Source: Fistulifera solaris (taxonomy: Eukaryota). Taken from it: DNA of 64,000 bases. Below the pieces are notes generated by a model that did no database searches, had not been told where the DNA came from, and saw only the letters and a list, made by a program, of their open reading frames with translations. A program made the translations under genes and the position numbers. The stretch is taken from positions 496,001 to 560,000 of the forward strand of contig AP026155.1 of assembly GCA_030295235.1 (NCBI GenBank), given 5' to 3'. Within the stretch, counting starts at the first letter, position 1, and the number at the start of each line of letters is the position of its first letter. Positions 1-64,000 of the stretch are shown here, piece after piece.

Positions 1-371
1 GAACACAAACGCGGGCACTGGAGGGACTCCAACTCGTGCGCTATGAACAAGGACAATTTTTTGGTGTTCATCATGATCTAGGAATTTATGATGAAGAAGA
101 AGATACCGTCGCATTACCCCCCAAAACGACATGGAGTCCACGGCGTTTGGTCACCTTATTTTGCTATTTGAATGACTGTTCCGAAGGGGGTGCTACGGTT
201 TTCCCGAAAGCTCAGTTGCGGGTGCAACCGGCAGCAGGAAATGCGGTCTTGTTCTCGAATGTAATGTCGGGTGGTATGCCCGATGTTCGGACACTGCATG
301 CGGGAGAACCGCCTACTTCGCCCCAATGTGTCAAGTATGGATTGAACATTTGGTTTTGTGAGGAATTTTGA
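1..371 (+). CDS. Prolyl 4-hydroxylase-like 2OG-Fe(II) oxygenase, C-terminal part (5' end outside window)
   Basis: RYEQGQFFGVHHD (HxD), RLVTLFCYLND..EGGATVFP, TLHAGEPP, KYGLNIW: typical P4H double-stranded beta-helix motifs. Confidence 0.85.
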   Translation, partial: TQTRALEGLQLVRYEQGQFFGVHHDLGIYDEEEDTVALPPKTTWSPRRLVTLFCYLNDCSEGGATVFPKAQLRVQPAAGNAVLFSNVMSGGMPDVRTLHAGEPPTSPQCVKYGLNIWFCEEF

Positions 372-955
372 GGCTTGGCTCGTGGCTAAGCAACGTGAAT
401 GGATCTTGCAACTCTAGGTGATTCACTAGTCACCCCTCCGCTAAACTTAAGCCCCTGGCTTGGTGGAAACAAAAATATTTGTTGACTTTGACAAACAGAG
501 TCAGGCATCCTCAGTTACGGGTCCCAATCTCGTTTAACCGCGTCATGCCGAAGCGTTTTGGGAGTTCTTCTGAGATACAAGAAGTTGCCGCCCGCATCGA
601 ATCGAACGAAATTCCACGAGTGGGGACTTCGCAGGGTCACTTTCCGAGTCCCGTTCGGGGAAACTCGTAGATGGAAGCACCGGCCTTTGAATGTCAGGGC
701 AATATATCAGATTACGAAACCAAAATCCGAAAAGGTGAACATCGATCATGGTAGGCGTTATCAACATGTCAACTTGAACTGGGTTGGATAAATGAAATGC
801 ACCGGGTTTTAATAGTAAGGCAGGTCAGCGTTCGAACCTAAACGCCGTTGTCGGAGACTCCAAGTGAAGCAAACTGTTTGCAGTCAAATCTGATCATAAA
901 CGCAACATCCGCGGCGGTGAACACGAAATTACTTTGAGACTTGTCGACTTTCAAG

Positions 956-2322
956 ATGAGACGATTTCCAGCTAATTTTAGATGGGGAACAGCCACTGCA
1001 GCTTATCAGATTGAAGGCGCGACTCGTATCGATGGTCGTGGGCCTAGCATCTGGGATGCCTTTTCTCAAATACCCGGTAAGATTTATGGGGGGCATACCG
1101 GAGACATTGCGTGCGATCATTATCGCCGATTTAAGGAGGACGTTGGCCTTCTTAAATCAATGGGTGTCAAGTGTTACCGATTTTCTATTGCCTGGCCTCG
1201 TATTTTGCCCCAAGGACGAGGGGATGTCAACGAGAAGGGTGTAGCGTTTTACAACGAACTTATTGATTGTCTCATTGAGAATGACATTGAACCGTGGGTG
1301 ACGATTTATCACTGGGACTTGCCGCTCGCATTGCAAATGGAAATGGATGGGCTATTGAATCCTGACATTGCCAAATGTTTTGCCGATTATGCTCGTGTTT
1401 GTTTCGATCGCTTTGGAGATCGTGTTCGTCACTGGATCACCTTGAACGAACCGTGGTGCAGTGCCGTGTTGGGACATGGAGTCGTGTGTCTGAAACAGAA
1501 CCGTATGTGGCCGCTCACAATCTTTTGCGCGCCCATGCTTATATGGTTGATGTTTATCGCCGCGAGTTTCAAGAAAGTCAACGAGGTGTGATCGGTATCA
1601 CAAATAATTCTGACTGGCATGAGCCCCTCACAGACTCTTCGGAAGACCGCGAAACCGCAGATCGTGCTCTGGAGTTTTCGTTGGGATGGTTTGCAGATCC
1701 TGTCTACTTTGGTGATTATCCACCTAGTATGCGCGACCGGCTTGGGTCTACTCTACCCCATTTCAGCGAAGAAGACCACAAACTTTTGAAAGGATCATCT
1801 GATTTTTTCGGTCTCAATCATTATAATACTAACATGTCTGCGGCGGAGGGTAGTATCGACTCGATGTTGCAAGACTTGTACAACAATGAGGGCGATCATG
1901 TCGATCTTTTGCGCGATCCCTCGTGGAAGCAAACTGATATGGGTTGGAATATTGTGCCATGGGGGATCCGGAAGTTGCTCGAATGGATCGACAGACGTTA
2001 CGACCATCCGCCCATCTACATTACAGAAAACGGCTGCGCTTTGCCTGGAGAAGACGTTCGTGAAGTAGCCTTAAACGACGTTGGCAGACTGGAATTCTTC
2101 AAAGGGTACCTTGGTGCTTGCCATGAGGCTATTGAGAACGGAGTCGATCTGCGTGGATATATGTGCTGGAGCATGATGGATAATTTGGAATGGTCGCATG
2201 GGTACAGTAAGCGCTTTGGCTTGACATGGGTTGATTTCAAAACTGGTGAACGTCATCCTAAAGCGTCGTTTCGGTGGTACTCAACCGTCTGCGCGGAAAA
2301 CGCGATGCGCCCAGTTGAGTGA
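956..2322 (+). pseudogene. GH1 beta-glucosidase copy 1, frameshifted by a 19-nt deletion at 1480/1481
   Basis: WGTATAAYQIEG, TLNEPW (acid/base) and ITENG (nucleophile) motifs split across ORFs 941-1591 and 1375-2322; relative to the paralogue at 15282 the segment AATGGATGTTTCGCGCCGG is missing. Confidence 0.8.
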
Positions 2323-2607
2323 GCCTTTGAAGCTGAACATTAATTAACAACTCATAGAGGAATATGCAGATTAAAAAGAGTTGAAACTTTGACTATAAAT
2401 TAAATATTAGCGTTAAGCTACCAGCAATTCTGCGAATACGCTTCGACTTCAACATTTGTTTTCTCGACTTTGAGTACTTTCGTGAAAGTAAAGACTCATC
2501 TATTCTTACTCAGTATTTGCGGTTGAGTCGTTGCAGACAAATTATGTGTCGGTTCGTAAGCAGTGGGAAACTACAAAGGTAATTCCTTCTCGAAGCTATT
2601 ATTTTAC

Positions 2608-4577
2608 TCACTTTTTGAGAAGCGAATCCCTGTATTCCTTAATAGCTCGTCCCCATATTTCGTAGCCTTTCTTGTTCGGATGAACGCCATCCGTGTATAA
2701 ATCAGCCTTCACTGTCCCGTCAGAGTTCAGAAACAAGTTCGTTGCTTCAAAGAATTGGACGGCATTTCCCGTCGACTCGGTAAAGCATTTTAGCTTTGAA
2801 TTGATGAGATGAATAACATCAAAGCCTGTATCCATGCGAGGAAGGATTGAATTGATGACAATTCTTGCTTTTGGTTTTCGGCGCATAATTTCTTTTACTA
2901 CGACGATGTTTGCAGCGACAATCGTATCAGAATTGCAGTCGTCGGTAATATCATTCGTCCCGATCAGTATCCATATAACTGAAACGTCAAGCTCCGAAGG
3001 GGAGTTCCCCGTTTTGAATACGATGTAGAAGGTACGATGACCTGTCTGCTGAAATTCCCATTACTAGCGTGGATTCGTTTGAAAATAGTTCGGCGAAAAC
3101 GCCCGGTATATCCCTATAGCGAAGCGATGGAGTACCGAGAACTGTTCCAAGCCACAGTTCTGTTATCGAGTCCCCCATAAGCATTAATTCCACGGTCGAC
3201 TTGTTTGCTAGAAACGGAATCAGCTGGTTTTTATTGCGCTGGAATGTTTTCGTCCATCGTGCATGCATTCTCGGGTCATCATTTGCCATGGGTAAATGAG
3301 GATCTAGACACAGACATGGATCTTTCTGACGGCAACGGTTTGTCGGCGCGGTCGAGTTTTCATTCATCATGGCGTCGAAATAGCTGGCTCTTCCGCAAAT
3401 GGGCTGAGATACCGTGTTATCATCGCGAGACATTTCAAAAATAATTTCTTCGACTCGCTGAACGATCGCCTTGCCCCAAACTCTATAGCCCTCACTCGAT
3501 AGATGAAGCGAATCTTGGTATAGCGTAGCGTTTCGATAGTCTGGACTTTCATGTGCCACAAAGAGATTGGTAGCGTCGAAGAACTCGAGGGCACTGGAGG
3601 CAAACATTTCTGAATAACACTCGAGATGCTTGTTAATTCGTAGTGCCTCTTGCCAATTCCGATCCTCTGTGAGATGCGTATCATTGGCGTTTCGACCACT
3701 GCGGGGCAACAATGAATTCAACACGACTTTCGTTTTACCTGGAGTCAACTGCATTCAAAACAAATTCCGCCACTGCAATATTCCCAGCCACCACAGCGTC
3801 TACATTGCAATGATCACCACCCAAGTCGTTGGTCCCAATATTAATCCAGATAACTTTCGCCGTCGTCAGGAGTTCACCCTCTTTCATTCGGTACAAGAGA
3901 TGCGGAATGCGGTCACCGGATATTCCTAACGCCAAGCCCCGCATCGTCCCGTCTTGAAAATAGTGCTGATACACTGGACGAACGTCACTGTAATCACGAT
4001 TCTGCCTACCAAAATCCGTTCCAAGCCAGTGTTCGGTCAAGCTATCACCGAGCAAGAGAACATCTAAGGCTTGTGAACTATTAAATCGTTGCGCTATGTC
4101 CACGTTACGCTGAAAAGCGTCGTTCCATTTTTGTAATATCGGTAATCGACGTCCTGTTTTCGCGGAATGGTAGGATTCTGGCAAAGACATTTTCGTTTCC
4201 GGCCAATATCATCACACAAATCCATGCTATCCAGTTTCTTGCGCAATGTTTGATAATACTGAAGATTTGGGCAAGAACGAATCACTTCCGGAAGCGTAGG
4301 ACCGACATAGATAGGATCCACAATGGTAGGTGCGGGAAAAGCGGCCGGTTCTTGAGAATACTCTTCTGTGGGCAGCTCCTTCAGATCCTTAGATGAGACA
4401 TCCGATGCATGGTTATCGGGCAAATAGTAGATAAGAATACTCGTGACGATGAAGAGAAAGAGGGAAAGGAGAGTATAATACAGCGTATTTTTTTGACGAA
4501 CGTTCGCTTATCCGTCTGGTCGACGGAGCTTGCTCACCTTCCCTCACTGGAAGACTTTCGTAGGCTCCTTTTGTCAT
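2608..4577 (-). CDS. Type II membrane protein with two tandem SGNH/GDSL hydrolase domains (PAF-acetylhydrolase IB-like); about 4 single-base frameshifts
   Basis: Domain 1: LLLGDSLTEHW, GISGD, INIGTND, QDSLH. Domain 2: MLMGDSITELW, GISAD, IGTND, TDGVH. Stitched from ORFs 4413-4613, 4094-4423, 3735-4190, 2987-3754 and 2608-2886. Confidence 0.8.
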
Positions 4578-5705
4578 ATTATTGAGGAAGAAGTTGGGTA
4601 TAGCATTATACAAAAGATTGCCTCAATGATACGATGTGGTCATTTATCTGATCTTCGCGCTCTGCATCTCGGCGGTGCAGATGAGATTTTGCGGCTTTTT
4701 CGTAGCCGCTCGCAAGGCCGATTTCGGCGACCTTGTTCTCTAAAACACTATACTACCCATTCCGTGATCCAATGCATGCGTGATTCACCCACTTCCTTCC
4801 GCCGTGTGTGCAGAGGAGGAGTCGTTCGAGGAGTAACGAAGAATAAGTTAAGGCAAGAGACAACGAAGCAGTTTGAAGTAAAAAAAGATTGCGGTCACAA
4901 CTTTCACATCATACATGACGGTCGAGGGAAAATCGATAATGAGAAAAAGAGAATAGCGTACTCGTCCCTTTTTTCGTTTCCTTTGTCGAGATGGTGAAAC
5001 TAATTTCTTCACTTAATATGTCACATCTCTCCTCTTTTTTCATTTTTACTTCCTCTATTGTTTTAAACGCGCGCGAAGAATGGCAAAAGCGACACAGATA
5101 ACGTCAAAAAGTATCTAGAAAAGCGGCTGAGTTTGGTCCGACGTCTCCCGAAAGGATCTCTGGGCGTTTCACCTTCCTTTCAATCATACCTCCTTTAGAT
5201 TCTCAATAAGACTTCTAGTTTTCAAGGGCTAGTGCTTAGATTGTCCAGACATAAGTCGCTGTCTTGATGGTTGTGTACAAGCGGCGGCGTAAGATTGCAC
5301 TTGATCCAAACGTAATCTGCAATCTGAAGCGGAATATTCCACAGACGCAAGTTGTCGTTCATTTTTCGCGCAAGACGATCTTACACCTATAAAAAGCAAC
5401 GATATCAAGTCAAACAAAGTTTGTGATCTGAAACGTCGATGTCTGTGTTCGTTTCGAGCTCGACCATCCAACCCCTCGTTTAAAGCTCCACGAAAATCCG
5501 TTCTCCCTCCTCCGTATTTTAACTTTGAAGATACGTGCTGATGTTGTCGTAAGCAACTCTTTTGGTCGATGCAGGCATCTTCTCGATTTCCACACCCATT
5601 TTGCACGAGGTCTGCCTAATTGGCGACCTTACGGTAATATCATTGCAGCCGGCTGAAAGCACGCCAACACCCGAAACCACTGGGTAAACTTTCAGCTGTT
5701 CGACA

Positions 5706-6827
5706 TTAAGGTCCATCTGCCGTCTTCCAATCTAAAATCTCTACCTTCATATCATCCAATATCCGTTTCACCCGTTGAACAATTGCCCGTCCCCATAGTT
5801 TGTAGCCTTCAACATTCGGATGTATAGCGTCTTGAAATAGCGTCACATTTCGATGCAAAACATCGTTTGGTTCCATAAAGAGTGCCGTGGCGTCGAAAAA
5901 CTCCACGTGGGGAGTCGCTTCGGCATAGCAGTGCAATAATTCATTCACCTGTCGGGCCAGTGTTTGTCGTCGCGTCACTGGCAAGATCGAATTAATGACC
6001 ACACGGGTGGGTTGATGCCTATGTGCCAAGATAGCTTGCACGATTTCCATTATCCCCGACAGGACCGCCTCGGGGGTACAATCTCTCTTTTGAATGTCGT
6101 AAACTCCAACAGTGAGCCAGACAACAGGTGCCACGATCCCGTCACCTTTCAATTCATCGTTTTGTATTCGATACAACAATTGACTGTAACCATCTTCACC
6201 TACTCCGAGCGGCACGCCCTTGACCGAAGTTTCACCCCTGGCACCAAAGCGTTCCGCAAAGACATCTTTGATGGGATGATAACGGCCACGCCCGTAAGAG
6301 TCCGGCATCGGAACACGTGAGAAATACGTCCCTTGCCACCGCTCGGTCAATGAATCACCCACGAGCAGTACATCGAGGGCGTCCATGACATGTTCGAAGG
6401 GTTGCAGGAGAAACGAATTTCGTTGTCGTGTTCGATCCCACCATTCCTTCTTTTCATCATATTCGCTGGGCATAGCCGGATCTGGACAAAAGCATTCGCT
6501 ATTTTCTAAACAACGATGTTCGCTATCTTTCATTCGTTTCAATAGCGTATGTCGAAGGAAATAGTCGGCATCCGACACGAGCTCTTTACAATCCAATTCC
6601 AGGAACGTCGAGTCGACTAGATACAAATCGTCGATATCATCAACATTGTCTTGTATATTCAGTCGAGAACCGATAATCACGAGAGCCAGCACGCTTCCAG
6701 CAAGTAGGAAGAGCAAAATTTTTATTTTTCGGCTCCTTTTTCGTGTCACGGGCACTAACAGAGCCGACACTTCGACATCCTCATCCTCGCTTTCTGTGTC
6801 ACTACACTCAATTTCGAGTCTTTGCAT
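5706..6827 (-). CDS. Type II membrane SGNH hydrolase
   Basis: Intact 373-aa ORF; N-terminal TM (ILLFLLAGSVLALVIIG), Cys-rich stem, LLVGDSLTERW, QDAIH. Confidence 0.88.
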   Translation of the reverse strand: MQRLEIECSDTESEDEDVEVSALLVPVTRKRSRKIKILLFLLAGSVLALVIIGSRLNIQDNVDDIDDLYLVDSTFLELDCKELVSDADYFLRHTLLKRMKDSEHRCLENSECFCPDPAMPSEYDEKKEWWDRTRQRNSFLLQPFEHVMDALDVLLVGDSLTERWQGTYFSRVPMPDSYGRGRYHPIKDVFAERFGARGETSVKGVPLGVGEDGYSQLLYRIQNDELKGDGIVAPVVWLTVGVYDIQKRDCTPEAVLSGIMEIVQAILAHRHQPTRVVINSILPVTRRQTLARQVNELLHCYAEATPHVEFFDATALFMEPNDVLHRNVTLFQDAIHPNVEGYKLWGRAIVQRVKRILDDMKVEILDWKTADGP

Positions 6828-7375
6828 TCTATCTGACGACGATGTAAGATAGTTTTAACAAAAAGTCGTCTAACAGGAACAAGAAATGAGAAAGAAAATA
6901 CCAGGTAAGAACTGTAAGAACAGACCTGAGGTGACCTTTTTTTCTGTCGTCTTTCTTTTCGTTTGCAACAAAAAATAAGTGCGCAAAAGCGGTCATCCTT
7001 GAACCATCGGATGGACAGACAGAAATTTAAGTCCCATCACAACTTTTGCTTAGCAAAACTTCGACCATGTGCGATTGATGCAAATGAATAGGATCGACAG
7101 TCATTGATTGTGTGTTAGCGAAAATGTTGCAACTACCATTGTTGCCGAAACTGAATACCTTTTTAGCAATTCAATTAATAGTCGAGACCGCCAAAAAGTC
7201 TCTCTTACGTTCAATTGACTAGTATGATGCGAAGGGGATCTCTCGAGCAAGAAACTTGCAAGTGTTCAACACAATCGATAAATAGCAAGAGAGACTAATC
7301 GTATGCAATGATCTGTTTCAATTGACGTCTATATGCAAATAAATTATACTATTAAAGCGCTGTTGAAGCGGGTTT

Positions 7376-8450
7376 CTATAAACCTTCTTCTTCTAAAATG
7401 TGTAAGACGCGATGAACAATTGCTTCTCCCCATACCTTGTAACCTTGCGCATTCAAATTGACCGTATCAGCAAACAAATCCGGGTTTGGACGCGACACAT
7501 TCCCCCTCCATGATACTCAGCAAAGGCGTCGCATCAAAGAAATCAACATTCGGAATTTGTTGCGCGTAGCAATGCAATCGTTCGTTGACTTGTGTGACTC
7601 GCTCATTCAATGGTACTAACGAATTGATTACAATCCGTGTCGGCTGATCGTGTCTTTTCCGAATCTCTTGCAGTTGTTGGATGACAGACAATACGCCAGC
7701 CACTACACCATCGGCGGTGCAGTCGTAATACTGCATGTCGTTGATTCCGATGTTGATCCAGAGGATGGGAACTTTGAATGTAACTGGCAATTCACCATTT
7801 TGAAGACGATACAATAATTGACTGAAACCGTCTTGCGCAATGCCCAGAGCAAGGCCACTAACAACCCGTTCGTGATCGCTCGTGACGTTGGTAGCCTGAA
7901 AATACTGTTGATACAAGTCATGAATGTCACCCCAAGCCTTATGACCCGTCACTTTAGAGCGAAAATGAGAATTGTTGGTCCCCAGCCAGTGTTCGACTAA
8001 CGAATCTCCGAACATGAGAACATCCCAGTGTTTATTGTCCGAATCCTGAATCAATTTGAGGTTGCGCTGGAAGACATTGTTCCATTCCGGATCCCATTGA
8101 TTCCCTGTCGCAACCTTCGGAGACTCACATTTGCAATGTCGACGATCTCTGTCACCCGTGACACATCTCCGAGGTTGATGATTCGCCATATTTCCGACAA
8201 CGTGTTGAAAATACTTGTCATCCGCACCGACTGCGTCACAGTCAATCGAAGTAAACGTTGAAACGACCGGTGCTGTCACTACAGGTTCGTCCAGTGCCTC
8301 GGCAGACTCGGGTCGTAATGTCATGGCCATGATAATGATCATGAGACTCAACAAGGCGGCGATGAGAAACAAGGAAGCCCGGCGAATGTGCGGGCGATGG
8401 AAAACAGCAAAGCTGTAATGGCCGTCGCGAGTGACGCTTTCGACATTCAT
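7376..8450 (-). CDS. Type II membrane SGNH hydrolase paralogue (one frameshift at the G-run near 7502-7506)
   Basis: TM helix, LMFGDSLVEHW, GIAQD, INIGIND; after the frameshift it reads NVSRPNPDLFADTVNLNAQGYKVWGEAIVHRV..EGL* (TAG at 7378-7376). Confidence 0.82.
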
Positions 8451-8753
8451 TTCTTATAAATTGTGGATTGATTGGTTTAACAATTGTTTTCTTGAGATAT
8501 GGAAAGATAAACAGTATCTAAAACACCCCATCATTTGCCCAGCAACGACAAACCTGAGGAAAAAGCCGACGGTCATCGTTTCCTCCCGCAATTTTCGTGA
8601 GAATGACTGTTTCCTTACTGTGATCCACCGTGTACACTGGATTTGAAGTTTGAGGCGTGAACGCACAAGCTGTGAGTCACGAGACAATGTCTCACCGTTC
8701 ATCGTTCATTCAAAGGAGTTTGGTTCCTACTTTGTAGTGTACGCGCGCGATCA

Positions 8754-9264
8754 TGTCAAAGAGCGAGGTCGAGGTTGAGTGTCGGACTGAAAGATTTATT
8801 CAGTCATGAGTTGACACGTCATCGGATGTCGGAATGGTTCGAAATGACCGCCTAGTTTATTGGGAAAGCATTCTACTCGTGAAAGGAGTCTCGGAAGTGT
8901 TTCGAACTATATGTTTGGGGATTTGGGATCACGGAAGAATCCAGTATGCAATTATGGACGATGACTGTTGCTAGTTGCTAAGGAACATGCAATAATGGAG
9001 AATCTGGTGGATTGGCAGAAAGGGCTATTTTATCCTAAAGTTGTTATTGGAGAAATGGACTTGGCAAGATCGGATCATGATCAGATCAAGATCAGATCGG
9101 AGACCAGTGAAAAGAGGAAAGCGAAAGTAATCGTAGGAAATCGTCATAATTCTGTAAGCGAGTGTTTGGAGCAAAAGTTCGTTGTTTCAATAGTCTTTTG
9201 TCTGGGGTGTGTGGAGTCCCCCGATAGCCGAGAGCAGTTACAGACCGCGGTAGAAATTTCAACA
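8754..9264 (+). repeat. 5' LTR (511 bp, TGTCA...CAACA)
   Basis: Direct repeat of 13621-14133; by-eye comparison found 2 substitutions and 2 homopolymer indels. Confidence 0.97.
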
Positions 9265-9313
9265 CGCTTATAAGCGTGGCGTTGAGAAAAAAAAGTTTAC
9301 GAGACAAGACAAG

Positions 9314-12300
9314 ATGACCGACGAGGGAGAGAAGATGAGGGCTTTGACCTTCTACCCGTTGGACGACAAGGTCGCTGAGAAGTCGTACGATGACTGGAAG
9401 TTCAAGACGATGTCGTTGATCACGAAGAGAGGTTGGACGAGTGTGTTCGATGACCTGAAGGCCGAGATCCCCACGAAGGAAGTTGCGATGGGAGCGACGG
9501 CGACGGCGAAGGACAAGGAGTTGTATCGAAGCAATCTCGAGATCATCGATTTGTTGGTGATTGCGTGCGAAGGCGTTCCTTTGGGTCTTGTCAAGAGAGC
9601 GGATGGCGATGCGAGAGACGCATTCAAGCTTTTGGATGCTAAGTACGCCCGGAACAGCGAGGAAGATTTGGCGGAAGTGTTGGCGGAGTTCGGACGGTGC
9701 AAGTTGGCGTCGAAGGAAGATGACCCTGACAAGTTCTTCCTGGAGTGCGATCGGTTGCAGAACCGTTTGAAGACAATCGGATCGCAGTATGTGAAGCCAA
9801 GTTTCGTTTTGAAGGCCCACTACTTGGCCAACCTTCCTGACGAGTATTCGGATGTGATCACGAAGTTGAGCGGAAAGATCAACGAGACCTCGATTGAAGA
9901 CCTCGAGAAGGAGATCCGGAACAAGTGGAAGCGCTGTTTCAAGCCCAAGAACGATGAAGAAAACGAAGAAAAAGAAAAAAGACAAAAAAGAAAATAAAAA
10001 TTTAGCATTAAACGTCGAAAAGGGCAAGGGTGGTTTTAAGAAGAAGTTCAAGGAAAGTGCCGCAACTGCGGCAAACAAGAACACAAGGCAGTGGAGTGCA
10101 AGAGCGACAAGAAGAAAGTCTGCTTCAACTGTGGCAAGGAAGGCCATTTCTCTCGCGAGTGTCCGGACAAGTCGAACGGCAAGGATCCGAAGCCGGAGAA
10201 CAAGGACCTGAACATGTTCGTCGGCATGTGCTATGAGGTCGGCAAAGGCGGCGAAGAGTTCTGTGGCGTCGTTCATCAAGTTGGCGCGGTCGAAGTGTCG
10301 AGAGTCAAAGACAAGGAAAGGTTCCTTCTCGACAGTGGAGCGACGTGCCATGTTGTTGTGGATGAAACGATTTTGAGCGATGTTATTTCGACGAAGGAGT
10401 ATTTGGTCGTCGGTGACGGAAAGGAAGTCCAAGTACACAAGAAGGGTACACTCATGCTCGCTACTGTGGGTGGTACTATGAAGTTGAGTGAAGTCAAGGT
10501 GGCGCCGACGTTCGCGAAGAATATTATCAGTACTGGGGCTTTAGTGAAGCAAGGGTGCAAGATTGAGATAACCAGTTGTGCGATGAAGATCACTGACCCC
10601 TCCGGAAAGAGTGTGTTGACGGTACCTCAGTCACACTATGGGTTATACTACTTGAAGGCTAGCGTTGTTAAGTCAGATGTCCATGCGGTGGAGACCAAAG
10701 TGAAGATGGACATAAATGCTGCGCACGATATGTACGGACACGCAAGCGACATTCCTTTGAAGAGTCTCATGAAACAGTTGGGAATCGAGTTAACTGGAAC
10801 CAAGGAGACATGCGAGGCGTGCGCGTATGCGAAGGCGAAAGCAAAGGCGGTGTGCAAGTCGACGGCTATCAAAGCAACGGCGAAAGGAGAACGATTCTAC
10901 GTGGACACGAGTGGGCCCTACAAGAAATCGTTGGGACAGAGTTGCTACTGGATCTTATTGGTGGATGATTACACGCGCAAAGCTTGGAGTTACTTCGTTA
11001 CAAAGAAGTCGATGATTGGCAAAGTCATGACGCTATTTCTTGATCGCTTGAAAGGAGATCCGAACGTAATCGTAAAGTACATTCGGTGTGATAATGCAGG
11101 CGAGAACGGAACATTCAAGGAGATCTGTGAGGCGAGGGGCATAACTATGGAGTTTACTGCCCCGCATACTCCGCAGATGAACGGTGTTGTTGAGAGGAAG
11201 TTCACGACAATTCGCGATAAGGCCCTTGCGATGATGTTGGCGGCGAAGTTGTCGGATGAGCATCAAGGAAAGTTATGGCCCGAGGCTGTTCACACGGCAA
11301 CGAAGTTGGATAACGCTGTCCCGAATCGGAATGTGGAATCGAGCCCTGATTATGCGTGGTACGGCGAGCATCCTAAGATACTGAAACACTTGGTTCAGTG
11401 GGGGCGGATCGGATATGTGACTTTACGAAACAAACAGCCCAAGTTGGAGAAGAAGTCAGTGAAATGCGTGATGGTTGGGTACGCGGATTCGCATGCGGGC
11501 GATACGTATCGTGTTTACAAGCCGGATGAAAATATTGTCATTCTCTCACGTGACGTCACTTGGGCAGACTGGCATGGATCGAGTGCTTCAGTTGCATCAG
11601 AGTTAAGGATGTTTGCAGCTGGAATGGAAGTCGACTTAAAGGATGACCAAATTGGGGAGGAAGTCGCAATCAAACCGGTGATGCTCGAAGATGTCGATGC
11701 TGGAGCAGGGAGGAAAGTTGTGGAAGAGAAAGCGGCAGAGGAAGTTGTCGAAGTGGCTGTGGAAGGTCCTACGGAAGCTCTGGTACCCGAGGCTACGGCG
11801 GACAATACTCCAGCACCGAATCAACGGAAAGAGACGCAATCGACGATGAAAAGACTGAATAGAGAAATGGCAAGGCTGGACACTTCATATAATCCAACAA
11901 TGAACGCCAAAGGAGAGATCAATACAATCGATGTGTCGGAAGGTTATTTTCACTACGTTTTGAATACGGAGTTGGCGTCGGATCCTGGTGCGCCGAAAAC
12001 TTACAAGGAAGCCTTGGTTGGTCCGGATGCAGACAAGTGGAAAGAGGCAATGAAGAAGGAGATTGAAAATTTCATTAAAAGAGATGCTTGGAAGATGGTT
12101 CCTAGAAAGCAGATGAAGGAGAGAGGACGGAAGCCTGTTACGCCGAAGTGGATTTTCAAAAAGAAGAAAGAGGCAACGGGAATTCGTTTCAAAGCTCGGA
12201 CTTGTGCGCGGGGGTTTGTTCAAATCCCTGGTGTGGACTTCACTCTTTCGCATTCACCTGTTGCATCGGACATGTCGGTTCGAATGGTTTTGGCAGTGGT

Positions 12301-13645
12301 ACTTTACATGTGGAAGAAGATGTGGGTCACTGAAGTTATTGACGTTGAGGCTGCGTTTCTAGAAGCGAAGTTGAGAGAGGAGGTGTATCTTGAATGGCCC
12401 TTTGGGCTATATGAGTTTGGGTACATCACGCATGAAGAGTTAATTGACTACATCATCCTATTGGAGAGGGCGATGTACGGTTTGGTCCAGAGTCCACGAG
12501 AGTACTTCATGCTCTACTGTGCCCAATTGAGGAAGCTGGGGCTTATTCAGAGTGCTGCGGATCCGTGTGTCTGGTTTAAAGTGGTGAACGGCGAGACAGT
12601 ACTAATCATTGTGGTGTATGTCGATGATTGTATCCTTGCCGGTCCCCAAGAAGAAATCAATTGGTTCAAGAGAGAGATCAAGAAGCGCTTCAACATTACC
12701 GAAATGGGCCCGATTCAGAAACACTTGGGAGTTTGGTACGAGAGAAAATCGGATGAAGCAGGAGAGTTCTACGAAGTGCGAATGGATGAGTACAAAGACG
12801 AGATAGTAAAGGATTGGAAGGAGCTGATTGGACCGTTGAAAGCTGAGAAGACACCGGGCTATCCAGGGGAATCGCTTGTGAAGAACGAAGGCGATCCAGT
12901 TAATAAGGATCAGTATCGGAAGTTTCTCGGACGTCTCATGTGGCTGGTGCGGAAAGTAGCTCCGGAATGTGGAAATGCAGTCAGGGAGCTTGCAATGTTT
13001 ATGGATTCGCCAGGCGAAGAACATTGGAGAGCGATGAAGAGATTGGTTGGCTATCTCGAGAGTACGGACGTTCATCTGAAGTTGCGCGAGCCTGTTAATT
13101 TGAAGGTTTACGCATGGGTGGATTCAAACTTTGCTACGAACAAGGAGTCAGCGGAAAAGTGTTACTGGCTACTTTGTTACCATTGGAGGTTGTTTGTGTG
13201 GCTTTTCAAGCAAGTTGCAACCGGCGGTGACACTGTCAAGTGGGAGGCGAATATTATGCGGCATCTACGTGTGCGACGGACATCAAGTTTTTGCAGATGT
13301 TATTCGAAGAATTGTTTCCGAAGGTGAAGATTCGACCGGCTACCTTGTTTGAAGATAACACGGGCGCAATCTTCTTGATGGAAAAACCAAGTTGTGGGGA
13401 ATAGGACGAAACACATTGATATTCGAATGCATTTTATAAGGGAGATGATGGCTGCAACGGAGAAGGAAGAAGCCAGGCTGGTTGTGAAGTTTATTCGATC
13501 GGAAAGGAATATTGCAGATCTGGAAACCAAGAATGTGACAGAGAAAATCCATGATCTTTTGGTGCCTGTTGTTAGAGAAGGACTCATGACGCAGTTAATC
13601 TTAGCAGCCGACAGGGAGGATGTCAAAGAGCGAGGTCGAGGTTGA
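9314..13645 (+). CDS. Copia gag-pol polyprotein (frameshifts near 9990, 13150, 13245 and 13385)
   Basis: Zn knuckles CRNCGKQEHKAVEC and CFNCGKEGHFSREC; protease FLLDSGATCH; integrase H..GH..C..C, VDTSGP, RCDNAGE, PQMNGVVER; RT YVDD; RNase H DSNFA, EDNTGA, RTKHIDIR, NIAD. Confidence 0.95.
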
Positions 13646-14133
13646 GTGTCGGACTGAAAGATTTATTCAGTCATGAGTTGACACGTCATCGGATGTCGGA
13701 ATGGTTCGAAATGACCGCCCTAGTTTATTGGGAAAGCATTCTACTCGTGAAAGGAGTCTCGGAAGTGTTTCGAACTATATGTTTGGGGATTTGGGATCAC
13801 GGAAGAATCCAGTATGCAATTATGGACGATGACTGTTGCTAGTTGCTAAGGAACATGCAATAATGGAGAATCTGGTGGATTGGCAGAAAGGGCTATTTTA
13901 TCCTAAAGTTGTTATTGGAGAAATGGACTTGGCAAGATCGGATCATGATCAGATCAAGATCAGATCGGAGACCAGTGAAAAAGAGGAAAGCGAAAGTAAT
14001 CGTAGGAAATCGTCATAATTCTGTAAACGAGTGTTTGGAGCAAAAGTTCGTTGTTTCAATAGTCTTTCGTCTGGGGTGTGTGGAGTCCCCCGATAGCCGA
14101 GAGCAGTTACAGACCGCGGTAGAAATTTCAACA
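13621..14133 (+). repeat. 3' LTR (513 bp)
   Basis: Direct repeat of 8754-9264, immediately preceded by the polypurine tract. Confidence 0.97.
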
Positions 14134-14150
14134 AAAGTTGTGGAAGAGAA

Positions 14151-14502
14151 AACTCTTCATGCGTGATGTACCCAAACTCATATAGCCCAAAGGGCCATTC
14201 AAGATACACCTCCTCTCTCAACTTCGGCTTCTAGAAACGCAGCCTCAACGTCAATAACTTCAGTGACCCACATCTTCTTCCACATGTAAAGTACCACTGC
14301 CAAAACCATTCGAACCGACATGTCCGATGCAACAGGTGAATGCGAAGAGTGAAGTCCACACCAGGGATTTGAACAAACCCCCAGCGCACAAGTCCGAGCT
14401 TTGAAACGAATTCCCGTTGCCTCTTTCTTCTTTTGAAAATCCACTTCGGCGTAACAGGCTTCCGTCCTCTCTCCTTCATCTGCTTTCTAGGAACCATCTT
14501 CC
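14151..14502 (-). mobile_element. Inverted duplicate of the element's own RT segment (about 12090-12441)
   Basis: Reverse complement matches 12090-12441 nearly exactly; minus-strand ORFs read MVPRKQMKERGRKPVTPKWIFK and REEVYLEWPFGLYEFGYITHEE. Confidence 0.95.
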
Positions 14503-14510
14503 GTATAAGG

Positions 14511-14640
14511 CCAGGGAGGATGTCAGATTGAGGGTCTGGACGTCAATCAGAGTGGCTTATATATCATGGATCGAGGTAGAAATACGACGTGATTGGGATG
14601 GCTCTGTGGTTCGATTCCACAGTACGTTAGTATTTTAACA
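14511..14640 (+). mobile_element. PPT (CCAGGGAGGA) plus a different 120-bp LTR (14521-14640, TGTCA...TAACA)
   Basis: Same PPT and terminal motifs as the main LTR but unrelated interior; internal CTTATATAT; followed by CGATCA, identical to the 6 bp before 8754. Confidence 0.75.
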
Positions 14641-15281
14641 CGATCACACGCTGCGATCAAAATAATTGTTTAAACGAGCTAACAAAGTAGAATGAAGACA
14701 ATGCGAAGCTTATTATTTGTCTCAATCCTGCTTACAATCTCAAGTGAACTCCCCTTATTTTCGATTTTCTGCGAGCCTAAGAGCTGCATGGAATTACTCG
14801 TTCGGCGGAGTAATGTGATCCATAATCCATAGCTTCGGAGAAATTTGTCCGTCCGGCTTCTCTTCGTTCGGGGCAATTCTTGTGATGGTAGAGGCAATGC
14901 TTTCGAGTCCTGTCCTGGAAGCCGGAGTCTTAAAGAGTCGCGTCCGGTTACGAACCACGATCCTATGCCGAATTCGGGAAACAGAGTCTCCTGAATGACC
15001 TCGCGGTCCCCGCAAACTTGGGTATCATTGCTTGCAAAAACGTTGAGTCACACGGAACAAGTGATCCTTTCGCTATTGTTAAGTATACACCAGCCAGCGT
15101 GGTCTCACCGAATCCGGTCAAATGAAGAAGAATATGAAGCCGTTCTAATGTCTGAACCGGGTTCATTCAAATCTTCCTCCTCAAATGCAGATCAGGAGAG
15201 GTCATAAAACGGATTCAGCTCCGAAGTTGCTGTCTTTCTGCACCTCCAACTATTAGTTTTCTCTTTTCCATCAAAATATCC

Positions 15282-16676
15282 ATGAGACGATTTCCTCCCA
15301 ACTTTTTGTGGGGTACCGCCACGGCCGCGTACCAGATTGAAGGTGCCGCTCGGATTGATGGCCGCGGACCGAGCATTTGGGATGCGTTTTCGCAAATTCC
15401 CGGTAAAGTACACGGCGGACACACTGGAGATGTTGCTTGCGATCATTATCGTCGCTTCAAAGAAGATGTTGCTCTTCTCAAGACAACGGGTGTCAAGTGC
15501 TACCGATTTTCTATTGCCTGGCCTCGTATTTTGCCCCAAGGACGAGGGGATGTCAACGAGAAGGGTGTAGCGTTTTACAACGAACTTATTGATTGTCTCA
15601 TTGAGAATGACATTGAACCGTGGGTGACGATTTATCACTGGGACTTGCCGCTCGCATTGCAAATGGAAATGGATGGGCTATTGAATCCTGACATTGCCAA
15701 ATGTTTTGCCGATTATGCTCGTGTTTGTTTCGATCGCTTTGGAGATCGTGTTCGTCACTGGATCACCTTGAACGAACCGTGGTGCTGTGCCTTGTTGGGA
15801 CACGGCAATGGATGTTTCGCGCCGGGTCGTGTGTCGAACACCGAACCGTATGTCGCCGCTCACAATCTGTTACGAGCCCACGCGTACATGGTGGACGTTT
15901 ACCGTCGCGAGTTTCAAGAGCGTCAGAAGGGAGTGATCGGCATCACCAATAACTGCAACTGGTACGAGCCCCTCACTCATTCGGCGGAAGATCGCGAGGC
16001 GGCCAACCGTGCTTTGGAGTTTTCGTTGGGATGGTTTGCAGATCCTGTCTACTTTGGTGACTATCCGCAAAGTATGCGCGATCGTCTGGGTTCCAAGTTG
16101 CCCGAGTTTAGTGCCGACGACCGCAAGCTCTTGAGAAATTCCGCTGATTTCTTTGGCCTCAATCATTACAGCACGAATTTGGCCGCTGAGCCGGCCATTG
16201 CCACCGCCGGAGACACCGCTCGTCGGGACCGAGGCATTATCGGTGATCACAATGTCGACTTGTCGGATCATCCTTCATGGGAGAAGACAGATATGGGATG
16301 GAGCATCGTGCCGTGGGGAGTCCGCAATTTGCTGCAGTGGATCGACCGACGATACGAGCATCCGCCCATTTACATTACTGAAAATGGGTGCGCCATGCCT
16401 GGCGAGGATGACCGCGAGGTCGCCTTGAATGATACAGGCCGTTTGGACTATTTGGAAGGATACCTCGGTGCTTGCCACGAGGCCATTGATAGCGGCGTGG
16501 ATTTGCGAGGATACATGTGCTGGAGCATGATGGATAATTTCGAATGGGAGTACGGGAACAGTAAACGTTTTGGCTTGACGTGGATTGACTTCAAAACGGG
16601 TGAACGCTTCCCGAAGGCATCGTTTCGTTGGTACTCGACTGTGTGCACCAGCAATGCCATCCCCGCAATCGCCTAA
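15282..16676 (+). CDS. GH1 beta-glucosidase copy 2, intact
   Basis: 464-aa intronless ORF with WGTATAAYQIEG, TLNEPW, ITENG and WSMMDNFEW; no signal peptide. Confidence 0.95.
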   Translation: MRRFPPNFLWGTATAAYQIEGAARIDGRGPSIWDAFSQIPGKVHGGHTGDVACDHYRRFKEDVALLKTTGVKCYRFSIAWPRILPQGRGDVNEKGVAFYNELIDCLIENDIEPWVTIYHWDLPLALQMEMDGLLNPDIAKCFADYARVCFDRFGDRVRHWITLNEPWCCALLGHGNGCFAPGRVSNTEPYVAAHNLLRAHAYMVDVYRREFQERQKGVIGITNNCNWYEPLTHSAEDREAANRALEFSLGWFADPVYFGDYPQSMRDRLGSKLPEFSADDRKLLRNSADFFGLNHYSTNLAAEPAIATAGDTARRDRGIIGDHNVDLSDHPSWEKTDMGWSIVPWGVRNLLQWIDRRYEHPPIYITENGCAMPGEDDREVALNDTGRLDYLEGYLGACHEAIDSGVDLRGYMCWSMMDNFEWEYGNSKRFGLTWIDFKTGERFPKASFRWYSTVCTSNAIPAIA

Positions 16677-16700
16677 AATGCCGAGTGCTCGCAGGATAAC

Positions 16701-16787
16701 TTGGAAACGGCGTTACTATTCTACTTCGTCGTGAACGCTGCGTAGAATCTTGTACTGGAGGCAAAGTATTGACGTCCTTTCCTAGTA
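16701..16787 (-). repeat. Diverged copy of the ~87-bp palindromic dispersed repeat
   Basis: GGAAACGGCGTTA..TTCT..TCGTCGT..ACGCT.CGTAGAATCTTGTAC.GGAGGCA..TT.ACGTCCTTTCCT aligns with 63588-63673. Confidence 0.7.
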
Positions 16788-17095
16788 TGAAAGTGCTTTG
16801 TCAGAGAGTATAACAAAATAAGAGTTTAAATTAAAGAATGAACAACTGAAGAGTACTCGGCTCGTATGTTCTTCCTATTTATTTCGTACGGAGTAGTTTT
16901 CAAGTCAGGCTCGTGACTCACACTTTCGTTCAATCGTGAGCGCGTTCGACACGCCACGCGACGACTTTCTTCTGCGTTCCGAAGACAAGAACAGAACTCT
17001 CTCACATACCTCCTGTCGCTGCTGTCATTAATGTTCAGAGCATTTAAATCCTTTTCATTCCTTTATTCATTCTCTCTCAACAAACAAAAGAAATT

Positions 17096-18634
17096 ATGCC
17101 GACGGAAGACCCGTTAGCTCAACATCGACGAACCGAAACGAATACCGACATTGCACGACTGATGTACGAAACAGAAGACGCTGCGGATCAAGAGAATGAT
17201 AGTCCTCATCAAAATGACAACACATTACCAGCTCGTCGAACTGTCGTCATGGGAGCCGTCGCGAATCTTTGCAGTGCTACGTTGGGTGCGGGAATTTTAT
17301 CACTCCCATATTCTATGCAACAAGCTGGCTATTTCGGCGGTACCCTATTATTGCTCATGTCGGCGTGGTCGACGCGGGCTAGTATTGATATTTTGACACA
17401 TGCCGCCGATTCGTATCAAATCTATACGTACGAGGGAGTTGTTGAAAAGTGTTTGGGACGTGCGACTCGCAATGTCGTCGAATGGAGTATTCTCGTCTTT
17501 TGTATCGGCTGTGCCGTGGCATATTGTATTGCGGTGGGAGATATTTTAGAAATCAGTGGCTTGCTCTTGCCTCTGCAGCACGGAGCGCGAGAAGCTTCCA
17601 TGTTACTTGTCTGGATGCTAGCGATGATGCCGCTCAGCTTACTACGGACCATGAAAAGTCTGCAGTTCTCTAGCACCGTGGGAATCGCCAGTATTTCCAC
17701 TTTAGTTTTCGCCGCGTTCGTGCACCTCCTCGAAGACAGAGACGATCCACCCGACGCGATTCCCACAAATACAACGAATGTTACCGCCTGGAATTCACAT
17801 TTTGTCGAATCTTCTTTCGATAGCTCAGTGCCGCGGCGGTTCTGGCCGGAGCATGGTGTCGTTTCGATCTTACAGGCGTGTCCGATCATGCTGTTTGCCT
17901 TTTGCTGCCAAGTCAATGTTTTGGCTATTTTCGAAGAACTTCCTTCTCGTACGATTCAGAATAATAATGCTGAGACAGACAAATTTGACCTCATGAGTCG
18001 TGTAACAAAGTACGGAGTCGGCGTTTGTGCGGTACTCTACACCAGTTTATCGTGGATCGTCATGGCCGATACAGATCAAGTTCCACCCAATGCGTTGCTG
18101 CTGTACGCGCCCCCGAAAGGTATTATGCAAGTGGCTACGGCGGGTATGGCGGCGGCGGTGATTACGGCATTTCCTCTCAATATATTTCCCGCGCGTGTTT
18201 CCATTATGTCCATGCTACAGCGGAAGAAGCCACGCCGAGAACTGGTGCCGCACTCGACGTTGACACAGGCGCTGTTGGAGAATCATGAAGTAGAAAGCGT
18301 CACAGCTGTCACTGAAGAAGAAGAAACTGCTTTTTCCCACGTTCCAGTCTCCGAAAGCGAACCCTTTGATTGGAAGCAACATCTTTTCTGGTCTATTTTC
18401 GTTTCGGCCCTGTCCTTGGGCATGGCGCTACTCATTCCCGACATTTCGATCGTCTTTTCGCTGATGGGAGGAACGACTAGTAGTCTGTTGGGATTTTGCG
18501 TACCTGGGGCTTTGGGCATTCATATGAAGCAGAATACAACGTCTATAGTCATATCTTGGTTGCTTCTTGTCGGCGGGGGACTACTGGGCACTCTCACGAC
18601 AGCTGTTACGATCTACACAACATTCAACAAATAA
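17096..18634 (+). CDS. Amino acid transporter (AAAP/SLC38-like)
   Basis: ANLCSATLGAGILSLPY, FAFCCQVNV, AFPL, IPDISIVFSLMGGT; about 11 hydrophobic segments. Confidence 0.92.
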   Translation: MPTEDPLAQHRRTETNTDIARLMYETEDAADQENDSPHQNDNTLPARRTVVMGAVANLCSATLGAGILSLPYSMQQAGYFGGTLLLLMSAWSTRASIDILTHAADSYQIYTYEGVVEKCLGRATRNVVEWSILVFCIGCAVAYCIAVGDILEISGLLLPLQHGAREASMLLVWMLAMMPLSLLRTMKSLQFSSTVGIASISTLVFAAFVHLLEDRDDPPDAIPTNTTNVTAWNSHFVESSFDSSVPRRFWPEHGVVSILQACPIMLFAFCCQVNVLAIFEELPSRTIQNNNAETDKFDLMSRVTKYGVGVCAVLYTSLSWIVMADTDQVPPNALLLYAPPKGIMQVATAGMAAAVITAFPLNIFPARVSIMSMLQRKKPRRELVPHSTLTQALLENHEVESVTAVTEEEETAFSHVPVSESEPFDWKQHLFWSIFVSALSLGMALLIPDISIVFSLMGGTTSSLLGFCVPGALGIHMKQNTTSIVISWLLLVGGGLLGTLTTAVTIYTTFNK

Positions 18635-18993
18635 AGGCGCACGGATAAGGGCGGTTTTTGCTTGATGGAGCAGCTATCTTTTATAACTGTACACAGAAAG
18701 GATCTACTCACCCTCCGGGAGTTTTGCTATTGACGTGCATTAACTGTGAGATGCCTCATAGCAGCTTAACGACAGTATAGGCGTCAGAAAGATTTCCTGA
18801 AAACTGAGACTAGTTATCAATAGAAACCTAAATCTCGCGTATAATCCTGCAGTCTTCCAAGCAATTGACATTTTGCTACAAAGCTATCATTCTTGTAGGT
18901 GGTTAAATGTAATATTTATAGCGTGTTACCCCCCTGCAAGTAATATACAAAATATAAAGCCCCTGATCTTCGAACAAGTCTTCCCGTTAATAT

Positions 18994-19353
18994 TTATCGA
19001 CTCACATGTTCCTTGTACGCACGAATTCTTTCGCCCGCCATTTCATGATACCGAGCTCGCGTCGCCAAAGGTAGAGCATTCCATTCCTTCAGTCCACCGA
19101 ATCGATGTTCTAGCCGAAACATTTTGTAACCCGACACAGAACTCCGACGATGTGCTTTGAAGCCAACTTCTTGTTGATTCGCTTCTCGTAGCAACTGTGC
19201 GAAAATGAACTGCTGTCGCTTGAGCAGATCATGAATGCATTCGTGCGAATACGATGGCGGACCCTTGTTCGAACTAGCCTTTGTCGAGCCGCGATTCATC
19301 AGATGATTCAAATTATCTTCTTTGTGATGGTCTTTATCGTTCATTTGGTCCAT
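18994..19353 (-). CDS. Small protein with a C-terminal HMG-box-like domain
   Basis: RSSVSGYKMFRLEHR...EWNALPLATRARYHEMAGERIRAY resembles the HMG-box pattern (SAY.LF..E.R...W..L....K..Y...A). Confidence 0.5.
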   Translation of the reverse strand: MDQMNDKDHHKEDNLNHLMNRGSTKASSNKGPPSYSHECIHDLLKRQQFIFAQLLREANQQEVGFKAHRRSSVSGYKMFRLEHRFGGLKEWNALPLATRARYHEMAGERIRAYKEHVSR

Positions 19354-19981
19354 GGTTTATGGCTTCGTGATCAAGTATTAAACGATTGATTTTCTGTGCA
19401 GGATCCAAAAGGATGAAGTTGCATGAACTATTCAAAAATCGATGAAATCATGAACGAATCAAGAGAGAGATTACGAACGAGTGAAACTTGAGCGACGACA
19501 ACGAGTTTTCATGTGAATTGTCCCCCTTGAAATCACTTTCACCATTCCTTGGATATTAAAAAGTAGAAAAATGGAGGCTGTTTTTCTTGTTCTCTACCTA
19601 CATTCTTTTATGTCCGTACATTCGAGGTATAGTTCCATTGATTCGTGAATATAGAAGAAACAGTAAGCAACTTCTTTCATCATTCATCATGAAACATCCA
19701 CATTTCAGATTATTGTCTTCATTTGCGATCCGCGACTCGATCCTTTTGGGGCAACAAGGAAAAACAATAAGTGAAGCGTTGAGTCTTGGTTATTTTATCA
19801 AGTGCGAACCAATCAGAATGCGTTTCTGGTCACTCCGTCGTCAGTTCTTCCTTAAGACGGTTTTAAGCGGTACTGCATTTTCACGCGCACAAACGCAAAA
19901 AAACAAAAACAAAAACATAAAATGTGACAACGAGAGACCGCGACGCTCGAATTGTCAAGAGAGGGGACATATGGCCTTACC

Positions 19982-21697
19982 ATGCATTCTTTTTCGCGTC
20001 GAATACGCGTCGTTTCTTATCATATCTATTTGTCTAAACGCTACATTGCTTCCGAAGCGAGACAAGAAGCCTTTTACGCGTCATTGCGACGGGGAGACCT
20101 TTCCCCGTCGCTATTGCAATGGATGCAACACGAAAGCCAGGAGACATGGGATCGCTTCGCCGGTAATGATTTTCCCATCATTCCTGTAATTACAAGTGAA
20201 CTGCCCGAGATTGGACCTGCGGGGAGATTCTACTATTATTGGCACAATGATTCCTATTATCGACGACCTGTGCTCAGCGGTGAGCCGCAACATTTGTGCC
20301 CCGCCGATCCGAATCTTGTGCATTTGGCAATTTCTCCTGACGAAACACAATTGGTCCGAGTGTTTCAAAATGGATCCGTCGTAATCAACTCGAAAGAACA
20401 ATACTGGAAAGCACGAGCTGTCGAATTCGGGCCTTACAATTCTTTGTATTGGATTGCACACGACGGAACCGTTTGGAGATCGGTTTTTGACGCGCCAGCA
20501 GAGTGTATCTATCACGGACCGTCACATCCCGCCATGTCGTTGCGTCGGTCCAAGGGAGGTTCCGCTATGCTGCTAGAAAACAAAAGCACAACATGGGTTT
20601 GGCAACACCGAGAAGACGGCACCATTTCTGAGGATGTGTCTGATACTCTCCTCGTGGATGTTCACCGGGATGGTCAAATCGTTTCGCTACAATCAACAAC
20701 AAATGATGCAGTATGGAACATTTACGAAATGGATCTATTTGCCAAGCATGTGGTGACCTATCAGCGCTCCTACGAGGAAGAGCGGCATCGAATTGTGATA
20801 CAATCCTTCGAAGGCCAAGAGTTTGTTTCAAATGAAACAATGATCGATCCATTCAGCAAACTCACGCCTTCTGGAAATATGCAGTATGATACGGATATTT
20901 TACGCTTTTGTTTGGAAAAACCGTATCAACCACCAACGACTTATGAATTCAACATGACGAATCATCACTTGGAGACTTTGGCTAGGAATTTCGCGCCAGC
21001 CTTCCACAACATGATGGAGGAACGGATATATGCCACCAGCCCTGATGGTACGCAAGTCCCTATTACCGTCTTTTCTCATGACAAGTCAACAATCGATCAT
21101 GTCTTGCTGGTGGGCTACGGCGCCTACGAAAAGCCGGCCGAGTGGTCTTACGATCCCCTGTTTCATTACCTTTTGAACCAAGGTGTAGTTGTAGCATACG
21201 CGAATATTCGCAACGACAAAATTCTTGGTATTCAAGATTTCATCGCTGGTGCGGAGTGCATGCAGTTGTATGGGAGTGTGACGGCTTACGGTGTGTCGGC
21301 GGGTGGTGTGGTGGTAGGGGCCTCGCTGCAACAAGCACCCCACGTGTTTCAGAGCGGAATTTTTGTGAATGCCCTTTTGGATGTGGAAGCCACGTTACGA
21401 AATCCTGACTTGTACTTGACGAAAGAAGATTGGGAAGAATATGGCAACCCGGAACTGGATCCTTCGATTGCTTCCTATTGTCCTGTGCAAAATGTTTCAC
21501 GGGGTGGTCCTCCTGTACTCGTGTTGGCAACCTTGGACGATGATCGCGCTCCCTACTGGAATGCCCTCATCTATACCCACAAACGGGGCACGGAAAGCAC
21601 CCATTTGTACATGGAGCCGAGCGGGGGTCACACTTGGAATAGTGACCGTCAGCGAATGATGGCCCTACAGGCCTCATTTGTCTTGCATTCTCATTGA
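19982..21697 (+). CDS. S9A prolyl oligopeptidase / oligopeptidase B-like serine peptidase
   Basis: SPDGTQVPITV, LLVGYGAY, nucleophile GVSAGG, EEYGNP, DDRA (Asp), GGH (His). Confidence 0.85.
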   Translation: MHSFSRRIRVVSYHIYLSKRYIASEARQEAFYASLRRGDLSPSLLQWMQHESQETWDRFAGNDFPIIPVITSELPEIGPAGRFYYYWHNDSYYRRPVLSGEPQHLCPADPNLVHLAISPDETQLVRVFQNGSVVINSKEQYWKARAVEFGPYNSLYWIAHDGTVWRSVFDAPAECIYHGPSHPAMSLRRSKGGSAMLLENKSTTWVWQHREDGTISEDVSDTLLVDVHRDGQIVSLQSTTNDAVWNIYEMDLFAKHVVTYQRSYEEERHRIVIQSFEGQEFVSNETMIDPFSKLTPSGNMQYDTDILRFCLEKPYQPPTTYEFNMTNHHLETLARNFAPAFHNMMEERIYATSPDGTQVPITVFSHDKSTIDHVLLVGYGAYEKPAEWSYDPLFHYLLNQGVVVAYANIRNDKILGIQDFIAGAECMQLYGSVTAYGVSAGGVVVGASLQQAPHVFQSGIFVNALLDVEATLRNPDLYLTKEDWEEYGNPELDPSIASYCPVQNVSRGGPPVLVLATLDDDRAPYWNALIYTHKRGTESTHLYMEPSGGHTWNSDRQRMMALQASFVLHSH

Positions 21698-22168
21698 TTG
21701 CGACATAATTTAAACGAACAGAAGGGATTTGATCCACATTATTATAAAAGGCAAAATGGAATCGAGAGACGATGGGCGTGATAATTTTCTCATCAAAATT
21801 TTCTATTGGCCACAAAGTAGGGTGGGGCACGCGACCGGGATTCGGTGCTGGGACGCATTTTTTGGCAAGGATTGCACTTTCTTCAGTACAGTGTTACATT
21901 TTCATAGTCCGCTAGCCCCGAAACAAATCTTACTGGTACTCAACATTTATAAGCGTTAAACCTAAGAACTCAAATACATAAGAGAAAAACGGAAAGTTCT
22001 TATGCAGCTGGCCGGCACCGAAAATTTGGGTGAGCAAGTATAATAATGAGACAAGAAACGACGTTTGCTACAAGTAACAGGTAACGCTTGGATCTCTTCT
22101 GGTTCTCTTCGACACCACGAGAACTCAGAAATATATACTTTCTCGCATTGTGAGCGGTCGCCTTCACG

Positions 22169-23379
22169 ATGACGGAATCGATGAGCCGCAGAGGGCAGTC
22201 AAGCCCACGTTCGAACGACCTGGCACCTCCTCGAGTCTCTCCCCGCATGAGGAAGATTAAGTCCTCGAAGCAGAGCCCAAAAACTTGCCTGCGACCGTCA
22301 ACGATGAAAAAATCCTTGCTGTGGATACTGTTGCATCACATGACGATGCAAGTACGCCTTGGGTGCATCGAACAACATCATCTGCCCCGGTTGATGTTGA
22401 CGACTTATCCTCTTTCTCGGAAATGGATTCGCCATCGATTCATACTCCTCCTCTCAAAACATCACCCACACAAGATGCATGGGAAGAAATTCAAGCATCT
22501 TCGCTCAATATCAAGTCCCAAATGTTGCGTTCCGCTCAGACTGCAGCCGATAGGAAAGCAGTTGTCGCGACTGAGAAGAAACCTGAGCCGAAGTTTGGAC
22601 GAGTGATCGAAGCATTCACATCCGGAGAAATTTGTCACGCAACAACCGATTGGCTTTCTCCTCAAAATTGCGGACGGTCGAAGGATCAGCAAAGCAATGA
22701 TGTGACGACAACAAGTGACGATCCGTACTTGCCGCACACGCCAAGATCCGTAGTCAGTTTACTGCTAAAGGAGAATCCAACTGACACGCAAAGTAACTTG
22801 GACGAAGTAGAGACGGCAGTTGAACCGCACACTTTGACCACAAAAGCCGCAGAATCCTTCGAAGAGGCCCTTACATCTTGTGCATCCACTTGTTCCTCTT
22901 CTACGGGTGGTGCTTTGAACAGTTACACCATGAAGACGGACAGTCAGTCCCTTGCCGAGACGGCGGCCACCACGAAAGAAGATAAACCGCAACATCCCTT
23001 TCGATCCATGGTAAATCCGACGAATTTAGAGTCACGTTTCATGGCTGCCGTTGGTGTACCAGAAAGTAGTCACAACGAGTTAGACCCTGTAGCTACGGAG
23101 GAAGAAGCGGGTGTCGAGACGGTGCTCTCCAGTCCGTCCTCCGAGGATCCGATGACCACCCGATTAGTGGCTATTGGAAATATACAGGAGCATCCACCCT
23201 TACTTGGTGCTGTGAGCTCTGAATCTTCTTCGGAATCAAAAGAAGATGAAACCGTTTCAAAGAATACAACCAAGAAAAAGGAATCGTTTTTGCGACGAGT
23301 GCTCGGTGTTGGAACGGGAAGTCCTTGCAAAAACAACGACGACGCTTCAAAGAAACAATCCACGCTCGTGTCGTTCTAA
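22169..23379 (+). CDS. Hypothetical S/T/E-rich, probably disordered protein (frameshift near 22280)
   Basis: 364-aa ORF 22285-23379 plus an upstream ATG ORF in another frame; no recognisable motif. Confidence 0.5.
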
Positions 23380-23554
23380 ATCAATAACTTAATGGTTTGT
23401 GAGTATGAAATCCTTTTGCCGTTAAAAGTCGTAGCGTTAATGATCTGATACATTGTAAAAACAGCAAGAACGCTTTACTCCGTAATGTAATCTGAAAATG
23501 CAAACTGCTAGATAAAGTCTGTACGAAGAAGCCTCTCTGTGTCGTTTTGTTTTT

Positions 23555-24424
23555 TTATGTTTCCAGCAGCCCCGGTATTTTGACCATGCCTTTTTCTGTC
23601 CATTCCAATGTCCGCCACATGCGTTCCAATTCTTCATCATTCCCCTGAACAACAATTTCATTTTCTGTTTCATCGGCATTGGCCACTAATTTGACTGAAA
23701 TTTCGTCTACCCGATCTCCCGCACTCCAATAATACACCCCCGCGTACGGACTCAGTAACGCAATCGCGTACCAATTCAACCCGAAAGGCAATTCGACATC
23801 ATTGAATTGCACTTGCAAGACGAGCGCCAACGACAACAATCCGAGTGCCGTACAAAAGACCAAAAAGGCGGCTTGTCCCAAGCTCCGCTGCACAATCCCA
23901 CGAAAGGTAATGGTTTCTCCTGCTTCCACTACTTCGTAATTGTTCGATGTCATGTCTGTAAGAAAAACGAGCAAGTTAGATCACGTTTTTGTCGAACACA
24001 TCGGATACAATCCAACTTTTACTTACACGCCATGATTTCTCCGGCTTGTTGCCGCAAGGATTTTCCTTTTGGGGCATTTTCTCCCGCCGTGACAAAGGTT
24101 TTTCGTTTGATTTTTGGCCGACGTACTCCGTTTGACTTGCGACCAGACACCGGGAAAACTCAAGACATAGAGTCCCAAGATGGTATAGTACGATGCTTTA
24201 CTATACGATACACCTCCCACTTCCGGAGGTCCTTCGACTACCGAAAGTAACAACGAAGAAAGGTGGTTTTGTGTCGCATCATTGAGATGAGCCATCGGCA
24301 TCATCCTTGCTCGAAATGAGACCCTTCTCGACTGATGATGATGATTCGTTTGTGATGTCACGACAAACGCACGGCATTGAGTAGCGCACAAAAGGAGAAA
24401 TGAAAATATCCAGGTAATCTTCAT
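23555..24424 (-). CDS. CCB1: Cofactor assembly of complex C subunit B (CCB1-like), plastid-targeted; intron about 23959-24025 and one frameshift
   Basis: Signal peptide ending QCRA-FV; SYYTILGLYVLSFPGVWSQVKRS, TITFRG, LSPYAGVYYW, EELERMWRTLEWTEKGMVKIPGLLE. Confidence 0.8.
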
Positions 24425-24768
24425 GTTTATTGATTAGCACTCGTCGTAAGGATTTTCTTTGATGATATATATAGCAACAAGCCTTTTTTGCCATTATGCT
24501 ACTTGCTTATTATCATCGCGATCATCGGTTTTTTTTTCGGCCGGACTGACGCATGGGCGCGTTTGCGCACTATTAGTTACTCAATGTATTTCTGATTTAC
24601 AGGCCACGGAAGACGACAGACACACGCACAAGATCTTTCGTAGTATATTATTACGGAATATCTTATTCGCATCGTCGCACTTATTCGTTTCTTATGATTT
24701 CTTCAATTGGAAGGCTCACTTCAATTCTTCATCATCTCAAAAATAACAATACAAAACTTTACATAAGC

Positions 24769-25905
24769 ATGCCATCTATTGCGGTTTTGACACCCGTATT
24801 ACCCTTTAACGACCAGAAAGAGATTGTCTTGTCGGAACAAGATCAACAACGTGATGCCTTGGATGAATACAATCATTCACGTCAACGCCGTGCCTTGATT
24901 TTACAAGAATTGCGCACGCGTCCCGGTATCGACATCAAGCTGTGTACGCCTTCCGACGACGACGACGACGACGACGACGAGACAGACTGGGTGACGCACA
25001 TCTATCGTAAAGTCCATTCGTCCGAATTGTTGCAGTTTTTACAAACGGCCCCCGCACGCTGGGAAGCGTTGGGAAAAGCCGGACAAGATCCCATTGCTTC
25101 GTTGCGCGCTGCACTCATTCCCATTTGTGTTCCGCTACAACGTACGACGGCGTCCCAACGTCCGAGTCAACATGTCGTAGGACAAATGGGATATTATTGT
25201 ACCGACAATTGCACGCCGCTCTTTGCCGGTATTGTGGAAGAATTCGAACGCGATGCCTACCTCGTGCAGTGTGCGTTGCAAGAGTCTTCCCGCACAGTCG
25301 TCGTCTTGTTGCCGACTCATCCGGGTCATCATGCGGCAACCGATTGTTTTGGAGGATACTGCTATACGAATCACGCGGCGGCGTTGGCGGCGCATTTGCC
25401 TCACGAGCGAGTTGCCATTCTCGATGTCGATTATCATTGTGGCAATGGGACGGCCGCCATTTTTGATAATGACCCGAATGTACTCGTGGTCAGTTTGCAT
25501 TGCGATCCGGACTACGATTATCCGTTTCATGCCGGATTCGCCGATGATGTCGGTACCGCCGGTACCACGTGTCATTTGCCGTTGCCACCGGGGACTGATT
25601 GGGCTCAATACAAACCTGCCTTACAACAGGGTTTGCAACGAATTCGGGACTTTGGTGGTACGGCTTGCATTGTATCCTTGGGATTGGATACGTACGATCA
25701 AGATCCGTGTGCCTTGCGACGAGCGGGATTCCATTTGCGTGACAATGATTACGTTGCCATGGGTCGGTGTATCGCACAAGGACTCGATACGAGTGTTCAA
25801 GTCTTGTTTGTTCAGGAAGGTGGGTATCGCATGGATAAGGTGCCCGTGGCGGCGGCCGATGTGATTTGTGGATTTGCGGAAGAACGCGAGAGAATGAGTG
25901 AATGA
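24769..25905 (+). CDS. Histone deacetylase family, acetylpolyamine amidohydrolase-like
   Basis: HPGHHA, GGYCY.N, DVDYHCGNGT, SLH.DP..YPF, SLGLDT, QEGGY. Confidence 0.88.
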   Translation: MPSIAVLTPVLPFNDQKEIVLSEQDQQRDALDEYNHSRQRRALILQELRTRPGIDIKLCTPSDDDDDDDDETDWVTHIYRKVHSSELLQFLQTAPARWEALGKAGQDPIASLRAALIPICVPLQRTTASQRPSQHVVGQMGYYCTDNCTPLFAGIVEEFERDAYLVQCALQESSRTVVVLLPTHPGHHAATDCFGGYCYTNHAAALAAHLPHERVAILDVDYHCGNGTAAIFDNDPNVLVVSLHCDPDYDYPFHAGFADDVGTAGTTCHLPLPPGTDWAQYKPALQQGLQRIRDFGGTACIVSLGLDTYDQDPCALRRAGFHLRDNDYVAMGRCIAQGLDTSVQVLFVQEGGYRMDKVPVAAADVICGFAEERERMSE

Positions 25906-26265
25906 AGCTTGTTTTGTTTTAATTTGTAAACAGACAATGTCTTGAGTTGATTAGATTTCTAATTATAATCATCAACCTTAAACTCGGAGTATTCTTTGTC
26001 TCCGTGTTCGCTCGGGACTCGGGACCCGCAGTGATTCGTGAACGGAAAAGCACGACTAAATTATTTTTGGCTTCAAAGAAGTCCCACGCAGAAAGTCGTC
26101 TTTCATCATGCGGAAGCAGCGAAGAAATACAGCGAGCCAAAACACATTCGCCAAACTGTAATAACAGTCCTTATTCTAAGATCAGCTCTCTCATTTCATT
26201 AATCAAACGTATTACTGCTTTCACAAGTAAAGCTAAGAAAGAGCAGACACCCGCAAAAGCAAAGA

Positions 26266-26961
26266 ATGACAGAACAACCCAAAATTTTGTGGAGTTGCAT
26301 CGCACGCAACCATGCTGTTTTGGTTGAGACGGGTTCAGATGATCCCGCCGTCCGAGATACCGCACAAGGTCTGTTGGCTCGCAAAGCGACACCGGGATAC
26401 GAGTTCTATCATCAGCGACGTCGTTTACGGGGTTGTAAATTTCATATCTACGAACATTCTGGACGTGCGGACGTAGACGAGGAAGAAGAGTCTCTGTTGA
26501 TTTGGGTCTTTGCGGCCGTGTACGATGCTTCTGTCGTAACGCAAGTACAAGTACAAGCTTTTTTACAAAAGTTAGTTCAATTGACGGAATTGCTGCGGCA
26601 CGAAGATCCCGAATGGCGGTCCGGATACAACTGTCAAACGACGTTTGCCCCGATTCTGCAGCAGCGTATGGAAGATATTACCCATTTAGCCAAAATCGTC
26701 GCACTCGAGCAACAACTCGAAACGACGCGTACTATAATGGAACGCAATATAGAATTAATTTTGGATCGCGAGGAGCGATTGCTTCGAAGGTTACACGAAA
26801 AGACTTCGGAAGCAAACGAAATGGCACAAATCTTTCGCAAACGCACTCGCAAGGTACGACGGATGCAATTGATGCAACAAGCGAAGCATGGGATAGTAGT
26901 AGGAACCGCTATCACGCTGGGTGTTGCTATTGCAGTCGTACCCGTGGTGGTGGCGCTGTAA
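26266..26961 (+). CDS. Longin-domain R-SNARE (VAMP7-like)
   Basis: N-terminal longin-like ILWSCIAR..VLVE; SNARE motif IMERNIELILDREERL; C-terminal TM. Confidence 0.85.
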   Translation: MTEQPKILWSCIARNHAVLVETGSDDPAVRDTAQGLLARKATPGYEFYHQRRRLRGCKFHIYEHSGRADVDEEEESLLIWVFAAVYDASVVTQVQVQAFLQKLVQLTELLRHEDPEWRSGYNCQTTFAPILQQRMEDITHLAKIVALEQQLETTRTIMERNIELILDREERLLRRLHEKTSEANEMAQIFRKRTRKVRRMQLMQQAKHGIVVGTAITLGVAIAVVPVVVAL

Positions 26962-27299
26962 GAGTTCATTAAACACTGCCAGCAGTGATTTTTCAGTCAC
27001 CAAAAGTCAAACTGTAGCGCACACGCAAAATGCTAGGCTATTTTAGTTCGAAGACGGAAAGTAATGAAGAATGGGAGGTTAGCTTTGAAGTAAACGCTTG
27101 ACTCAATTTCAACCTGCGCTTTTGGCCGTTGCGACAGCAGACGGTACTGAGTATTTTCCGCCCTCATTGCATGATTTTTTTTTATCATGCTTGTCGTTGA
27201 TGTTACTCCACGGAGTATTTGTTCATAACCACAATAACAGCAAACCAATCTACAATATAAACATCTTTTTTATTTCTTACTATCAATCGCAGTCATATC

Positions 27300-27749
27300 A
27301 TGATGAAGCTCGAACCACGCAATTCGCTCTTCGTTTACGGCACTCTCATGGCACCTCCCGTCATTCAAACTCTCCTTGGAAGGGTGCCTCCACACGGCAC
27401 GGCAATTCTTCAACATTATCGACGACATCCAGTACGACATCAAGTCTATCCTGGAATGATTCCTCAAATCGGTGCCATGACACAAGGCATTTTGTATCAC
27501 GGACTGACACCAAAGGAGATAGCACGACTCGATTGGTTTGAAGATGTCGAATATGCGAGACGGCCCGTCATTGTGACAATGGGCACAGAAGAAACCGCGA
27601 CAGACACGTATGTATGGACGAATCCTTTGTCCGAATTGCAGTTGGATTCTGAATGGTCGATCGAAGACTTTTCTCAAACCCATTTAACCCGATTTTTAGA
27701 AAAAACGGTTCAACCGTGTTGTATTCGAATGGAAAGTGAAGGTTTGTAA
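27300..27749 (+). CDS. AIG2-like gamma-glutamylcyclotransferase-fold protein
   Basis: LFVYGTLM, YPGMI, LDWFEDVEYAR, TYVW. Confidence 0.88.
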   Translation: MMKLEPRNSLFVYGTLMAPPVIQTLLGRVPPHGTAILQHYRRHPVRHQVYPGMIPQIGAMTQGILYHGLTPKEIARLDWFEDVEYARRPVIVTMGTEETATDTYVWTNPLSELQLDSEWSIEDFSQTHLTRFLEKTVQPCCIRMESEGL

Positions 27750-27913
27750 CGACTCCGTTACATTCGACTTGATCAACTACTTTAATGTTCCCCTTATTTT
27801 CTGTTCTACTAGTTACTTATTTGTTATGATGTTTAGTTCGCCGTTGCGCTAATGGACTTTCGTCATTCGGCAAGCGAATCTCTACTTTTTTCCTCTTTCG
27901 CGTTTCTTCTTAC

Positions 27914-28267
27914 CTATTTCACACGCTTCGCTGATGACAAACCCGCCGATAGAAGATCATCGACCGAGTCTTTCTTCATCGTCGGCACCTTTTACGTACA
28001 ACCGGGGCGACCGAGTTGGCTTGCTGGGCACTCTCTTGTTCTTGTTTTGCCTTTTTGGCAGCAATTTTAGCTTCTAGTGCTGCCGCATCACTGCTATTGC
28101 GTTGCAACGGATCTCCTCCCTGTAACAGCAATCAAAATGAGAAAACACACACGGCAGCGATAGAGAGTCACTTGCAGCTTTCGTACCCTGGCTTGCGATT
28201 TGGCTTTCGCCTGTTGTTTGGCTAAATTCTTGGCACGATCTCGATCTCGCTGGTCACCTCGTGACAT
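27914..28267 (-). CDS. SERF/4F5-like small EDRK-rich protein (2 exons; intron about 28120-28186)
   Basis: MSRGDQRDRDRAKNLAKQ; exon 2 DPLQRNSSDAAALEAKIAAKKAK...LSSAKRVK*. Confidence 0.8.
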
Positions 28268-28726
28268 TCTATGCAAGCAAGTTAAAATGGAAAAGCTACG
28301 GAGTAGTAGATAAGGAAAAATAAAGACAAGGGAGAGGCTCACACTCACTGGGCGAACAAAGGAGGGGCGAATGACGCGAAACGACTGGCGGTGCGATTGT
28401 TGCCGCAAAGTTGTGTTTTCTCGCCAACAACGTGCAACGTGCAACGTGCAACACAGACGTTGATGATGGGGCGATACATACTACCAGGTACGTACTTTGT
28501 ACGGACGTTGCACTGTGGAAGCCATGCCAGGACATACCGGTATTTATGAATCATAGAAACAAACGTGTTCCTATGCCTCGTAAGCCTGAACCCTTATTAA
28601 AAACGATAACAGACTGGTCGCATCGAGCTCGACGCTTCCGTCATTCTAGTTTGCAACAAGAAGAACAAAATCAACCACAAAACTAAGACTTCTTACATAA
28701 AACTGTTTCAACCAAAAGGAACGCAA

Positions 28727-29552
28727 CTAGTCGTCGGCTGCCTGAAGAGCCGCCACGACGGATGCGGAATCCGTCACGGACCCAAAGATCCCTCCTTGTG
28801 CCGTAATCATGCGGAGCGCCGTTTTGTGAAAGTCATCAAAGAAGGAAGCACACGCATCCGACACGGCAATACAGTGATAGCCACGATCGTTGGCTTCTCG
28901 GATGGTGGTATGGACACAAACTTCGGTTGTGACGCCCATGACCAACAAGGTCGTAATATTTTGAGCTTGCAAGATGGCTTCCAAGTCTGTGGCATAGAAG
29001 GATCCTTTTCCTGGTAGAAATAATGAAAGTATGATGTAAGATAGCAGTGAATTCATACACTTGTTATTTTTTCAAGAGTGACGACGCGTACCGGGTTTGT
29101 CCACGACCGGCTCTCCGGTGATGGGATACAATTCTTCAATAATATCATGACCTTCTTCACCACGAATCAGAATCCGACCCATGGGACCCATCTCACCAAT
29201 GGCCGGAGGTACCGTTCCGTGCTTGTCTTTTTTCCAAACATGCACATCGGCCATGCTGGGACGGTGGCCCTAACAACGAAACAAAAGTGAGAAAACAAAA
29301 CTATTGCAGGAGTCATACTACCACACGAAAACGCACTTCACGGGTATGAATCACCAACATGTTTCGAGCCCGTGCGGCTTCCAACACCTTTTGGCAAGGC
29401 TGAATGGCGCGTGTCAATTTCGAGACATCGTTGCCCAACTTTTCGCCAAAACCGCCCGGCAACAAAAAGTCGCGTTGCATGTCGATAATTACGACAGCCG
29501 TACGTTCCAAATCTATGGTTCCATCCCGTGGTTTCATATGAATAGGAGCCAT
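28727..29552 (-). CDS. trtA: Triuret hydrolase-like isochorismatase-family cysteine hydrolase (exons 29552-29337, 29269-29092, 29010-28727)
   Basis: [71 protein letters not shown] introns restore the frame. Confidence 0.82.
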
Positions 29553-29938
29553 GGTGTTCGTTCGATTCCTTTATCGGAAGAGGGGAGAAAACCCAAGAAA
29601 ACACAACAAGAAATGGAACAGAATGGATTTTATAGAAGGACAAATTGTAAGTGTGATTTTGTGCGAAGAAAGATCCTCTGCTAAAAAACGTACGGATCCG
29701 TCGTTTAGAGACTATAGAACAAAATGTAGTATCGTTGTTGTACTCTTTGTGTTTGGTTTCTTCTTCTCATGCCAAGATCGGAAGATCGGCATTTGATTTT
29801 GTTCCATTTGATCAATTCTTTTTGTTATTATTTCAAACGTCAAACGTCAAACGTCACTCATTGATTCAAAAGACGAAACAAAAAAAAAAAGAAATCCATC
29901 CATAGAGAGATATTAGATCGAGTTGAACTGAATCGAAG

Positions 29939-30868
29939 ATGTTGCATACTCATTCTTTGTGTTCTTTCTTCTTCTTGTTGTTGTTCTTCTTCTCCTTCTA
30001 CGACACCGTCATCGCCCACGAGTATTTGATTGTCGGTGTCAGTGGTGGATTGCAAGATGGATTCCCCGAACGTTCGAAAATGGATTATCATCACGGTCAA
30101 GACGATGCCGTCCCGGCCGTGTTTCTGGGCAAAGCTTTAGTGCGGGGTTATAAAGCTTTTTTGGATGTCATGCAACCGGGATGGCGACAATATATTGAAG
30201 AACCAGGACAACCGCTCATCAACAGTAATGTGTTCCCTTCAGGATGTTACGAACATGCGAATGAATATTGGATTTATTTGATTGATTCGAGACAAGTCAT
30301 GGCGGTCTTGAACAATGAACCACGGTTTCTGAGTATTACACCCGACACGGGGATGGTCGATTTGCGGGCGGAAGAAACGAGCCCGGTCGTGCGCGCTCTC
30401 TTGGAGCAAATGATTCAACAGCAGGGCAAATCCGATTTGGAACAAGTAGCCATTCCACTCGTGACCGCGGTTTGGTTTCAAAAGGAATCTCATGTGCCCA
30501 GTCCACCGATTCGTATACACGAAGATGGAACGTACATTACCAATTTCCCCGAATCGTTGGCCTTGTGGGCCAATGTAAGTGATGCCGATCGGACTGCATT
30601 ACAGGAGGAATGCGCCGATCAAACCTGTTCCGCCGAAGCCCTCCAACGTGTGCAACGATATTGGGACGGCATTCGTCGAGCGGTACGTCACGCCGAGCAG
30701 TCGTTGGCTGAGTTGAAAGATGTCAATTACGGTCCACCCTTTCAATGTAAGACCAAAGTACGATTTGGAGTAGGAAACGACACGGCCCGGATCAATTATC
30801 CCTTTCCGATCAAACAAATGACGGCACTGTTGCAATCGGTAGGATTCAATTTAGAGCAAAACAGCTAG
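29939..30868 (+). CDS. Signal-peptide protein with weak resemblance to the allophanate-hydrolase C-terminal/GGCT-like domain
   Basis: Intact 309-aa ORF; hydrophobic leader; IVGVSGGLQDGFP..AVFLGKALVRGYKAF and WIYLIDSRQVMAVLNNEPRFLSI. Confidence is for the CDS; function is much less sure. Confidence 0.8.
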   Translation: MLHTHSLCSFFFLLLFFFSFYDTVIAHEYLIVGVSGGLQDGFPERSKMDYHHGQDDAVPAVFLGKALVRGYKAFLDVMQPGWRQYIEEPGQPLINSNVFPSGCYEHANEYWIYLIDSRQVMAVLNNEPRFLSITPDTGMVDLRAEETSPVVRALLEQMIQQQGKSDLEQVAIPLVTAVWFQKESHVPSPPIRIHEDGTYITNFPESLALWANVSDADRTALQEECADQTCSAEALQRVQRYWDGIRRAVRHAEQSLAELKDVNYGPPFQCKTKVRFGVGNDTARINYPFPIKQMTALLQSVGFNLEQNS

Positions 30869-30881
30869 AAATTATAGAATA

Positions 30882-32036
30882 TTACGTTTCATGACTCGAT
30901 AGACAACGAATCAGGGTCTTGGAATCCGTGACAGCACCAAAGACACCTCCTTGCTTTTGAATCATGGAAATCGCCGCATCGTGATTGAGAGGATCCGTGG
31001 CGGCACAACAATCCGAGACGAGTAAACATTCGTAGCCCATGTCGTTTCTGGAAACCAGGAAAAGCACGTTCAGTCTCATGCCCATCCATCCAAAGACAAC
31101 TCATAACGAAACTTTCTACTTACGCGTTGCGCATGGTCGTATGAACACAGACATCGGTTGTGACACCCGCAAGAATGATATTGACAATGCCCTTGGAACG
31201 TAAAATTAAATCCAAATTCGTACCTATCAATCGATCGAACCATTGAGAAACGAACCCAATTCCTATACACTCAAACACACACACACACAAAGCAAAAGAA
31301 AACACACGTACCGACAAAGGAACCCTTGCCGGGTTTATCAATGACAATTTCCTGCGGCAAGGGTGCCAATTCGGGAATAATTTCCCATCCCGGTTCTCCT
31401 TTGATCAAAATGCGACCACAAGGTCCGGCGAAACCAATGGCGGCCCCAATCTGTTGACTCCGCCAGAGTTTGTTGGGAGGACAATCAGCCATGTCTTTTT
31501 GTCAAAATAAAAAATGAGATATTAAGACCGTTCGGAACGAAACAGCAAACTCATTCGAAACGCGTCGCGTACCTGGTCGATGTCCTTCCCGGGTATGTAA
31601 AATGTGATATCCCAAGCCCCGCAGACATTCCAATACGTTTTGAATGGGTTCAATTGGTTGGCGTGTCAAGGAAATCTAAAATATCGAGTGCGTCTGTATG
31701 TGAGAGGCGAAAATGTCTCTCTGTTTCTTTCTTCCTTACTTTAGAATTTGTGTTTTTGTTCCATCCACTTACATCATATCCCATCTTGTCAACGTATCCA
31801 CCCGGAGAACAGAAATCGACCTATATATGCCAAAATAAAACAGGAAAGGCAATCAGAAAAGAGAAGTCAATCATCGACCCATGGAGAAATGACAATACAA
31901 TTTCATTTTCCCTTCTTTCTTTTTCTTTGGAAGAACGCACCTGCATATCAATCACAATAATACACGTATTCGATGGATGCAAGTTTCCATTATACGGCCA
32001 AGCGTATGGTTGCGCGTCAATGTATGTTTGGGTCAT
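30882..32036 (-). CDS. biuH: Biuret hydrolase (isochorismatase family), 6 exons
   Basis: [86 protein letters not shown]; introns about 31940-31821, 31772-31676, 31572-31495, 31310-31224 and 31123-31051. Confidence 0.9.
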
Positions 32037-32942
32037 CTGGAGGAATAAATGAATAGATGAGGGTTGTTTCTTCTTTTTTCTTTTTACTTCTTTTTCTCTC
32101 GTTCGTCGACGACGACAACCTTCCCCTATCGTTCAACAAAAACAACACCACTTCCCGACAATGATGATGATTCAAAAGTAAAACGAGAGTGTCTCACAAT
32201 CAACAACAACAACAACAACAACAGAACAAACGTTGAATTGACAAAAGGAAATGGGTAATGATTGAGATGGACAGATATCTTCGGGGTGTGGCGAACGGAA
32301 CCAGAATTTTCTGAACCGAAGACAGAGAGCGAGTGTGTCAAAGGAAAACTTCGCGCGACGTTGAAGGAAGTTGTTTCAAGTGAGTTCTCACTATTTGGCG
32401 CAGAGTCATTCTCACATGACTCCATTCCTACTGTGGTGACGTGGGGATGTTCGTTCTTCATAAATCACCCTATCCGGAACGTCTCGAACCCACCACATTT
32501 CGGGCCCCCTACAGTCTATAGTGGGACGTGGGACACAGTTTTTTACTGTTTTTAGACGAAGCCGAACGTTTCGTACTTCCGCTATTCCCCAACGAGCTGA
32601 CTCTAATGATAATAGTACATAGTCCACACGTATGTCACTTCCAATCAAGCGCACTTCCGATGGACTTGGAGCACTTTGATCAGGACGACGTTTTGCGTAG
32701 AAATTCACGTACAAGTCCGTACCCTTACGATTTCCGAAGGACGTTTGGATCGAGGTCGTTCTTCTCATCTTTTCAACAGAACATTATTCTTTTTGCCGTG
32801 TCGATCGAAAGTCTCCCAAATTGCAAGACATCCCTCTTGGATCTTTGTTGACTTCCCCCATTCTTTGTGTTCAACATATCATCTTCATCTTCATCATCTT
32901 CATCATTATCATCGATCGGTAGCATTTTCACCTCCACTCATT

Positions 32943-33444
32943 ATGCCGGAACCGAAACTCCCACCCAACGAATCGACCTTCGTGCAGGATGTCATGTCCA
33001 TGTTTTCCATGACGCCCGCCGATTGGGGTTGTCTTTGTCAGCTCTTTTTGACAATCTTTCGACGCTGCTCGGAGCACTCTTTGCCATTCAAGGATTGGCC
33101 AATTTGGGAGATATCAGTGCCGATTTAAGTATGATCAACTATTATATCTTTGGGAAGATTGTGCCCGGAGTCGGTGTCACGTTGCTCGCCGGAAACATTT
33201 ACTATGCGTGGCAAGCGTCGCGTCTCACCAATCGGTGGGGACGACAGTACACGGCACAGCCGTATGGATTGAATACACCGGCGGCCTTTTCCTTTGTCTT
33301 TAACATTATGTGTAAGTGCTGACAAGACGCGTGAGAGTGTAGAGTGTCGATGGGGTCCTCTCTCTCTCTCTCTCTCTCTCTTTCAACACGCATATCACAT
33401 CTCGCTCTCTCTCTCTCTCTCTCTCTCAACACACATCTCTCTCA

Positions 33445-33489
<45 letters not shown>

Positions 33490-35365
33490 ACACGCAGACC
33501 CCGTCTATTTCAGTTTGGTGTTTACGGAAGGCTCCGAAGTTGCCTTCAAGACAGCCTACGATGTCGCACTCGCCGCCAACTTTATTACTGGTTTGATTTC
33601 CACCGTCTTGGCCTTTTTGGTCCCCTCATTTTGCAATACGTCCCGCCCGCTGCCCTTCTCGTACCGATTGCCGGCATTGGTATTGCCTTTTTGGGCATGG
33701 AACAAGTCACCAACAGTATTGCTGCCCCGCTCGTGGGATATCCCGCCATTTTGTTTGCCTTTTTGGGGTGGTATTCTGGAGTCCGACTCGGATACGGCAA
33801 TTACCGTTGTCCGGAAGCACTCCAAGTCATTCTGGTTGGTGTCATTATGGGCTGGTCCACGGGTCTCAACAAGAAATCGACCGTGGAAGATGCGATGGAT
33901 CTCGTCAAGTGGTATGGACCGGATTGGTCCGCCGATGACATGTTTGCCAATTTTGATCTCATTAAAGATTATTTGGGAATTGTCATCCCCATTGGTATTT
34001 CCGCAACCGCCACCACTTTGATGTGTCTCGTATCGGCTAAGAATGCGGGAGATCCGGTACGTCCATGTTAAGAGCACGTTGGTATGTGTGTCACATTCGA
34101 TCCTCTTAACCCCTTGCCTCAAACAGTTCCCCGTTCGTGAATCCATGATTGCGGATGGTATTGGAACCATGATTGCGTCCTTTTTGGTTCTCCCTTTGGC
34201 ACGGTCATTTGTAAGTCCAAGAGTGGTGGAAGCGACGATATGATTATTTTTGTTTGGATATAGATGACCTCAATTTTTTCAAAACTTGCACCAATTGCAG
34301 ACATTGGACATCCCGCTCACAAGCGCAGTGGTGCCAAAACCGGATACAGTATGGCCAATGGTCTCATTTACTTCATCCTGTCGTGGTTTGGAATTCTGGC
34401 TTTTATTCAGAGCATTGTCAATGTAGCGACCATTGGTCCGATTGTTTTATTTGTCGGTACGTCGATATATTGTGAGGCGGCGATTGGATTCGGTCGATCG
34501 ATCGATCGATTTCTCACTCAAAGATTTTGCCTTTTTAGGTCTCGCCATCAACGAGGAATGTTTGAACTTTATTCCGTCTCGTCAGTATGCTGCCTACGTG
34601 TAAGTAACGAATCCCGCTCTCTCTCTTTCTCTATAATTCTCTAGGGACGGCATCTAACACAGTTTTTCGTTCGACAGCGTTGGTTTGTTTCCCTCCATCT
34701 TTGATTGGGTCGTGAATGTGGCGAACCGCAGTCCTCTTGGTAATGACGCCGATGGCAATACCAATTTCCCCGGTGGAGATGGCTGGTTTGGTATCTTGGC
34801 TTGGAAACGCGGTGCCTTGTTGGTTTCCTTTGTGTGGGTTGCCATTTTGGTACGTGAAATGCGTGCTCTCCGTTACACGATTGTTCTTCTTCTCGCTCAT
34901 TTGTTGGTTTTTTAGGTCAGTGTGATTGATCGTCAATGGAACAAGGCGACCTTTTGGAGTTTGTTGGCGGCCGGTTTTGCTCTGTTTGGCATCATTCATA
35001 TGCCCGAAGCTGGTTTGGACAAGTTGAGCGAACCCTTTTGGGAACAGTGTCCCGCGGGCGGTTCCTGCTGGGAACATGGCGAACAGTGGATGTACTTTGT
35101 GGCGTATCTCATGTTTGCAGGTATTTTTGTGCTCATTGAATTGGCTCGTCGATTCGGTCTTGATGAACAATTGTTGCCCGGCTTGGAAGATCCAACGTCC
35201 GACGAGTTCAAGGACTGGTTCCGTGATGCCGAAAAGACGACGCACACTGTCACGAAGACGTGGCGTGATGAATTGGAAGAGAAACGTTTGGATCCAACGG
35301 TGCAGTCGAGCGAGAAGGTGATGGGATCGGACGGCGACGAATCGCCGGTCGAAGAAGACGCTTAG
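32943..35365 (+). CDS. NCS2/AzgA-like nucleobase/ureide permease, multi-exon (some frameshifts)
   Basis: LFFDNLSTLLG, PGVGVTLLAGNIYYAWQASRL, TAQPYGLNTP, AALLVPIAGI, AGDP.PVRESMIADGIGT, IGHPAHKRSGAKTGYS; many TM segments. Confidence 0.82.
33357..33486. repeat. Compound (CT)n microsatellite in a permease intron
   Basis: Three (CT)n blocks separated by TCAACAC(G/A)CA(T)-type spacers. Confidence 0.95.
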
Positions 35366-35673
35366 AAGCGCCCCCCTTTTTTGTGTTTGTTGCTTTTTTT
35401 TGAAAGAATGTTTTGATCTTCGAGGGACGTTTGGAGTCTCTCTAACATTTTAGTTGAACGGTTTATATATAATAGTTGGATCTATTCTATTCTATTTTGT
35501 TAATGCGCATCGCGTGAGATTTTAATTACTGTAGTTTTTTACTACGGAGTAGTTAGAATTACTACTGTCACTATTCCAGCGCGCAATATCACTAAGGTTT
35601 ACCTGGTACGCACATGTACGTGAAAGGAATAGAAGGGTAGAACGTTTGTCTTTGATACGTGGTAACCTTACTG

Positions 35674-35760
35674 TACAGGGAAGGACGTTAAAATTCTGCC
35701 TCCCAGTACAAGATTCTACGTTGCGTCTACGACGAGGCAGAATTTGAACGCCGTTCCCAG
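35674..35760 (+). repeat. ~87-bp imperfect palindrome, MITE-like dispersed repeat
   Basis: Arms GGAAGGACGTTAAAATTCTGCCTC and GAGGCAGAATTTGAACGCCGTTCC; reverse complement of 63588-63673. Confidence 0.85.
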
Positions 35761-36438
35761 TTCACGTAGTAGGCATGTACACTACGGTAGCCCAGCGGCG
35801 ATGATGGATGAATGCGGTAACCGAAACAAAAGAATGATTGAAAGAGCTATGAATGAATTATGAAAGCTATTTGCCGCTATTCAACTCGACAAACGACGGC
35901 CAACTCATTATGCGACAATACACTGCATGAGCAATCCGTCCTGATCGGAAAGAAAGCGAAAAATATTAGTTTCGCTCCCTTTGTCTCTCTCTCTCTCCAG
36001 GCTCGAGTCGGTTTCAAGTCATTCGCCTTCTAGTCGAATGTTACCCTTACACCAAGATTTCGTACTAATCTACAAAAAAGAGAAAAAACGAATTTGCCGT
36101 ATAAATTGAGAATGATGGTAGAGACGGTGGCCTTGCCATCGCGATGCAGGCAAATTTTTACCGGGGGCCGATTCCAGCCAAGCAAAAAAAAAACAGGATA
36201 CGATGATTCAGCTGAGTGAAGTGTCCGTTGGTGTTGTTTTTTTGTGAAAGACGCAAAATCGTCCGCATGACCAAACTTACAACGAAACCAGTTTGACCGT
36301 TTTACTTTCCGTCACCGATGATGTGATAAACCGTTTTGAATGGGGAGAGCGGCAGATGAGGAAATGGAGAAGCTTGTATCCAGAAAGGTTCACAAGTAGC
36401 TCCTTTTTGGGCTTGGTATCAATCGCGTGTTGCGAATG

Positions 36439-36865
36439 GATGTTTTCGAACTATCTTTCTCCATTGGCGACGACTATCTCAGCTGCTTCTCTTTTACTGC
36501 TGCATTGTGCTATATATCCGAGGGCATCTGCTCAACGCACAAGCGACTTTCTTCCTCCTGTGTATCAGCCTCTCGATAATCGCCGGCTGGTTCCAGCAAA
36601 ACGACTTGAATATCTACAGGAGACACCCTATCGACACGGTGATGGGAATAAGACGTGCGATTCGAACCGGGGATCCATACGCGGTGTTTTCAAAGTATAC
36701 GTAGGGTTCTTTTCATGTATCGAATGCTACCATGCTGTTCTCGCTCATCGAATTTGGAGATCATGATTCAAACTTCTTTCATCAAGAGGAAACATAAACT
36801 TGCGACAACGGGACCATTCTGCGCTTTCTTCTTACCGTTCCGCATGACGGACGGGCCGTCATAGT
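36439..36865 (+). CDS. Possible small spliced hypothetical gene with an N-terminal hydrophobic leader
   Basis: MFSNYLSPLATTISAASLLLLHCAIYPRASA; possible GT-AG intron near 36701-36758; no motif recognised. Confidence 0.3.
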
Positions 36866-37130
36866 GAGACGCACGTGGTGGCTCATTGACTATCTGTAGT
36901 AGTGTACATTCCGCACGTCTGATTCCCAGCCCCGCAGCCAACGTCTAATTCTTGGTGTACATTTTGTATCAGAGTATGGTGTGGGTTTGACGCCATGTTG
37001 AGACCTCGAAAGCTGGAGCTCGAAAAGGTTTTTTTCCGCATTGTGATGGACCTTTCGGCTCATAAAAAAAGAGGTCGCTCCGTTTGACTTGTCATTCTTC
37101 TTGTTGTTAACGCACTTTTGCAAATCGATC

Positions 37131-40100
37131 ATGTTTCCTTTCCATGCCGAGGACACGGAAAAGTGTCCCTGCGATGTGCATTTTGGCCGTCACCTCGAAG
37201 AGGAAGCTGAAGCTCCTAAAGAGACATGGGAAATCGCCTTTGCTTCGATTGTGATCATTCTCATGTTTGTTGGTCTCATCCTCGAGCGCATTGGGGCGGA
37301 TCATGTCATGTTGATCACCATGACCATGTTTATGGTTACTGAGATCATTACAGTGAAGGAAGGTCTCGCGGGCTTCTCTAACAGCGGTGTGATCACTGTC
37401 ATGATTCTCTTTGTTGTCGCAGAAGGTATTTCCAAGACGGGTGCCCTCGATTGGTACATGTCCAAGCTGATGGGTGCTCCAAAGACCATTGCGAGCGCCC
37501 AACTTCGCATTCTGCTTCCCATTACTTTCGTGAGTGCCTTCTTGAACAACACTCCCATTGTGGTAGTGATGCTTCCTGTCGTCCTTCAGTGGGCCAAGAA
37601 CAACCGTCTCCCGCGACAGCAGCTACTCATTCCCTTGTCTTTCGCTGCCATCTTCGGTGGTACGTGCACTTTGATCGGTACCTCGACGAACTTGGTGGTG
37701 TCCGGTCTGGTGGAAGATCGGTACGGTGATACGGTCAAGATCGAGCTGTTTGATGTTGGTGAATTTGGTGTGCCTCTTGCTTTGGTCGGTATCGCCTACG
37801 TGTTACTATTCAGTCCCTGGCTTCTTCCGGGTGAGATCGAACAGGAGGAAGAAGCAATCCTTCTGGGTGCCCGAGTAACCGCGTGGTCTCCTGCTGCGGG
37901 ACGAACTGTGCAGCGAAGTGGTTTGCGAGAGACGGGCGGTATCTACTTGGTCAGCGTCCTTCGCGCGGAGACCGGAAACGTCCACCGTGCCGTTTCGAGA
38001 GACTTTGTGCTGAACGCCGGTGACACGCTTTACTTTACCGGACTGGTCGAGTCGTTTGGTGACTTTTGCGAGGAACATGCTCTTGAGATCCTCACCAACG
38101 AGAGCTCAGCAGCAGCGCTCACCAATACCGCTACTGTCACTGATGCGATTGACTTCCATGTCGGTACGTCGAAGGAGGCTTTGCTGGGCGCCGATGAAAG
38201 TGAGCGCTTGCGAAGTATTCACCGCATGACAGATTTGATTCGTGGAGCGAAAGGAGCTGATTCGGGTATGCATGGTGCTCCTCCCAGCATTGTCGTGAGC
38301 ATGGATGAGGACGTGGTCGTTATTGGTGTCAATACACCAGACCGTCCGGGATTGCTGCTTGACATTTCGAAGGCATTGCTCAAGCTTGGTTTAGAACTGC
38401 ATCACACGGAGGCAGCTGTCCATGGCACTCGTTCATTGTCGATCTGGCGTACCGAGACGATTCAGACTGAAGACTTGCCTGACTTGGAAAAGATCTGGAG
38501 TGTCCTCAACGCGCTGCTTTCAGTGGAAGGAGGCGCTGCTAAGCAGAGGGTTTGCGAGTGCTACGCGCCCAGATTCGTAAGGGTTCTCGATTGGAGGGGA
38601 AGACTGCCTCTGAGGTTGACTTCCACAAGCTTTACAAGGCCGCATTGGTGACCGTCCCCAAGAGTCGATTGACAGAGGGCGACATCCTTGTGTTGCAAGC
38701 CAAGGAAGGATCTCCACTGCTTCTCGAGCCGCCTGCAGACTTTTACAAACAGCTCAACGCCAAGAATGCTTCAAAGTCGTTGTTGAAAAGCTTGGTTTCG
38801 GGGCGCTCCAGTCGTACCGACAGTGAGGCCGCGTCTGCTTCTCATGATAGTGACATTGAGGATGCCGGCGTGGAAGCCGCTTGGAAAGACTTGCAGGTTG
38901 TGACGCCACAGGCCGACGAGGGATTGGAGTTTTTGACGGCCATGGCCGTGGCTGAGAAGTCGGGCCTTGTCGGGAAGTCGGCCAATCAACATGGTATCAC
39001 GAGACTTCCCGCTGTTTATCTTGTCAGCATTGATCGTCCAACACCAGCAGGAACCAACCTTACGATGCAAGGTGGCAAGTCTGGTTTGGACAAGGCTCTC
39101 TCTGACTTCGACAGAAGCGACCAGCATGCTGCATCGATCGCGATCACCCAAGACGAACCGCTTCAAGTCGGTGATATTCTTTGGTTCAGTGGAAGCGCAT
39201 CGGCGGTTGGTGACTTGCGCAAGATTCCTGGCTTGCGTTCTTATGAGAGCGAGGAAGTCGGAAAGATCGAGGATACAGTTTTCGATCGTCGTTTGGTGCA
39301 GGCTGTTGTCGCTCGAAGTGGCGCATTGGTGGGCCATACTGTCAAGGAAGCGCGTTTTCGCTCGCGCTATGGAGCAGCCGTCATCGCAGTTCATCGCGAA
39401 GGGAAGCGAATTCACGACCATCCGGGTCAGATCAAGTTGCAAGCTGGTGATGTGTTGCTGCTCGAAGCCGGTCCGACGTTCTTTTCCAAGTCTGCTGAGC
39501 ATGACAGGTCGTTTGCATTGTTGGCCGAGGTTGAAGATTCGGCTCCTCCCCGTCTGAGCTTGATCATTCCAGCCGTGATGATTGTCGCAGCGACGTTGGC
39601 AGTGTATACCGCAGAGCTCATTGACCTGGTTGTGGGTGGTCTCCTTGCTTCCTTCTTGATGGTGGGTATCGGATGCTTATCGGAACAAGAAGCACGCGAC
39701 TCGATCCACTGGGATATCTACGTGATCATCGGATCTGCTTTCGGTATCGGTTCTGGTATGTTGAATTCTGGTCTTGCTGATATCGTTGCAGACTTTCTTG
39801 TCGACGTTGGCAAAGCGATCAGCCTTGGTGAAGCAGGATTGGTAGCCGCCATCATGTTGGCGGCGTTTTTGATCAGTAGTATTTTGACGAATAATGCAGC
39901 AGCTGCTTTGCTGTTCCCCATTGCCATGAATGTCGCCGAAAGCGCCGGAATTGATCTTAAGTTGATGAGTTTCGCTCTCATGTTGAGCGCTTCTGACTAC
40001 ATGACGCCGTACGGATATCAAACCAACTTGTTGGTCTATGGACCTGGAGGATACACGTTTGGTGATTTCGCGCGCTTTGGTATTCCGTTGCAACTGTTGT

Positions 40101-40249
40101 TGTGGATTTGCGGCGCTCTGTTTCTAACGGTGTTTGACTGGTACGTCAGCTGGATTGGAAGTGTGGTGGTCCTTGCCGCTGTCACTGCTTTTCGACTATT
40201 GGGAGATGCTTCGGCTTCTCGCTCCAAGAAGAGTCAACGCGCAGCCTAG
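37131..40249 (+). CDS. SLC13/SLT-type (SAC1-like) sodium:sulfate cotransporter with TrkA-C domains and an ACT domain (frameshift near 38550)
   Basis: GFSNSGVITV, SAFLNNTPIV, GGTCTLIGTSTNL, repeated TrkA-C motifs (SGLVGKS, GDILWF, FRSRYGAAVIAVHREG), LTNNAAAAL, TPYGYQTNLLVYGPGGY. Confidence 0.9.
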
Positions 40250-40677
40250 ATTATGTGGCGTTCAAGTAGGCATCTATAGTTTTCTAAGGAAAAACTAAGA
40301 TTTGTGTCGTCGCAAATAATGGTGTCTTTTTTAGGTCGCCCGTTTTCTGTCTAGAGTGAAGAGGTTTTTTGTAGTCGAAATATTTGCCTACTGCTGCTGC
40401 ATTGCTGGGTTCTTAAAGTAGTCACCATGGTCTAACTTTGGTGTTGAGGTTGAGGGAATGATTTGGTTCCATCGCACTTGTACAACTTCTACGTAGTATT
40501 GGTAGGGCGTCGTTTAGGGTCGCCTGTCGCCTTTGCGGAGAAAAATTCGAGCAACGCGACACTCTTTTAAATCGATCTTTTTACATAGATAAGGAAACAA
40601 AGCTATATTCTTTGCAGCAAAACGAATCTCTGATCAATTCATTTTAGAATTTTGGAGTCGAGGAATTTCGATGACGA

Positions 40678-41898
40678 ATGTGGCGAAACAATCTACAAGA
40701 ATCGTTCTCGCTCATTACGAATCATCCTTGGGCACAACATCTCACCGTCAGTCTATTGATTGTGATTTGCTTGCATTACTATCATTCTTCTTCCTCTGCG
40801 CAAACAAGAAGACAAACGGATATTCCCAACGATCTTTTGTTACGAGAAGAAGACGAAATAAGGAAGAAACCGCCTCCTATCCACGACAATGAAGTAGCAC
40901 CGACAGCAGCTCCACGCAAACCCAAAAACTCCACACTCTCCCGAGCAACGAAGACGACGACGACCACTCAGGAATCCTCATCGATCACTACAGCTATTCC
41001 ACCTGCCTTTCGAACACTCTCCGATCGCTTGTCGGCGTATTGGCACTGGCACGATACGGAAACATCCCTCTTTCGTGTGTACGAAATCGCGCAACGGAAC
41101 GGCGATACGTTCGTCGCCATTCCACCCTTTACACCCAGCAGTCGCAGAGGAAACGTCCGAATTCATTTGCGTGTTACGAACATGTGCGCGACACCCTTAA
41201 AAGTCTACTGGATGGATTATCAAGGACGAGAAATTTGGAAGGGAGATATATTGCCTTGTGAAACGTGGCATCAAACGACGTGGATCGATCATCCGTGGGT
41301 GTTTCGACAACCGGAAGGAGAGCTCTTATTGTATTATGTCCCCTATCGTGTCATTCCGACGTGCGACATGGTCCCGACCGTTGATCCAGACGACATTGTA
41401 GGCATTCACCGATTTAGTATTTCTCATCCATTGGAGGATTTATATGCCTGCTCGATTCAAGACCCAGTTTTGCCGTTCCCGGCACATCAACACTTGACCA
41501 CACCTGCAGCGGCTTTGCAGTGGGCCCTTATACATTGCACGCGGATGGGATTTCGAAATTGGGAACTATTGATGCAATGCGGCACCAAGATCATTCAACA
41601 ACCCGACAAACCCAAGTACCGATCCTTCCGCCAAGGCAATCCACAGTTTGGAGCTCGATTGTGGAATACGACAGCACGGGGTGTTTTGTTGGCGGGTGGC
41701 TTTTATGAAAATGCCGGTTACGTCCAATTCGGTGCGAGTCATCATCCATTGGGTCGAAACGAAGTTCAAGAACTATCTTTGTGGGTATGGACAATTCAAA
41801 AGTGGCTAGATCATTTCAATGATTGCGTACTAGCACAACCCACTGGAGCGGATGGATTTGGTCGAGCGGGTTATGGTCGTGCGGGGCAAATGACATAG
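40678..41898 (+). CDS. Membrane-anchored VHL beta-domain plus PUB-like domain protein
   Basis: N-terminal TM; VTNMCATPLKVYWMDYQG...QTTWIDHPWVFR (VHL beta); KIIQQPDKPKYRSFRQGNPQF...LLAGGF (PUB). Confidence 0.75.
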   Translation: MWRNNLQESFSLITNHPWAQHLTVSLLIVICLHYYHSSSSAQTRRQTDIPNDLLLREEDEIRKKPPPIHDNEVAPTAAPRKPKNSTLSRATKTTTTTQESSSITTAIPPAFRTLSDRLSAYWHWHDTETSLFRVYEIAQRNGDTFVAIPPFTPSSRRGNVRIHLRVTNMCATPLKVYWMDYQGREIWKGDILPCETWHQTTWIDHPWVFRQPEGELLLYYVPYRVIPTCDMVPTVDPDDIVGIHRFSISHPLEDLYACSIQDPVLPFPAHQHLTTPAAALQWALIHCTRMGFRNWELLMQCGTKIIQQPDKPKYRSFRQGNPQFGARLWNTTARGVLLAGGFYENAGYVQFGASHHPLGRNEVQELSLWVWTIQKWLDHFNDCVLAQPTGADGFGRAGYGRAGQMT

Positions 41899-42261
41899 TA
41901 GTCAATTTTGAAAGAAAGTATTTCTTCACACCAACTTCACACCAGATAATTCGCAATTTTGTTGAAACATGGTTACCCTTATAGACCTTTTCTACTCATT
42001 CTGCGCATCCAATTGCGAGATGAACGGTCCACTTTGTGGTGTCATTGTAGACTACGAATGACGAATGCGACATTCTCCCTAATTTTAAGTCCCCAATAAT
42101 CGCGACTCAAAGTTGCTCCGCGTTTTCTCGAAAAAGAACTTGCGACCGAACCAAACAAAACGTCAGGTTTCATGTTTCCTTTTCCGATACTACAAGTATT
42201 CATTCACGTTCTGTCCGGTTTGTTGCTATTGACCTTCCAACAGGGCTTTTGCTAAGAGCAA

Positions 42262-43347
42262 ATGGTTCCACTCCTTTCAACACTACTTCTGTGGATCGTG
42301 TGGCCCGGATCGATTTTGCTGGGCACATGGCTCTTGCTGTTGATCATTTTGCCCTTGGTATTGGCAGTTCTTACGTGTTGCCGACGACGACAACAACAAC
42401 ACTTTTATTCCAACCATTACCGTTCGGCATTGTATTACGGTCGCGTATGGCACACCCGGTTTAAACCCGTAGCACATTCGTTTACGTATCCCTTGTTTCT
42501 TTTCGGTTTAGACTTACACGAGGAAATCGAAGAACAAGAGTTGTTTCCGCACGTATTGTGGCCTCTGTCACTGATTATGAACTTTCGCTCCGAGGATCAT
42601 TTGAAAAATCAAGAAGGATCGTCTCACACGTCCACAAAGAAGAAGAAGAAGAACTTGAGTGAACGACTCTTGACTCTCGTCGCCGAACGCACACAACAAC
42701 GATTCCAGCCCACGACAGAGACGCATCGCATCCTGCTCTTCACACATCTCGCGTATTATGGCTATTGCTTCAATCCGGTATCCTTCTATTACCTTCAAAA
42801 CAAAACAACCAACAAGACGGATGCCGTCGTGGGAGAAGTCTCCAATACACCGTGGAATGAAATGCATTGTTATGTCTTACACGAAGCGTCCGTCGATGAT
42901 GTAGCGACGAGTGTGTTGTTGGGGACCGATACTCAGATCAATTACGTCTTTCCGAAAAAATTTCATGTTTCACCCTTTATGGAAATGGCGTACAAGTACG
43001 ATTGGACGTTTGCGGAGAAACTTGACTCCACCGTGACCATTATCAACGAAATGCGTTCCTTGACCGACAATCAACTTTGTTTTCGAGCCAAGATGCAAGT
43101 TGAACGAAAATCCCTGCATCCCGTACAATTGGCCTTTTATGTCACGACATTTCCGATCTATTGTTTCATCATTCAACTCTGGATTCATTACGAAGCCTTC
43201 CAATTGTTCATTAAAGGCGTGACCTTTCAGCCTCATCCCGATGGAACGGAAACCTGGGCGTCGCGAGCGATTGGTAACGCGATGCGTCCTTTGTTTGCGT
43301 TACAAGAATATTACGATGCCTTTTTGAAGAAAGCAAAATATGAATAA
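42262..43347 (+). CDS. DUF1365 family protein
   Basis: GRVWHTRFKPVAHSFTY, GYCFNPVSFYY, EVSNTPW, KKFHVSPFM, IHYEAFQL. Confidence 0.9.
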   Translation: MVPLLSTLLLWIVWPGSILLGTWLLLLIILPLVLAVLTCCRRRQQQHFYSNHYRSALYYGRVWHTRFKPVAHSFTYPLFLFGLDLHEEIEEQELFPHVLWPLSLIMNFRSEDHLKNQEGSSHTSTKKKKKNLSERLLTLVAERTQQRFQPTTETHRILLFTHLAYYGYCFNPVSFYYLQNKTTNKTDAVVGEVSNTPWNEMHCYVLHEASVDDVATSVLLGTDTQINYVFPKKFHVSPFMEMAYKYDWTFAEKLDSTVTIINEMRSLTDNQLCFRAKMQVERKSLHPVQLAFYVTTFPIYCFIIQLWIHYEAFQLFIKGVTFQPHPDGTETWASRAIGNAMRPLFALQEYYDAFLKKAKYE

Positions 43348-44398
43348 AGTATTAGATAGCTTTTGTGATACTAAATAGTGATGGTAATCAATTTTGCTTT
43401 ACAATGTAATGTGTCTTTTATCTATTCAAATAGAGCCTGTGGGGTCGTGTTAAAATGGGAATGATGTATGTAAGGGGTATAAATCTAGGGAAACAGCAGA
43501 GAATCGTCAAAAAGTCATCGACCAAATCATCATCGCGCCGGTAGTTTACACCACCGCGATAACGACCCATTACTATTCCGAAACCGGGAAATAGTGAGAC
43601 GACCATGAAGGCCAAGTACTATTGAAATGCCTTGTTGTTGCCGGAGAATGTGCCAAGGTGACCGGAGGAGGCGCCTTCACTTCTGGTGCGTGCTGCTGTT
43701 GTTGTTGTGCCTGTTGTTGCCTCTTGTGCGCTCGTACGAGATCGTTACGATCACGAATCAAGCCAATATTTCCGTACATGTTGACAAAGTCTAGAGATGC
43801 TAGGAAGGAGATTGTTCCAAGAATAATAAGAGAGATAATATGATAAAAAAGCAATTGATTTCGTTTGATGGCTTTTGTGTCGTAATAATAATAAGATTGT
43901 GACGAGCTCGTCGTCGGCTGTTTGGATTTTTGGATCGGTTCGCTCAAACGAAATCACTATAGCACAGAATGTATTTTAGAAATCATCTTGTCCGTGTCTC
44001 ACAAACTTCCTTCCCGACCACGGAACTGATGTGACTGAAGGACCCCGGGACTTGATTGCAGCCCGTGAAAATGCTCCGGAATAGGAAGCTTCTACATTCT
44101 AGTAGATAGTCATTTCAGATGACATCCTGAGTCAGGTGACGCTTGACTTACGAATGAAGATGCACCTCCTCCTTTTGCGAACCAGTCGTAACGCAATCCG
44201 AACACGAACCAGCCCAACGGTGCAAATAGCAAATAGCTAGGCTTATACCTGAACCCGTACTAGCGATGTGGAGAAATGATAGCACCGCATGAAAAATGAC
44301 GACAAAGACTAAATTGAATCATCCTAGCAATGTAACTTTAAAGATCTATAGTATTGTATATTTTACTGTATGAATCTATGGGAAACAATCCTCTTTAT

Positions 44399-45145
44399 CT
44401 AAGAGAAGAAGCCAATATTGAGACGGGCCGTGGCTCTTGCGTGGTCATCCTGTACACTGTCGGGTAGAACAGTCGTTGTAGCATGGTTCGAGAAGAAATC
44501 AATGTTGTCGCGAGGTGAATCTTGTTTGCTCTGGAAAGCGTGCTTGTCTTGCAGAGCAAAGAAATCAATGTTGTTACGGGCCCGCAGGCGCGCGTGAGTC
44601 GTCATGTCTTTCGTTGTTTTTGTATCGTTGGGAACCATCGTCAAAAAGAAGTCGATGTTATCACGAGCTCGTTGGCGAGCGTGTTCGGGTGTAACGTGAT
44701 CGGGGATCATGGTTCCTACCGCATGACTGGAGAAGAAATCAATCTGATCGTGCAGATGAGGGACGATACTTGGTTTCGTTTCGGGTACGTTTCCCACCAA
44801 ATCCTTCTTGAGCGAATAACCAATGTGCTCACGAGCCCGCTGTCGTGCAACTTCCTGATTGGGAGAAGGAGTACGCTGTTTGATGTACAAACGAAAGCTT
44901 TCCTCATCCTCGAAAATCAATTGATAGCCATGTCCTTCTTTGCCGGGCATTTCCAGATCTTCGTAATTTCCCAAGAACGCATCCGCAATAGGAGGAGGAG
45001 GAAAGACGGTTGCGGCATCTACTTCGGCCATTTCCAAGATTCCCTTGCCCAAACGAAGTGACGTCTGGATGAGTTGACGGGAAGGAATGGAAAAGGCCTG
45101 AGTCGTAGCCACAATGGCCAATAGGATGGGTAATCGGAATGTCAT
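44399..45145 (-). CDS. Predicted plastid-targeted protein with internal HAR.RAR.NIDFF repeats
   Basis: Signal peptide ending TTQA-FSI; intact 248-aa ORF; 5-6 imperfect repeats. Confidence 0.75.
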   Translation of the reverse strand: MTFRLPILLAIVATTQAFSIPSRQLIQTSLRLGKGILEMAEVDAATVFPPPPIADAFLGNYEDLEMPGKEGHGYQLIFEDEESFRLYIKQRTPSPNQEVARQRAREHIGYSLKKDLVGNVPETKPSIVPHLHDQIDFFSSHAVGTMIPDHVTPEHARQRARDNIDFFLTMVPNDTKTTKDMTTHARLRARNNIDFFALQDKHAFQSKQDSPRDNIDFFSNHATTTVLPDSVQDDHARATARLNIGFFS

Positions 45146-45726
45146 GATGTGTAGCTGGTATTACTTCTTGTTGTTGCTGCGTTTTATGATAGCATGAAAG
45201 TGTTTGTAGAAATACCAGGTAGTAGATTCGATGGTATTCGTTGGTTTATTTTGATGATGATGATTCATCGACGACGATCGGTGTCAAAAAAAAGAACAGT
45301 GACTTCATCGTTGTTTTGCATTTTCGTGAAAGTGTCAAGGCAGCGCGTGTCGTAGCGAAATTGATGCGAACGGGTTCGGTTCTATTACGAGCCCCAGACA
45401 GACAGACGGATGGACAGACAGACAGACGGACTGACGGACCTGTCAAATGTCCTCTACATACGCGCAACAAGATTGGATGATGAGTGCAGAGTGTGACGTC
45501 TTTGATTTGAATGGCGACGATGTGAGAAAAAAAAAGACCCCAAAACGTATTGTTGGAAACATCCTTTGGATCATTCCTATGATTGATTCTCCTCTTTTCA
45601 TACTTACAAGAATCGCTAAGTACCAGCCAGGTACAATTGAGTTCCAAGTTTGCGTGCGCCATTCACAAGGAGACCTCCAGCATTCGGCGTATTTTTTTAT
45701 TCATTGCAACAACACAAAAGGCGAGT

Positions 45727-47382
45727 ATGATGATACTAACACGAACACCAATACGAACGGCTCGGATTGAGCCTTTCGCGAGAACGATAGCAACATCACC
45801 ACTCTTTTCAACAACAGCTGCATTTCTGTCAACTTCCACCAAGAAGACAAAGAAACCCCGCGTCGTCATTCTCGGATCTGGTTGGGCCGGTAATACTCTG
45901 GCACGTCGACTCGACAAACAAAAATACGATGTTCGTTTGATTAGTCCGGCAAATCACTTCTTGTTTACGTCCTTACTACCTTCCACGGCCGTCGGGACGT
46001 TGGAATTCCGGGCCATTCAAGAACCTGTTCGTACAATTGCCGGTCTTGGAGAATACTATCAAGCGAAAGCCTTGCAGTTGGGTGTCACCGACGAAGGCAA
46101 AACGGTAGTGCACTGTGCCGATCTCTTCAAGGGACACGAATTCCCCGTCCGGTACGATTATTTGGTGGTAGCGGCGGGCAATAAGACCAATACCTTTCAA
46201 ACACCCGGCATTGCGGAACGAGAAGGGAAGGAAGTTTTCTTTTGAAGCACCTGTATCATGCACGACAAATTCGCAATCGAGTCTTGGAATGTTTCGAACG
46301 AGCCTCGAATCCCAACATTACCGATTTTGAACGCGATCGATTGCTGTCGTTTGTCATTGTCGGTGGAGGACCCACGAGTTGCGAGTTTACGACGGAATTG
46401 TACGATTTCTTACAACAAGATGTCGTGCAGTGGTATCCGGATTTGATGTCGCATGTGAAGGTGACTTTGGTGGAAGCCGGACCAGGGTTGCTTGGTTCTT
46501 TTCATCAATCTTTGGCGGATTATTATCTGAAGAAATTGAAAGAAAAGAAAATTGATGTTCGTCTTTCCATGGCGGTCATTGGAGTGGAACTCCGACCGTA
46601 TGCCAAAGCGAATACGACTAGCGACGAAAGTCCCAACAGCGATGTCACGAACGATCCCAATCATCCCCACCGATCTTCCGCTATGGGACAATATACCGTC
46701 GCACAATTTGCCGATGGTACCGAATTACCCTTTGGTACGATGGTTTGGTCGGCAGGATTGGCACCGGTCCGATTTGTGAAAGATTCGGGCTTTCAATTGC
46801 AACGTGGACGGATCGTCGTGGATGAATACTTGCGTGTCCCGGACCACGAAAATGTCTTTGCTTTGGGGGATTGTGCCGCCCTGGTCAGTGGTCCTTTACC
46901 ACCCACGGCATCGGTAGCGGAGCAGCAAGCGTATTACTTGGCCGATTGTTTCAACAAGTATTATTACGAAGCTGCCACACGGAAAGAACCATTGCCACTC
47001 CCGGGTCCTGTAGCACCCGCTCTCATGCCATGGAAGTTACTTGAATTTCTTAATCCGATTTTGTGCAAATCACAGCCCGAATTTACGTACAAGAATCGTG
47101 GAATGATGGCAGGCATGGGTACGTCATTTGTGAATTTTTTGATTTGATATTCTTGGTTTTCCAAGCTCACTTAATTACGTGGGTATAGGCTTTGGTGGTG
47201 GTGTCACCGACTTGACCAACACCGATTTACCCTCCCCCAAGACGACCATGTCTGGTACAGCGGCGTTTGTGACATGGAGAACAACTTACTTGACGAAACA
47301 ATTGAGTTGGAAGAATATGATGCTGATTCCCATGTACTGGTTCAAAGCCATGGTTTTTGGTAGAGACATTAGTCGCTTTTAA
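45727..47382 (+). CDS. Type II (alternative) NAD(P)H:quinone oxidoreductase, mitochondrial-type presequence; frameshift near 46240, intron about 47119-47189
   Basis: [73 protein letters not shown]. Confidence 0.92.
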
Positions 47383-47563
47383 ATCAAAGTAAGTGTATCG
47401 GATTGGCAAGAAGGCAACCGAAAGCTGTACAACAATCCGAAATGGATCATATTTCGGAGTAGCGTGTCGGAGGATAATTCGTCGTCTACGGCCTATGAGA
47501 ATGCCGACGTAAATATTCCATCATTAACAGAGCACATATGATAGCATTCACTTCCTCATCACA

Positions 47564-48176
47564 TCACAGCGCGTCTTTACCGGTAATGACTAGTGACATT
47601 TTATCCAACAAAGTCAATGAAATGATACTATAGGGTGCCAATTTGACAAATGCGGGGGTAAATCCTTTCCACAATACCCCAAATCCATGGGCTCGAATGG
47701 ATTTTACGAAACAATCCCACACACTCTTATATCCAGAAACAGTATGATTCTGATAACGACTCTTCAAAACATCGAATGGTGTCGAAACCAAATTGGCGAA
47801 AAAGGAGGAAATCGTAGTGGCTAGAAACAAGACGGGGTATCCCTGAAGCCATTGTCCTTGTTCTCCAAAGTACTCGGACGCCGACAATTGTTCTTTTACT
47901 TCGGAGGTAATGCCCAACGAACACGCCGACACGAGTATCGCACGTACCACCGTCGGTGTTGCGCCGCGCCACAATTGCCCCACACCTTCTGCTTGCACCA
48001 GACGGCGCCAACAATCATAGACGGAAGTATACGTTTGAGGGTGAACCGACATGCGCACCAACGCCACTTCGGCCGGGGTTCCCACCCAAGCACCGATACT
48101 TCCCGCAATCGATCCCATGAGCAATTTGTGTTTTAAAGACACGGCACCTCGTTGTTGTTGTTGTTGTTGTTGTTGT

Positions 48177-48207
<31 letters not shown>

Positions 48208-48511
48208 AATGATGATCAAGTAAATAAGAATAAATTCCCATTCGACACGATCCATACAATACTTGTCGAATATAGGCAGCAGAAATACCTGCATACAGCC
48301 CCTTCGCGAGTCCAGCCTCCGCGTAAATCGAACGCGCGGTATGCCACATACCACGATTCTGATGAGGATGATGATGAAGTTGTTGCATGTGGATGCGAAT
48401 GACATCGAGGGGATGACATACATTGACGGCGCCGATACCGGCCAGTGCACTCAGTATCATGCGCGTGGGCAAAGGAACAACAGCGCGACTGTGGCCGTTG
48501 TCGTCGTTCAT
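47564..48511 (-). CDS. Mitochondrial carrier (2-oxoglutarate/malate or dicarboxylate type)
   Basis: Three PX[DE]XX[KR] signatures (PLDVIR, PAEVALVR, PFDVLKSR); RQVLYGSCRMG; WRGATPTVVRA. Confidence 0.9.
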
Positions 48512-49679
48512 GGTCTAGTAGCTACAAAGTATTATCGGCAACGGTGTTTCATCTGCTATTCGTCTCTTCTTAATTTGTCATCGGAACTCTCATCAGATTG
48601 ATGCTGTATCTTCCGCACCGCTTTCGATCCATTATTATTTGATTATTGTCGAACACTCTAATGATGATTGCCGAAGGGAGTCTCTGGAAGACAGAATTTC
48701 TAACCTCTATAGCGGCTAGGCATTCCGTCGCGTCTGATCGGTATTGACGTCAGCACGGGTGTAATTGGTGTCCCTATTCTATGTTTTCACCTATATATCC
48801 CAAGCACTTCAAGCCAAAGTGATAAGATTCTTATGGGACGCTTCCCTACGACTATCGTCTAAGTCTTGAAGGTCATCGGGCCTATTGGTATCTCATCAAT
48901 CATTCCATCCCTTCATTCTGCTATTGGGCGGACAGTTAATTCACTTGGTCAACAAGATCGCAAATTTCGCTTCCTCTCAACTCTTATGCTTTATCCCAGA
49001 TCCCAGCGGAGCGAATATCTTCATCATACAAGTAATCTGTAATCTATAATCTAACTTGTTTGCCTCGACTCTGATTATCTAACTTGTAACTTGTTGGCCT
49101 TTTAGACTTACGCGATCTTTCTGTTGTGACAGCGTGGAACGTGGAACCATGGGATGACTACCAGGTACTCATCTCTATGACTACAAAGCGCACAGAGAGC
49201 ACAGAGGCACCGTGGATATAGCGAATAAAGTTGCCGCTAATATGTTTGTGTATAGTGTACCGAATTACAACTTTTATCTACTATTTAATTACTCATAATG
49301 CAAAAACGCAAACGCCGTTCTCACATTATCACCAAAAATGTTCTCCTACCTTGATCCTTGACGGCTCGAGACACACATCCAACATCCATGTCCCATTTTT
49401 GATATATCTTATATATCCCATGGTATACCATAAGTTACTTGAATAATGCACAGAAAAATATCGTCAAGTGTCAAAAGTGTCCCTGTGAACGAGATTGCAT
49501 GTCAGATGCCATCAATCCATCAGCGAACAAAACCAATCGGGCAAGATACCTGGTAATTAGGAATTTCAATTTAAAATGTAACAAACCGTCTCTGGCATAA
49601 TTTGCCAGGTGTTGTGTGGTTACCGGTACCAGGTACCTTTGTATCCTTTGAATTGGCTTGAAGTATTTCACAGTCCACC

Positions 49680-52284
49680 ATGAAGCTCTTTGGCGTCTCA
49701 TCGATTCTTACATCTTTCGCTCTTCAGTCGATTTGGCTGGAAGTAGCCAAAGCAAACGTTTGCATGATGCTCTATCAGATGGCCGGTGCGTATCTTTTGA
49801 ATCGTTCACGCGTCATCGGATCCGCCTATATTCGCTCACACATCCTTCCTTTTAGACAATTATCTCGAGTACTTTATTCGACAGGATAACAACGAGCTGA
49901 TCAACTCGGCTGCCATTCGAGAGCCTACATTGACAACCTGGGTGTATTTTGACAGTCGCAACTACGGCACCGCCGAAGATATTACTTTACCCTTGGAGGA
50001 AGTGTTTGCTCCTGATGGAACTCCTCTCGCAGCAAAGTTCGAAGGCAGTCTCTTAATGACCTGGGATCATGCGAGAGAACAGATGGTCGTCAATGCATCT
50101 TCTACTGTAGAGTTGAACAGCGACCATCCTCAGACTCTGTTCAACTTTTTGGCGTACGCAATGACCGACTGCGTTGCTCGTGGCTCTACCGAGTACATGC
50201 TTATTTTGTCATCGCACGGTAGTGGAATGTTCGGATTTGGAGGTGACGAAAATGTCGCGCGACGTCGTCGTCGTTTGTTGCAGGCGAATCAAAATATTGT
50301 CAACGCGGTGCAGTCGGCCCTCGGTGCCGTGGAGGGTGCCCCCGCAAAATTGGATGTTTTAGGCTTCGATGCTGGCTTGATGCAAGCGGTCGATACTCTC
50401 GACGAATACCACAACATTACAAAGTACTATATGGCTAGCCAAGCTGTGGAGCCCGGACACGGTATGACTCGTATTGGTTCGTTTGCTTCGATCAAATGAC
50501 ACCCCTCTCACTCATCAATCACTTCTTCTTGTCACAGGCTGGGCTTACAACTTTTTAGAGCCTGCTACTAATGCTCTGGAATACGCTATCAATTTCCATG
50601 ACAATTTCTTGCAGCAAACACAGGGTTCGGATGTCCACATGACCCCCAAGACATTGGCTATCGTTGATGCGGACCTGTTTATTCCGTTCCTCAATGCGTG
50701 GGATGCACTGTTTTTGGAGCTCAGCATTAAAATTGCAAATGACAAGAATGTGCACACAATTATGCAACGTTCTCGCCTGAACACATTGGCCTTTATGGGT
50801 GCCATCGATACTTCCGATACCAACACACCGTCGGCAATGGACATTGGAAGTTTTTTCGAAACATTCCGCACCATGTGTTCAATTGATCCGAACAGCGAAG
50901 TCGAAACTTTGATGGCAGCTGCTGAAACTGCGTATACTGCCATGTTCGTCTCGAGAGGAAACGGTCCAGGAACACCACCAGCATCCGGGATGCACATCCT
51001 GTGGCCGCAGCGACAAGTTTACGAGAGATATGACCTGTCCGTGATCATCGAAAGTGATAGTCTTGCTGCAACTGGCGACGCTCCCAACTGGATTAATTTC
51101 CTAATGACTTTCTATCAAGCCGCCGCTCCTGAAGCTGTCAGTGAAAAATCGGTTTGTCTACAATCGATCGTCTCGGATCTTGAGGCGACCGCGGATGGTC
51201 GTCTGCTTTTGAATCCCGCAATCGTAGGAACTGACAGTGGAGTTATTGCATCCAGTGCATTGGCGATTAGAACCGATAGAATCTATGTGAATTATGGTAT
51301 CGATCTCACGTTCCTCTTGAAAGGCCGACTTCGTCATCTGAAAAAACCATTCCCTCCATGGCTAGTGCCAATCGCACTGCAATCAACCACCCGCTCAAGC
51401 CGAACTGGGAGAACGCTCAGAGACGTTTGCAAACGGAAACCGGTGATTATTTTATTTTGTTCGGTGGTAATGTGCTTGGAGCATTCGAAGGACCCGAGTT
51501 TGTCGCTACCTGGGACAAGAAGTTTTATTTTCTTGGAAACAGTGACTCGGGGGAGCTAGTATATGCTACGGATAGTAAAGGTGGACTGAAAAGCATTCCG
51601 GTCATGTATTTTGCAAGGAGTACCCCAATCACCGCCGCCGATATTCCACTTGGCAGTACCATTGAGCGCGCAATGTTTTTGGGCGGTATCTTTGGCTTCC
51701 TCACCGTCTCTCCCTCCGATGCCATATTATCTGTCATCAGCAGCTACGTCCTCTACACCTTTGATCCGGTAACAAGGGCATTCCGTGAAACCCCCACTTG
51801 GGCTGGCGGTCAAATCACACCCGTACTATTTTCGGAACTTGTTGTTGGTGACAAGGTAGTTACTCAACTGGTGGGTGGCTTTCGCAGCACCATCTTCCCG
51901 TGGGGCGAAGACAGTGATTTTGGAGTTCTCGTTATGGATGCGGTCAAATTCATCAGTAGAATCGATGCATTAGATTCGGTAAAGGTTGAAATGAGGGCGT
52001 ATGATAATGATGTCCGGGGGGCTGTTGACTTCTTTTCAGCATCGTTAACTTCCAGTGAGCTGGGAGGATCGACTGCTAAACCTCCCACTGCAGAATCACC
52101 GTCTACAGGACCTCCAACTGCTAGTCCTCCTACTGCCAATGCTCCCACTGCAGGCCCTCCGACGGATGCACCTCCCGTTGGAGATGCTCCTGCTGCTGAA
52201 CCCACTAGTGGAAGTTTCGGAAGTCGTGTCATGTTGTGGACGGCATTAGTCTTTGCCCCCGCTGTGATGTTTGTGTTGTTCTAG
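49680..52284 (+). CDS. Secreted or GPI-like clostripain (peptidase C11) family protein; introns about 49786-49854 and 50462-50537, plus frameshifts
   Basis: Signal peptide; YQMADN(Y)LE, ELNSD, LILSSHGSG, LDVLGFDAGLM, ASQAVEPGHGW; Pro/Thr/Ala linker and hydrophobic C-terminal tail. Confidence 0.78.
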
Positions 52285-52288
52285 ATGC

Positions 52289-52336
52289 AAAGGAAAGGAA
52301 AGGAAAGGAAAGGAAAGGAAAGGAAAGGAAAGGAAA
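52289..52336. repeat. (AAAGG)n microsatellite just after the C11 stop codon
   Basis: About 9 tandem AAAGG units. Confidence 0.95.
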
Positions 52337-52598
52337 GAAGAAACAGCACGCCAAGAAGCTGAGACCAAACACAAAACGAGACCATTAAACACTATAAAAA
52401 TAATAAACACGACAAGTGGAGTAATCGTGAACGGTGGACTAAATTCAGTCACGAGATCGCAATTTTCATTGAACTGTATGCGTTTTTCAAAAGTCCTTTT
52501 CATTTTAGTTGCTACCAGGTACATTTTCAAATACGACGACACACACAGCAACAACAATAAGAAGCAAATAGGAAAAAGCTTTCAAATCACTTGCACAG

Positions 52599-54099
52599 AT
52601 GTCCCGCTCGAATACGGTACGATCCGTGTACATGGCCCGTGTCCGACGAGCTTTTTTTGTTGCGCGTTCATCCCGATCGGTTTCGTTCTCCATCCATACG
52701 ATCGCAACAAGCTCGCTTGGTGCAAGCCTTGTCGAATCGGATGAATCAATCGGATTTTACGGCGTGGCAGCAGCAACAACAGGAAAGTGTTACTCCTACA
52801 TTTTTATTAAATCAAGACGACAACACAACGTATCCCTTTGTTTTGGAAAAGCGCGATGGGTCTTTCTTTCGAACTGAATTACAAATGAATGCCTCTGTGG
52901 ATGTCATTCTTTCTACCATATTGCACGGTTTGAAGCAAGTGGGTGCGTTGCTTCCGGATCCCCCCGAAAGGGCATCCAATACGGAAGACGACGACGACGA
53001 CGACTCGTAGGAACACCACACCCCTTCACGAAACGATGGAGTCACATACGTACAACAATCATCCTAGTCCTTCATTTCATCCGAAAGGACGCAGTTTGTC
53101 CGATTTCTTGTCCAATTTGCAACCCAATGAAATTTCAACACGTCGGAACAGTCGCATCGATGCCCAAGCAGCCGCTTTGGCCGTAAGACGGTTGTATCGA
53201 TTTCAAGCCGTCGATGCAACTTCCTTGGGATGGTCGTCGGCTTGGGTCGCGACCTTGTTTCGAAGATTGCTCGATTTGCATCATTATCATCATCATTCTC
53301 AACCATTTAAAGTCCATTCCTTTTATCCCATTCGTTTGGTATTTTCGAATGCGGCCGCCAAAGTATCGATCCTACAACGCCCGGATCATGCCTTGGATGT
53401 GTATGGTGGTGTATTGCGCTTGAGTCCAGCCAGTACATCGATGCAATGGCTCGAAGCACTCGCGAGTGTGACTTCGGAACGTATCGAGGAAATTCAATAT
53501 CATCAATCCCAAATGTTGGCTTATTCCAAGACGATTCACAGTGTTTTGGGAGTCAAAGTTAAGAAAGGTCATTCGTGTAGCAATGTGGAGTATTTTTCCT
53601 TTCTAGAACGCTTGTCGCATCAATTATTGCCGTTAGAGAATGATGTGTCTCGGTCAACGACACTGCAATTATCGACATCATTCCCTCATTTTTCCAAGAC
53701 ACCGATGGTCATGATGATTGAAGCGTCGACCCTGTGTCGTCGACCGATCGTGACAACGGAAGGCCAACTCCGACTCGGCGCGGCCATGAATACCACGACG
53801 GTACTACGGGCCATGACGGAACTCAGTCCAGTGGCTCGACAACGGCGGGACGAACATGAAGTATTCCGCGAACAACAAAGGAATGGATTCAACAAGCGCA
53901 ATATCAATTGGGATTGCAGCATGTTTATGCGACCGGAACGGTTTCTTTTACTGATTTTAATACAAGTTTGGAACGATTGATAGTCAATGGTCAAGTTGGG
54001 CAACATTTGGCAGGTCATTCGTTGGGAATAACCGGTGCGGATCGTTTTTGTCATTTGGCGGATGATGGATCGTTGGTGATTCCTCACAATTGGGTGTGA
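52599..54099 (+). CDS. TCAIM-like (DUF4460/DUF4461) protein, about 3 frameshifts
   Basis: FLLRVHPDRF near the N-terminus; DGSLVIPHNWV at the C-terminus. Confidence 0.65.
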
Positions 54100-54548
54100 C
54101 TCTACTGTAATCATCCGTTGTATTGTTTACTTCATTCCTGTTCTTGATGGCTTGCTACATACAACGCTTTATATCTCATGCCGTTCGGTTGTGCGTATAG
54201 CGAATCGCATCTAAACTATTACTACAACATAGGTTTTGGTATTCAACCCGGGAATAAATTTTTGTGTGTCCCGAAGTCATTTGCCATAAATATTTCGCTT
54301 TTCACCTGCGATGACCGTTTTTTTCCGATGATTTCTTTTGAAACAATAAAATCGGAAAACGATACATGAATAGCAAGAAGAGAAAGAGACAAATCTGTCT
54401 TATCGAACTTGCATTGCTCTTTCTACTCGTCTGTAGCTACGATGAAAGCTAGAACGATCTGAATTCACCAATTGACATCGATATCATAAGTCAAGAAACA
54501 CCTTCTCATTCTTTGCTCATCGACAAAAGTCGCTTTTCTTTCTTAACG

Positions 54549-56054
54549 ATGCCAGTAATAACGACGAACTCTGCAAGAACGGTGACTCGTCGCAACAATG
54601 AAGCCATTACGAAATTATCCAGAATACATGGAGGAAGAATGGTGAAAGGAATATTGGGAGGTTTTCTACTTTTCTTTCTGGCTTGGAATTACTACATGGG
54701 GGTTCGCTTCATTCGTCCGCCCATTTTACAGAATGACCGCAATAACAACAACAACGCCTTACGAAAATATCCACCGCATCGTTATTATCATCTCAATAGT
54801 ATACCGAAACATCAACAACCGTCTTTTTGACGACCGAGACGGAATACATTTATGGTGAATGGCCCATCGTATTGCCACTCCGTGCCCGGAATGCCAATCA
54901 GCGACAAAAAAGGAATGAACACGGACCCTTTAAAATTGCTGTCGATCAAACTTCTTGGATATCTCGTGAAGACGTGTCGCTGCCCTTTGCAGATGGCACC
55001 AATCCCAGTATCATTTCAGTGGATCGCTTGAAGGGCTGGGACGCTCTACCCAGTCTGTTGCAACAGTTTCCCCAGACACGCTTCGTGGCGACGGCGTGTA
55101 TGACCAACAGTCAATGTGCGTGGAAGGATTCTCCGTCCGAAATACAGCAGTATCAGATATCAACCCAAACTCAGCCGGATACCATCCGCACTGTATTATT
55201 ATTACTGGACGATTCCTTTCAAACATTGACCCAAGCCACCATCTATTTAGAGCGAGATGCGGCTTGGGGACGGAAATTGCGACAACCGAGTTCTTCCTTG
55301 TACTTGCCGGCTCTTGATGATGCCCGATTGTTTCGTCACAATCAGCAATTGTTTGTCAGTTACCGAGAAGGACCAGGATTTGGGTACGAGACACAAGTCT
55401 TGAATCCCATTCATTTGCAATTTACTACGTCCAGTCAAGAATGGTCCGCGCACATTCGTGCCTCCGAGACGAGTTCCTTTTGCTGTGGACGGAATATGGC
55501 ATTGATGCGTGGAGAAAGTGAGGAACAGTTGCGGGCATTGACGTGGGTCGATCCGGTGACCATTATTGACATTGATACGACTCCGGGTGCCACCAACAAG
55601 AATAAGCGACGAAAGTTGGCCGCCGAGCACAAATCCCACATTCACGGCACCAATGGGTTCATGGTGGAAATTCCATCCTCAGAGGAGGAGGAGGAAGTGA
55701 CATTCTTGGGAGTCGCACACTTTCATCGTCCCAATGACCGGAAAGAGAATCCGTACGCTCGGTTCGGACATCACTACACGCACGCTTTTTTACACGGTAC
55801 GGAAGGATCAACTGGTGGGATTGTCACCCGAATTTGTATTACCCTCCAAATATGATGAGGATGATGGAGAAGTGATTCAATTTTTGTCGGGGTTGGAATA
55901 CGATGCGCCGCGCAATGAAGTGGTAATTGCGTACGGAATTAACGATTGTGAAGCTGCTGTAGAGGTGGTGGATCTACAAGTCATATTGCAATTCTTGCGA
56001 CCCGTGTCTGATGGCCAGCAAGTCGTCGATTTTATGATGCCTTTGAAATCATAG
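54549..56054 (+). CDS. Type II membrane beta-propeller carbohydrate-active enzyme (beta-mannosyltransferase/GH130-like), 2 frameshifts
   Basis: N-terminal TM; NPSII, DDARLF, RNMAL, LGVAH, HHYTHAF, IQFLSGLEY, VIAYGINDCEA. Confidence 0.6.
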
Positions 56055-56255
56055 TGACGAAGATTATGCAATTCGTGTTAAGTTTCTCAATAAAATAGAT
56101 CAATTCGACTGTCGGTTTCGGCCATACTCTGTAAACTACCGGTACCGGTAGTTGGCTTGTGACCTTAGTCTCGTCCGTCTGTCGTCGGTCACTCGCAAGC
56201 CGTCTGGCCATCCTCCAACGTTCTTGACGCGATTCATTCAGCCAGACGACCAACG

Positions 56256-58131
56256 ATGAAAAACGAAAAACGTCGCAAGGATCTCACCATGACGCCTTCA
56301 GCAAAGAAAGCCCGGTGCTGGAAAGCCAAACGTTCCTTGCCAACGATACAAACGAATAGCGAAATGAAGGACGACACAGATAGCAGCGATCAGGCTGAAA
56401 AGGTGAAGAAAAAGAAAGACAAGAGGGAAAAGAAGATCAAAAGGAGAAGAAAGAAAAGAAGGTGAAGAAAGACAAGAAGAAAGAACAAAGAGAAAAGATC
56501 GATCACCAGAGAATAAATTTCCTCTCAAAAGACAGCGTTACGAGCCTGAAAGTTCATCTACGGGAGAAGCGTCGACAAGGAATCATATTCAACAAGAAGA
56601 AACAACAGGAGACTCACTGGCGCAATACAATCGCAACAATCCGCGTCCCCGCGCCGAGTCGTCTTCTTTATTAAAACCCGAAGACAAAGACGCCGATCGA
56701 TGTGTGACTCTATTGCTGTTCTATCAATACGTTGAACCCGTCTGGAACGAAGAACAATACCAAGAAGCTTTGCGGATTGCCGAAACATTGGCGACACGCC
56801 ACCAATTGTCGGGTCGTATGCGGGTCGCCCGCGAAGGCTTCAATTGCACGCTCACTTCGAAACACAGAACCGAGATGTACGACTTTTGTCAGTCGTTGCG
56901 CGATTGGAATGACGTCTTCTATAAGACGGAATTCAAATTCACGCACGACTTGCCTTCGGCACAAGCATTTCCGCAACTCAAAGTCATCCCCGTCGTGGAA
57001 TTGGTGCATTACGGTTTGGAAGGACGCAAGGCTCCACCCATTGCGCAATATTCCGGTGTACATTTAGAGCCGACTCACTATCATCAGAAATTGGCAGAAC
57101 CCAACACGGTCGTCATTGATGTTCGGAATCATTACGAAGCGGTGATTGGGCATTTTCAGCCACCGACAGAGGCCGACGGGGAGGACACACCACCCAAGTA
57201 TATTGATCCGAAAATGCGAAAAAGCACTGAATTCCCCGCCTGGTTGGACAATCCAGAGACTCAGAAAGAATTGAAAGGGAAACAAGTCCTTATGTTTTGT
57301 ACAGGAGGAATTCGTTGCGAAAGGGCATCGGCTTTGCTTAAGTACAAGATGGCCACGGATCCAGTGGTCAAAGGTAAGTCAATTGATTGATTTGATTTGG
57401 ACGAAATGATAAAAACTCACAATCCTTTAGACCTCGGTATCAAGGGTGTTTACCAGTTGCAGGGTGGCATTGACAAATACTTTAAAGAATTCCCCGACGG
57501 CGGTTACTGGAAAGGAAAAAATTACGTGTTCGACAAACGCTTTTCTCACGCTCCCCTTTTGAAGGAGGAACATGTACCCGAGGCCAAGCCCGACGCTCCC
57601 ATTTCATCGTGCGAAGCGTGTGGCAAGCCGTGGGACAAGTTTCGCGGAAAGCAAAGGTGTTATACGTGTGGAGTACCGAGTTTGGTGTGTCGAGATTGTT
57701 TGGAAAGCAAATCAAAACCGCGGTGTGATTTGTGTGTAGCGCAGAACATTCGATCGAAGCGGGAATGGAGAGAGAAGGAACAGCAGGAGATTGAAGAATA
57801 CGAAAAACGATCGAAAGCCAGAGGTGTTTTGCTGGCTGCGACGCACAAAGAAAACCAAAATAACGTGACGCGACTCTTTTTGAAGAATATGTGTCGAAAG
57901 AACATGACAGATGCTATTCTATTGGATTTTCTGCCGGGAATCACTCATCTAGTCTGGAAAAATCGAGCTGGAGAGTTTACAGGACAAGGCTGGGTTGAGA
58001 TGGAATCCCCCGAAGCAGCTGCTGCCGCTGTTGCAAGAACGGGTGAAGTTATTTTAGGCCGAGCGTTGCACATAAAGTTTGATCCTCCAGATGGGAAAGA
58101 TGTTTGGCCTCCTCCGCATAGCAAAGTCTAA
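56256..58131 (+). CDS. TrhO/TSTD2-like (UPF0176) rhodanese protein with a C-terminal RRM; intron about 57374-57430, frameshifts in the K-rich 5' part
   Basis: LLFYQYV, GRMRVAREGFNCT, DVRNHYE..IGHF, MFCTGGIRCE, QLQGGIDKY, KNYVFDKR; RRM RLFLKNM...GQGWVEM. Confidence 0.85.
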
Positions 58132-58194
58132 TCAACACAAGAGACGGAATGAATATTGGTGATAAAACGGTAGTAGCGATCGATTTTTGTGCTA

Positions 58195-61100
58195 TCAAAC
58201 AAAATTTCCGTGTGAATCGGACTGTGTACTGCTGGTGGTGTCGATGCTGCTTGTATCATAGGAAAGAAGACGGGTGGCAGGAGCTCCAATCCACACGCTG
58301 TCAGACTCAATAACCTCTCCCGTCATGGCGAGACTCTTCTCGAGAATCATCGAGTTGTCTTCCATGCAGACACCTTGTTGAATTCGTGACCTAGAACGAA
58401 GTGTAACGTTATTGCCCATTTTGATCTTTGAGAGCTCGAAATTTCCTCGAGTATTCAAATGACAAACAATCGAGGCACAGTCGATAACGCAGCGGTCTCC
58501 CATCTCAACAAGATCCGGCTCGGGCATGTAAGGGTCGCCACCTGCAGGGTACAAACAACAGTCACGGCCAGCTTTCAGCCCAAGGGCCCGGAAGAAAAAG
58601 GTCATCAACGGCGAACCCGAAAATAGATCCATGATGTTCATCCGCCCATTGTGTCGCACAGTCGATATGATCTGATACAACTCCCAACGTTGCCCATAGC
58701 TGCAAGTGTCGTAGTTATAGCGCCCTTCCTCTCTTTGCCCCATGAGCCCCCACTTTGATGACACCTCAACGGCAAACCATATCAGGACACTGAACAAATG
58801 AGTGAATACAAAAGTGATCAAGACTACTAGATACATCGAGGACGAAGAAACTTCGGTTCCTGAGTAGTCACGTTCAGACAAGCGCCATCCGAAGAAATAG
58901 CCAGCAGCCAACTGAGTTGCCGCTAATATGGGCCTGTGCGGAAGGTCATGACAGTGAGTCAAAAGCCTGAAAAATAATGCCTAACTCTCGAATGTAATGA
59001 TACTTACATTGTGTGGAGAGCGGCATTCGCAACACGGGTTAAGATTGTGAACAAAATGATCATCCAGGTCGGCCAAACCCAGTAGGGGGCTTCGTTGTTG
59101 TAGACCGCTTTCCCAAATGGTCGCAATGTCGTCTCGTCTCCATGAAACTGCAATTGACTCGGTTTGACGTCAGATGAATTGACCACATAACTTGACGCTT
59201 CTAGGCCTTTTTCGAGAAGGACAGGTTCACCACATCGTGAGCCGAACCAGACACTTTGTTCCGGTAAATATCGTCCAGCCGGACAAACAGAGTTTGATCC
59301 AAGAACTGCATTTTTCCTATTATGCCGCCGGGTAGAACAACTGTGTTGTCAGAAACATTCGCTCCGGCACAAAGGACTATTTTCTCGCACGAGTCTGTTG
59401 TTGTACTTAAAAGACAAGTTCGTGATCCAAACACAACATCATCTCCTATTTCAAGTAAATCGAACTCCCCGTGAAAATCGGTTGATGACCAGGCCAGAAG
59501 ACACGTTTCCCTATCTTTGCACCAAGTAAGCGGTAAAGGATGCTAACTAATTCGTAGTGTCGTCCCAAAATTTCAGTGCAGTCTTGCATACTCTCTCGTG
59601 TGAAAATGTTCGCCGCAAGATGATGGCGAACCACTTCCCATTCAGAGGTAGGATCTCGTTGACCTGGCCTGAATTTTCCAATGATGAATCTTTTCACCAA
59701 AATGGCGAATATCATGTAGACAAGAGGGGCGACAGTAGCGCGGACTACTCGAATTCCGATGAAAAAGGTATTCTTCTCACATCACAGAGCCATTCCATCA
59801 AGTCATTCATCGTATCGAAGGGCTCATCGTGATGCCAAGGCATGGTAATCATCCAGTACAAGATGGCGAAAGCCGGGATATGCGAAATGGTGGTGACAAA
59901 TAATTTGATTGGCCATATTAGAAAGATTTGAGAAGTCAAATAAGGTTCAGGAAGAGCCTCTCGGTTGTATCGCAGGTTGTCAGAATCAGGCGAAGCACCT
60001 ATTTCATAGCTCGACGTAGCCGGACCTAGATGTCTCCCATCTGGTACTTCTGTATTAGGTGCTACAACGGATCTTATGCCAACGCTGGCTTGGTTTCCGA
60101 CCCGCACAGGACCTAGTATCACACAACCGTTATCAACACCGAAAGCTCGAACAGTCGAATACTCGATGGCAGCTTCGTCTCCGACTGTAACTAGGTCATA
60201 TTCAGCTACATCGGCAGCAGAACTGATTCTCGCGTTCTTTCCGATCTTTGCTCCGAGGGCGCGGTAGTAGAAGTTGAGCATCGCCGCATTAGATCCCCAA
60301 ATACCGCGCCCAATCATTTTTCTGAAGATTTCAACTATCCACCAACGAAGATAATATGATCCCCAGATACCAAATCTGCCCGCCTTGTACCTGCCGATGA
60401 CTGCCCATTTTATTAGCACAAAGATCCACGGTGTAACCGTCACCCAGAAGAAATGAAAGAACACTAGAGTGAAGATGATCTTGTACAAGTTGCGTTCCCC
60501 GGGTACAAATAGAAGTATCCACAGAAGACAACGAAAGAAGAGGAAAAATCTTGTCAAGTACCATAGGGGGTACAATACCGTGATGGGAAGAAGTTGAAAT
60601 GATGCCGAGAAAAAGTGTTGCTTGGTTCTATGCGGCTTGGATCAAAGGAAGCACGTGAAAGATTTAGGTCTTTTGAAAAGTGCGAAGAAGCAGCAACAGA
60701 CGCGGGGTCTGTTATTGATCGTGACTGTGGATTTGTTATTTTTTCTCCTCGACGTTCACGGATTACGTCCGAAATACTGAGACAGGTCGGATGATGGAAG
60801 ACTTCGGCTCCGCCGAAAGGAATGTCGTACATTTTCCGGATTCGGCTCGCGAGCTGCGAGGCTAGCATAGAACTCCCTCCTGTATTGAAGAAATTGGAGT
60901 CTGGTGCTGGTAAGCAATCTAAGTCAAGCAATATTTGAAACAGTTCCTGTAATTCTGAGACCAACGAATCCGTCGGACCATGCCCCGAGTTGAATTCTTC
61001 TTGCAAGATGGATACAATCGCATCAGACGGCTGTGGGGGATTCAACTCTGCGGAAGCAACGGGCTCATTTAATTTACACACATGGCTCGGCACGGCATAG

Positions 61101-63101
61101 CCATCGATCAGGTCTTGCGCAACACGGACTACTGTTGGTGGATCTAGATTGTATACATGGGCCACCAATGCTCCGTATTTTGTTGGGTGTGGAACAACAA
61201 CAAGATCTTGATGCTCGCCTTTTATCAGCGCATTTCGAAGTGTCTGTTGCACTTCATGTGCATTGACTGAAACTTGTGCACAGGGTATCGCGACGAGAAC
61301 AGATGTGCCTAGTGGTGGACAGGTGGCCTTAAAGGTTCGCTCGATAGGAAGCATCGAATCATGCAGCTCGGGCAGACTTAATCGCTGTCCTAATTTGACA
61401 CGTAGAATCTTGTTTGTATGCGATTTTGGAAGTGTGTCCATGTAGACTACACACTGAGGCCACTTGGGCGCTGCAAGACGACCATCTCCCAAGTATTTGT
61501 GCAGAGCGGGAAGATCCAAACGGGGTTTATTTGGATATGGTACCATTACCAGTCCAACAACCTCTTGTAACAGGGAATGCTTTGCCGAGAATGCCACACA
61601 AGCGGCCACTAACGGGTGCCCATTAATAGCTTCTTCTACTTCCATGGGACTAATGATTTCGCCGCCGCGGTTGATGACTTCTTTCGCTCGTCCTGTGATG
61701 TAAAGGTATCCATCAGCATCCATGTACCCCAAGTCTCCGGTGTTGAACCACCCTCCTGGAAGAAAGGATACGATTTTCTCCGATGGACATGATTGCAAAG
61801 CCCCGTATCCGCGAAAGAGTGGTTCGGACCTCACACAAATCGGGCCTTCTTTCCCAGCCGCAAGAGGCTTTTGAGTCTTTAAATCCAAAATAGCGAGCTC
61901 AGGACCTACAGCTACCCCACTAGTTCCTGGTTTTTCGAGCTGATAATCCGCTGGAGGTGATGTGATTGGCATACATTCTGTCATGCCGTACGACGGAAGC
62001 ACATTTGCACCGAACGCATTCCGGAGCTGTCGCGCCAGTGATGGCAACAGTCCACCTGCTGCATTGGCGATCATTCGAAGCTTCTTAGGCGACGCGGCTC
62101 CATCAATAAGATAGCCCTCTGATACTCCGGTTTGCAATATGAGCTGATGCATAGTCGGAGCAGCATAGTACCACGTAAAGGACGGCGAGCCATCCTGGAG
62201 AAGTAATTGCCAGAAAAGACCCGGATCAAAGGAAGGGCAGCAAATTACGCATCCACCTGAAAAGATTGGAGAAAACACTTGTCGAATAATACCGCCAACG
62301 TGGAATAAAGGCATTAGGTTGCAGTTTGTATCTTGCGGCGTCAACTTCCATGAGAGCGAGATGCAAGTCGTTGCAACAACAACATCCGCCAACAGATGGG
62401 GAACGAGCTTTTTAGAACCTGTAGTCCCCGATGTAAAGAGAACTAACACTTCATCATTGTGCTGATTCGCTTGAAATCGTTTGTCCGAATACTGATCGCA
62501 CTCTCTTGCTTCCAGACCAAATTTATCTATGCATCGATGTGGCGGCCAAGATAATCGACATGATGGCGCCTCCAATCGGAACAAACCTGCCCACTTGGTA
62601 TCTGGAATGAGTCCAACAAGTGGGATTTTTAGCTTTTGAAATCTTTTGTGAAAGATCGCTGTCTCGCAATCCTATTATAGTATCGGCCCCAGATGTGAAA
62701 AGATCGGCTTCAAGTTCCTGTTCCGCACCAAAGGCATTCAGTGGCACACAACTCGCCCAGGTCGTCGTCACAAGAATCGCGAGTGCTAGTTCTGGTCCGT
62801 TCGGCAAAACGACAGCGATTCGATGACCTCGACCTACCCCAAGACTTCTGAAGACATTTCCACTCATTGTGATGCATTCATGGATTTGTTCCGTCGTAAT
62901 TGGTTTTCGCCCATCAGTCGAGGCAAGCGCAGGCTTGTGCACTCCGAGTGGAAGCGCTGATAGTAAGTCGGGAAAATGAGGAAGTATTTCCTGAGCAACT
63001 TGCCAGCCCGATATGCTTCCATTAGGTTGCAACAAGTGCTGAGATCTCTGAATCAGTGGAGCGAGAGTTAACTCGACCGCTTTTGTATCGGACGATGTCA
63101 T
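58195..63101 (-). CDS. Pls/PosA-like membrane NRPS: adenylation domain, carrier domain and three TM + left-handed beta-helix modules (about 6 frameshifts)
   Basis: LFTSGTTG, MPLFHVGG, SYGMTE, TGDLG..ITGRAKEVINRGGE, LPKSHTNK; carrier FFNTGGSSML; WGSYYLRWW; RALGAKIG, RLLGAKIG and RALGLKAG modules. Confidence 0.85.
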
Positions 63102-63587
63102 TGATTAAATGTAAGTTTACTTTAGAAGGTCTCTCCGTTGCCTATGTGGGGGTACAAGATGAAGAAGAAGACGTTGTTTCAAGAAGATGGAAACAAAAAG
63201 TGCGCAATCGTCGTCTTCGAGAAACGCATGAAAGGATGATCGACGGGCTCCGCCATTGGGGACAATTTTTCCGTTGGGCTCAATTTACCTATGTATTTTG
63301 TGTACAATCACTACAACCTTAATTTTTACTTAAGGATTTACCGAAATTTAGACCTGACGATGCACTAAGTATTTGCTGGTTCGTTGTTGGAAACGGAAAA
63401 GTTGTTAATGAGGTTTCTGGTTTCTAAACAAAGTGTACTGCTACCATATTTACCGATATGTCTTACTGCAATTGGACACGGTGAATGGACAGACCGTTAC
63501 TGAGGCGGTACATACAGCACAGGACGAAGTGGGCAGGGAGACAGGGCAACCAGCAGAAGTTGGCCATCTAAGATAAGTAGTCTAGGT

Positions 63588-63673
63588 CTGGAAACGCCGC
63601 TAAAATTCTCCCTCGTCGTAGACGCTACGTAGAATCTTGTACGGGAGGCAGAATTTTAACGTCCTTTCCTGTA
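63588..63673 (-). repeat. ~87-bp palindromic dispersed repeat (reverse copy of 35674-35760)
   Basis: CTGGAAACGCCGCTAAAATTCTCCCTCGTCGTAGACGCTACGTAGAATCTTGTACGGGAGGCAGAATTTTAACGTCCTTTCCTGTA. Confidence 0.85.
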
Positions 63674-63754
63674 AGAAGTGAGAACCCGCATAGTTCTGCA
63701 ATCAAAATAATTATCAACAAGAATAATTGTAGCCAACATTCTATAATTAGACTA

Positions 63755-64000
63755 TTATTTATAGTTCTTCTGCTTCAAAATCGTAATTCGTTCCATCAAT
63801 AAATCAAAATCAATATACGGTTCATAATGATGTATTGCTGCATCCACGCGATGTCTGTCTTCGGCGTTTAGCTTTGCTGTATACCCGTACATGAGCTCGA
63901 GAGACTCGTCCGTTTGAAAGGGCGTTATAAGAACGGGCGGAGCTTTCGGCATGGTGATGACAAAATCGGTGAGCTGATCCGATAGTGGGTAATCTGCACA
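63755..64000 (-). CDS. C-terminal end of a gene entering from beyond the window; resembles the helical tail of Pta N-terminal/DRTGG proteins
   Basis: Open frame to the window edge; YTAKLNAEDRHRVDAAIHHYEPYIDFDLL. Confidence 0.5.
   Translation of the reverse strand, partial: CADYPLSDQLTDFVITMPKAPPVLITPFQTDESLELMYGYTAKLNAEDRHRVDAAIHHYEPYIDFDLLMERITILKQKNYK

Follow-up and report, generated by a model that had tools for sequence, protein, structure and literature searches.

How does a single retrotransposon insertion come to carry the LTRs of two different families? The two LTRs of an element are copies of one another after normal reverse transcription, so two unrelated LTRs inside one target-site duplication record an abnormal replication cycle. 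Such an arrangement lies in the 64,000-nucleotide stretch of DNA analysed here (the window), where a full-length copia element continues into a tail of rearranged pieces and ends in the LTR of another family. We think it probable, at roughly 60%, that positions 8754-14640 of this single locus were inserted in one integrase event, as a composite cDNA with ends from two families. The insertion is intergenic, with a GDSL-lipase-like gene and a GH1 glycosidase gene as its neighbours, and has no consequence for host genes other than its position in their divergent promoter region.

Anatomy of the insertion and its flanking repeat

Sequence comparison confirmed to the base the part-by-part anatomy that the initial annotation had proposed, including the identical CGATCA hexamers on either side (Table 1). 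The order is CGATCA, a full copia element (element A, of family A), 18 bp of its interior, 352 bp of its RT region inverted, 8–9 bases, a PPT, a 120-bp LTR assigned to family B (LTR-B), and CGATCA again. The whole insert between the flanking repeats is 8754-14640, of which a 507-bp tail lies beyond element A.

Table 1. Features of the insertion and its flanks, with positions counted from the first letter of the window.
Feature	Position	Strand	Remark
Left flanking repeat CGATCA	8748..8753	.	alternatively CGATC plus an A matching the last PPT base
5' LTR of family A	8754..9264	+	511 bp, TGTCA..CAACA
Perfect 12-nt palindrome CGCTTATAAGCG	9265..9276	+	directly 3' of the 5' LTR
gag-pol reading frame of element A	9314..13645	+	
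Interior copy of PPT 9-mer CAGGGAGGA, candidate central PPT	11706..11714	+	integrase-RT linker; encodes conserved AGR island
Source of the 18-nt direct piece	11714..11731	+	starts on last base of interior PPT
Source of the inverted piece	12090..12441	+	start of RVT_2 domain
3' PPT of element A, CAGGGAGGA	13612..13620	+	within end of pol frame (..ADREDVK..)
3' LTR of family A	13621..14133	+	513 bp
Tail piece 1, direct copy of 11714-11731	14134..14151	+	18/18 identical
Tail piece 2, inverted copy of 12090-12441	14151..14502	-	352 nt
8–9 bases	14503..14511	+	no source in window; 9 if the PPT is the 9-mer shared with A, 8 in the initial annotation
PPT CAGGGAGGA before LTR-B	14512..14520	+	same 9-mer as 13612-13620
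LTR of family B	14521..14640	+	120 bp, TGTCA..TAACA; unrelated to LTR-A except tips
T-arm-like stretch CTGTGGTTCGATTCCACAG inside LTR-B	14603-14621		
Right flanking repeat CGATCA	14641..14646	.	sequence match to left copy

Element A has the organisation of a Ty1/copia element. Its LTRs form a near-identical pair with TG..CA tips (four differences, namely two transitions and two homopolymer-length indels), its integrase lies upstream of an RVT_2-type RT, and a PPT directly precedes the 3' LTR, with the same core preceding the LTR in two relatives (L005 and L006). The domain order within gag-pol is zinc knuckle, Pol beta-barrel, integrase, SH3-like and RVT_2 (Pfam matches in the 10091-13327 frame: rve, residues 271-361; SH3_retrovirus, 431-491; RVT_2, 678-909). 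As assembled, gag-pol contains four internal stops and is shifted in frame over two blocks (about 9968-10055 and 13145-13390), and the RT half of pol is 96% identical to an intact metagenome protein (P0001). The nearest named relative is a protein of Fistulifera solaris (67%), which places element A among the diatom copia-type elements. Immediately downstream of the 5' LTR, a conserved 12-nt palindrome stands in place of a TGG-type primer binding site, and the palindrome CGCTTTAAAGCG is kept at the same place in L005 and L006; no tRNA gene for comparison with the primer site was found in the window.

Element A has no 5-bp duplication of its own, and the initial annotation was right that its immediate flanks do not match (GATCA or CGATCA on the left, AAAGT or AAAGTT on the right). 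The only repeat encloses A and the tail together, and the chance of a six-base match at two fixed positions is about 1 in 4096 by hand calculation. One reason to read the insert as a composite cDNA is that identical hexamers abut the outer tips of LTR-A and LTR-B and none surround A alone. With the 507-base tail, foreign end included, inside one target-site duplication, the structure has the appearance of an abnormal product of reverse transcription that was inserted once.

The length of this duplication can be read in two ways. It had been remarked earlier that 6 bp departs from the 5 bp usual for copia; the six-base match stands, but the departure is not secure, given that base 8753 is also the last PPT base. 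A 5-bp duplication of CGATC plus one retained, PPT-derived A would give the identical sequence and the identical empty site, and the extra A of the left junction is the same as that at the start of the tail, both being the last PPT base. The target-site duplication cited for copia is 5 bp (PMC1950507), and that given for a diatom CoDi element is ACAAG, also 5 bp (PMC2806351). The mismatch with these lengths was counted against the composite-cDNA reading, which at 5 bp requires an extra base to be kept at the left end. Also counted against it was a further CGATCA at 14655-14660, 14 nt downstream, which makes the local sequence slightly repetitive.

Neither reads nor contigs of the source organism were found to span a junction or an empty allele, which was likewise counted against the composite-cDNA reading. 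Comparison with four runs, whose contigs derive from organisms other than the source, gave a single weak joint from 8612 to 14831 (27 letters on one side), a hint of an empty site in a relative.

The tail and a candidate central PPT

The sequence of the tail pieces derived from A supports their origin from this same element copy, since they carry no substitutions. The inverted piece has 0 substitutions over 352 nt relative to its source, with four one-base indels, and is free of the variants at 12130-12178 that other family-A copies carry in run X1. Judged by reading frame, all four indels fall in the tail copy, a one-sidedness not expected from simple shared origin, and this was counted against the composite-cDNA reading.

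At the first junction (J1, 14133/14134) the exact LTR-A terminus is joined, a DNA end that exists only in cDNA. The sequence joined to it starts at 11714, the last base of the interior PPT copy, and within the element the motif AGGGAGGA is confined to 11707-11714, 13613-13620 and 14513-14520. The AGR island encoded by the interior copy is kept in 6 of 6 and in 25 of 37 relatives, within a linker that is otherwise unalignable, and the same linker carries (A/G)GGGAGGAA in two relatives, L001 and L002. Pol thus contains a second copy of the 3' PPT that is conserved among relatives, which is how a conserved central PPT should look. We treat the motif as a candidate central PPT and putative priming site, the only, indirect sign of priming being the junction that starts there. 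Ty1 has a central priming site, PPT2 (PMC11372161), and HIV-1 uses both 3' and central PPTs (PMC4393142). J1 would then link the end of an LTR to the place where a plus strand primed at such a site is expected to begin, and this suggests that the join arose during reverse transcription. A random breakpoint would fall on 11714 or 11715 at about 2 of the 4356 interior positions, a post hoc hand calculation. That the coincidence was spotted after the fact was itself counted against the composite-cDNA reading.

The remaining junctions are less distinctive. J1 can fold as CAAC-AAAA-GTTG, and J2, where the pieces overlap by 1 nt, as GAAGAG-AAAA-CTCTTC. J2 and J3 have no recognisable landmark and at most 1 nt of microhomology, so that the data do not specify the switch mechanism, a further point against the composite-cDNA reading. 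The bases at 14503-14511 may come from the very end of the family-B interior, where they would read ..YKAREDV.. in frame, or they may be filler.

On the composite-cDNA reading, a complete family-A cDNA would have been joined at its right LTR terminus (...AACA) to a 507-bp aberrant product. This product would begin with 18 nt from the 5' end of the plus strand that the central PPT primes, change to the opposite strand of the same element for 352 nt of inverted RT sequence, and close with the PPT and entire LTR of family B, a second family of copia type with short LTRs. LTR-A would leave its left tip free (TGTCA...) and LTR-B its right tip, and the integrase complex would take these two ends for one concerted integration, duplicating CGATCA, or CGATC with a retained PPT-derived A. 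The joins presumably arose when reverse transcriptase jumped from one template end to another, or when cDNA ends were joined together, and nucleic acids of A and B probably shared one particle (co-packaging). The initial annotation had proposed such a single integration, with a left end from family A and a right end from family B; the position of J1 at the edge of the interior PPT, the lack of substitutions in the tail pieces and the standing of LTR-B as an independent repeat all favour the proposal, though they fall short of proof.

The same junctions bear on a model in which the integrase complex held the left end of A and, as its right end, a separate short cDNA fragment of B (PPT plus LTR), and inserted the two into a single target site so that a chromosomal break was left between them, host break repair then closing the gap from the right end of A to the B fragment with filler templated from A cDNA. 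This model predicts the same outer junctions and duplication. Templated insertions made during break repair are short direct or inverted copies of nearby sequence with little microhomology, and the tail resembles them in its short direct and inverted copies, its 0–1 nt of microhomology and its hairpin-capable junctions. However, such inserts are usually shorter than 352 nt, so the inverted piece is long for this pathway, and an 18-nt piece starting exactly at the central PPT better fits a reverse-transcription intermediate, even if A cDNA could carry the discontinuity into the nucleus. To our knowledge, moreover, concerted integration that draws on two separate donors has been seen only in vitro. 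We consider this model unlikely, although fragments of the 3' LTR region, such as it requires, are the commonest Ty1 cDNA captured at yeast breaks in the data described (PMC11372161).

LTR-B and the outer junctions

Within the window LTR-B occurs once, and BLAST finds no similarity between it and LTR-A. In a wetland metagenome (run X2), contigs diverge from our sequence exactly at 14521 (two contigs) and at 14640 (four contigs) into unlike flanks, with high depth over the unit, the matches coming from a related organism in the metagenome and not from the source genome. Such exact departures into unlike flanks imply that LTR-B is a discrete dispersed repeat. No second copy was found outside run X2, no full-length family-B element was recovered by pattern scans, by peptide search or in 79 fetched loci, and neither family yielded a length for its target-site duplication; these negatives, too, were counted against the composite-cDNA reading. 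The PPT and the TGTCA that begins LTR-B together make 14 nt that are the same as 13612-13625, and the right tip of LTR-B (...TTTTAACA) matches that of LTR-A at 7 of 8 bases. Because the PPT core and TGT(C/T)A tips are common to A, B, L005 and L006, one integrase could plausibly handle both A and B ends.

These boundaries also bear on a possible assembly artefact, in which a chimeric long read or an error of the consensus produced the tail or one of its junctions and the true locus is a simpler insertion. No read support for the junctions was found, which would fit such an artefact. The copies differ mainly by one-base indels (two between the LTRs, four in the inverted piece), and paired one-base shifts occur in the pol frame, as in an unpolished long-read assembly; inverted duplications, too, are a known type of chimera. 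Base-level indel errors cannot make three new junctions, however, and an artefact would neither begin at the central PPT nor set a PPT and a complete foreign LTR, whose ends are true repeat boundaries elsewhere, against a copy of the left-flank hexamer. An assembly error of this kind therefore seems to us quite unlikely.

The outer junctions bear on a further model, independent of integrase, in which full A, the A pieces and the PPT-LTR of B were ligated into a double-strand break by end joining, with the 6-bp repeat as fill-in of a staggered break. cDNA captured in this way usually has truncated ends and no target-site duplication, whereas both outer junctions here are intact LTR tips without loss, enclosed by a clean direct repeat, which is not what end joining usually leaves. 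End-joining capture of retrotransposon cDNA and replication intermediates has been described at yeast breaks, with the 3' LTR region as a hotspot (PMC11372161), and the 6-bp repeat does differ from the 5 bp cited for copia; we nevertheless judge capture very unlikely, and the chromosomal junctions were probably made by integrase. Least probable is a succession of independent B and A insertions at or near the site, later rearranged or deleted, with CGATCA as chance or B's own target-site duplication: nested insertions and LTR-mediated recombinants lacking a target-site duplication are common, diatoms included (PMC2806351), and CGATCA occurs twice locally on the right side, but such a history requires either that a deletion stopped precisely at LTR-A's outer tip or that a 1/4096 match arose by chance, has no left LTR-B remnant in the window, and leaves unexplained the exact LTR-A terminus and central-PPT edge at J1 and the zero substitutions of the inverted piece.

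Single integration of a composite cDNA thus remains our preferred reading, and if true, it would mean cross-family use of LTR ends by an integrase, replication intermediates joined at natural strand termini, and use of a central PPT in a diatom copia lineage, each otherwise seen mostly in yeast or in vitro. It would also offer one route by which a short-LTR family exchanges sequence with an autonomous partner. We know of no biochemical work on diatom retrotransposons. A more specific version, which we advance only tentatively, is that the locus is the fossil of a two-family integrase complex, its composite having been assembled within one particle as reverse transcriptase jumped from end to end among replication intermediates, the 5' end of a plus strand begun at the central PPT being one such end. 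Were that so, family B, with its 120-bp LTR and the same PPT and tips, would be a non-autonomous passenger dependent on family A for packaging and integration, and diatom copia elements would, like Ty1 and lentiviruses, use a conserved central PPT in their replication.

Comparison with known retrotransposon systems

Capture of Ty1 cDNA at breaks reportedly proceeds by end joining without a target-site duplication, whereas the intact LTR tips and direct repeat at our locus point to integrase. The likeness is that in the Ty1 events described, too, pieces of cDNA, especially of the 3' LTR region, and incomplete intermediates were joined in the genome (Yu et al. 2024, PMC11372161). Like Ty1 with its PPT2 and lentiviruses with their cPPT, element A has a second copy of its 3' PPT in the integrase-RT region, conserved in relatives; in the diatom element the sole sign of priming is a rearrangement junction that starts at the motif. 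As a diatom copia-type element, A resembles the CoDi copia-like elements, but the CoDi recombinants described are post-integration exchanges without a target-site duplication, in contrast to the composite here, which a duplication encloses (Maumus et al. 2009, PMC2806351). Recombination between different RNAs during reverse transcription has been reported for retrotransposition bursts, there among members of one family (PMC5668417), whereas here two families are joined and two different LTRs are left.

Complex copia insertions that are flanked by a target-site duplication and ascribed to template switching are already in print (Sabot and Schulman 2007, PMC1950507). Like the cases described there, ours is a larger-than-unit copia insertion with an internal LTR and one target-site duplication around the whole complex, and those cases were explained by abnormal switching among templates packaged together, followed by one integration. 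In them both cores are complete and share a middle LTR, all three LTRs belong to one family, the outer two being highly similar, and the duplication is 5 bp. At our locus, by contrast, the outer LTRs come from two unrelated families that share only their tips, the second 'core' consists of 379 nt of fragments (18 + 352 + 9), one of them inverted, and the flanking repeat is 6 bp. The insertion, a single locus, thereby adds a variant to the known complex LTR insertions.

Anatomy of the insertion

Direct reading and self-comparison of the window bore out the whole layout claimed in the initial annotation, namely that two copies of CGATCA enclose a full copia element (element A, with its LTR, LTR-A), 18 bp from its own interior, an inverted reverse transcriptase (RT) piece, a polypurine tract (PPT) and the LTR of a second family, B (LTR-B). 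We refer to the 507 bp between element A and the right CGATCA as the tail. The two LTR-A copies are two transitions and two homopolymer-length indels apart in self-comparison. LTR-B is single-copy within the window, and by BLAST it is not similar to LTR-A; likeness between the two is confined to their tips (TGTCA on the left; TTTCAACA versus TTTTAACA on the right). Element A taken alone has no matching flanks.

Coordinates of the features of the insertion
Feature	Position	Basis or relation
Left flank repeat, CGATCA	8748-8753	direct reading
LTR-A, 511 bp, TGTCA..CAACA	8754-9264	self-comparison
Internal region of element A	9265-13620	terminates in polypurine tract
3' PPT, CAGGGAGGA	13612-13620	adjoins second LTR-A
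Second LTR-A copy, 513 bp	13621-14133	self-comparison
Tail piece 1, 18 nt	14134-14151	identical to 11714-11731, direct orientation
Tail piece 2, 352 nt	14151-14502	reverse complement of 12090-12441
8-9 nt without source within the window	14503-14511	
Second, tail-side PPT, CAGGGAGGA	14512-14520	same as 13612-13620
LTR-B, 120 bp, TGTCA..TAACA	14521-14640	
Right flank repeat, CGATCA	14641-14646	

The left end of the whole insertion has one A between CGATC and TGTCA, equal to the last base of the PPT. Because base 8753 is thus both the next target base and the last PPT base, duplication of 6 bp and duplication of 5 bp with retention of a PPT-derived A yield identical sequences and predict an identical empty site, which on the single-insertion reading would be ...GCGCGCGATCACACGC... 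with nothing between. The claimed departure from the 5 bp usual for copia is therefore not secure: the repeat is 6 bp long, and CGATC plus one PPT-derived A is equally compatible. PMC1950507 gives 5 bp as characteristic of copia, and PMC2806351 gives the duplication ACAAG for a diatom CoDi element; a limited search of further diatom literature returned no target-site duplication (TSD) lengths.

Element A carries a frame (9314-13645) with domains in copia order: zinc knuckle, Pol beta-barrel, integrase (rve), retroviral SH3-like domain and RVT_2 reverse transcriptase. Its RT half is 96% identical to P0001, an intact metagenome protein of 1437 residues, and its best named relative is a protein of the diatom Fistulifera solaris (67%), which makes a diatom host very probable. 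Two blocks of gag-pol (about 9968-10055 and 13145-13390) are frame-shifted by paired one-base indels, and there are four internal stops. Two transitions aside, the frame shifts and all differences among repeated parts are one-base indels, a pattern that fits either long-read consensus errors or real mutations (decay). Contigs of relatives from sequencing runs X1 and X2 show gap differences at or near both shifted blocks.

In element A, as in its relatives, the pol frame does not end before the LTR but reads across the 3' PPT and into it (..A[AD]DREDVK..; 13590-13645 in the window and the C-termini of the relatives' proteins P0001-P0009). Since the 3' PPT is embedded in ..REDV.., a conserved C-terminal part of pol, it is under coding as well as cis-acting constraint. 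At the other end of the internal region, a perfect 12-nt palindrome, CGCTTATAAGCG, directly follows the 5' LTR (9265-9276); it reads CGCTTTAAAGCG in two relatives' loci, L005 (about 1289-1300) and L006 (about 957-968), with a central AT-to-TA change under which it stays palindromic. LTR-A is not directly followed by a TGG-type tRNA primer site; the 12-mer may serve for dimer linkage or as a primer site of an unusual kind.

The insertion occupies the intergenic region between two divergent genes, one GDSL-lipase-like (7467-8450, minus strand) and one for a GH1 glycosidase (15282-16676, plus strand), within a cluster of duplicated hydrolase genes: GH1 paralogues at 956-2292 and 15282-16646 (80% DNA identity) and neighbouring GDSL-lipase-like genes at 5706-6827 and 7467-8450. 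The window holds no paralogous empty site, the match between the GH1 copies being limited to the gene body. Elsewhere, it contains three copies of a repeat of ~90 bp (16698-16795, 35672-35764 and 63588-63680; 80-88% alike, one inverted, with internal inverted arms), possibly a miniature transposon, and a CT-rich microsatellite with interspersed CAACAC units (33358-33506).

A candidate central PPT and the tail junctions

The 8-mer AGGGAGGA occurs only three times in the element: within the 3' PPT, before LTR-B and at 11707-11714. Going by domain positions, the interior copy falls in the linker that separates the integrase SH3-like domain from the RT, and it encodes Ala-Gly-Arg there. When six relatives (53-68% identical to P0001) were aligned, AGR formed an invariant island in an otherwise unalignable linker, and it is kept in 25 of the 37 relatives of at least 1000 residues; the same linker reads AGGGAGGAAGGA and GGGGAGGAA in the DNA of two more distant relatives (L001 and L002, respectively). 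The interior motif, a candidate central PPT, bears the signature expected of one, comparable to PPT2, the site of central priming named for Ty1 in PMC11372161, and to the HIV-1 central PPT described in PMC4393142.

The 18-nt tail piece starts at 11714, the final base of this motif, so that the first tail junction (J1, 14133/14134) joins the exact LTR-A terminus, an end existing only in complete cDNA, to the putative start of a centrally primed plus strand. A chance breakpoint on 11714 or 11715 would have a probability of about 2 in 4356, by a hand calculation made post hoc. The inverted piece has no substitutions in 352 nt relative to the interior of element A and lacks the variants of another family-A copy in run X1 (at 12130, 12139, 12160, 12175 and 12178), which makes this element, or an identical one, its source. 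The four indels of the piece, all on the tail side as judged by reading frame, may stem from errors of assembly or copying or from later mutation.

The second junction (J2, 14151) joins 11731 to the complement of 12441 with 1 nt of overlap, forming GAAGAG-AAAA-CTCTTC, and J1 forms CAAC-AAAA-GTTG. Only 6 of 200 shuffles of the 51-nt J1/J2 stretch fold as well or better; no specific priming scheme was derivable from these hairpins. Sequence comparison found no landmark at the third junction (J3, 14502/14503). Read in frame with the PPT, bases 14503-14511 give ..YKAREDV.., loosely like the pol ends of relatives, and, judging by three residues, could represent the end of family B's internal region.

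LTR-B as an independent repeat

Four sequencing runs (X1, X2, X4 and X5) were compared out of the five sharing words with the region. Family A is present in X1 at 99-100% (8 of 10 contigs at 99% or above), with no contig over the flanks or tail, a missing cover that is uninformative; X4 gave a few short family-A pieces and X5 nothing. X2, a wetland metagenome, contains family-A-like sequence at 90-99% and has high summed depth across 14316-14883. Its contigs diverge exactly at 14521 (two contigs) and 14640 (four contigs), with mutually discordant flanks; in a related organism, then, LTR-B is dispersed as a discrete repeat bounded by exactly these two positions. A further X2 contig runs from 8612 straight into 14831; as one side has 27 letters, the likeness threshold was 90 and the flanks belong to gene families with paralogues, this hints only weakly at a relative's empty site.

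A full family-B element was not found in searches of metagenome, viral or genome contigs. Exact scans with LTR-B words gave no hits (20-mer, metagenome contigs; 21-mer, prokaryote genome contigs), a 44-residue peptide read through LTR-B had no match, and BLAST of LTR-A, LTR-B and element A against 79 metagenome loci gave distant coding matches only. These loci are mostly 26-46% identical, the five closest (38-66%) being short contigs without flanks; genome contigs yielded eight distant, contaminant loci, and viral contigs no relatives with flanks from which to take a TSD length. L005 (a 66% relative) and L006 (46-58%) each span the pol end and one LTR into gag, with the same PPT core as A, TGT(C/T)A starts, ATTTCAACA ends and the conserved post-LTR palindrome. 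Their LTRs are about 530-545 bp long, making the 120-bp LTR-B unusually short for the lineage. Within LTR-B, 14603-14621 (CTGTGGTTCGATTCCACAG) forms a perfect tRNA T-arm-like or box-B-like stem-loop in sense orientation; a tRNA origin was rejected after negative ARAGORN and Rfam searches.

Proposed origin and comparison with known insertions

We favour, with a probability of roughly 0.6, a single integrase event that inserted a composite cDNA with ends from two families. In this scheme a complete family-A cDNA would have been united, outside the chromosome, with a short aberrant DNA. The aberrant DNA would have begun as plus strand at the central PPT and, 18 nt on, crossed to the same element's opposite strand for 352 nt, before a second switch, onto minus-strand DNA of family B just upstream of the family-B PPT, took it to the end of LTR-B. 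Reverse transcriptases can jump between templates, leaving one at its 5' end and resuming at the 3' end of the next; J1, linking two natural plus-strand termini, may reflect such a jump or the joining of cDNA ends. The composite would have presented the left tip of LTR-A and the right tip of LTR-B (7 of 8 terminal bases as in LTR-A) to one integrase reaction, which would have duplicated the target. Nucleic acids of A and B probably shared a particle, as their meeting needs, and family B, with its short LTR and the same PPT and tips as A, is plausibly a passenger of family A.

Other routes to such a molecule were set aside. Autointegration as the source of J1 gives circles without free LTR ends and leaves the B end unexplained, and was not retained as the main explanation; had a donor locus been transcribed by read-through, two identical chimeric LTRs would have resulted. 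Reading LTR-B in reverse, as a 5' LTR with primer site, was also rejected: the 14 nt before it are identical to the PPT and LTR start of element A.

Integration of two separate donors followed by host repair of the gap would leave the same outer junctions and account for the filler-like pieces, but it requires a long templated insert, and we consider it unlikely. Slightly less probable is misassembly, which leaves unexplained why a whole foreign LTR, genuine at both ends, should abut a second copy of the 6-mer from the left flank. That end joining captures multiple cDNA fragments at a break is documented in yeast (PMC11372161); intact tips flanked by a direct repeat are not what such capture predicts, and we rate it lower again. 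Successive insertions with rearrangement, the least probable, call for either a coincidence of 1/4096 or a deletion that stops precisely at the tip of LTR-A, and leave the central-PPT junction unaccounted for.

The composite-cDNA reading rests on one locus, and a non-exhaustive literature search found no case of a chimeric element combining two unlike LTRs within a single TSD. Closest among described classes are the TSD-flanked complex copia insertions, for which Sabot and Schulman (PMC1950507) describe similar outer LTRs and two complete cores. Neither feature holds here; in its proposed mechanism, abnormal switching ahead of a single integration, the locus resembles that class without being a strict member of it.

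Follow-up and report, generated by a model that had tools for sequence, protein, structure and literature searches.

How does a protein with a secretory leader come to be encoded between two hydrolases that have none, and what reaction, if any, would it carry out there? The question is raised by a gene of Fistulifera solaris, here called P0001, which lies between trtA and biuH in a 64,000-nucleotide stretch of contig AP026155.1 (hereafter the window; Table 1). In PMC7948467, TrtA is described as making carboxybiuret, which decays with a half-life of ~20 min unless TrtB acts on it, a step for which bacteria use an enzyme, and as occurring in 'some fungi and phytoplankton'. An earlier, sequence-only reading of the window proposed that P0001 could assist the decarboxylation of carboxybiuret or allophanate, or bind substrate, and this proposal is followed up here computationally.

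Gene model and predicted fold

P0001 is a single open frame running from ATG to TAG, and 13 bp separate its stop codon from that of the convergent biuH (30882-30884). These coordinates agree with the sequence-only reading, which had described an intronless 309-aa ORF divergent from trtA and ending 13 bp from the biuH stop, and both segments it quoted are present in the translation. Among 2446 candidates, 221 homologues were found at E ≤ 0.001, and a second copy, likewise flanked by trtA and biuH, lies on contig C38 (92% over the core); P0001 is thus a real gene and not a chance reading frame. A search with a distant family member as the query found no further paralogue. Residues 1-248 are identical to an annotated 252-aa F. 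solaris protein, the public model of which uses a GT at ~30683 and an AG at 30756-30757 as splice sites. Since C270, G277 and N286, invariant in 45 aligned homologues, occupy positions absent from that model, it was rejected in favor of the intronless reading. The segment 30683-30774 appears to be a false intron in the public model, truncating the protein. The one read set consulted on expression covered introns and intergenic DNA in the manner of a DNA run.

Table 1. Position and character of P0001, its segments and the neighboring genes of the cluster (window coordinates)
Feature	Position	Strand	Description
P0001, gene of interest	29939..30868	+	Intronless, 309 aa; secreted-type protein with predicted GGCT/AH_C fold
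Signal-peptide-like leader, residues 1-26	29939..30016	+	Predicted by hydropathy
GGCT/AH_C-fold domain with insertions, residues 27-212	30017..30574	+	Predicted by structure alignment; loop S35-G36-G37-L38-Q39 and E127-P128-R129 conserved
C-terminal extension, residues 213-309	30575..30865	+	Long helix 232-259, Cys270, conserved (R/F)G...(R)IN motif
trtA (triuret hydrolase type)	28727..29549	-	Three exons (29549-29337, 29269-29092, 29010-28727); 224 aa, no leader
biuH (biuret hydrolase)	30882..32036	-	Six exons; 244 aa, no leader
NCS2-type (xanthine/uracil/vitamin C) permease	33009..35365	+	Multi-exon, approximate boundaries

The structure of P0001 was modeled with AlphaFold2 from 45 sequences (mean pLDDT 87, pTM 0.84). 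A Foldseek search with the model gave eight matches at E ≤ 0.001, all GGCT-like, with c4763 (PDB 5C5Z) and the allophanate hydrolase of K. lactis on top. In VIA-align, model residues 27-212 aligned with K. lactis 4ISS (Z 11.2, rmsd 2.2-2.3, 130 aligned) and, tied with it, 5C5Z (Z 10.8-11.0, rmsd 2.3, 126 aligned), followed by YkqA (10.1), PH0828 (9.7) and GGACT (8.8-9.5). Judged by the modeled structure, P0001 belongs to the GGCT-like superfamily, and the GGCT/allophanate-hydrolase-C fold on which the sequence-only reading had staked its proposal was found with both programs. Given that YkqA, PH0828 and GGACT also align at Z ~9-10, the function of P0001 cannot be read from its fold. The same reading had described ~150 aa of extra C-terminal sequence; the extra sequence exists, but its layout is different, comprising ~55 aa inserted within the domain and a C-terminal extension of ~97 aa.

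Relationship to stand-alone AH_C proteins

The P0001 family comprises 209 representatives at 50% identity, and its named members come from diatoms, a brown alga, pelagophytes, a dinoflagellate and a haptophyte. With P0001 or its alignments as queries, Pfam, NCBIfam and PDB sequences gave no named match, and the ESM Atlas returned unnamed clusters only, with scores of 0.87 or less. Neither P0001 nor 33 alignment members reached the Pfam cut-off for AH_C (PF21986); P0001 matched neither Pfam GGACT nor the AtzH-like/HpxZ (DUF3225) library entries, and the N-terminal amidase-signature domain found in AtzF had no NCBIfam or Pfam match in P0001, a protein of only 309 aa. A search of plasmids with the core domain yielded just two matches, at E 1-3.

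Profile comparison was more informative. In HHalign, a profile of the family core (33 rows) matched 11 bacterial stand-alone AH_C rows with a probability of 92% (E 5.9e-7, 91 columns), the reversed control giving 0.4% and the best of 60 column shuffles scoring 25.8 against 46.4 for the match. The close diatom alignment alone reached a probability of only 11%, and the family profile did not match 42 His-type AH_C rows, mostly AtzF-fused (1%). c4763 (5C5Z) is itself a member of the stand-alone group (E 1.6e-42). The profile match with its controls and the modeled structure both indicate that the P0001 family is remotely homologous to stand-alone AH_C proteins. The resemblance that the sequence-only reading had noted by eye to stand-alone relatives near bacterial biuH genes was borne out by the profile alignment, the closest profile being that of bacterial stand-alone AH_C encoded beside trtA.

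In these alignments, E127-P128 of P0001 pairs with the E-P motif of the stand-alone group and G36-G37-L38 with its G-T-L loop, position 37 being T in 100 of 224 family members. L38 falls on His492 of the K. lactis enzyme (G-A-H motif); the position holds L, I, F or R in 224/224 members and L or I in 220/224, and His was found in 0/224. Conservation is high at E127 (243/248), R129 (246/248), D76 (237/239) and R83 (233/238), and some twelve polar residues reach 95-100% conservation in members down to ~35% identity. The near-invariant E127 may be equivalent to E82 of GGACT, and one stand-alone AH_C protein, P0324, exceeds the Pfam cut-off for GGACT.

P0001 thus shares with c4763-type stand-alone AH_C (PDB 5C5Z; PF21986) the predicted fold, a G-[TG]-L loop, the nEP motif and an occurrence in trtA/biuH clusters, but is a protein of 309 aa compared with a leaderless single domain of ~130 aa, at 14% identity and with no PF21986 match, and differs further in its leader, its insertions, its Cys pair and its C-terminal extension. 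With the C domain of allophanate hydrolase (AtzF/urea amidolyase; K. lactis 4ISS, 5I8I) it has in common the fold and a ureide/carbamate pathway context, whereas it lacks an amidase domain and a profile match, has Leu38 at the His492 position and carries Glu where AtzF has none. GGACT/AIG2, GGCT, ChaC and YkqA are similar in their superfamily fold (Z 5-10) and in a conserved Glu after the central helix, the equivalence of which is presumed, but have YG[ST]L where P0001 has SG[GT]L; P0001 also differs from the GGACT/GGCT enzymes in its ureide context and in having no Pfam GGACT or profile match. Fan et al. (2013) reportedly proposed a decarboxylase role for the C domain of allophanate hydrolase, with His492 essential, while the C-domain of AtzF is said to be dispensable in some studies.

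The trtA/biuH/permease cluster in algae

The trtA product carries F47, N53, E173 and I218 (BiuH numbering) and is of the TrtA type, departing from it at two lesser sites, where Y200 is replaced by F and A147 by S. The biuH product equals Rhizobium pRL10 BiuH at 12 of 12 checked positions (65% identity). The signature positions for both enzymes were taken from PMC7948467. The permease was typed through its orthologue on metagenome contig L020, which matches plasmid genes annotated as NCS2/xanthine permease, one of them beside a cysteine hydrolase. Relative to this orthologue the window shows a frame change in a T run at ~33045-33050, and run X1 showed one T inserted at each of 33613, 34180 and 34531; these are probably homopolymer assembly errors.

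Other genes nearby do not appear to belong to the cluster: an AIG2-like GGACT gene, a VAMP gene and an HDAC-like gene had no tblastn match in any of the 12 metagenome loci or the 11 bacterial ones. The GGACT gene (27300-27749), 1 kb beyond trtA, encodes a member of the same fold superfamily with no similarity to the P0001 family profile (probability 0.4%). The HDAC-domain (acetylpolyamine amidohydrolase-like) gene at 24694-25905 was not found in the algal contigs, and a gene resembling it by eye follows biuH in a Polyangiales locus (L040). A small spliced minus-strand gene, with an intron at 28119-28185 seen in run X3, occupies 27800-28400 between the GGACT gene and trtA.

Linkage to trtA or biuH in other genomes, which the sequence-only reading had made a touchstone of its proposal, does recur. 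One of the two genes adjoins the P0001 homologue on 7 of 12 metagenome contigs, equivalent to five independent cases at 48-60% protein identity and with differing gene orders; four of the 12 contigs are shorter than 1.6 kb. trtA is divergent from the homologue on L012/L013 and on L015/L017, where a permease is also adjacent; biuH is convergent with it on L016; L019 has two trtA genes and biuH; and L020 has biuH and the permease, with a second paralogue on the permease's other side. The 5.9-kb contig L021 has no trtA or biuH neighbor. L017 also encodes, beside trtA, a zinc deaminase and a DIOX_N/2OG-Fe(II) dioxygenase (2510-4297), possibly upstream purine-oxidation genes, and neither was found in the window.

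Some family members are physically joined to hydrolases. An isochorismatase-like domain is fused in 6 of 18 long relatives, picked by eye or length, and a seventh fusion was found separately; in a tree of 55 rows the seven are spread over three places, and they involve three types of hydrolase partner. The partner in P0273 is of the TrtA type and truncated. Those in P0261, P0263 and P0317 carry K145N/Q215E, which we take to be the signature of guanylurea hydrolase (GuuH-like), and the remaining fusions have a third partner type. The fusions depend on gene calls, and the cluster representative of P0273 is without the fused domain. Two of the partner types (TrtA and, by this putative signature, GuuH-like) release an N-carboxy product. 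The P0261, P0263 and P0317 fusions also hint at natural guanylurea use in pelagophyte-type algae.

Bacterial relatives

In 9 of the 10 Nitrospiraceae loci studied, the gene right after trtA encodes a stand-alone AH_C (c4763-type genes in this position were noted at L081:7142-7537 and in L113-L119, L123 and L124), and one genome has a full AtzF at this spot. On an E. coli plasmid, a stand-alone AH_C (L027:11190-11579) is clustered with a cysteine hydrolase, DUF2877, DUF1116, carbamate kinase and a cytosine permease in one record, and numerous E. coli plasmids carry the same protein (78 records). The label glutamyl-tRNA amidotransferase attached to some stand-alone AH_C records and to PDB 5C5Z is probably wrong. 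The slot after trtA is taken by three unrelated small proteins, cupin, HpxZ/TrtB and AH_C; rhizobia carry a cupin gene there and Pseudomonas carries hpxZ (L028:10544-10897, L029:9486-9893).

Full-length bacterial homologues of P0001 are rare (11 loci; 2 of 151 Nitrospiraceae), and most read as secreted. trtA or biuH was adjacent in none of the 11 loci. Elsewhere in the 11 carrier genomes, biuH was found over the cut-off in six, as a partial match in two and not at all in three (both Nitrosomonas marina genomes and one Nitrospira), compared with 9/151 in the Nitrospiraceae sample, an enrichment that kinship may explain in part. Among Nitrospiraceae carriers, biuH was over the cut-off in 5 of 8 and a partial match in two more. 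Some carriers also encode a cytosolic stand-alone AH_C. In the Nitrosomonas marina homologues (L001:5821-6660, L011:5818-6660), the conserved C-terminal motif stands at the N-terminus, a circular permutation. A formamidase gene (AmiF, over the cut-off; L003:3965-4981) lies just upstream of one Nitrospiraceae homologue, and formamidase genes are found in bacterial biuret operons too.

Cellular location

Hydropathy analysis predicts a hydrophobic stretch at residues ~5-21, the sole one in P0001, with likely cleavage after A26. A hydrophobic leader is present in 116 of 140 Met-starting members of the GG-type subgroup to which P0001 belongs. Of the 138 members that have Cys103, 123 also carry the C-terminal Cys motif, compared with 0 of the 63 that lack Cys103, and this co-occurrence in the sequences makes it likely that Cys103 and the C-terminal Cys form a disulfide. 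KDEL-like ends were seen in 7 of 248 family members. The next Met is M48, and a start there would lose the conserved loop, so that no working leaderless form of P0001 is expected. In diatom plastid targeting, a missing transit peptide and a missing aromatic +1 residue speak against import, and the P0001 domain begins directly after the leader with His-Glu, with neither feature present. Based on the leader, the Cys pair, the ER-type ends, the lack of a plastid-type signal and the unusable M48, P0001 most likely resides in the ER or at the cell surface, apart from the leaderless TrtA and BiuH. The compartment problem that had been raised from the sequence alone is a real one.

A step between TrtA, BiuH and urease

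According to PMC12625717 (legend of Fig. S11), TrtB was aligned with AtzH and HpxZ, and AtzH is reported in PMC6219798 to have an NTF2 fold. P0001 is therefore not a TrtB, and was rejected as such on fold (GGCT compared with NTF2, DUF3225); it would fill the same slot between TrtA and BiuH as the carboxybiuret decarboxylase TrtB and its relatives AtzH and HpxZ, and could at most be their non-homologous analogue. The genome encodes urease. Exon-wise searches of the genome, which could miss genes, gave no AH_C (PF21986) match and found neither AtzF (the best match to the AtzF model being GatA) nor TrtB/AtzH (the best match to the AtzH model being an NTF2 repeat of the SgcJ/EcaC type, which barely exceeds the Pfam cut-off). 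Both carbamates would therefore have to lose CO2, spontaneously or with help, for their nitrogen to reach urease.

Proposed function and alternatives

P0001 very probably belongs to a module for the use of ureides (triuret/biuret). The best explanation of its ancestry and setting is that it is a divergent, secretory-targeted member of the c4763-type AH_C branch, in a conserved algal cluster of trtA, P0001, biuH and an NCS2 permease. As to its activity, we favor, with a probability of roughly 0.4, a glutamate-dependent carbamate decarboxylase that converts carboxybiuret to biuret and allophanate to urea. This reading draws on the AH_C/c4763 proteins as top structural matches, the profile match, the stand-alone AH_C genes linked to trtA, the algal linkage, the fusions, the conserved E127 and R129 and the gap in the pathway; the strongest pointer is the existence of leaderless members fused to hydrolases that yield N-carboxy compounds.

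That carbamates break down under general acid catalysis is established chemistry, and a mechanism may be sketched by analogy with the role mentioned above for the allophanate hydrolase C domain. The SGGL/SGTL loop would hold the N-carboxylate and Glu127 would protonate the carbamate nitrogen, whereupon CO2 would leave; the resulting biuret would be a substrate for BiuH, and the urea one for urease. If this took place in the ER lumen or at the cell surface, anionic carbamates leaving the cytosol or arriving from outside would be converted to neutral biuret and urea for uptake. Substrate, reaction, location and the part played by Glu127 are all inferred.

Location is also the main problem for a decarboxylase, the leader and likely disulfide of P0001 standing against the leaderless TrtA and BiuH. 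The AH_C histidine is replaced, His-type AH_C rows are not matched, the diatom alignment alone gives the low probability quoted above, and the fold is shared with YkqA, PH0828 and GGACT. Furthermore, none of the bacterial homologues lies beside trtA or biuH, 3 of the 11 carriers are without biuH and some have a cytosolic AH_C of their own. The literature searched contained no report of activity for any stand-alone AH_C.

In a close rival, rather unlikely in our estimate, P0001 acts outside the cytoplasm and never meets cytosolic carbamates, either binding triuret or biuret or making them from an oxidized-purine precursor, and so feeds the NCS2 permease. The leader, the disulfide-like Cys pair and the ER-type ends would all fit, as would the adjacent permease in L015/L017 and L020, the second paralogue across the permease in L020, and the deaminase and 2OG-Fe(II) dioxygenase next to trtA in L017. 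Most bacterial homologues are of secreted type and co-occur with biuH even where a cytosolic AH_C is present, but in Nitrospira this co-occurrence may reflect kinship. The fusion of leaderless members to cytosolic hydrolases points instead to a reaction on hydrolase products, the near-invariant Glu-Pro-Arg looks catalytic and the GGCT fold is not known to be a solute-binding fold.

Cyclization or elimination of the GGCT type is improbable. Here Glu127 would act as a base, and P0001 would break a ureide C-N bond without water (by cyanate release or ring closure) or act on a gamma-glutamyl amide. Such chemistry would suit a Glu in place of His, the GGACT and YkqA structures at Z 8.8-10.1 and the match of P0324 to the GGACT Pfam model, but the family has no profile similarity to the AIG2-like GGACT of the window, E127 is no more than a candidate counterpart of GGACT E82, and the context is ureide hydrolysis and not glutathione or isopeptides. 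A degenerate AH_C serving as a non-catalytic scaffold, regulator or ureide sensor would account for the loss of the histidine and recall the AtzF C-domain said to be dispensable, but is very unlikely, the dozen polar residues conserved down to ~35% identity speaking against it. Least credible is a passenger of unrelated function, suggested by the unlinked genes in 11/11 bacterial loci, by L021 and by the carriers without biuH (both Nitrosomonas marina genomes and one Nitrospira), but at odds with linkage kept at 48-60% identity in five independent contigs of varied gene order, with repeated fusions and with a nearest bacterial group in trtA operons.

Implications

Literature searches on biuret and allophanate hydrolases found no account of the P0001 family or the algal cluster, although specialist papers or supplements may mention them. 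By this measure the P0001 family appears to be new, as do its link with c4763-type proteins, its predicted secretory targeting and the conservation of the algal cluster; the GGCT fold was already known, and so were the flanking enzymes and the presence of TrtA in phytoplankton. For several hundred algal and nitrifier proteins that form an unnamed family, it is now possible to propose a fold, a pathway and a reaction that can be tested. It is doubtful, though conceivable, that the P0001 family and c4763-type AH_C together form a class of Glu-dependent carbamate decarboxylases unrelated to TrtB/AtzH, which would replace TrtB plus AtzF by way of urea and urease, with a secretory diatom version in an operon-like cluster scavenging the nitrogen of oxidized purines.

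If P0001 is a decarboxylase, it would close the enzymatic gap that diatoms show between TrtA, BiuH and urease, and would offer a stand-alone handle on the unsettled role of the allophanate hydrolase C domain. Stand-alone AH_C would then also be a candidate enzyme for the decarboxylation that comammox Nitrospira are reported to lack, trtB being absent from comammox contigs according to PMC12625717. Whichever reading is correct, the presence of the four-gene cluster across diatom-like genomes points to triuret and biuret as natural nitrogen sources for phytoplankton.

Follow-up and report, generated by a model that had tools for sequence, protein, structure and literature searches.

In the diatom Fistulifera solaris, we identified a minus-strand gene (58195..63101, with the ATG at 63101 and the stop at 58195) within the analyzed window, a 64,000-nucleotide stretch of contig AP026155.1. 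The best reading of its 1,612-aa product, at a probability of roughly 0.6 and judged from sequence comparison, is a poly(beta-L-malate)-type polyester synthetase, which would be a single-module, membrane-bound enzyme of the polymalate-synthetase family. Its architecture is an adenylation (A) domain, a thiolation (T) domain, and three modules each formed by a membrane-helix pair and a beta-helix. Alignment and phylogeny place the protein in a distinct family, members of which occur in diatoms, fungi, other algae, Physarum, and some bacteria.

Probable relationship to polymalate synthetases

The reference for this reading is the polymalic acid (PMA) synthetase of Aureobasidium melanogenum, described in reviews as the product of an NRPS gene of 5,049 bp that encodes A-like, T, and C-like domains and six membrane regions but lacks a thioesterase; for strain ATCC 62921 the synthetase (PMAS) is given as QHD40385.1 (Wang et al., 2020, PMID 31765748, via PMC9210645, PMC11286673, PMC11905612). 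Its expression is under calcium signaling through Crz1, a fungal regulator. The accounts in these reviews agree with the diatom protein in size (about 1,680 aa), domains, membrane regions, and lack of a thioesterase; unlike the diatom protein, in which the membrane regions are C-terminal, two of the reviews place them at the N-terminus. We compared the diatom protein with P0527 of Aureobasidium pullulans (1,690 aa, in a cluster of 126), in which three of four hydrophobic segments follow the T domain, contrary to those two reviews. P0527 fits a PMA synthetase orthologue by genus, length, and domains, not by accession.

Besides the difference in host, the diatom protein is colinear with P0527 end to end, with 557/1661 identical residues (34%; 52% in the A core and 33% in the tail), an identity measured to an A. 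pullulans proxy for QHD40385.1, whereas five Pls-type proteins gave partial matches of 21-25% identity in the A domain and 22-25% identity in the tail. The lengths of P0527 and of the four proteins nearest to it range over 1,584-1,700 aa. At 17 pocket positions, picked by the analyst from the alignment, the diatom protein, P0527, and the Physarum protein P0160 were identical (17/17); beside these positions, Gln275 and Ala346 of the diatom stand against Asn and Cys in P0527. The pocket-helix residue Arg274 was present in 424/426 family proteins vs. 3/41 long proteins whose A domain is related but which gave no tail match. Across 44 conserved polar tail columns, the consensus residue occurred in 44 for Aureobasidium and in 41 for Physarum. 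In the ESM Atlas, P0527 and P0123, the second F. solaris copy, were nearest to the same cluster, the name of which is uninformative. Against the assignment, identity to the fungal protein is just 34%, and the tree does not resolve the deep branches that separate diatoms from fungi. Around the four bacterial copies there was no obvious shared partner gene; likewise, the diatom gene neighbors appear unrelated. The product had been called unknown in the initial annotation; it probably is not wholly so, since the Aureobasidium member fits the published PMAS in size and domains. On the cell-wall or extracellular-matrix relevance suggested there, the present results are neutral.

In the mechanism that we propose, the A domain would use ATP to adenylate a small hydroxy-dicarboxylic acid, L-malate being the most likely one, whose free carboxylate the invariant Arg274 would grip, and the acyl group would be loaded onto the phosphopantetheine of Ser745 in the carrier domain detected here. 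Six membrane helices would hold the three beta-helices together as one pseudo-trimeric acyltransferase, in which the fold of the parts is predicted and the trimer-like packing is borrowed from a PosA model. The acceptor would be a hydroxyl, either that of malate or the one on the growing chain, with His1525 and Glu1505 as candidate catalysts, and after repeated cycles the chain could leave the enzyme with no thioesterase involved, a mode of release known from descriptions of Pls. According to PMC9210645 the fungal enzyme has not yet been isolated, so that the reference mechanism is itself a proposal.

Domain architecture and tail structure

A family search of seven fragments detected an AMP-binding domain (PF00501, PF13193) and a PP-binding domain (PF00550, E 7e-8), and reported no condensation, thioesterase, or reductase family among them, as the initial annotation had described; moreover, every motif quoted there was present in the translation. 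The A domain, of the oxalyl-CoA-synthetase-like type (~residues 40-575; 61379..62984; this and all following features on the minus strand), contains the P-loop (62417-62437), the pocket helix with Arg274 (62279-62314), and the predicted catalytic Lys565 (61409-61411). Between A and T, the family linker profile located a vestigial second A-subdomain of the NRPS A8-A10 type (~residues 605-700; 61004..61291), overlooked in the first reading and degenerate, the diatom sequence being more decayed than the family consensus. This profile matched the A-subdomain of 5/5 Pls-type proteins (E 2e-14 to 5e-11) and 0/5 shuffled controls. The T domain (60767..60955) carries the phosphopantetheine serine, predicted from the family alignment as Ser745 (codon 60869-60871), which agrees with the earlier placement of a carrier serine near 60870; the carrier serine occurred in 393/426 family proteins, and the motif was not found in 22. 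Predicted PPTase genes are present in the genome, with four matches to PF01648.

The tail comprises module 1 (helix pair and left-handed beta-helix, ~residues 839-1030; 60015..60590), module 2 (helix pair and beta-helix, ~residues 1056-1295; 59223..59939), which contains three of the five assembly indels as well as Asp1253, found in 121/121 family proteins, and module 3 (helix pair and beta-helix, ~residues 1347-1590; 58264..59069). In the latter, Glu1505 (58519-58521) and His1525 (58459-58461) were each conserved in 118/121 family and 5/5 Pls-type proteins, and are candidate catalytic residues. For the second copy, the tail was modeled with AlphaFold (pLDDT 91.5, pTM 0.90), and the model displayed three long-helix pairs with a beta-helix after each, which bears out the three modules of transmembrane helices and hexapeptide beta-helix proposed initially; the six helices are counted from this model, and a simple hydropathy scan of P0123 gave 5/6.

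The best structural matches of the tail model were left-handed beta-helix acyltransferases, trimeric enzymes such as maltose O-acetyltransferase, VCA0836, CatB-type proteins, and QdtC, which resemble each tail module in fold (Z up to 13.1, 148 aligned, rmsd 4.2); none of the structural matches listed was a solved structure covering an entire Pls-type tail. Unlike these acyltransferases, the diatom protein has three copies per chain, is membrane-anchored, and, as we propose, is fed by a carrier domain instead of acyl-CoA.

Alternative explanations

The initial annotation assigned the protein to the type of Pls and PosA, the epsilon-poly-L-lysine and delta-poly-L-ornithine synthetases (PMC10522769, PMC9205021). 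The scaffold stood, membership did not. Both have the A-T-(two helices plus beta-helix) x3 layout without C or TE domains, share the tail His1525 and Glu1505, and keep a homologous A-subdomain before T, and TIGR02353 matched 4/5 tail fragments (E 2e-35 to 0.045) and P0123 (E 4e-70). However, the search of this model suggested with the assignment gave 236.8 bits for P0123 against a cut-off of 423.1 bits, with 213-241 bits in 6/6 family proteins and no match above the cut-off in four bacterial genomes (0/4). The Asp217 and Glu221 residues of PosA are described as essential (PMC10522769, PMC9205021); the diatom FHVGG aligns opposite FDMSF of an Acinetobacter protein, with Val269 at the Asp position, and the alpha-amino Asp, present in 5/5 Pls-type proteins, was found in 0/17 aligned family proteins, the side-chain Glu also being missing from the diatom A domain. 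The A-domain phylogeny, another check proposed with the initial annotation, grouped the acyl-CoA-ligase-type A domain of the family with domains resembling oxalyl-CoA ligases (support 0.998) and set it apart from Pls (1.0); the family forms a separate clade in the tail tree as well, and the diatom protein is about 280 aa longer. It is thus extremely improbable that the protein is a genuine member of Pls/PosA and produces a cationic poly(amino acid), attractive though this would be as a source of polyamine-like diatom-wall material; the predicted product would be an ester and anionic, in contrast to an isopeptide and cationic one. We also asked whether the tail as a whole has inverted its charge with respect to Pls. 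This is unsupported, since the family-specific columns balance out (7 basic, 7 acidic), with one local swap adjoining His1525 (Thr-Arg in the diatom vs. Glu-Asp in 5/5 Pls-type proteins). The A-domain comparison and the old A-subdomain left before T argue that the family probably originated when an oxalyl-CoA-ligase-like A domain replaced the amino-acid A core in a Pls-like scaffold.

The oxalate/acyl-CoA-ligase type of the A domain, also noted at the outset, was upheld by this tree and by the solved oxalyl-CoA synthetases AAE3, LsOCS, and Pcs60 (PDB 5IE0/5IE2/5IE3, 6QJZ, 8AFF; PMC8905533), which were its three best PDB sequence matches (E 1e-59 to 2e-48, 32-35% identity) and top fold matches. 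These matches favor a fusion of an oxalyl-CoA synthetase that handles oxalate, a very unlikely reading given that Ser289 and His319 of AAE3, described as conserved solely among oxalyl-CoA synthetases (PMC8905533), are replaced by Ala349 (Ala in 375/426 family proteins) and Pro379 (Pro in 425/426). In addition, unlike these stand-alone CoA ligases of ~520 aa, the diatom protein has 1,612 aa with PF00550, and its family has the extra invariant Arg in the pocket helix; the Gly in place of AAE3 His216 would leave more room for a larger acid. Oxalate, moreover, offers neither a hydroxyl nor an amine from which a chain could grow.

Of greater weight, although still rather unlikely, is that the same family and chemistry serve another small hydroxy or dicarboxylic acid, or a single acyl transfer to a membrane-side acceptor (lipid, polysaccharide, or polyamine) with no homopolymer. 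The solved relatives of the tail fold acylate sugars and other acceptors, the diatom sequences form their own clade (15/15, support 1.0) with Gln275 vs. Asn in fungal and Physarum proteins, and our search of papers available outside subscription found, judged by titles and the first lines of abstracts, no report of polymalate in diatoms. Against this, the pocket residues hardly vary among the 426 family proteins, whose hosts range from bacteria to fungi, and this speaks for a single substrate; in addition, the polar tail columns of Aureobasidium and Physarum keep to the family consensus as given above. The same literature also gave no paper on a poly-L-lysine synthetase in diatoms, none on TIGR02353, and none that by its title treats the present gene.

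Gene integrity

The gene is real and intact, a single gene as the initial annotation had it, and all five frameshifts in the window are assembly errors. The protein corresponds to F. solaris FisN_19Lh246, the annotation of which ends at the intron, plus a last exon with a frame open up to the stop; the window matches P0121 at 98-100% per block, junction overlaps included, and P0123 likewise has 1,612 aa. A break near 59000 was rejected as a frameshift, being a 74-nt GT-AG intron (58934..59007) that splits the Met1367 codon and whose excision yields the P0123 frame. Among the four runs compared, all of them contigs and thus uninformative on transcription, none had a joint at this intron. The five remaining breaks, one of which is common to the second copy on C38, would be the case for a pseudogene or several separate genes, a reading of negligible probability. 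They are losses of 1-2 bases inside or adjoining short homopolymer runs, and the frameshift correction that had been advised succeeded: the missing bases are present at full depth in run X1 contigs at 5/5 sites, and run X3, from a different study, has the insertions at 4/5. Furthermore, independent annotations run through the break sites, transcriptome-derived homologues are single ORFs of 1,557-1,808 aa (9/9 checked), and the dN/dS of 0.078 vs. the second copy is purifying selection.

Implications

Polymalate, a medically used biopolymer, is known from a few fungi and Physarum. Diatoms may make a similar acidic polymer, a black-yeast member of the family being reported to make the polyester polymalic acid (PMC9210645, PMC11286673, PMC11905612). 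With slightly more doubt than belief, we suggest that this enzyme lets pennate and centric diatoms produce poly(beta-L-malate) or a polyanionic polyester related to it, a polymer that would bind calcium and metals and be an unrecognized carbon sink in a dominant group of phytoplankton, and that the same conserved family includes, as P0160, the synthetase long sought in Physarum, together with the first candidates from bacteria. If so, a major algal group would secrete or store a polyanion to which routine polysaccharide analyses are blind. Malate flux, metal binding, and the export of organic carbon might then be affected, and the biopolymer would have a photosynthetic host. Aureobasidium and Physarum are named as natural producers in PMC9210645, where the Physarum synthetase is called unidentified, and P0160 is a concrete candidate for it. 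Since the enzyme type is already known, the finding widens a family and defines no new system. Because the family extends well beyond the organisms known to produce polymalate, many of its members may have another function.

Integrity of the synthetase gene

At 58195-63101, overlapping open frames on the minus strand together specify AMP-binding and carrier domains, followed by three units of hydrophobic helices with hexapeptide repeats, and the family scan of these gene fragments returned no condensation, thioesterase or reductase family; domain families and translation agree with the initial annotation, which had described the adenylation (A) domain, the carrier (T) domain, the three modules and the same absences accurately. 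It had also allowed that the frameshifts were real or that the A-T and membrane parts were separate genes, and neither possibility held. Two copies of the gene are present in the genome, one in the window and one on contig C38, with five and two frame breaks respectively, a single one being common to both. At all five window sites (59310, 59466, 59761, 60609-60611 and 62633-62636) the missing bases were supplied at full depth by contigs of sequencing run X1, which is possibly from the source strain and so checks the assembly rather than an independent population, while run X3, from a separate study, carried insertions at four of them; the remaining break proved to be a GT-AG intron of 74 nt (59007-58934). 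The annotated Fistulifera solaris proteins FisN_19Lh246 (P0121, window copy) and FisN_19Hh246 (P0123, C38 copy) are uninterrupted at the break sites, and in all nine transcriptome-derived homologues checked a single long ORF spans both halves. With the breaks filled and a dN/dS of 0.078 between the copies (eight frameshift-free blocks), a pseudogene or split gene was rejected: the window gene is real, intact and conserved.

Annotated lengths are 1,612 aa for the C38 copy and 1,367 aa for the public model of the window copy, which ends at the intron; the last exon of the window copy is an open frame. By stopping at the intron donor, P0121 loses most of module 3 (window 58195-59007), and three other proteins (P0001, P0002 and P0124) terminate at the same position.

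Adenylation domain, linker and membrane tail

Oxalyl-CoA synthetases were the closest solved structures to the A domain, which bears out its initial description as oxalate- or acyl-CoA-ligase-like. However, Ser289, His319 and His216 of those enzymes are Ala, Pro and Gly in the diatom protein, and an oxalyl-CoA synthetase identity was discarded on the first two replacements, Ser289 and His319 being specific to oxalyl-CoA synthetases according to the available text of PMC8905533.

Among 426 family proteins, a redundant set including near-identical cluster members, eight residues are near-invariant: His268 (422), Gly270 (422), Arg274 (424), Tyr313 (422), Asn347 (424), Cys377 (424), Pro379 (425) and Lys565 (426). 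Of 41 related long proteins lacking a tail match, 3 have Arg274; from its place six residues past the His, and by analogy with coumarate-CoA ligase, we infer that it would lie on the floor of the acyl pocket. Oxalyl-CoA-ligase-like A domains retaining the Arg-Ser-x-Ser motif of oxalyl-CoA synthetase AAE3 are also found in many multi-module NRPSs (P0084, P0354, P0365 and others), often as the first module, and this pool is a possible source of the family's A domain.

The initial annotation had assigned the protein to the Pls/PosA type (epsilon-poly-L-lysine and delta-poly-L-ornithine synthetases), proposing a TIGR02353 search and an A-domain phylogeny; the A-T-three-module layout stood, and the family membership did not. 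This Pls/PosA terminal-domain model matches four of the five tail fragments; in 6/6 family proteins it scores 213-241 bits against a cut-off of 423. Five Pls-type proteins from plasmid records, of which one carries PosA's Asp217/Met218/Glu221, group apart as a clade of their own in the A-domain and tail trees alike, and in the alignment FHV of the diatom protein stands opposite their FD motif; PosA requires Asp217 and Glu221 (PMC10522769). The A-domain tree (FastTree, 69 sequences) recovers the diatoms as monophyletic (15/15, support 1.0), and since its backbone is not resolved, we propose neither a donor nor a transfer.

The tail model of P0123 (60 sequences; pLDDT 91.5, pTM 0.90) contains six long helices arranged as three pairs and three beta-helices, in agreement with the three-fold packing of the PosA model as published in PMC10522769, so far as its available text describes it. 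Its fold matches were left-handed beta-helix acyltransferases (best match: Z 13.1 over 148 aligned positions, rmsd 4.2) instead of an NRPS condensation domain, which was dismissed. His1525 and Glu1505, candidate catalytic residues by their conservation, are each retained in 118 of 121 non-redundant tails (drawn from 361 with a long match) and in 5/5 Pls-type proteins; a test of overall charge in the tail came out neutral. A profile of 256 linkers matched the A-subdomain of all five Pls-type proteins (E 2e-14 to 5e-11), that of ordinary NRPS modules and, more weakly, oxalyl-ligase-like A-subdomains, with 0/5 shuffled controls matched, indicating that the 130-residue A-T linker is a decayed second A-subdomain. 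The simplest reading would be an acyl-CoA-ligase-type A domain grafted onto a Pls-like scaffold, with a hydroxy acid taking the place of amino acids as substrate.

Relationship to polymalate synthetase

The A-T query gave 1,178 matches among 7,998 candidates, and the named ones among the 120 listed were diatoms, save one ordinary multi-module NRPS. Bacterial and Hortaea queries added chytrids, Mucoromycota, Basidiomycota, Ascomycota, Coccomyxa, Mesostigma, Epipyxis and Physarum, as well as further bacterial members in Novosphingobium and Kitasatospora; in total, 426 of 563 gathered proteins combine a family-type A domain with the tail. The complete architecture is encoded by 4/12 prokaryotic loci. 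Full-length bacterial members occur in Planctomycetota and Myxococcota (L007:4323-9089, L008:4512-9158, L009:4407-8894 and L006:4416-8774), and no obvious shared partner gene surrounds these four copies.

The diatom gene is a new member of a polymalate-synthetase-like family, and its layout is the one that we take the Aureobasidium polymalate synthetase (PMAS) to have. The latter is a 5,049-bp NRPS gene (QHD40385.1) whose product combines A-like, T and C-like domains with six membrane regions and lacks a thioesterase, and the proposed route runs from malyl-AMP through malyl-S-enzyme to ester bonds, according to the available parts of PMC9210645, PMC11286673 and PMC11905612. Two reviews place the membrane regions N-terminally, which the arrangement of A. 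pullulans P0527 does not fit. This 1,690-aa protein served as sequence proxy, PMAS being compared by its published description, and aligns end to end with P0123 at 34% identity (A core 52%); the chosen pocket residues are identical (17/17) in the diatom protein, P0527 and Physarum polycephalum P0160. Very probably P0527 is the PMAS orthologue, in which case polymalate is the likely diatom product.

Overall, we predict from these comparisons, with a probability of roughly 0.6, that the diatom enzyme synthesizes a malate-type polyester. Against this, the family is far wider than the known polymalate producers, and the main rival, use of a different acid or acceptor, deserves some weight while appearing distinctly less likely. 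No diatom-polymalate link was found among the matches listed in the literature searched, subscription papers lying outside the search; the enzyme type is already known, and its presence across diatoms is unreported in that literature. P0160 (1,728 aa) is a full-length member with pocket residues as in the family, and it is a candidate for the Physarum synthetase, described as unidentified in the available text of PMC9210645, where PMAS itself is not yet isolated.

Genomic surroundings

Neighbouring genes at the diatom and bacterial loci lent no support to the assignment. Convergent with the synthetase gene lies a plus-strand gene (56407-58131) for a UPF0176/rhodanese protein with a Cys-rich C-terminal part and a weak RRM match; it has an apparent intron near 57375-57430, and its stop is 64 bases from that of the synthetase gene. 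The next gene upstream (minus strand, L042:756-2053, extending into window 63755-64000) presumably codes for a protein similar to phosphate acetyltransferase in its P-loop portion at the N-terminus. About 4-7 kb upstream, a minus-strand P-type ATPase with a DKTGTLT motif (L042:3752-6590) is, by motifs we take as diagnostic, SERCA-like, and its proximity is probably fortuitous, even if calcium does regulate the fungal enzyme. A DUF4461 protein (E 5e-10) is encoded at 52934-53980 (+). The clostripain-family (PF03415) gene at 49801-52284 (+) spans three overlapping frames, with introns or assembly indels as possible causes of the breaks, and ends in a Pro/Thr-rich stretch followed by a hydrophobic tail. 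The two synthetase copies with their flanks (C38:543150-548100 against window 57500-63460) are 91% identical in DNA, as expected of two subgenomes and not of alleles; because homopolymer indels differ between the copies, disrupted genes elsewhere in the assembly may likewise be artefacts.
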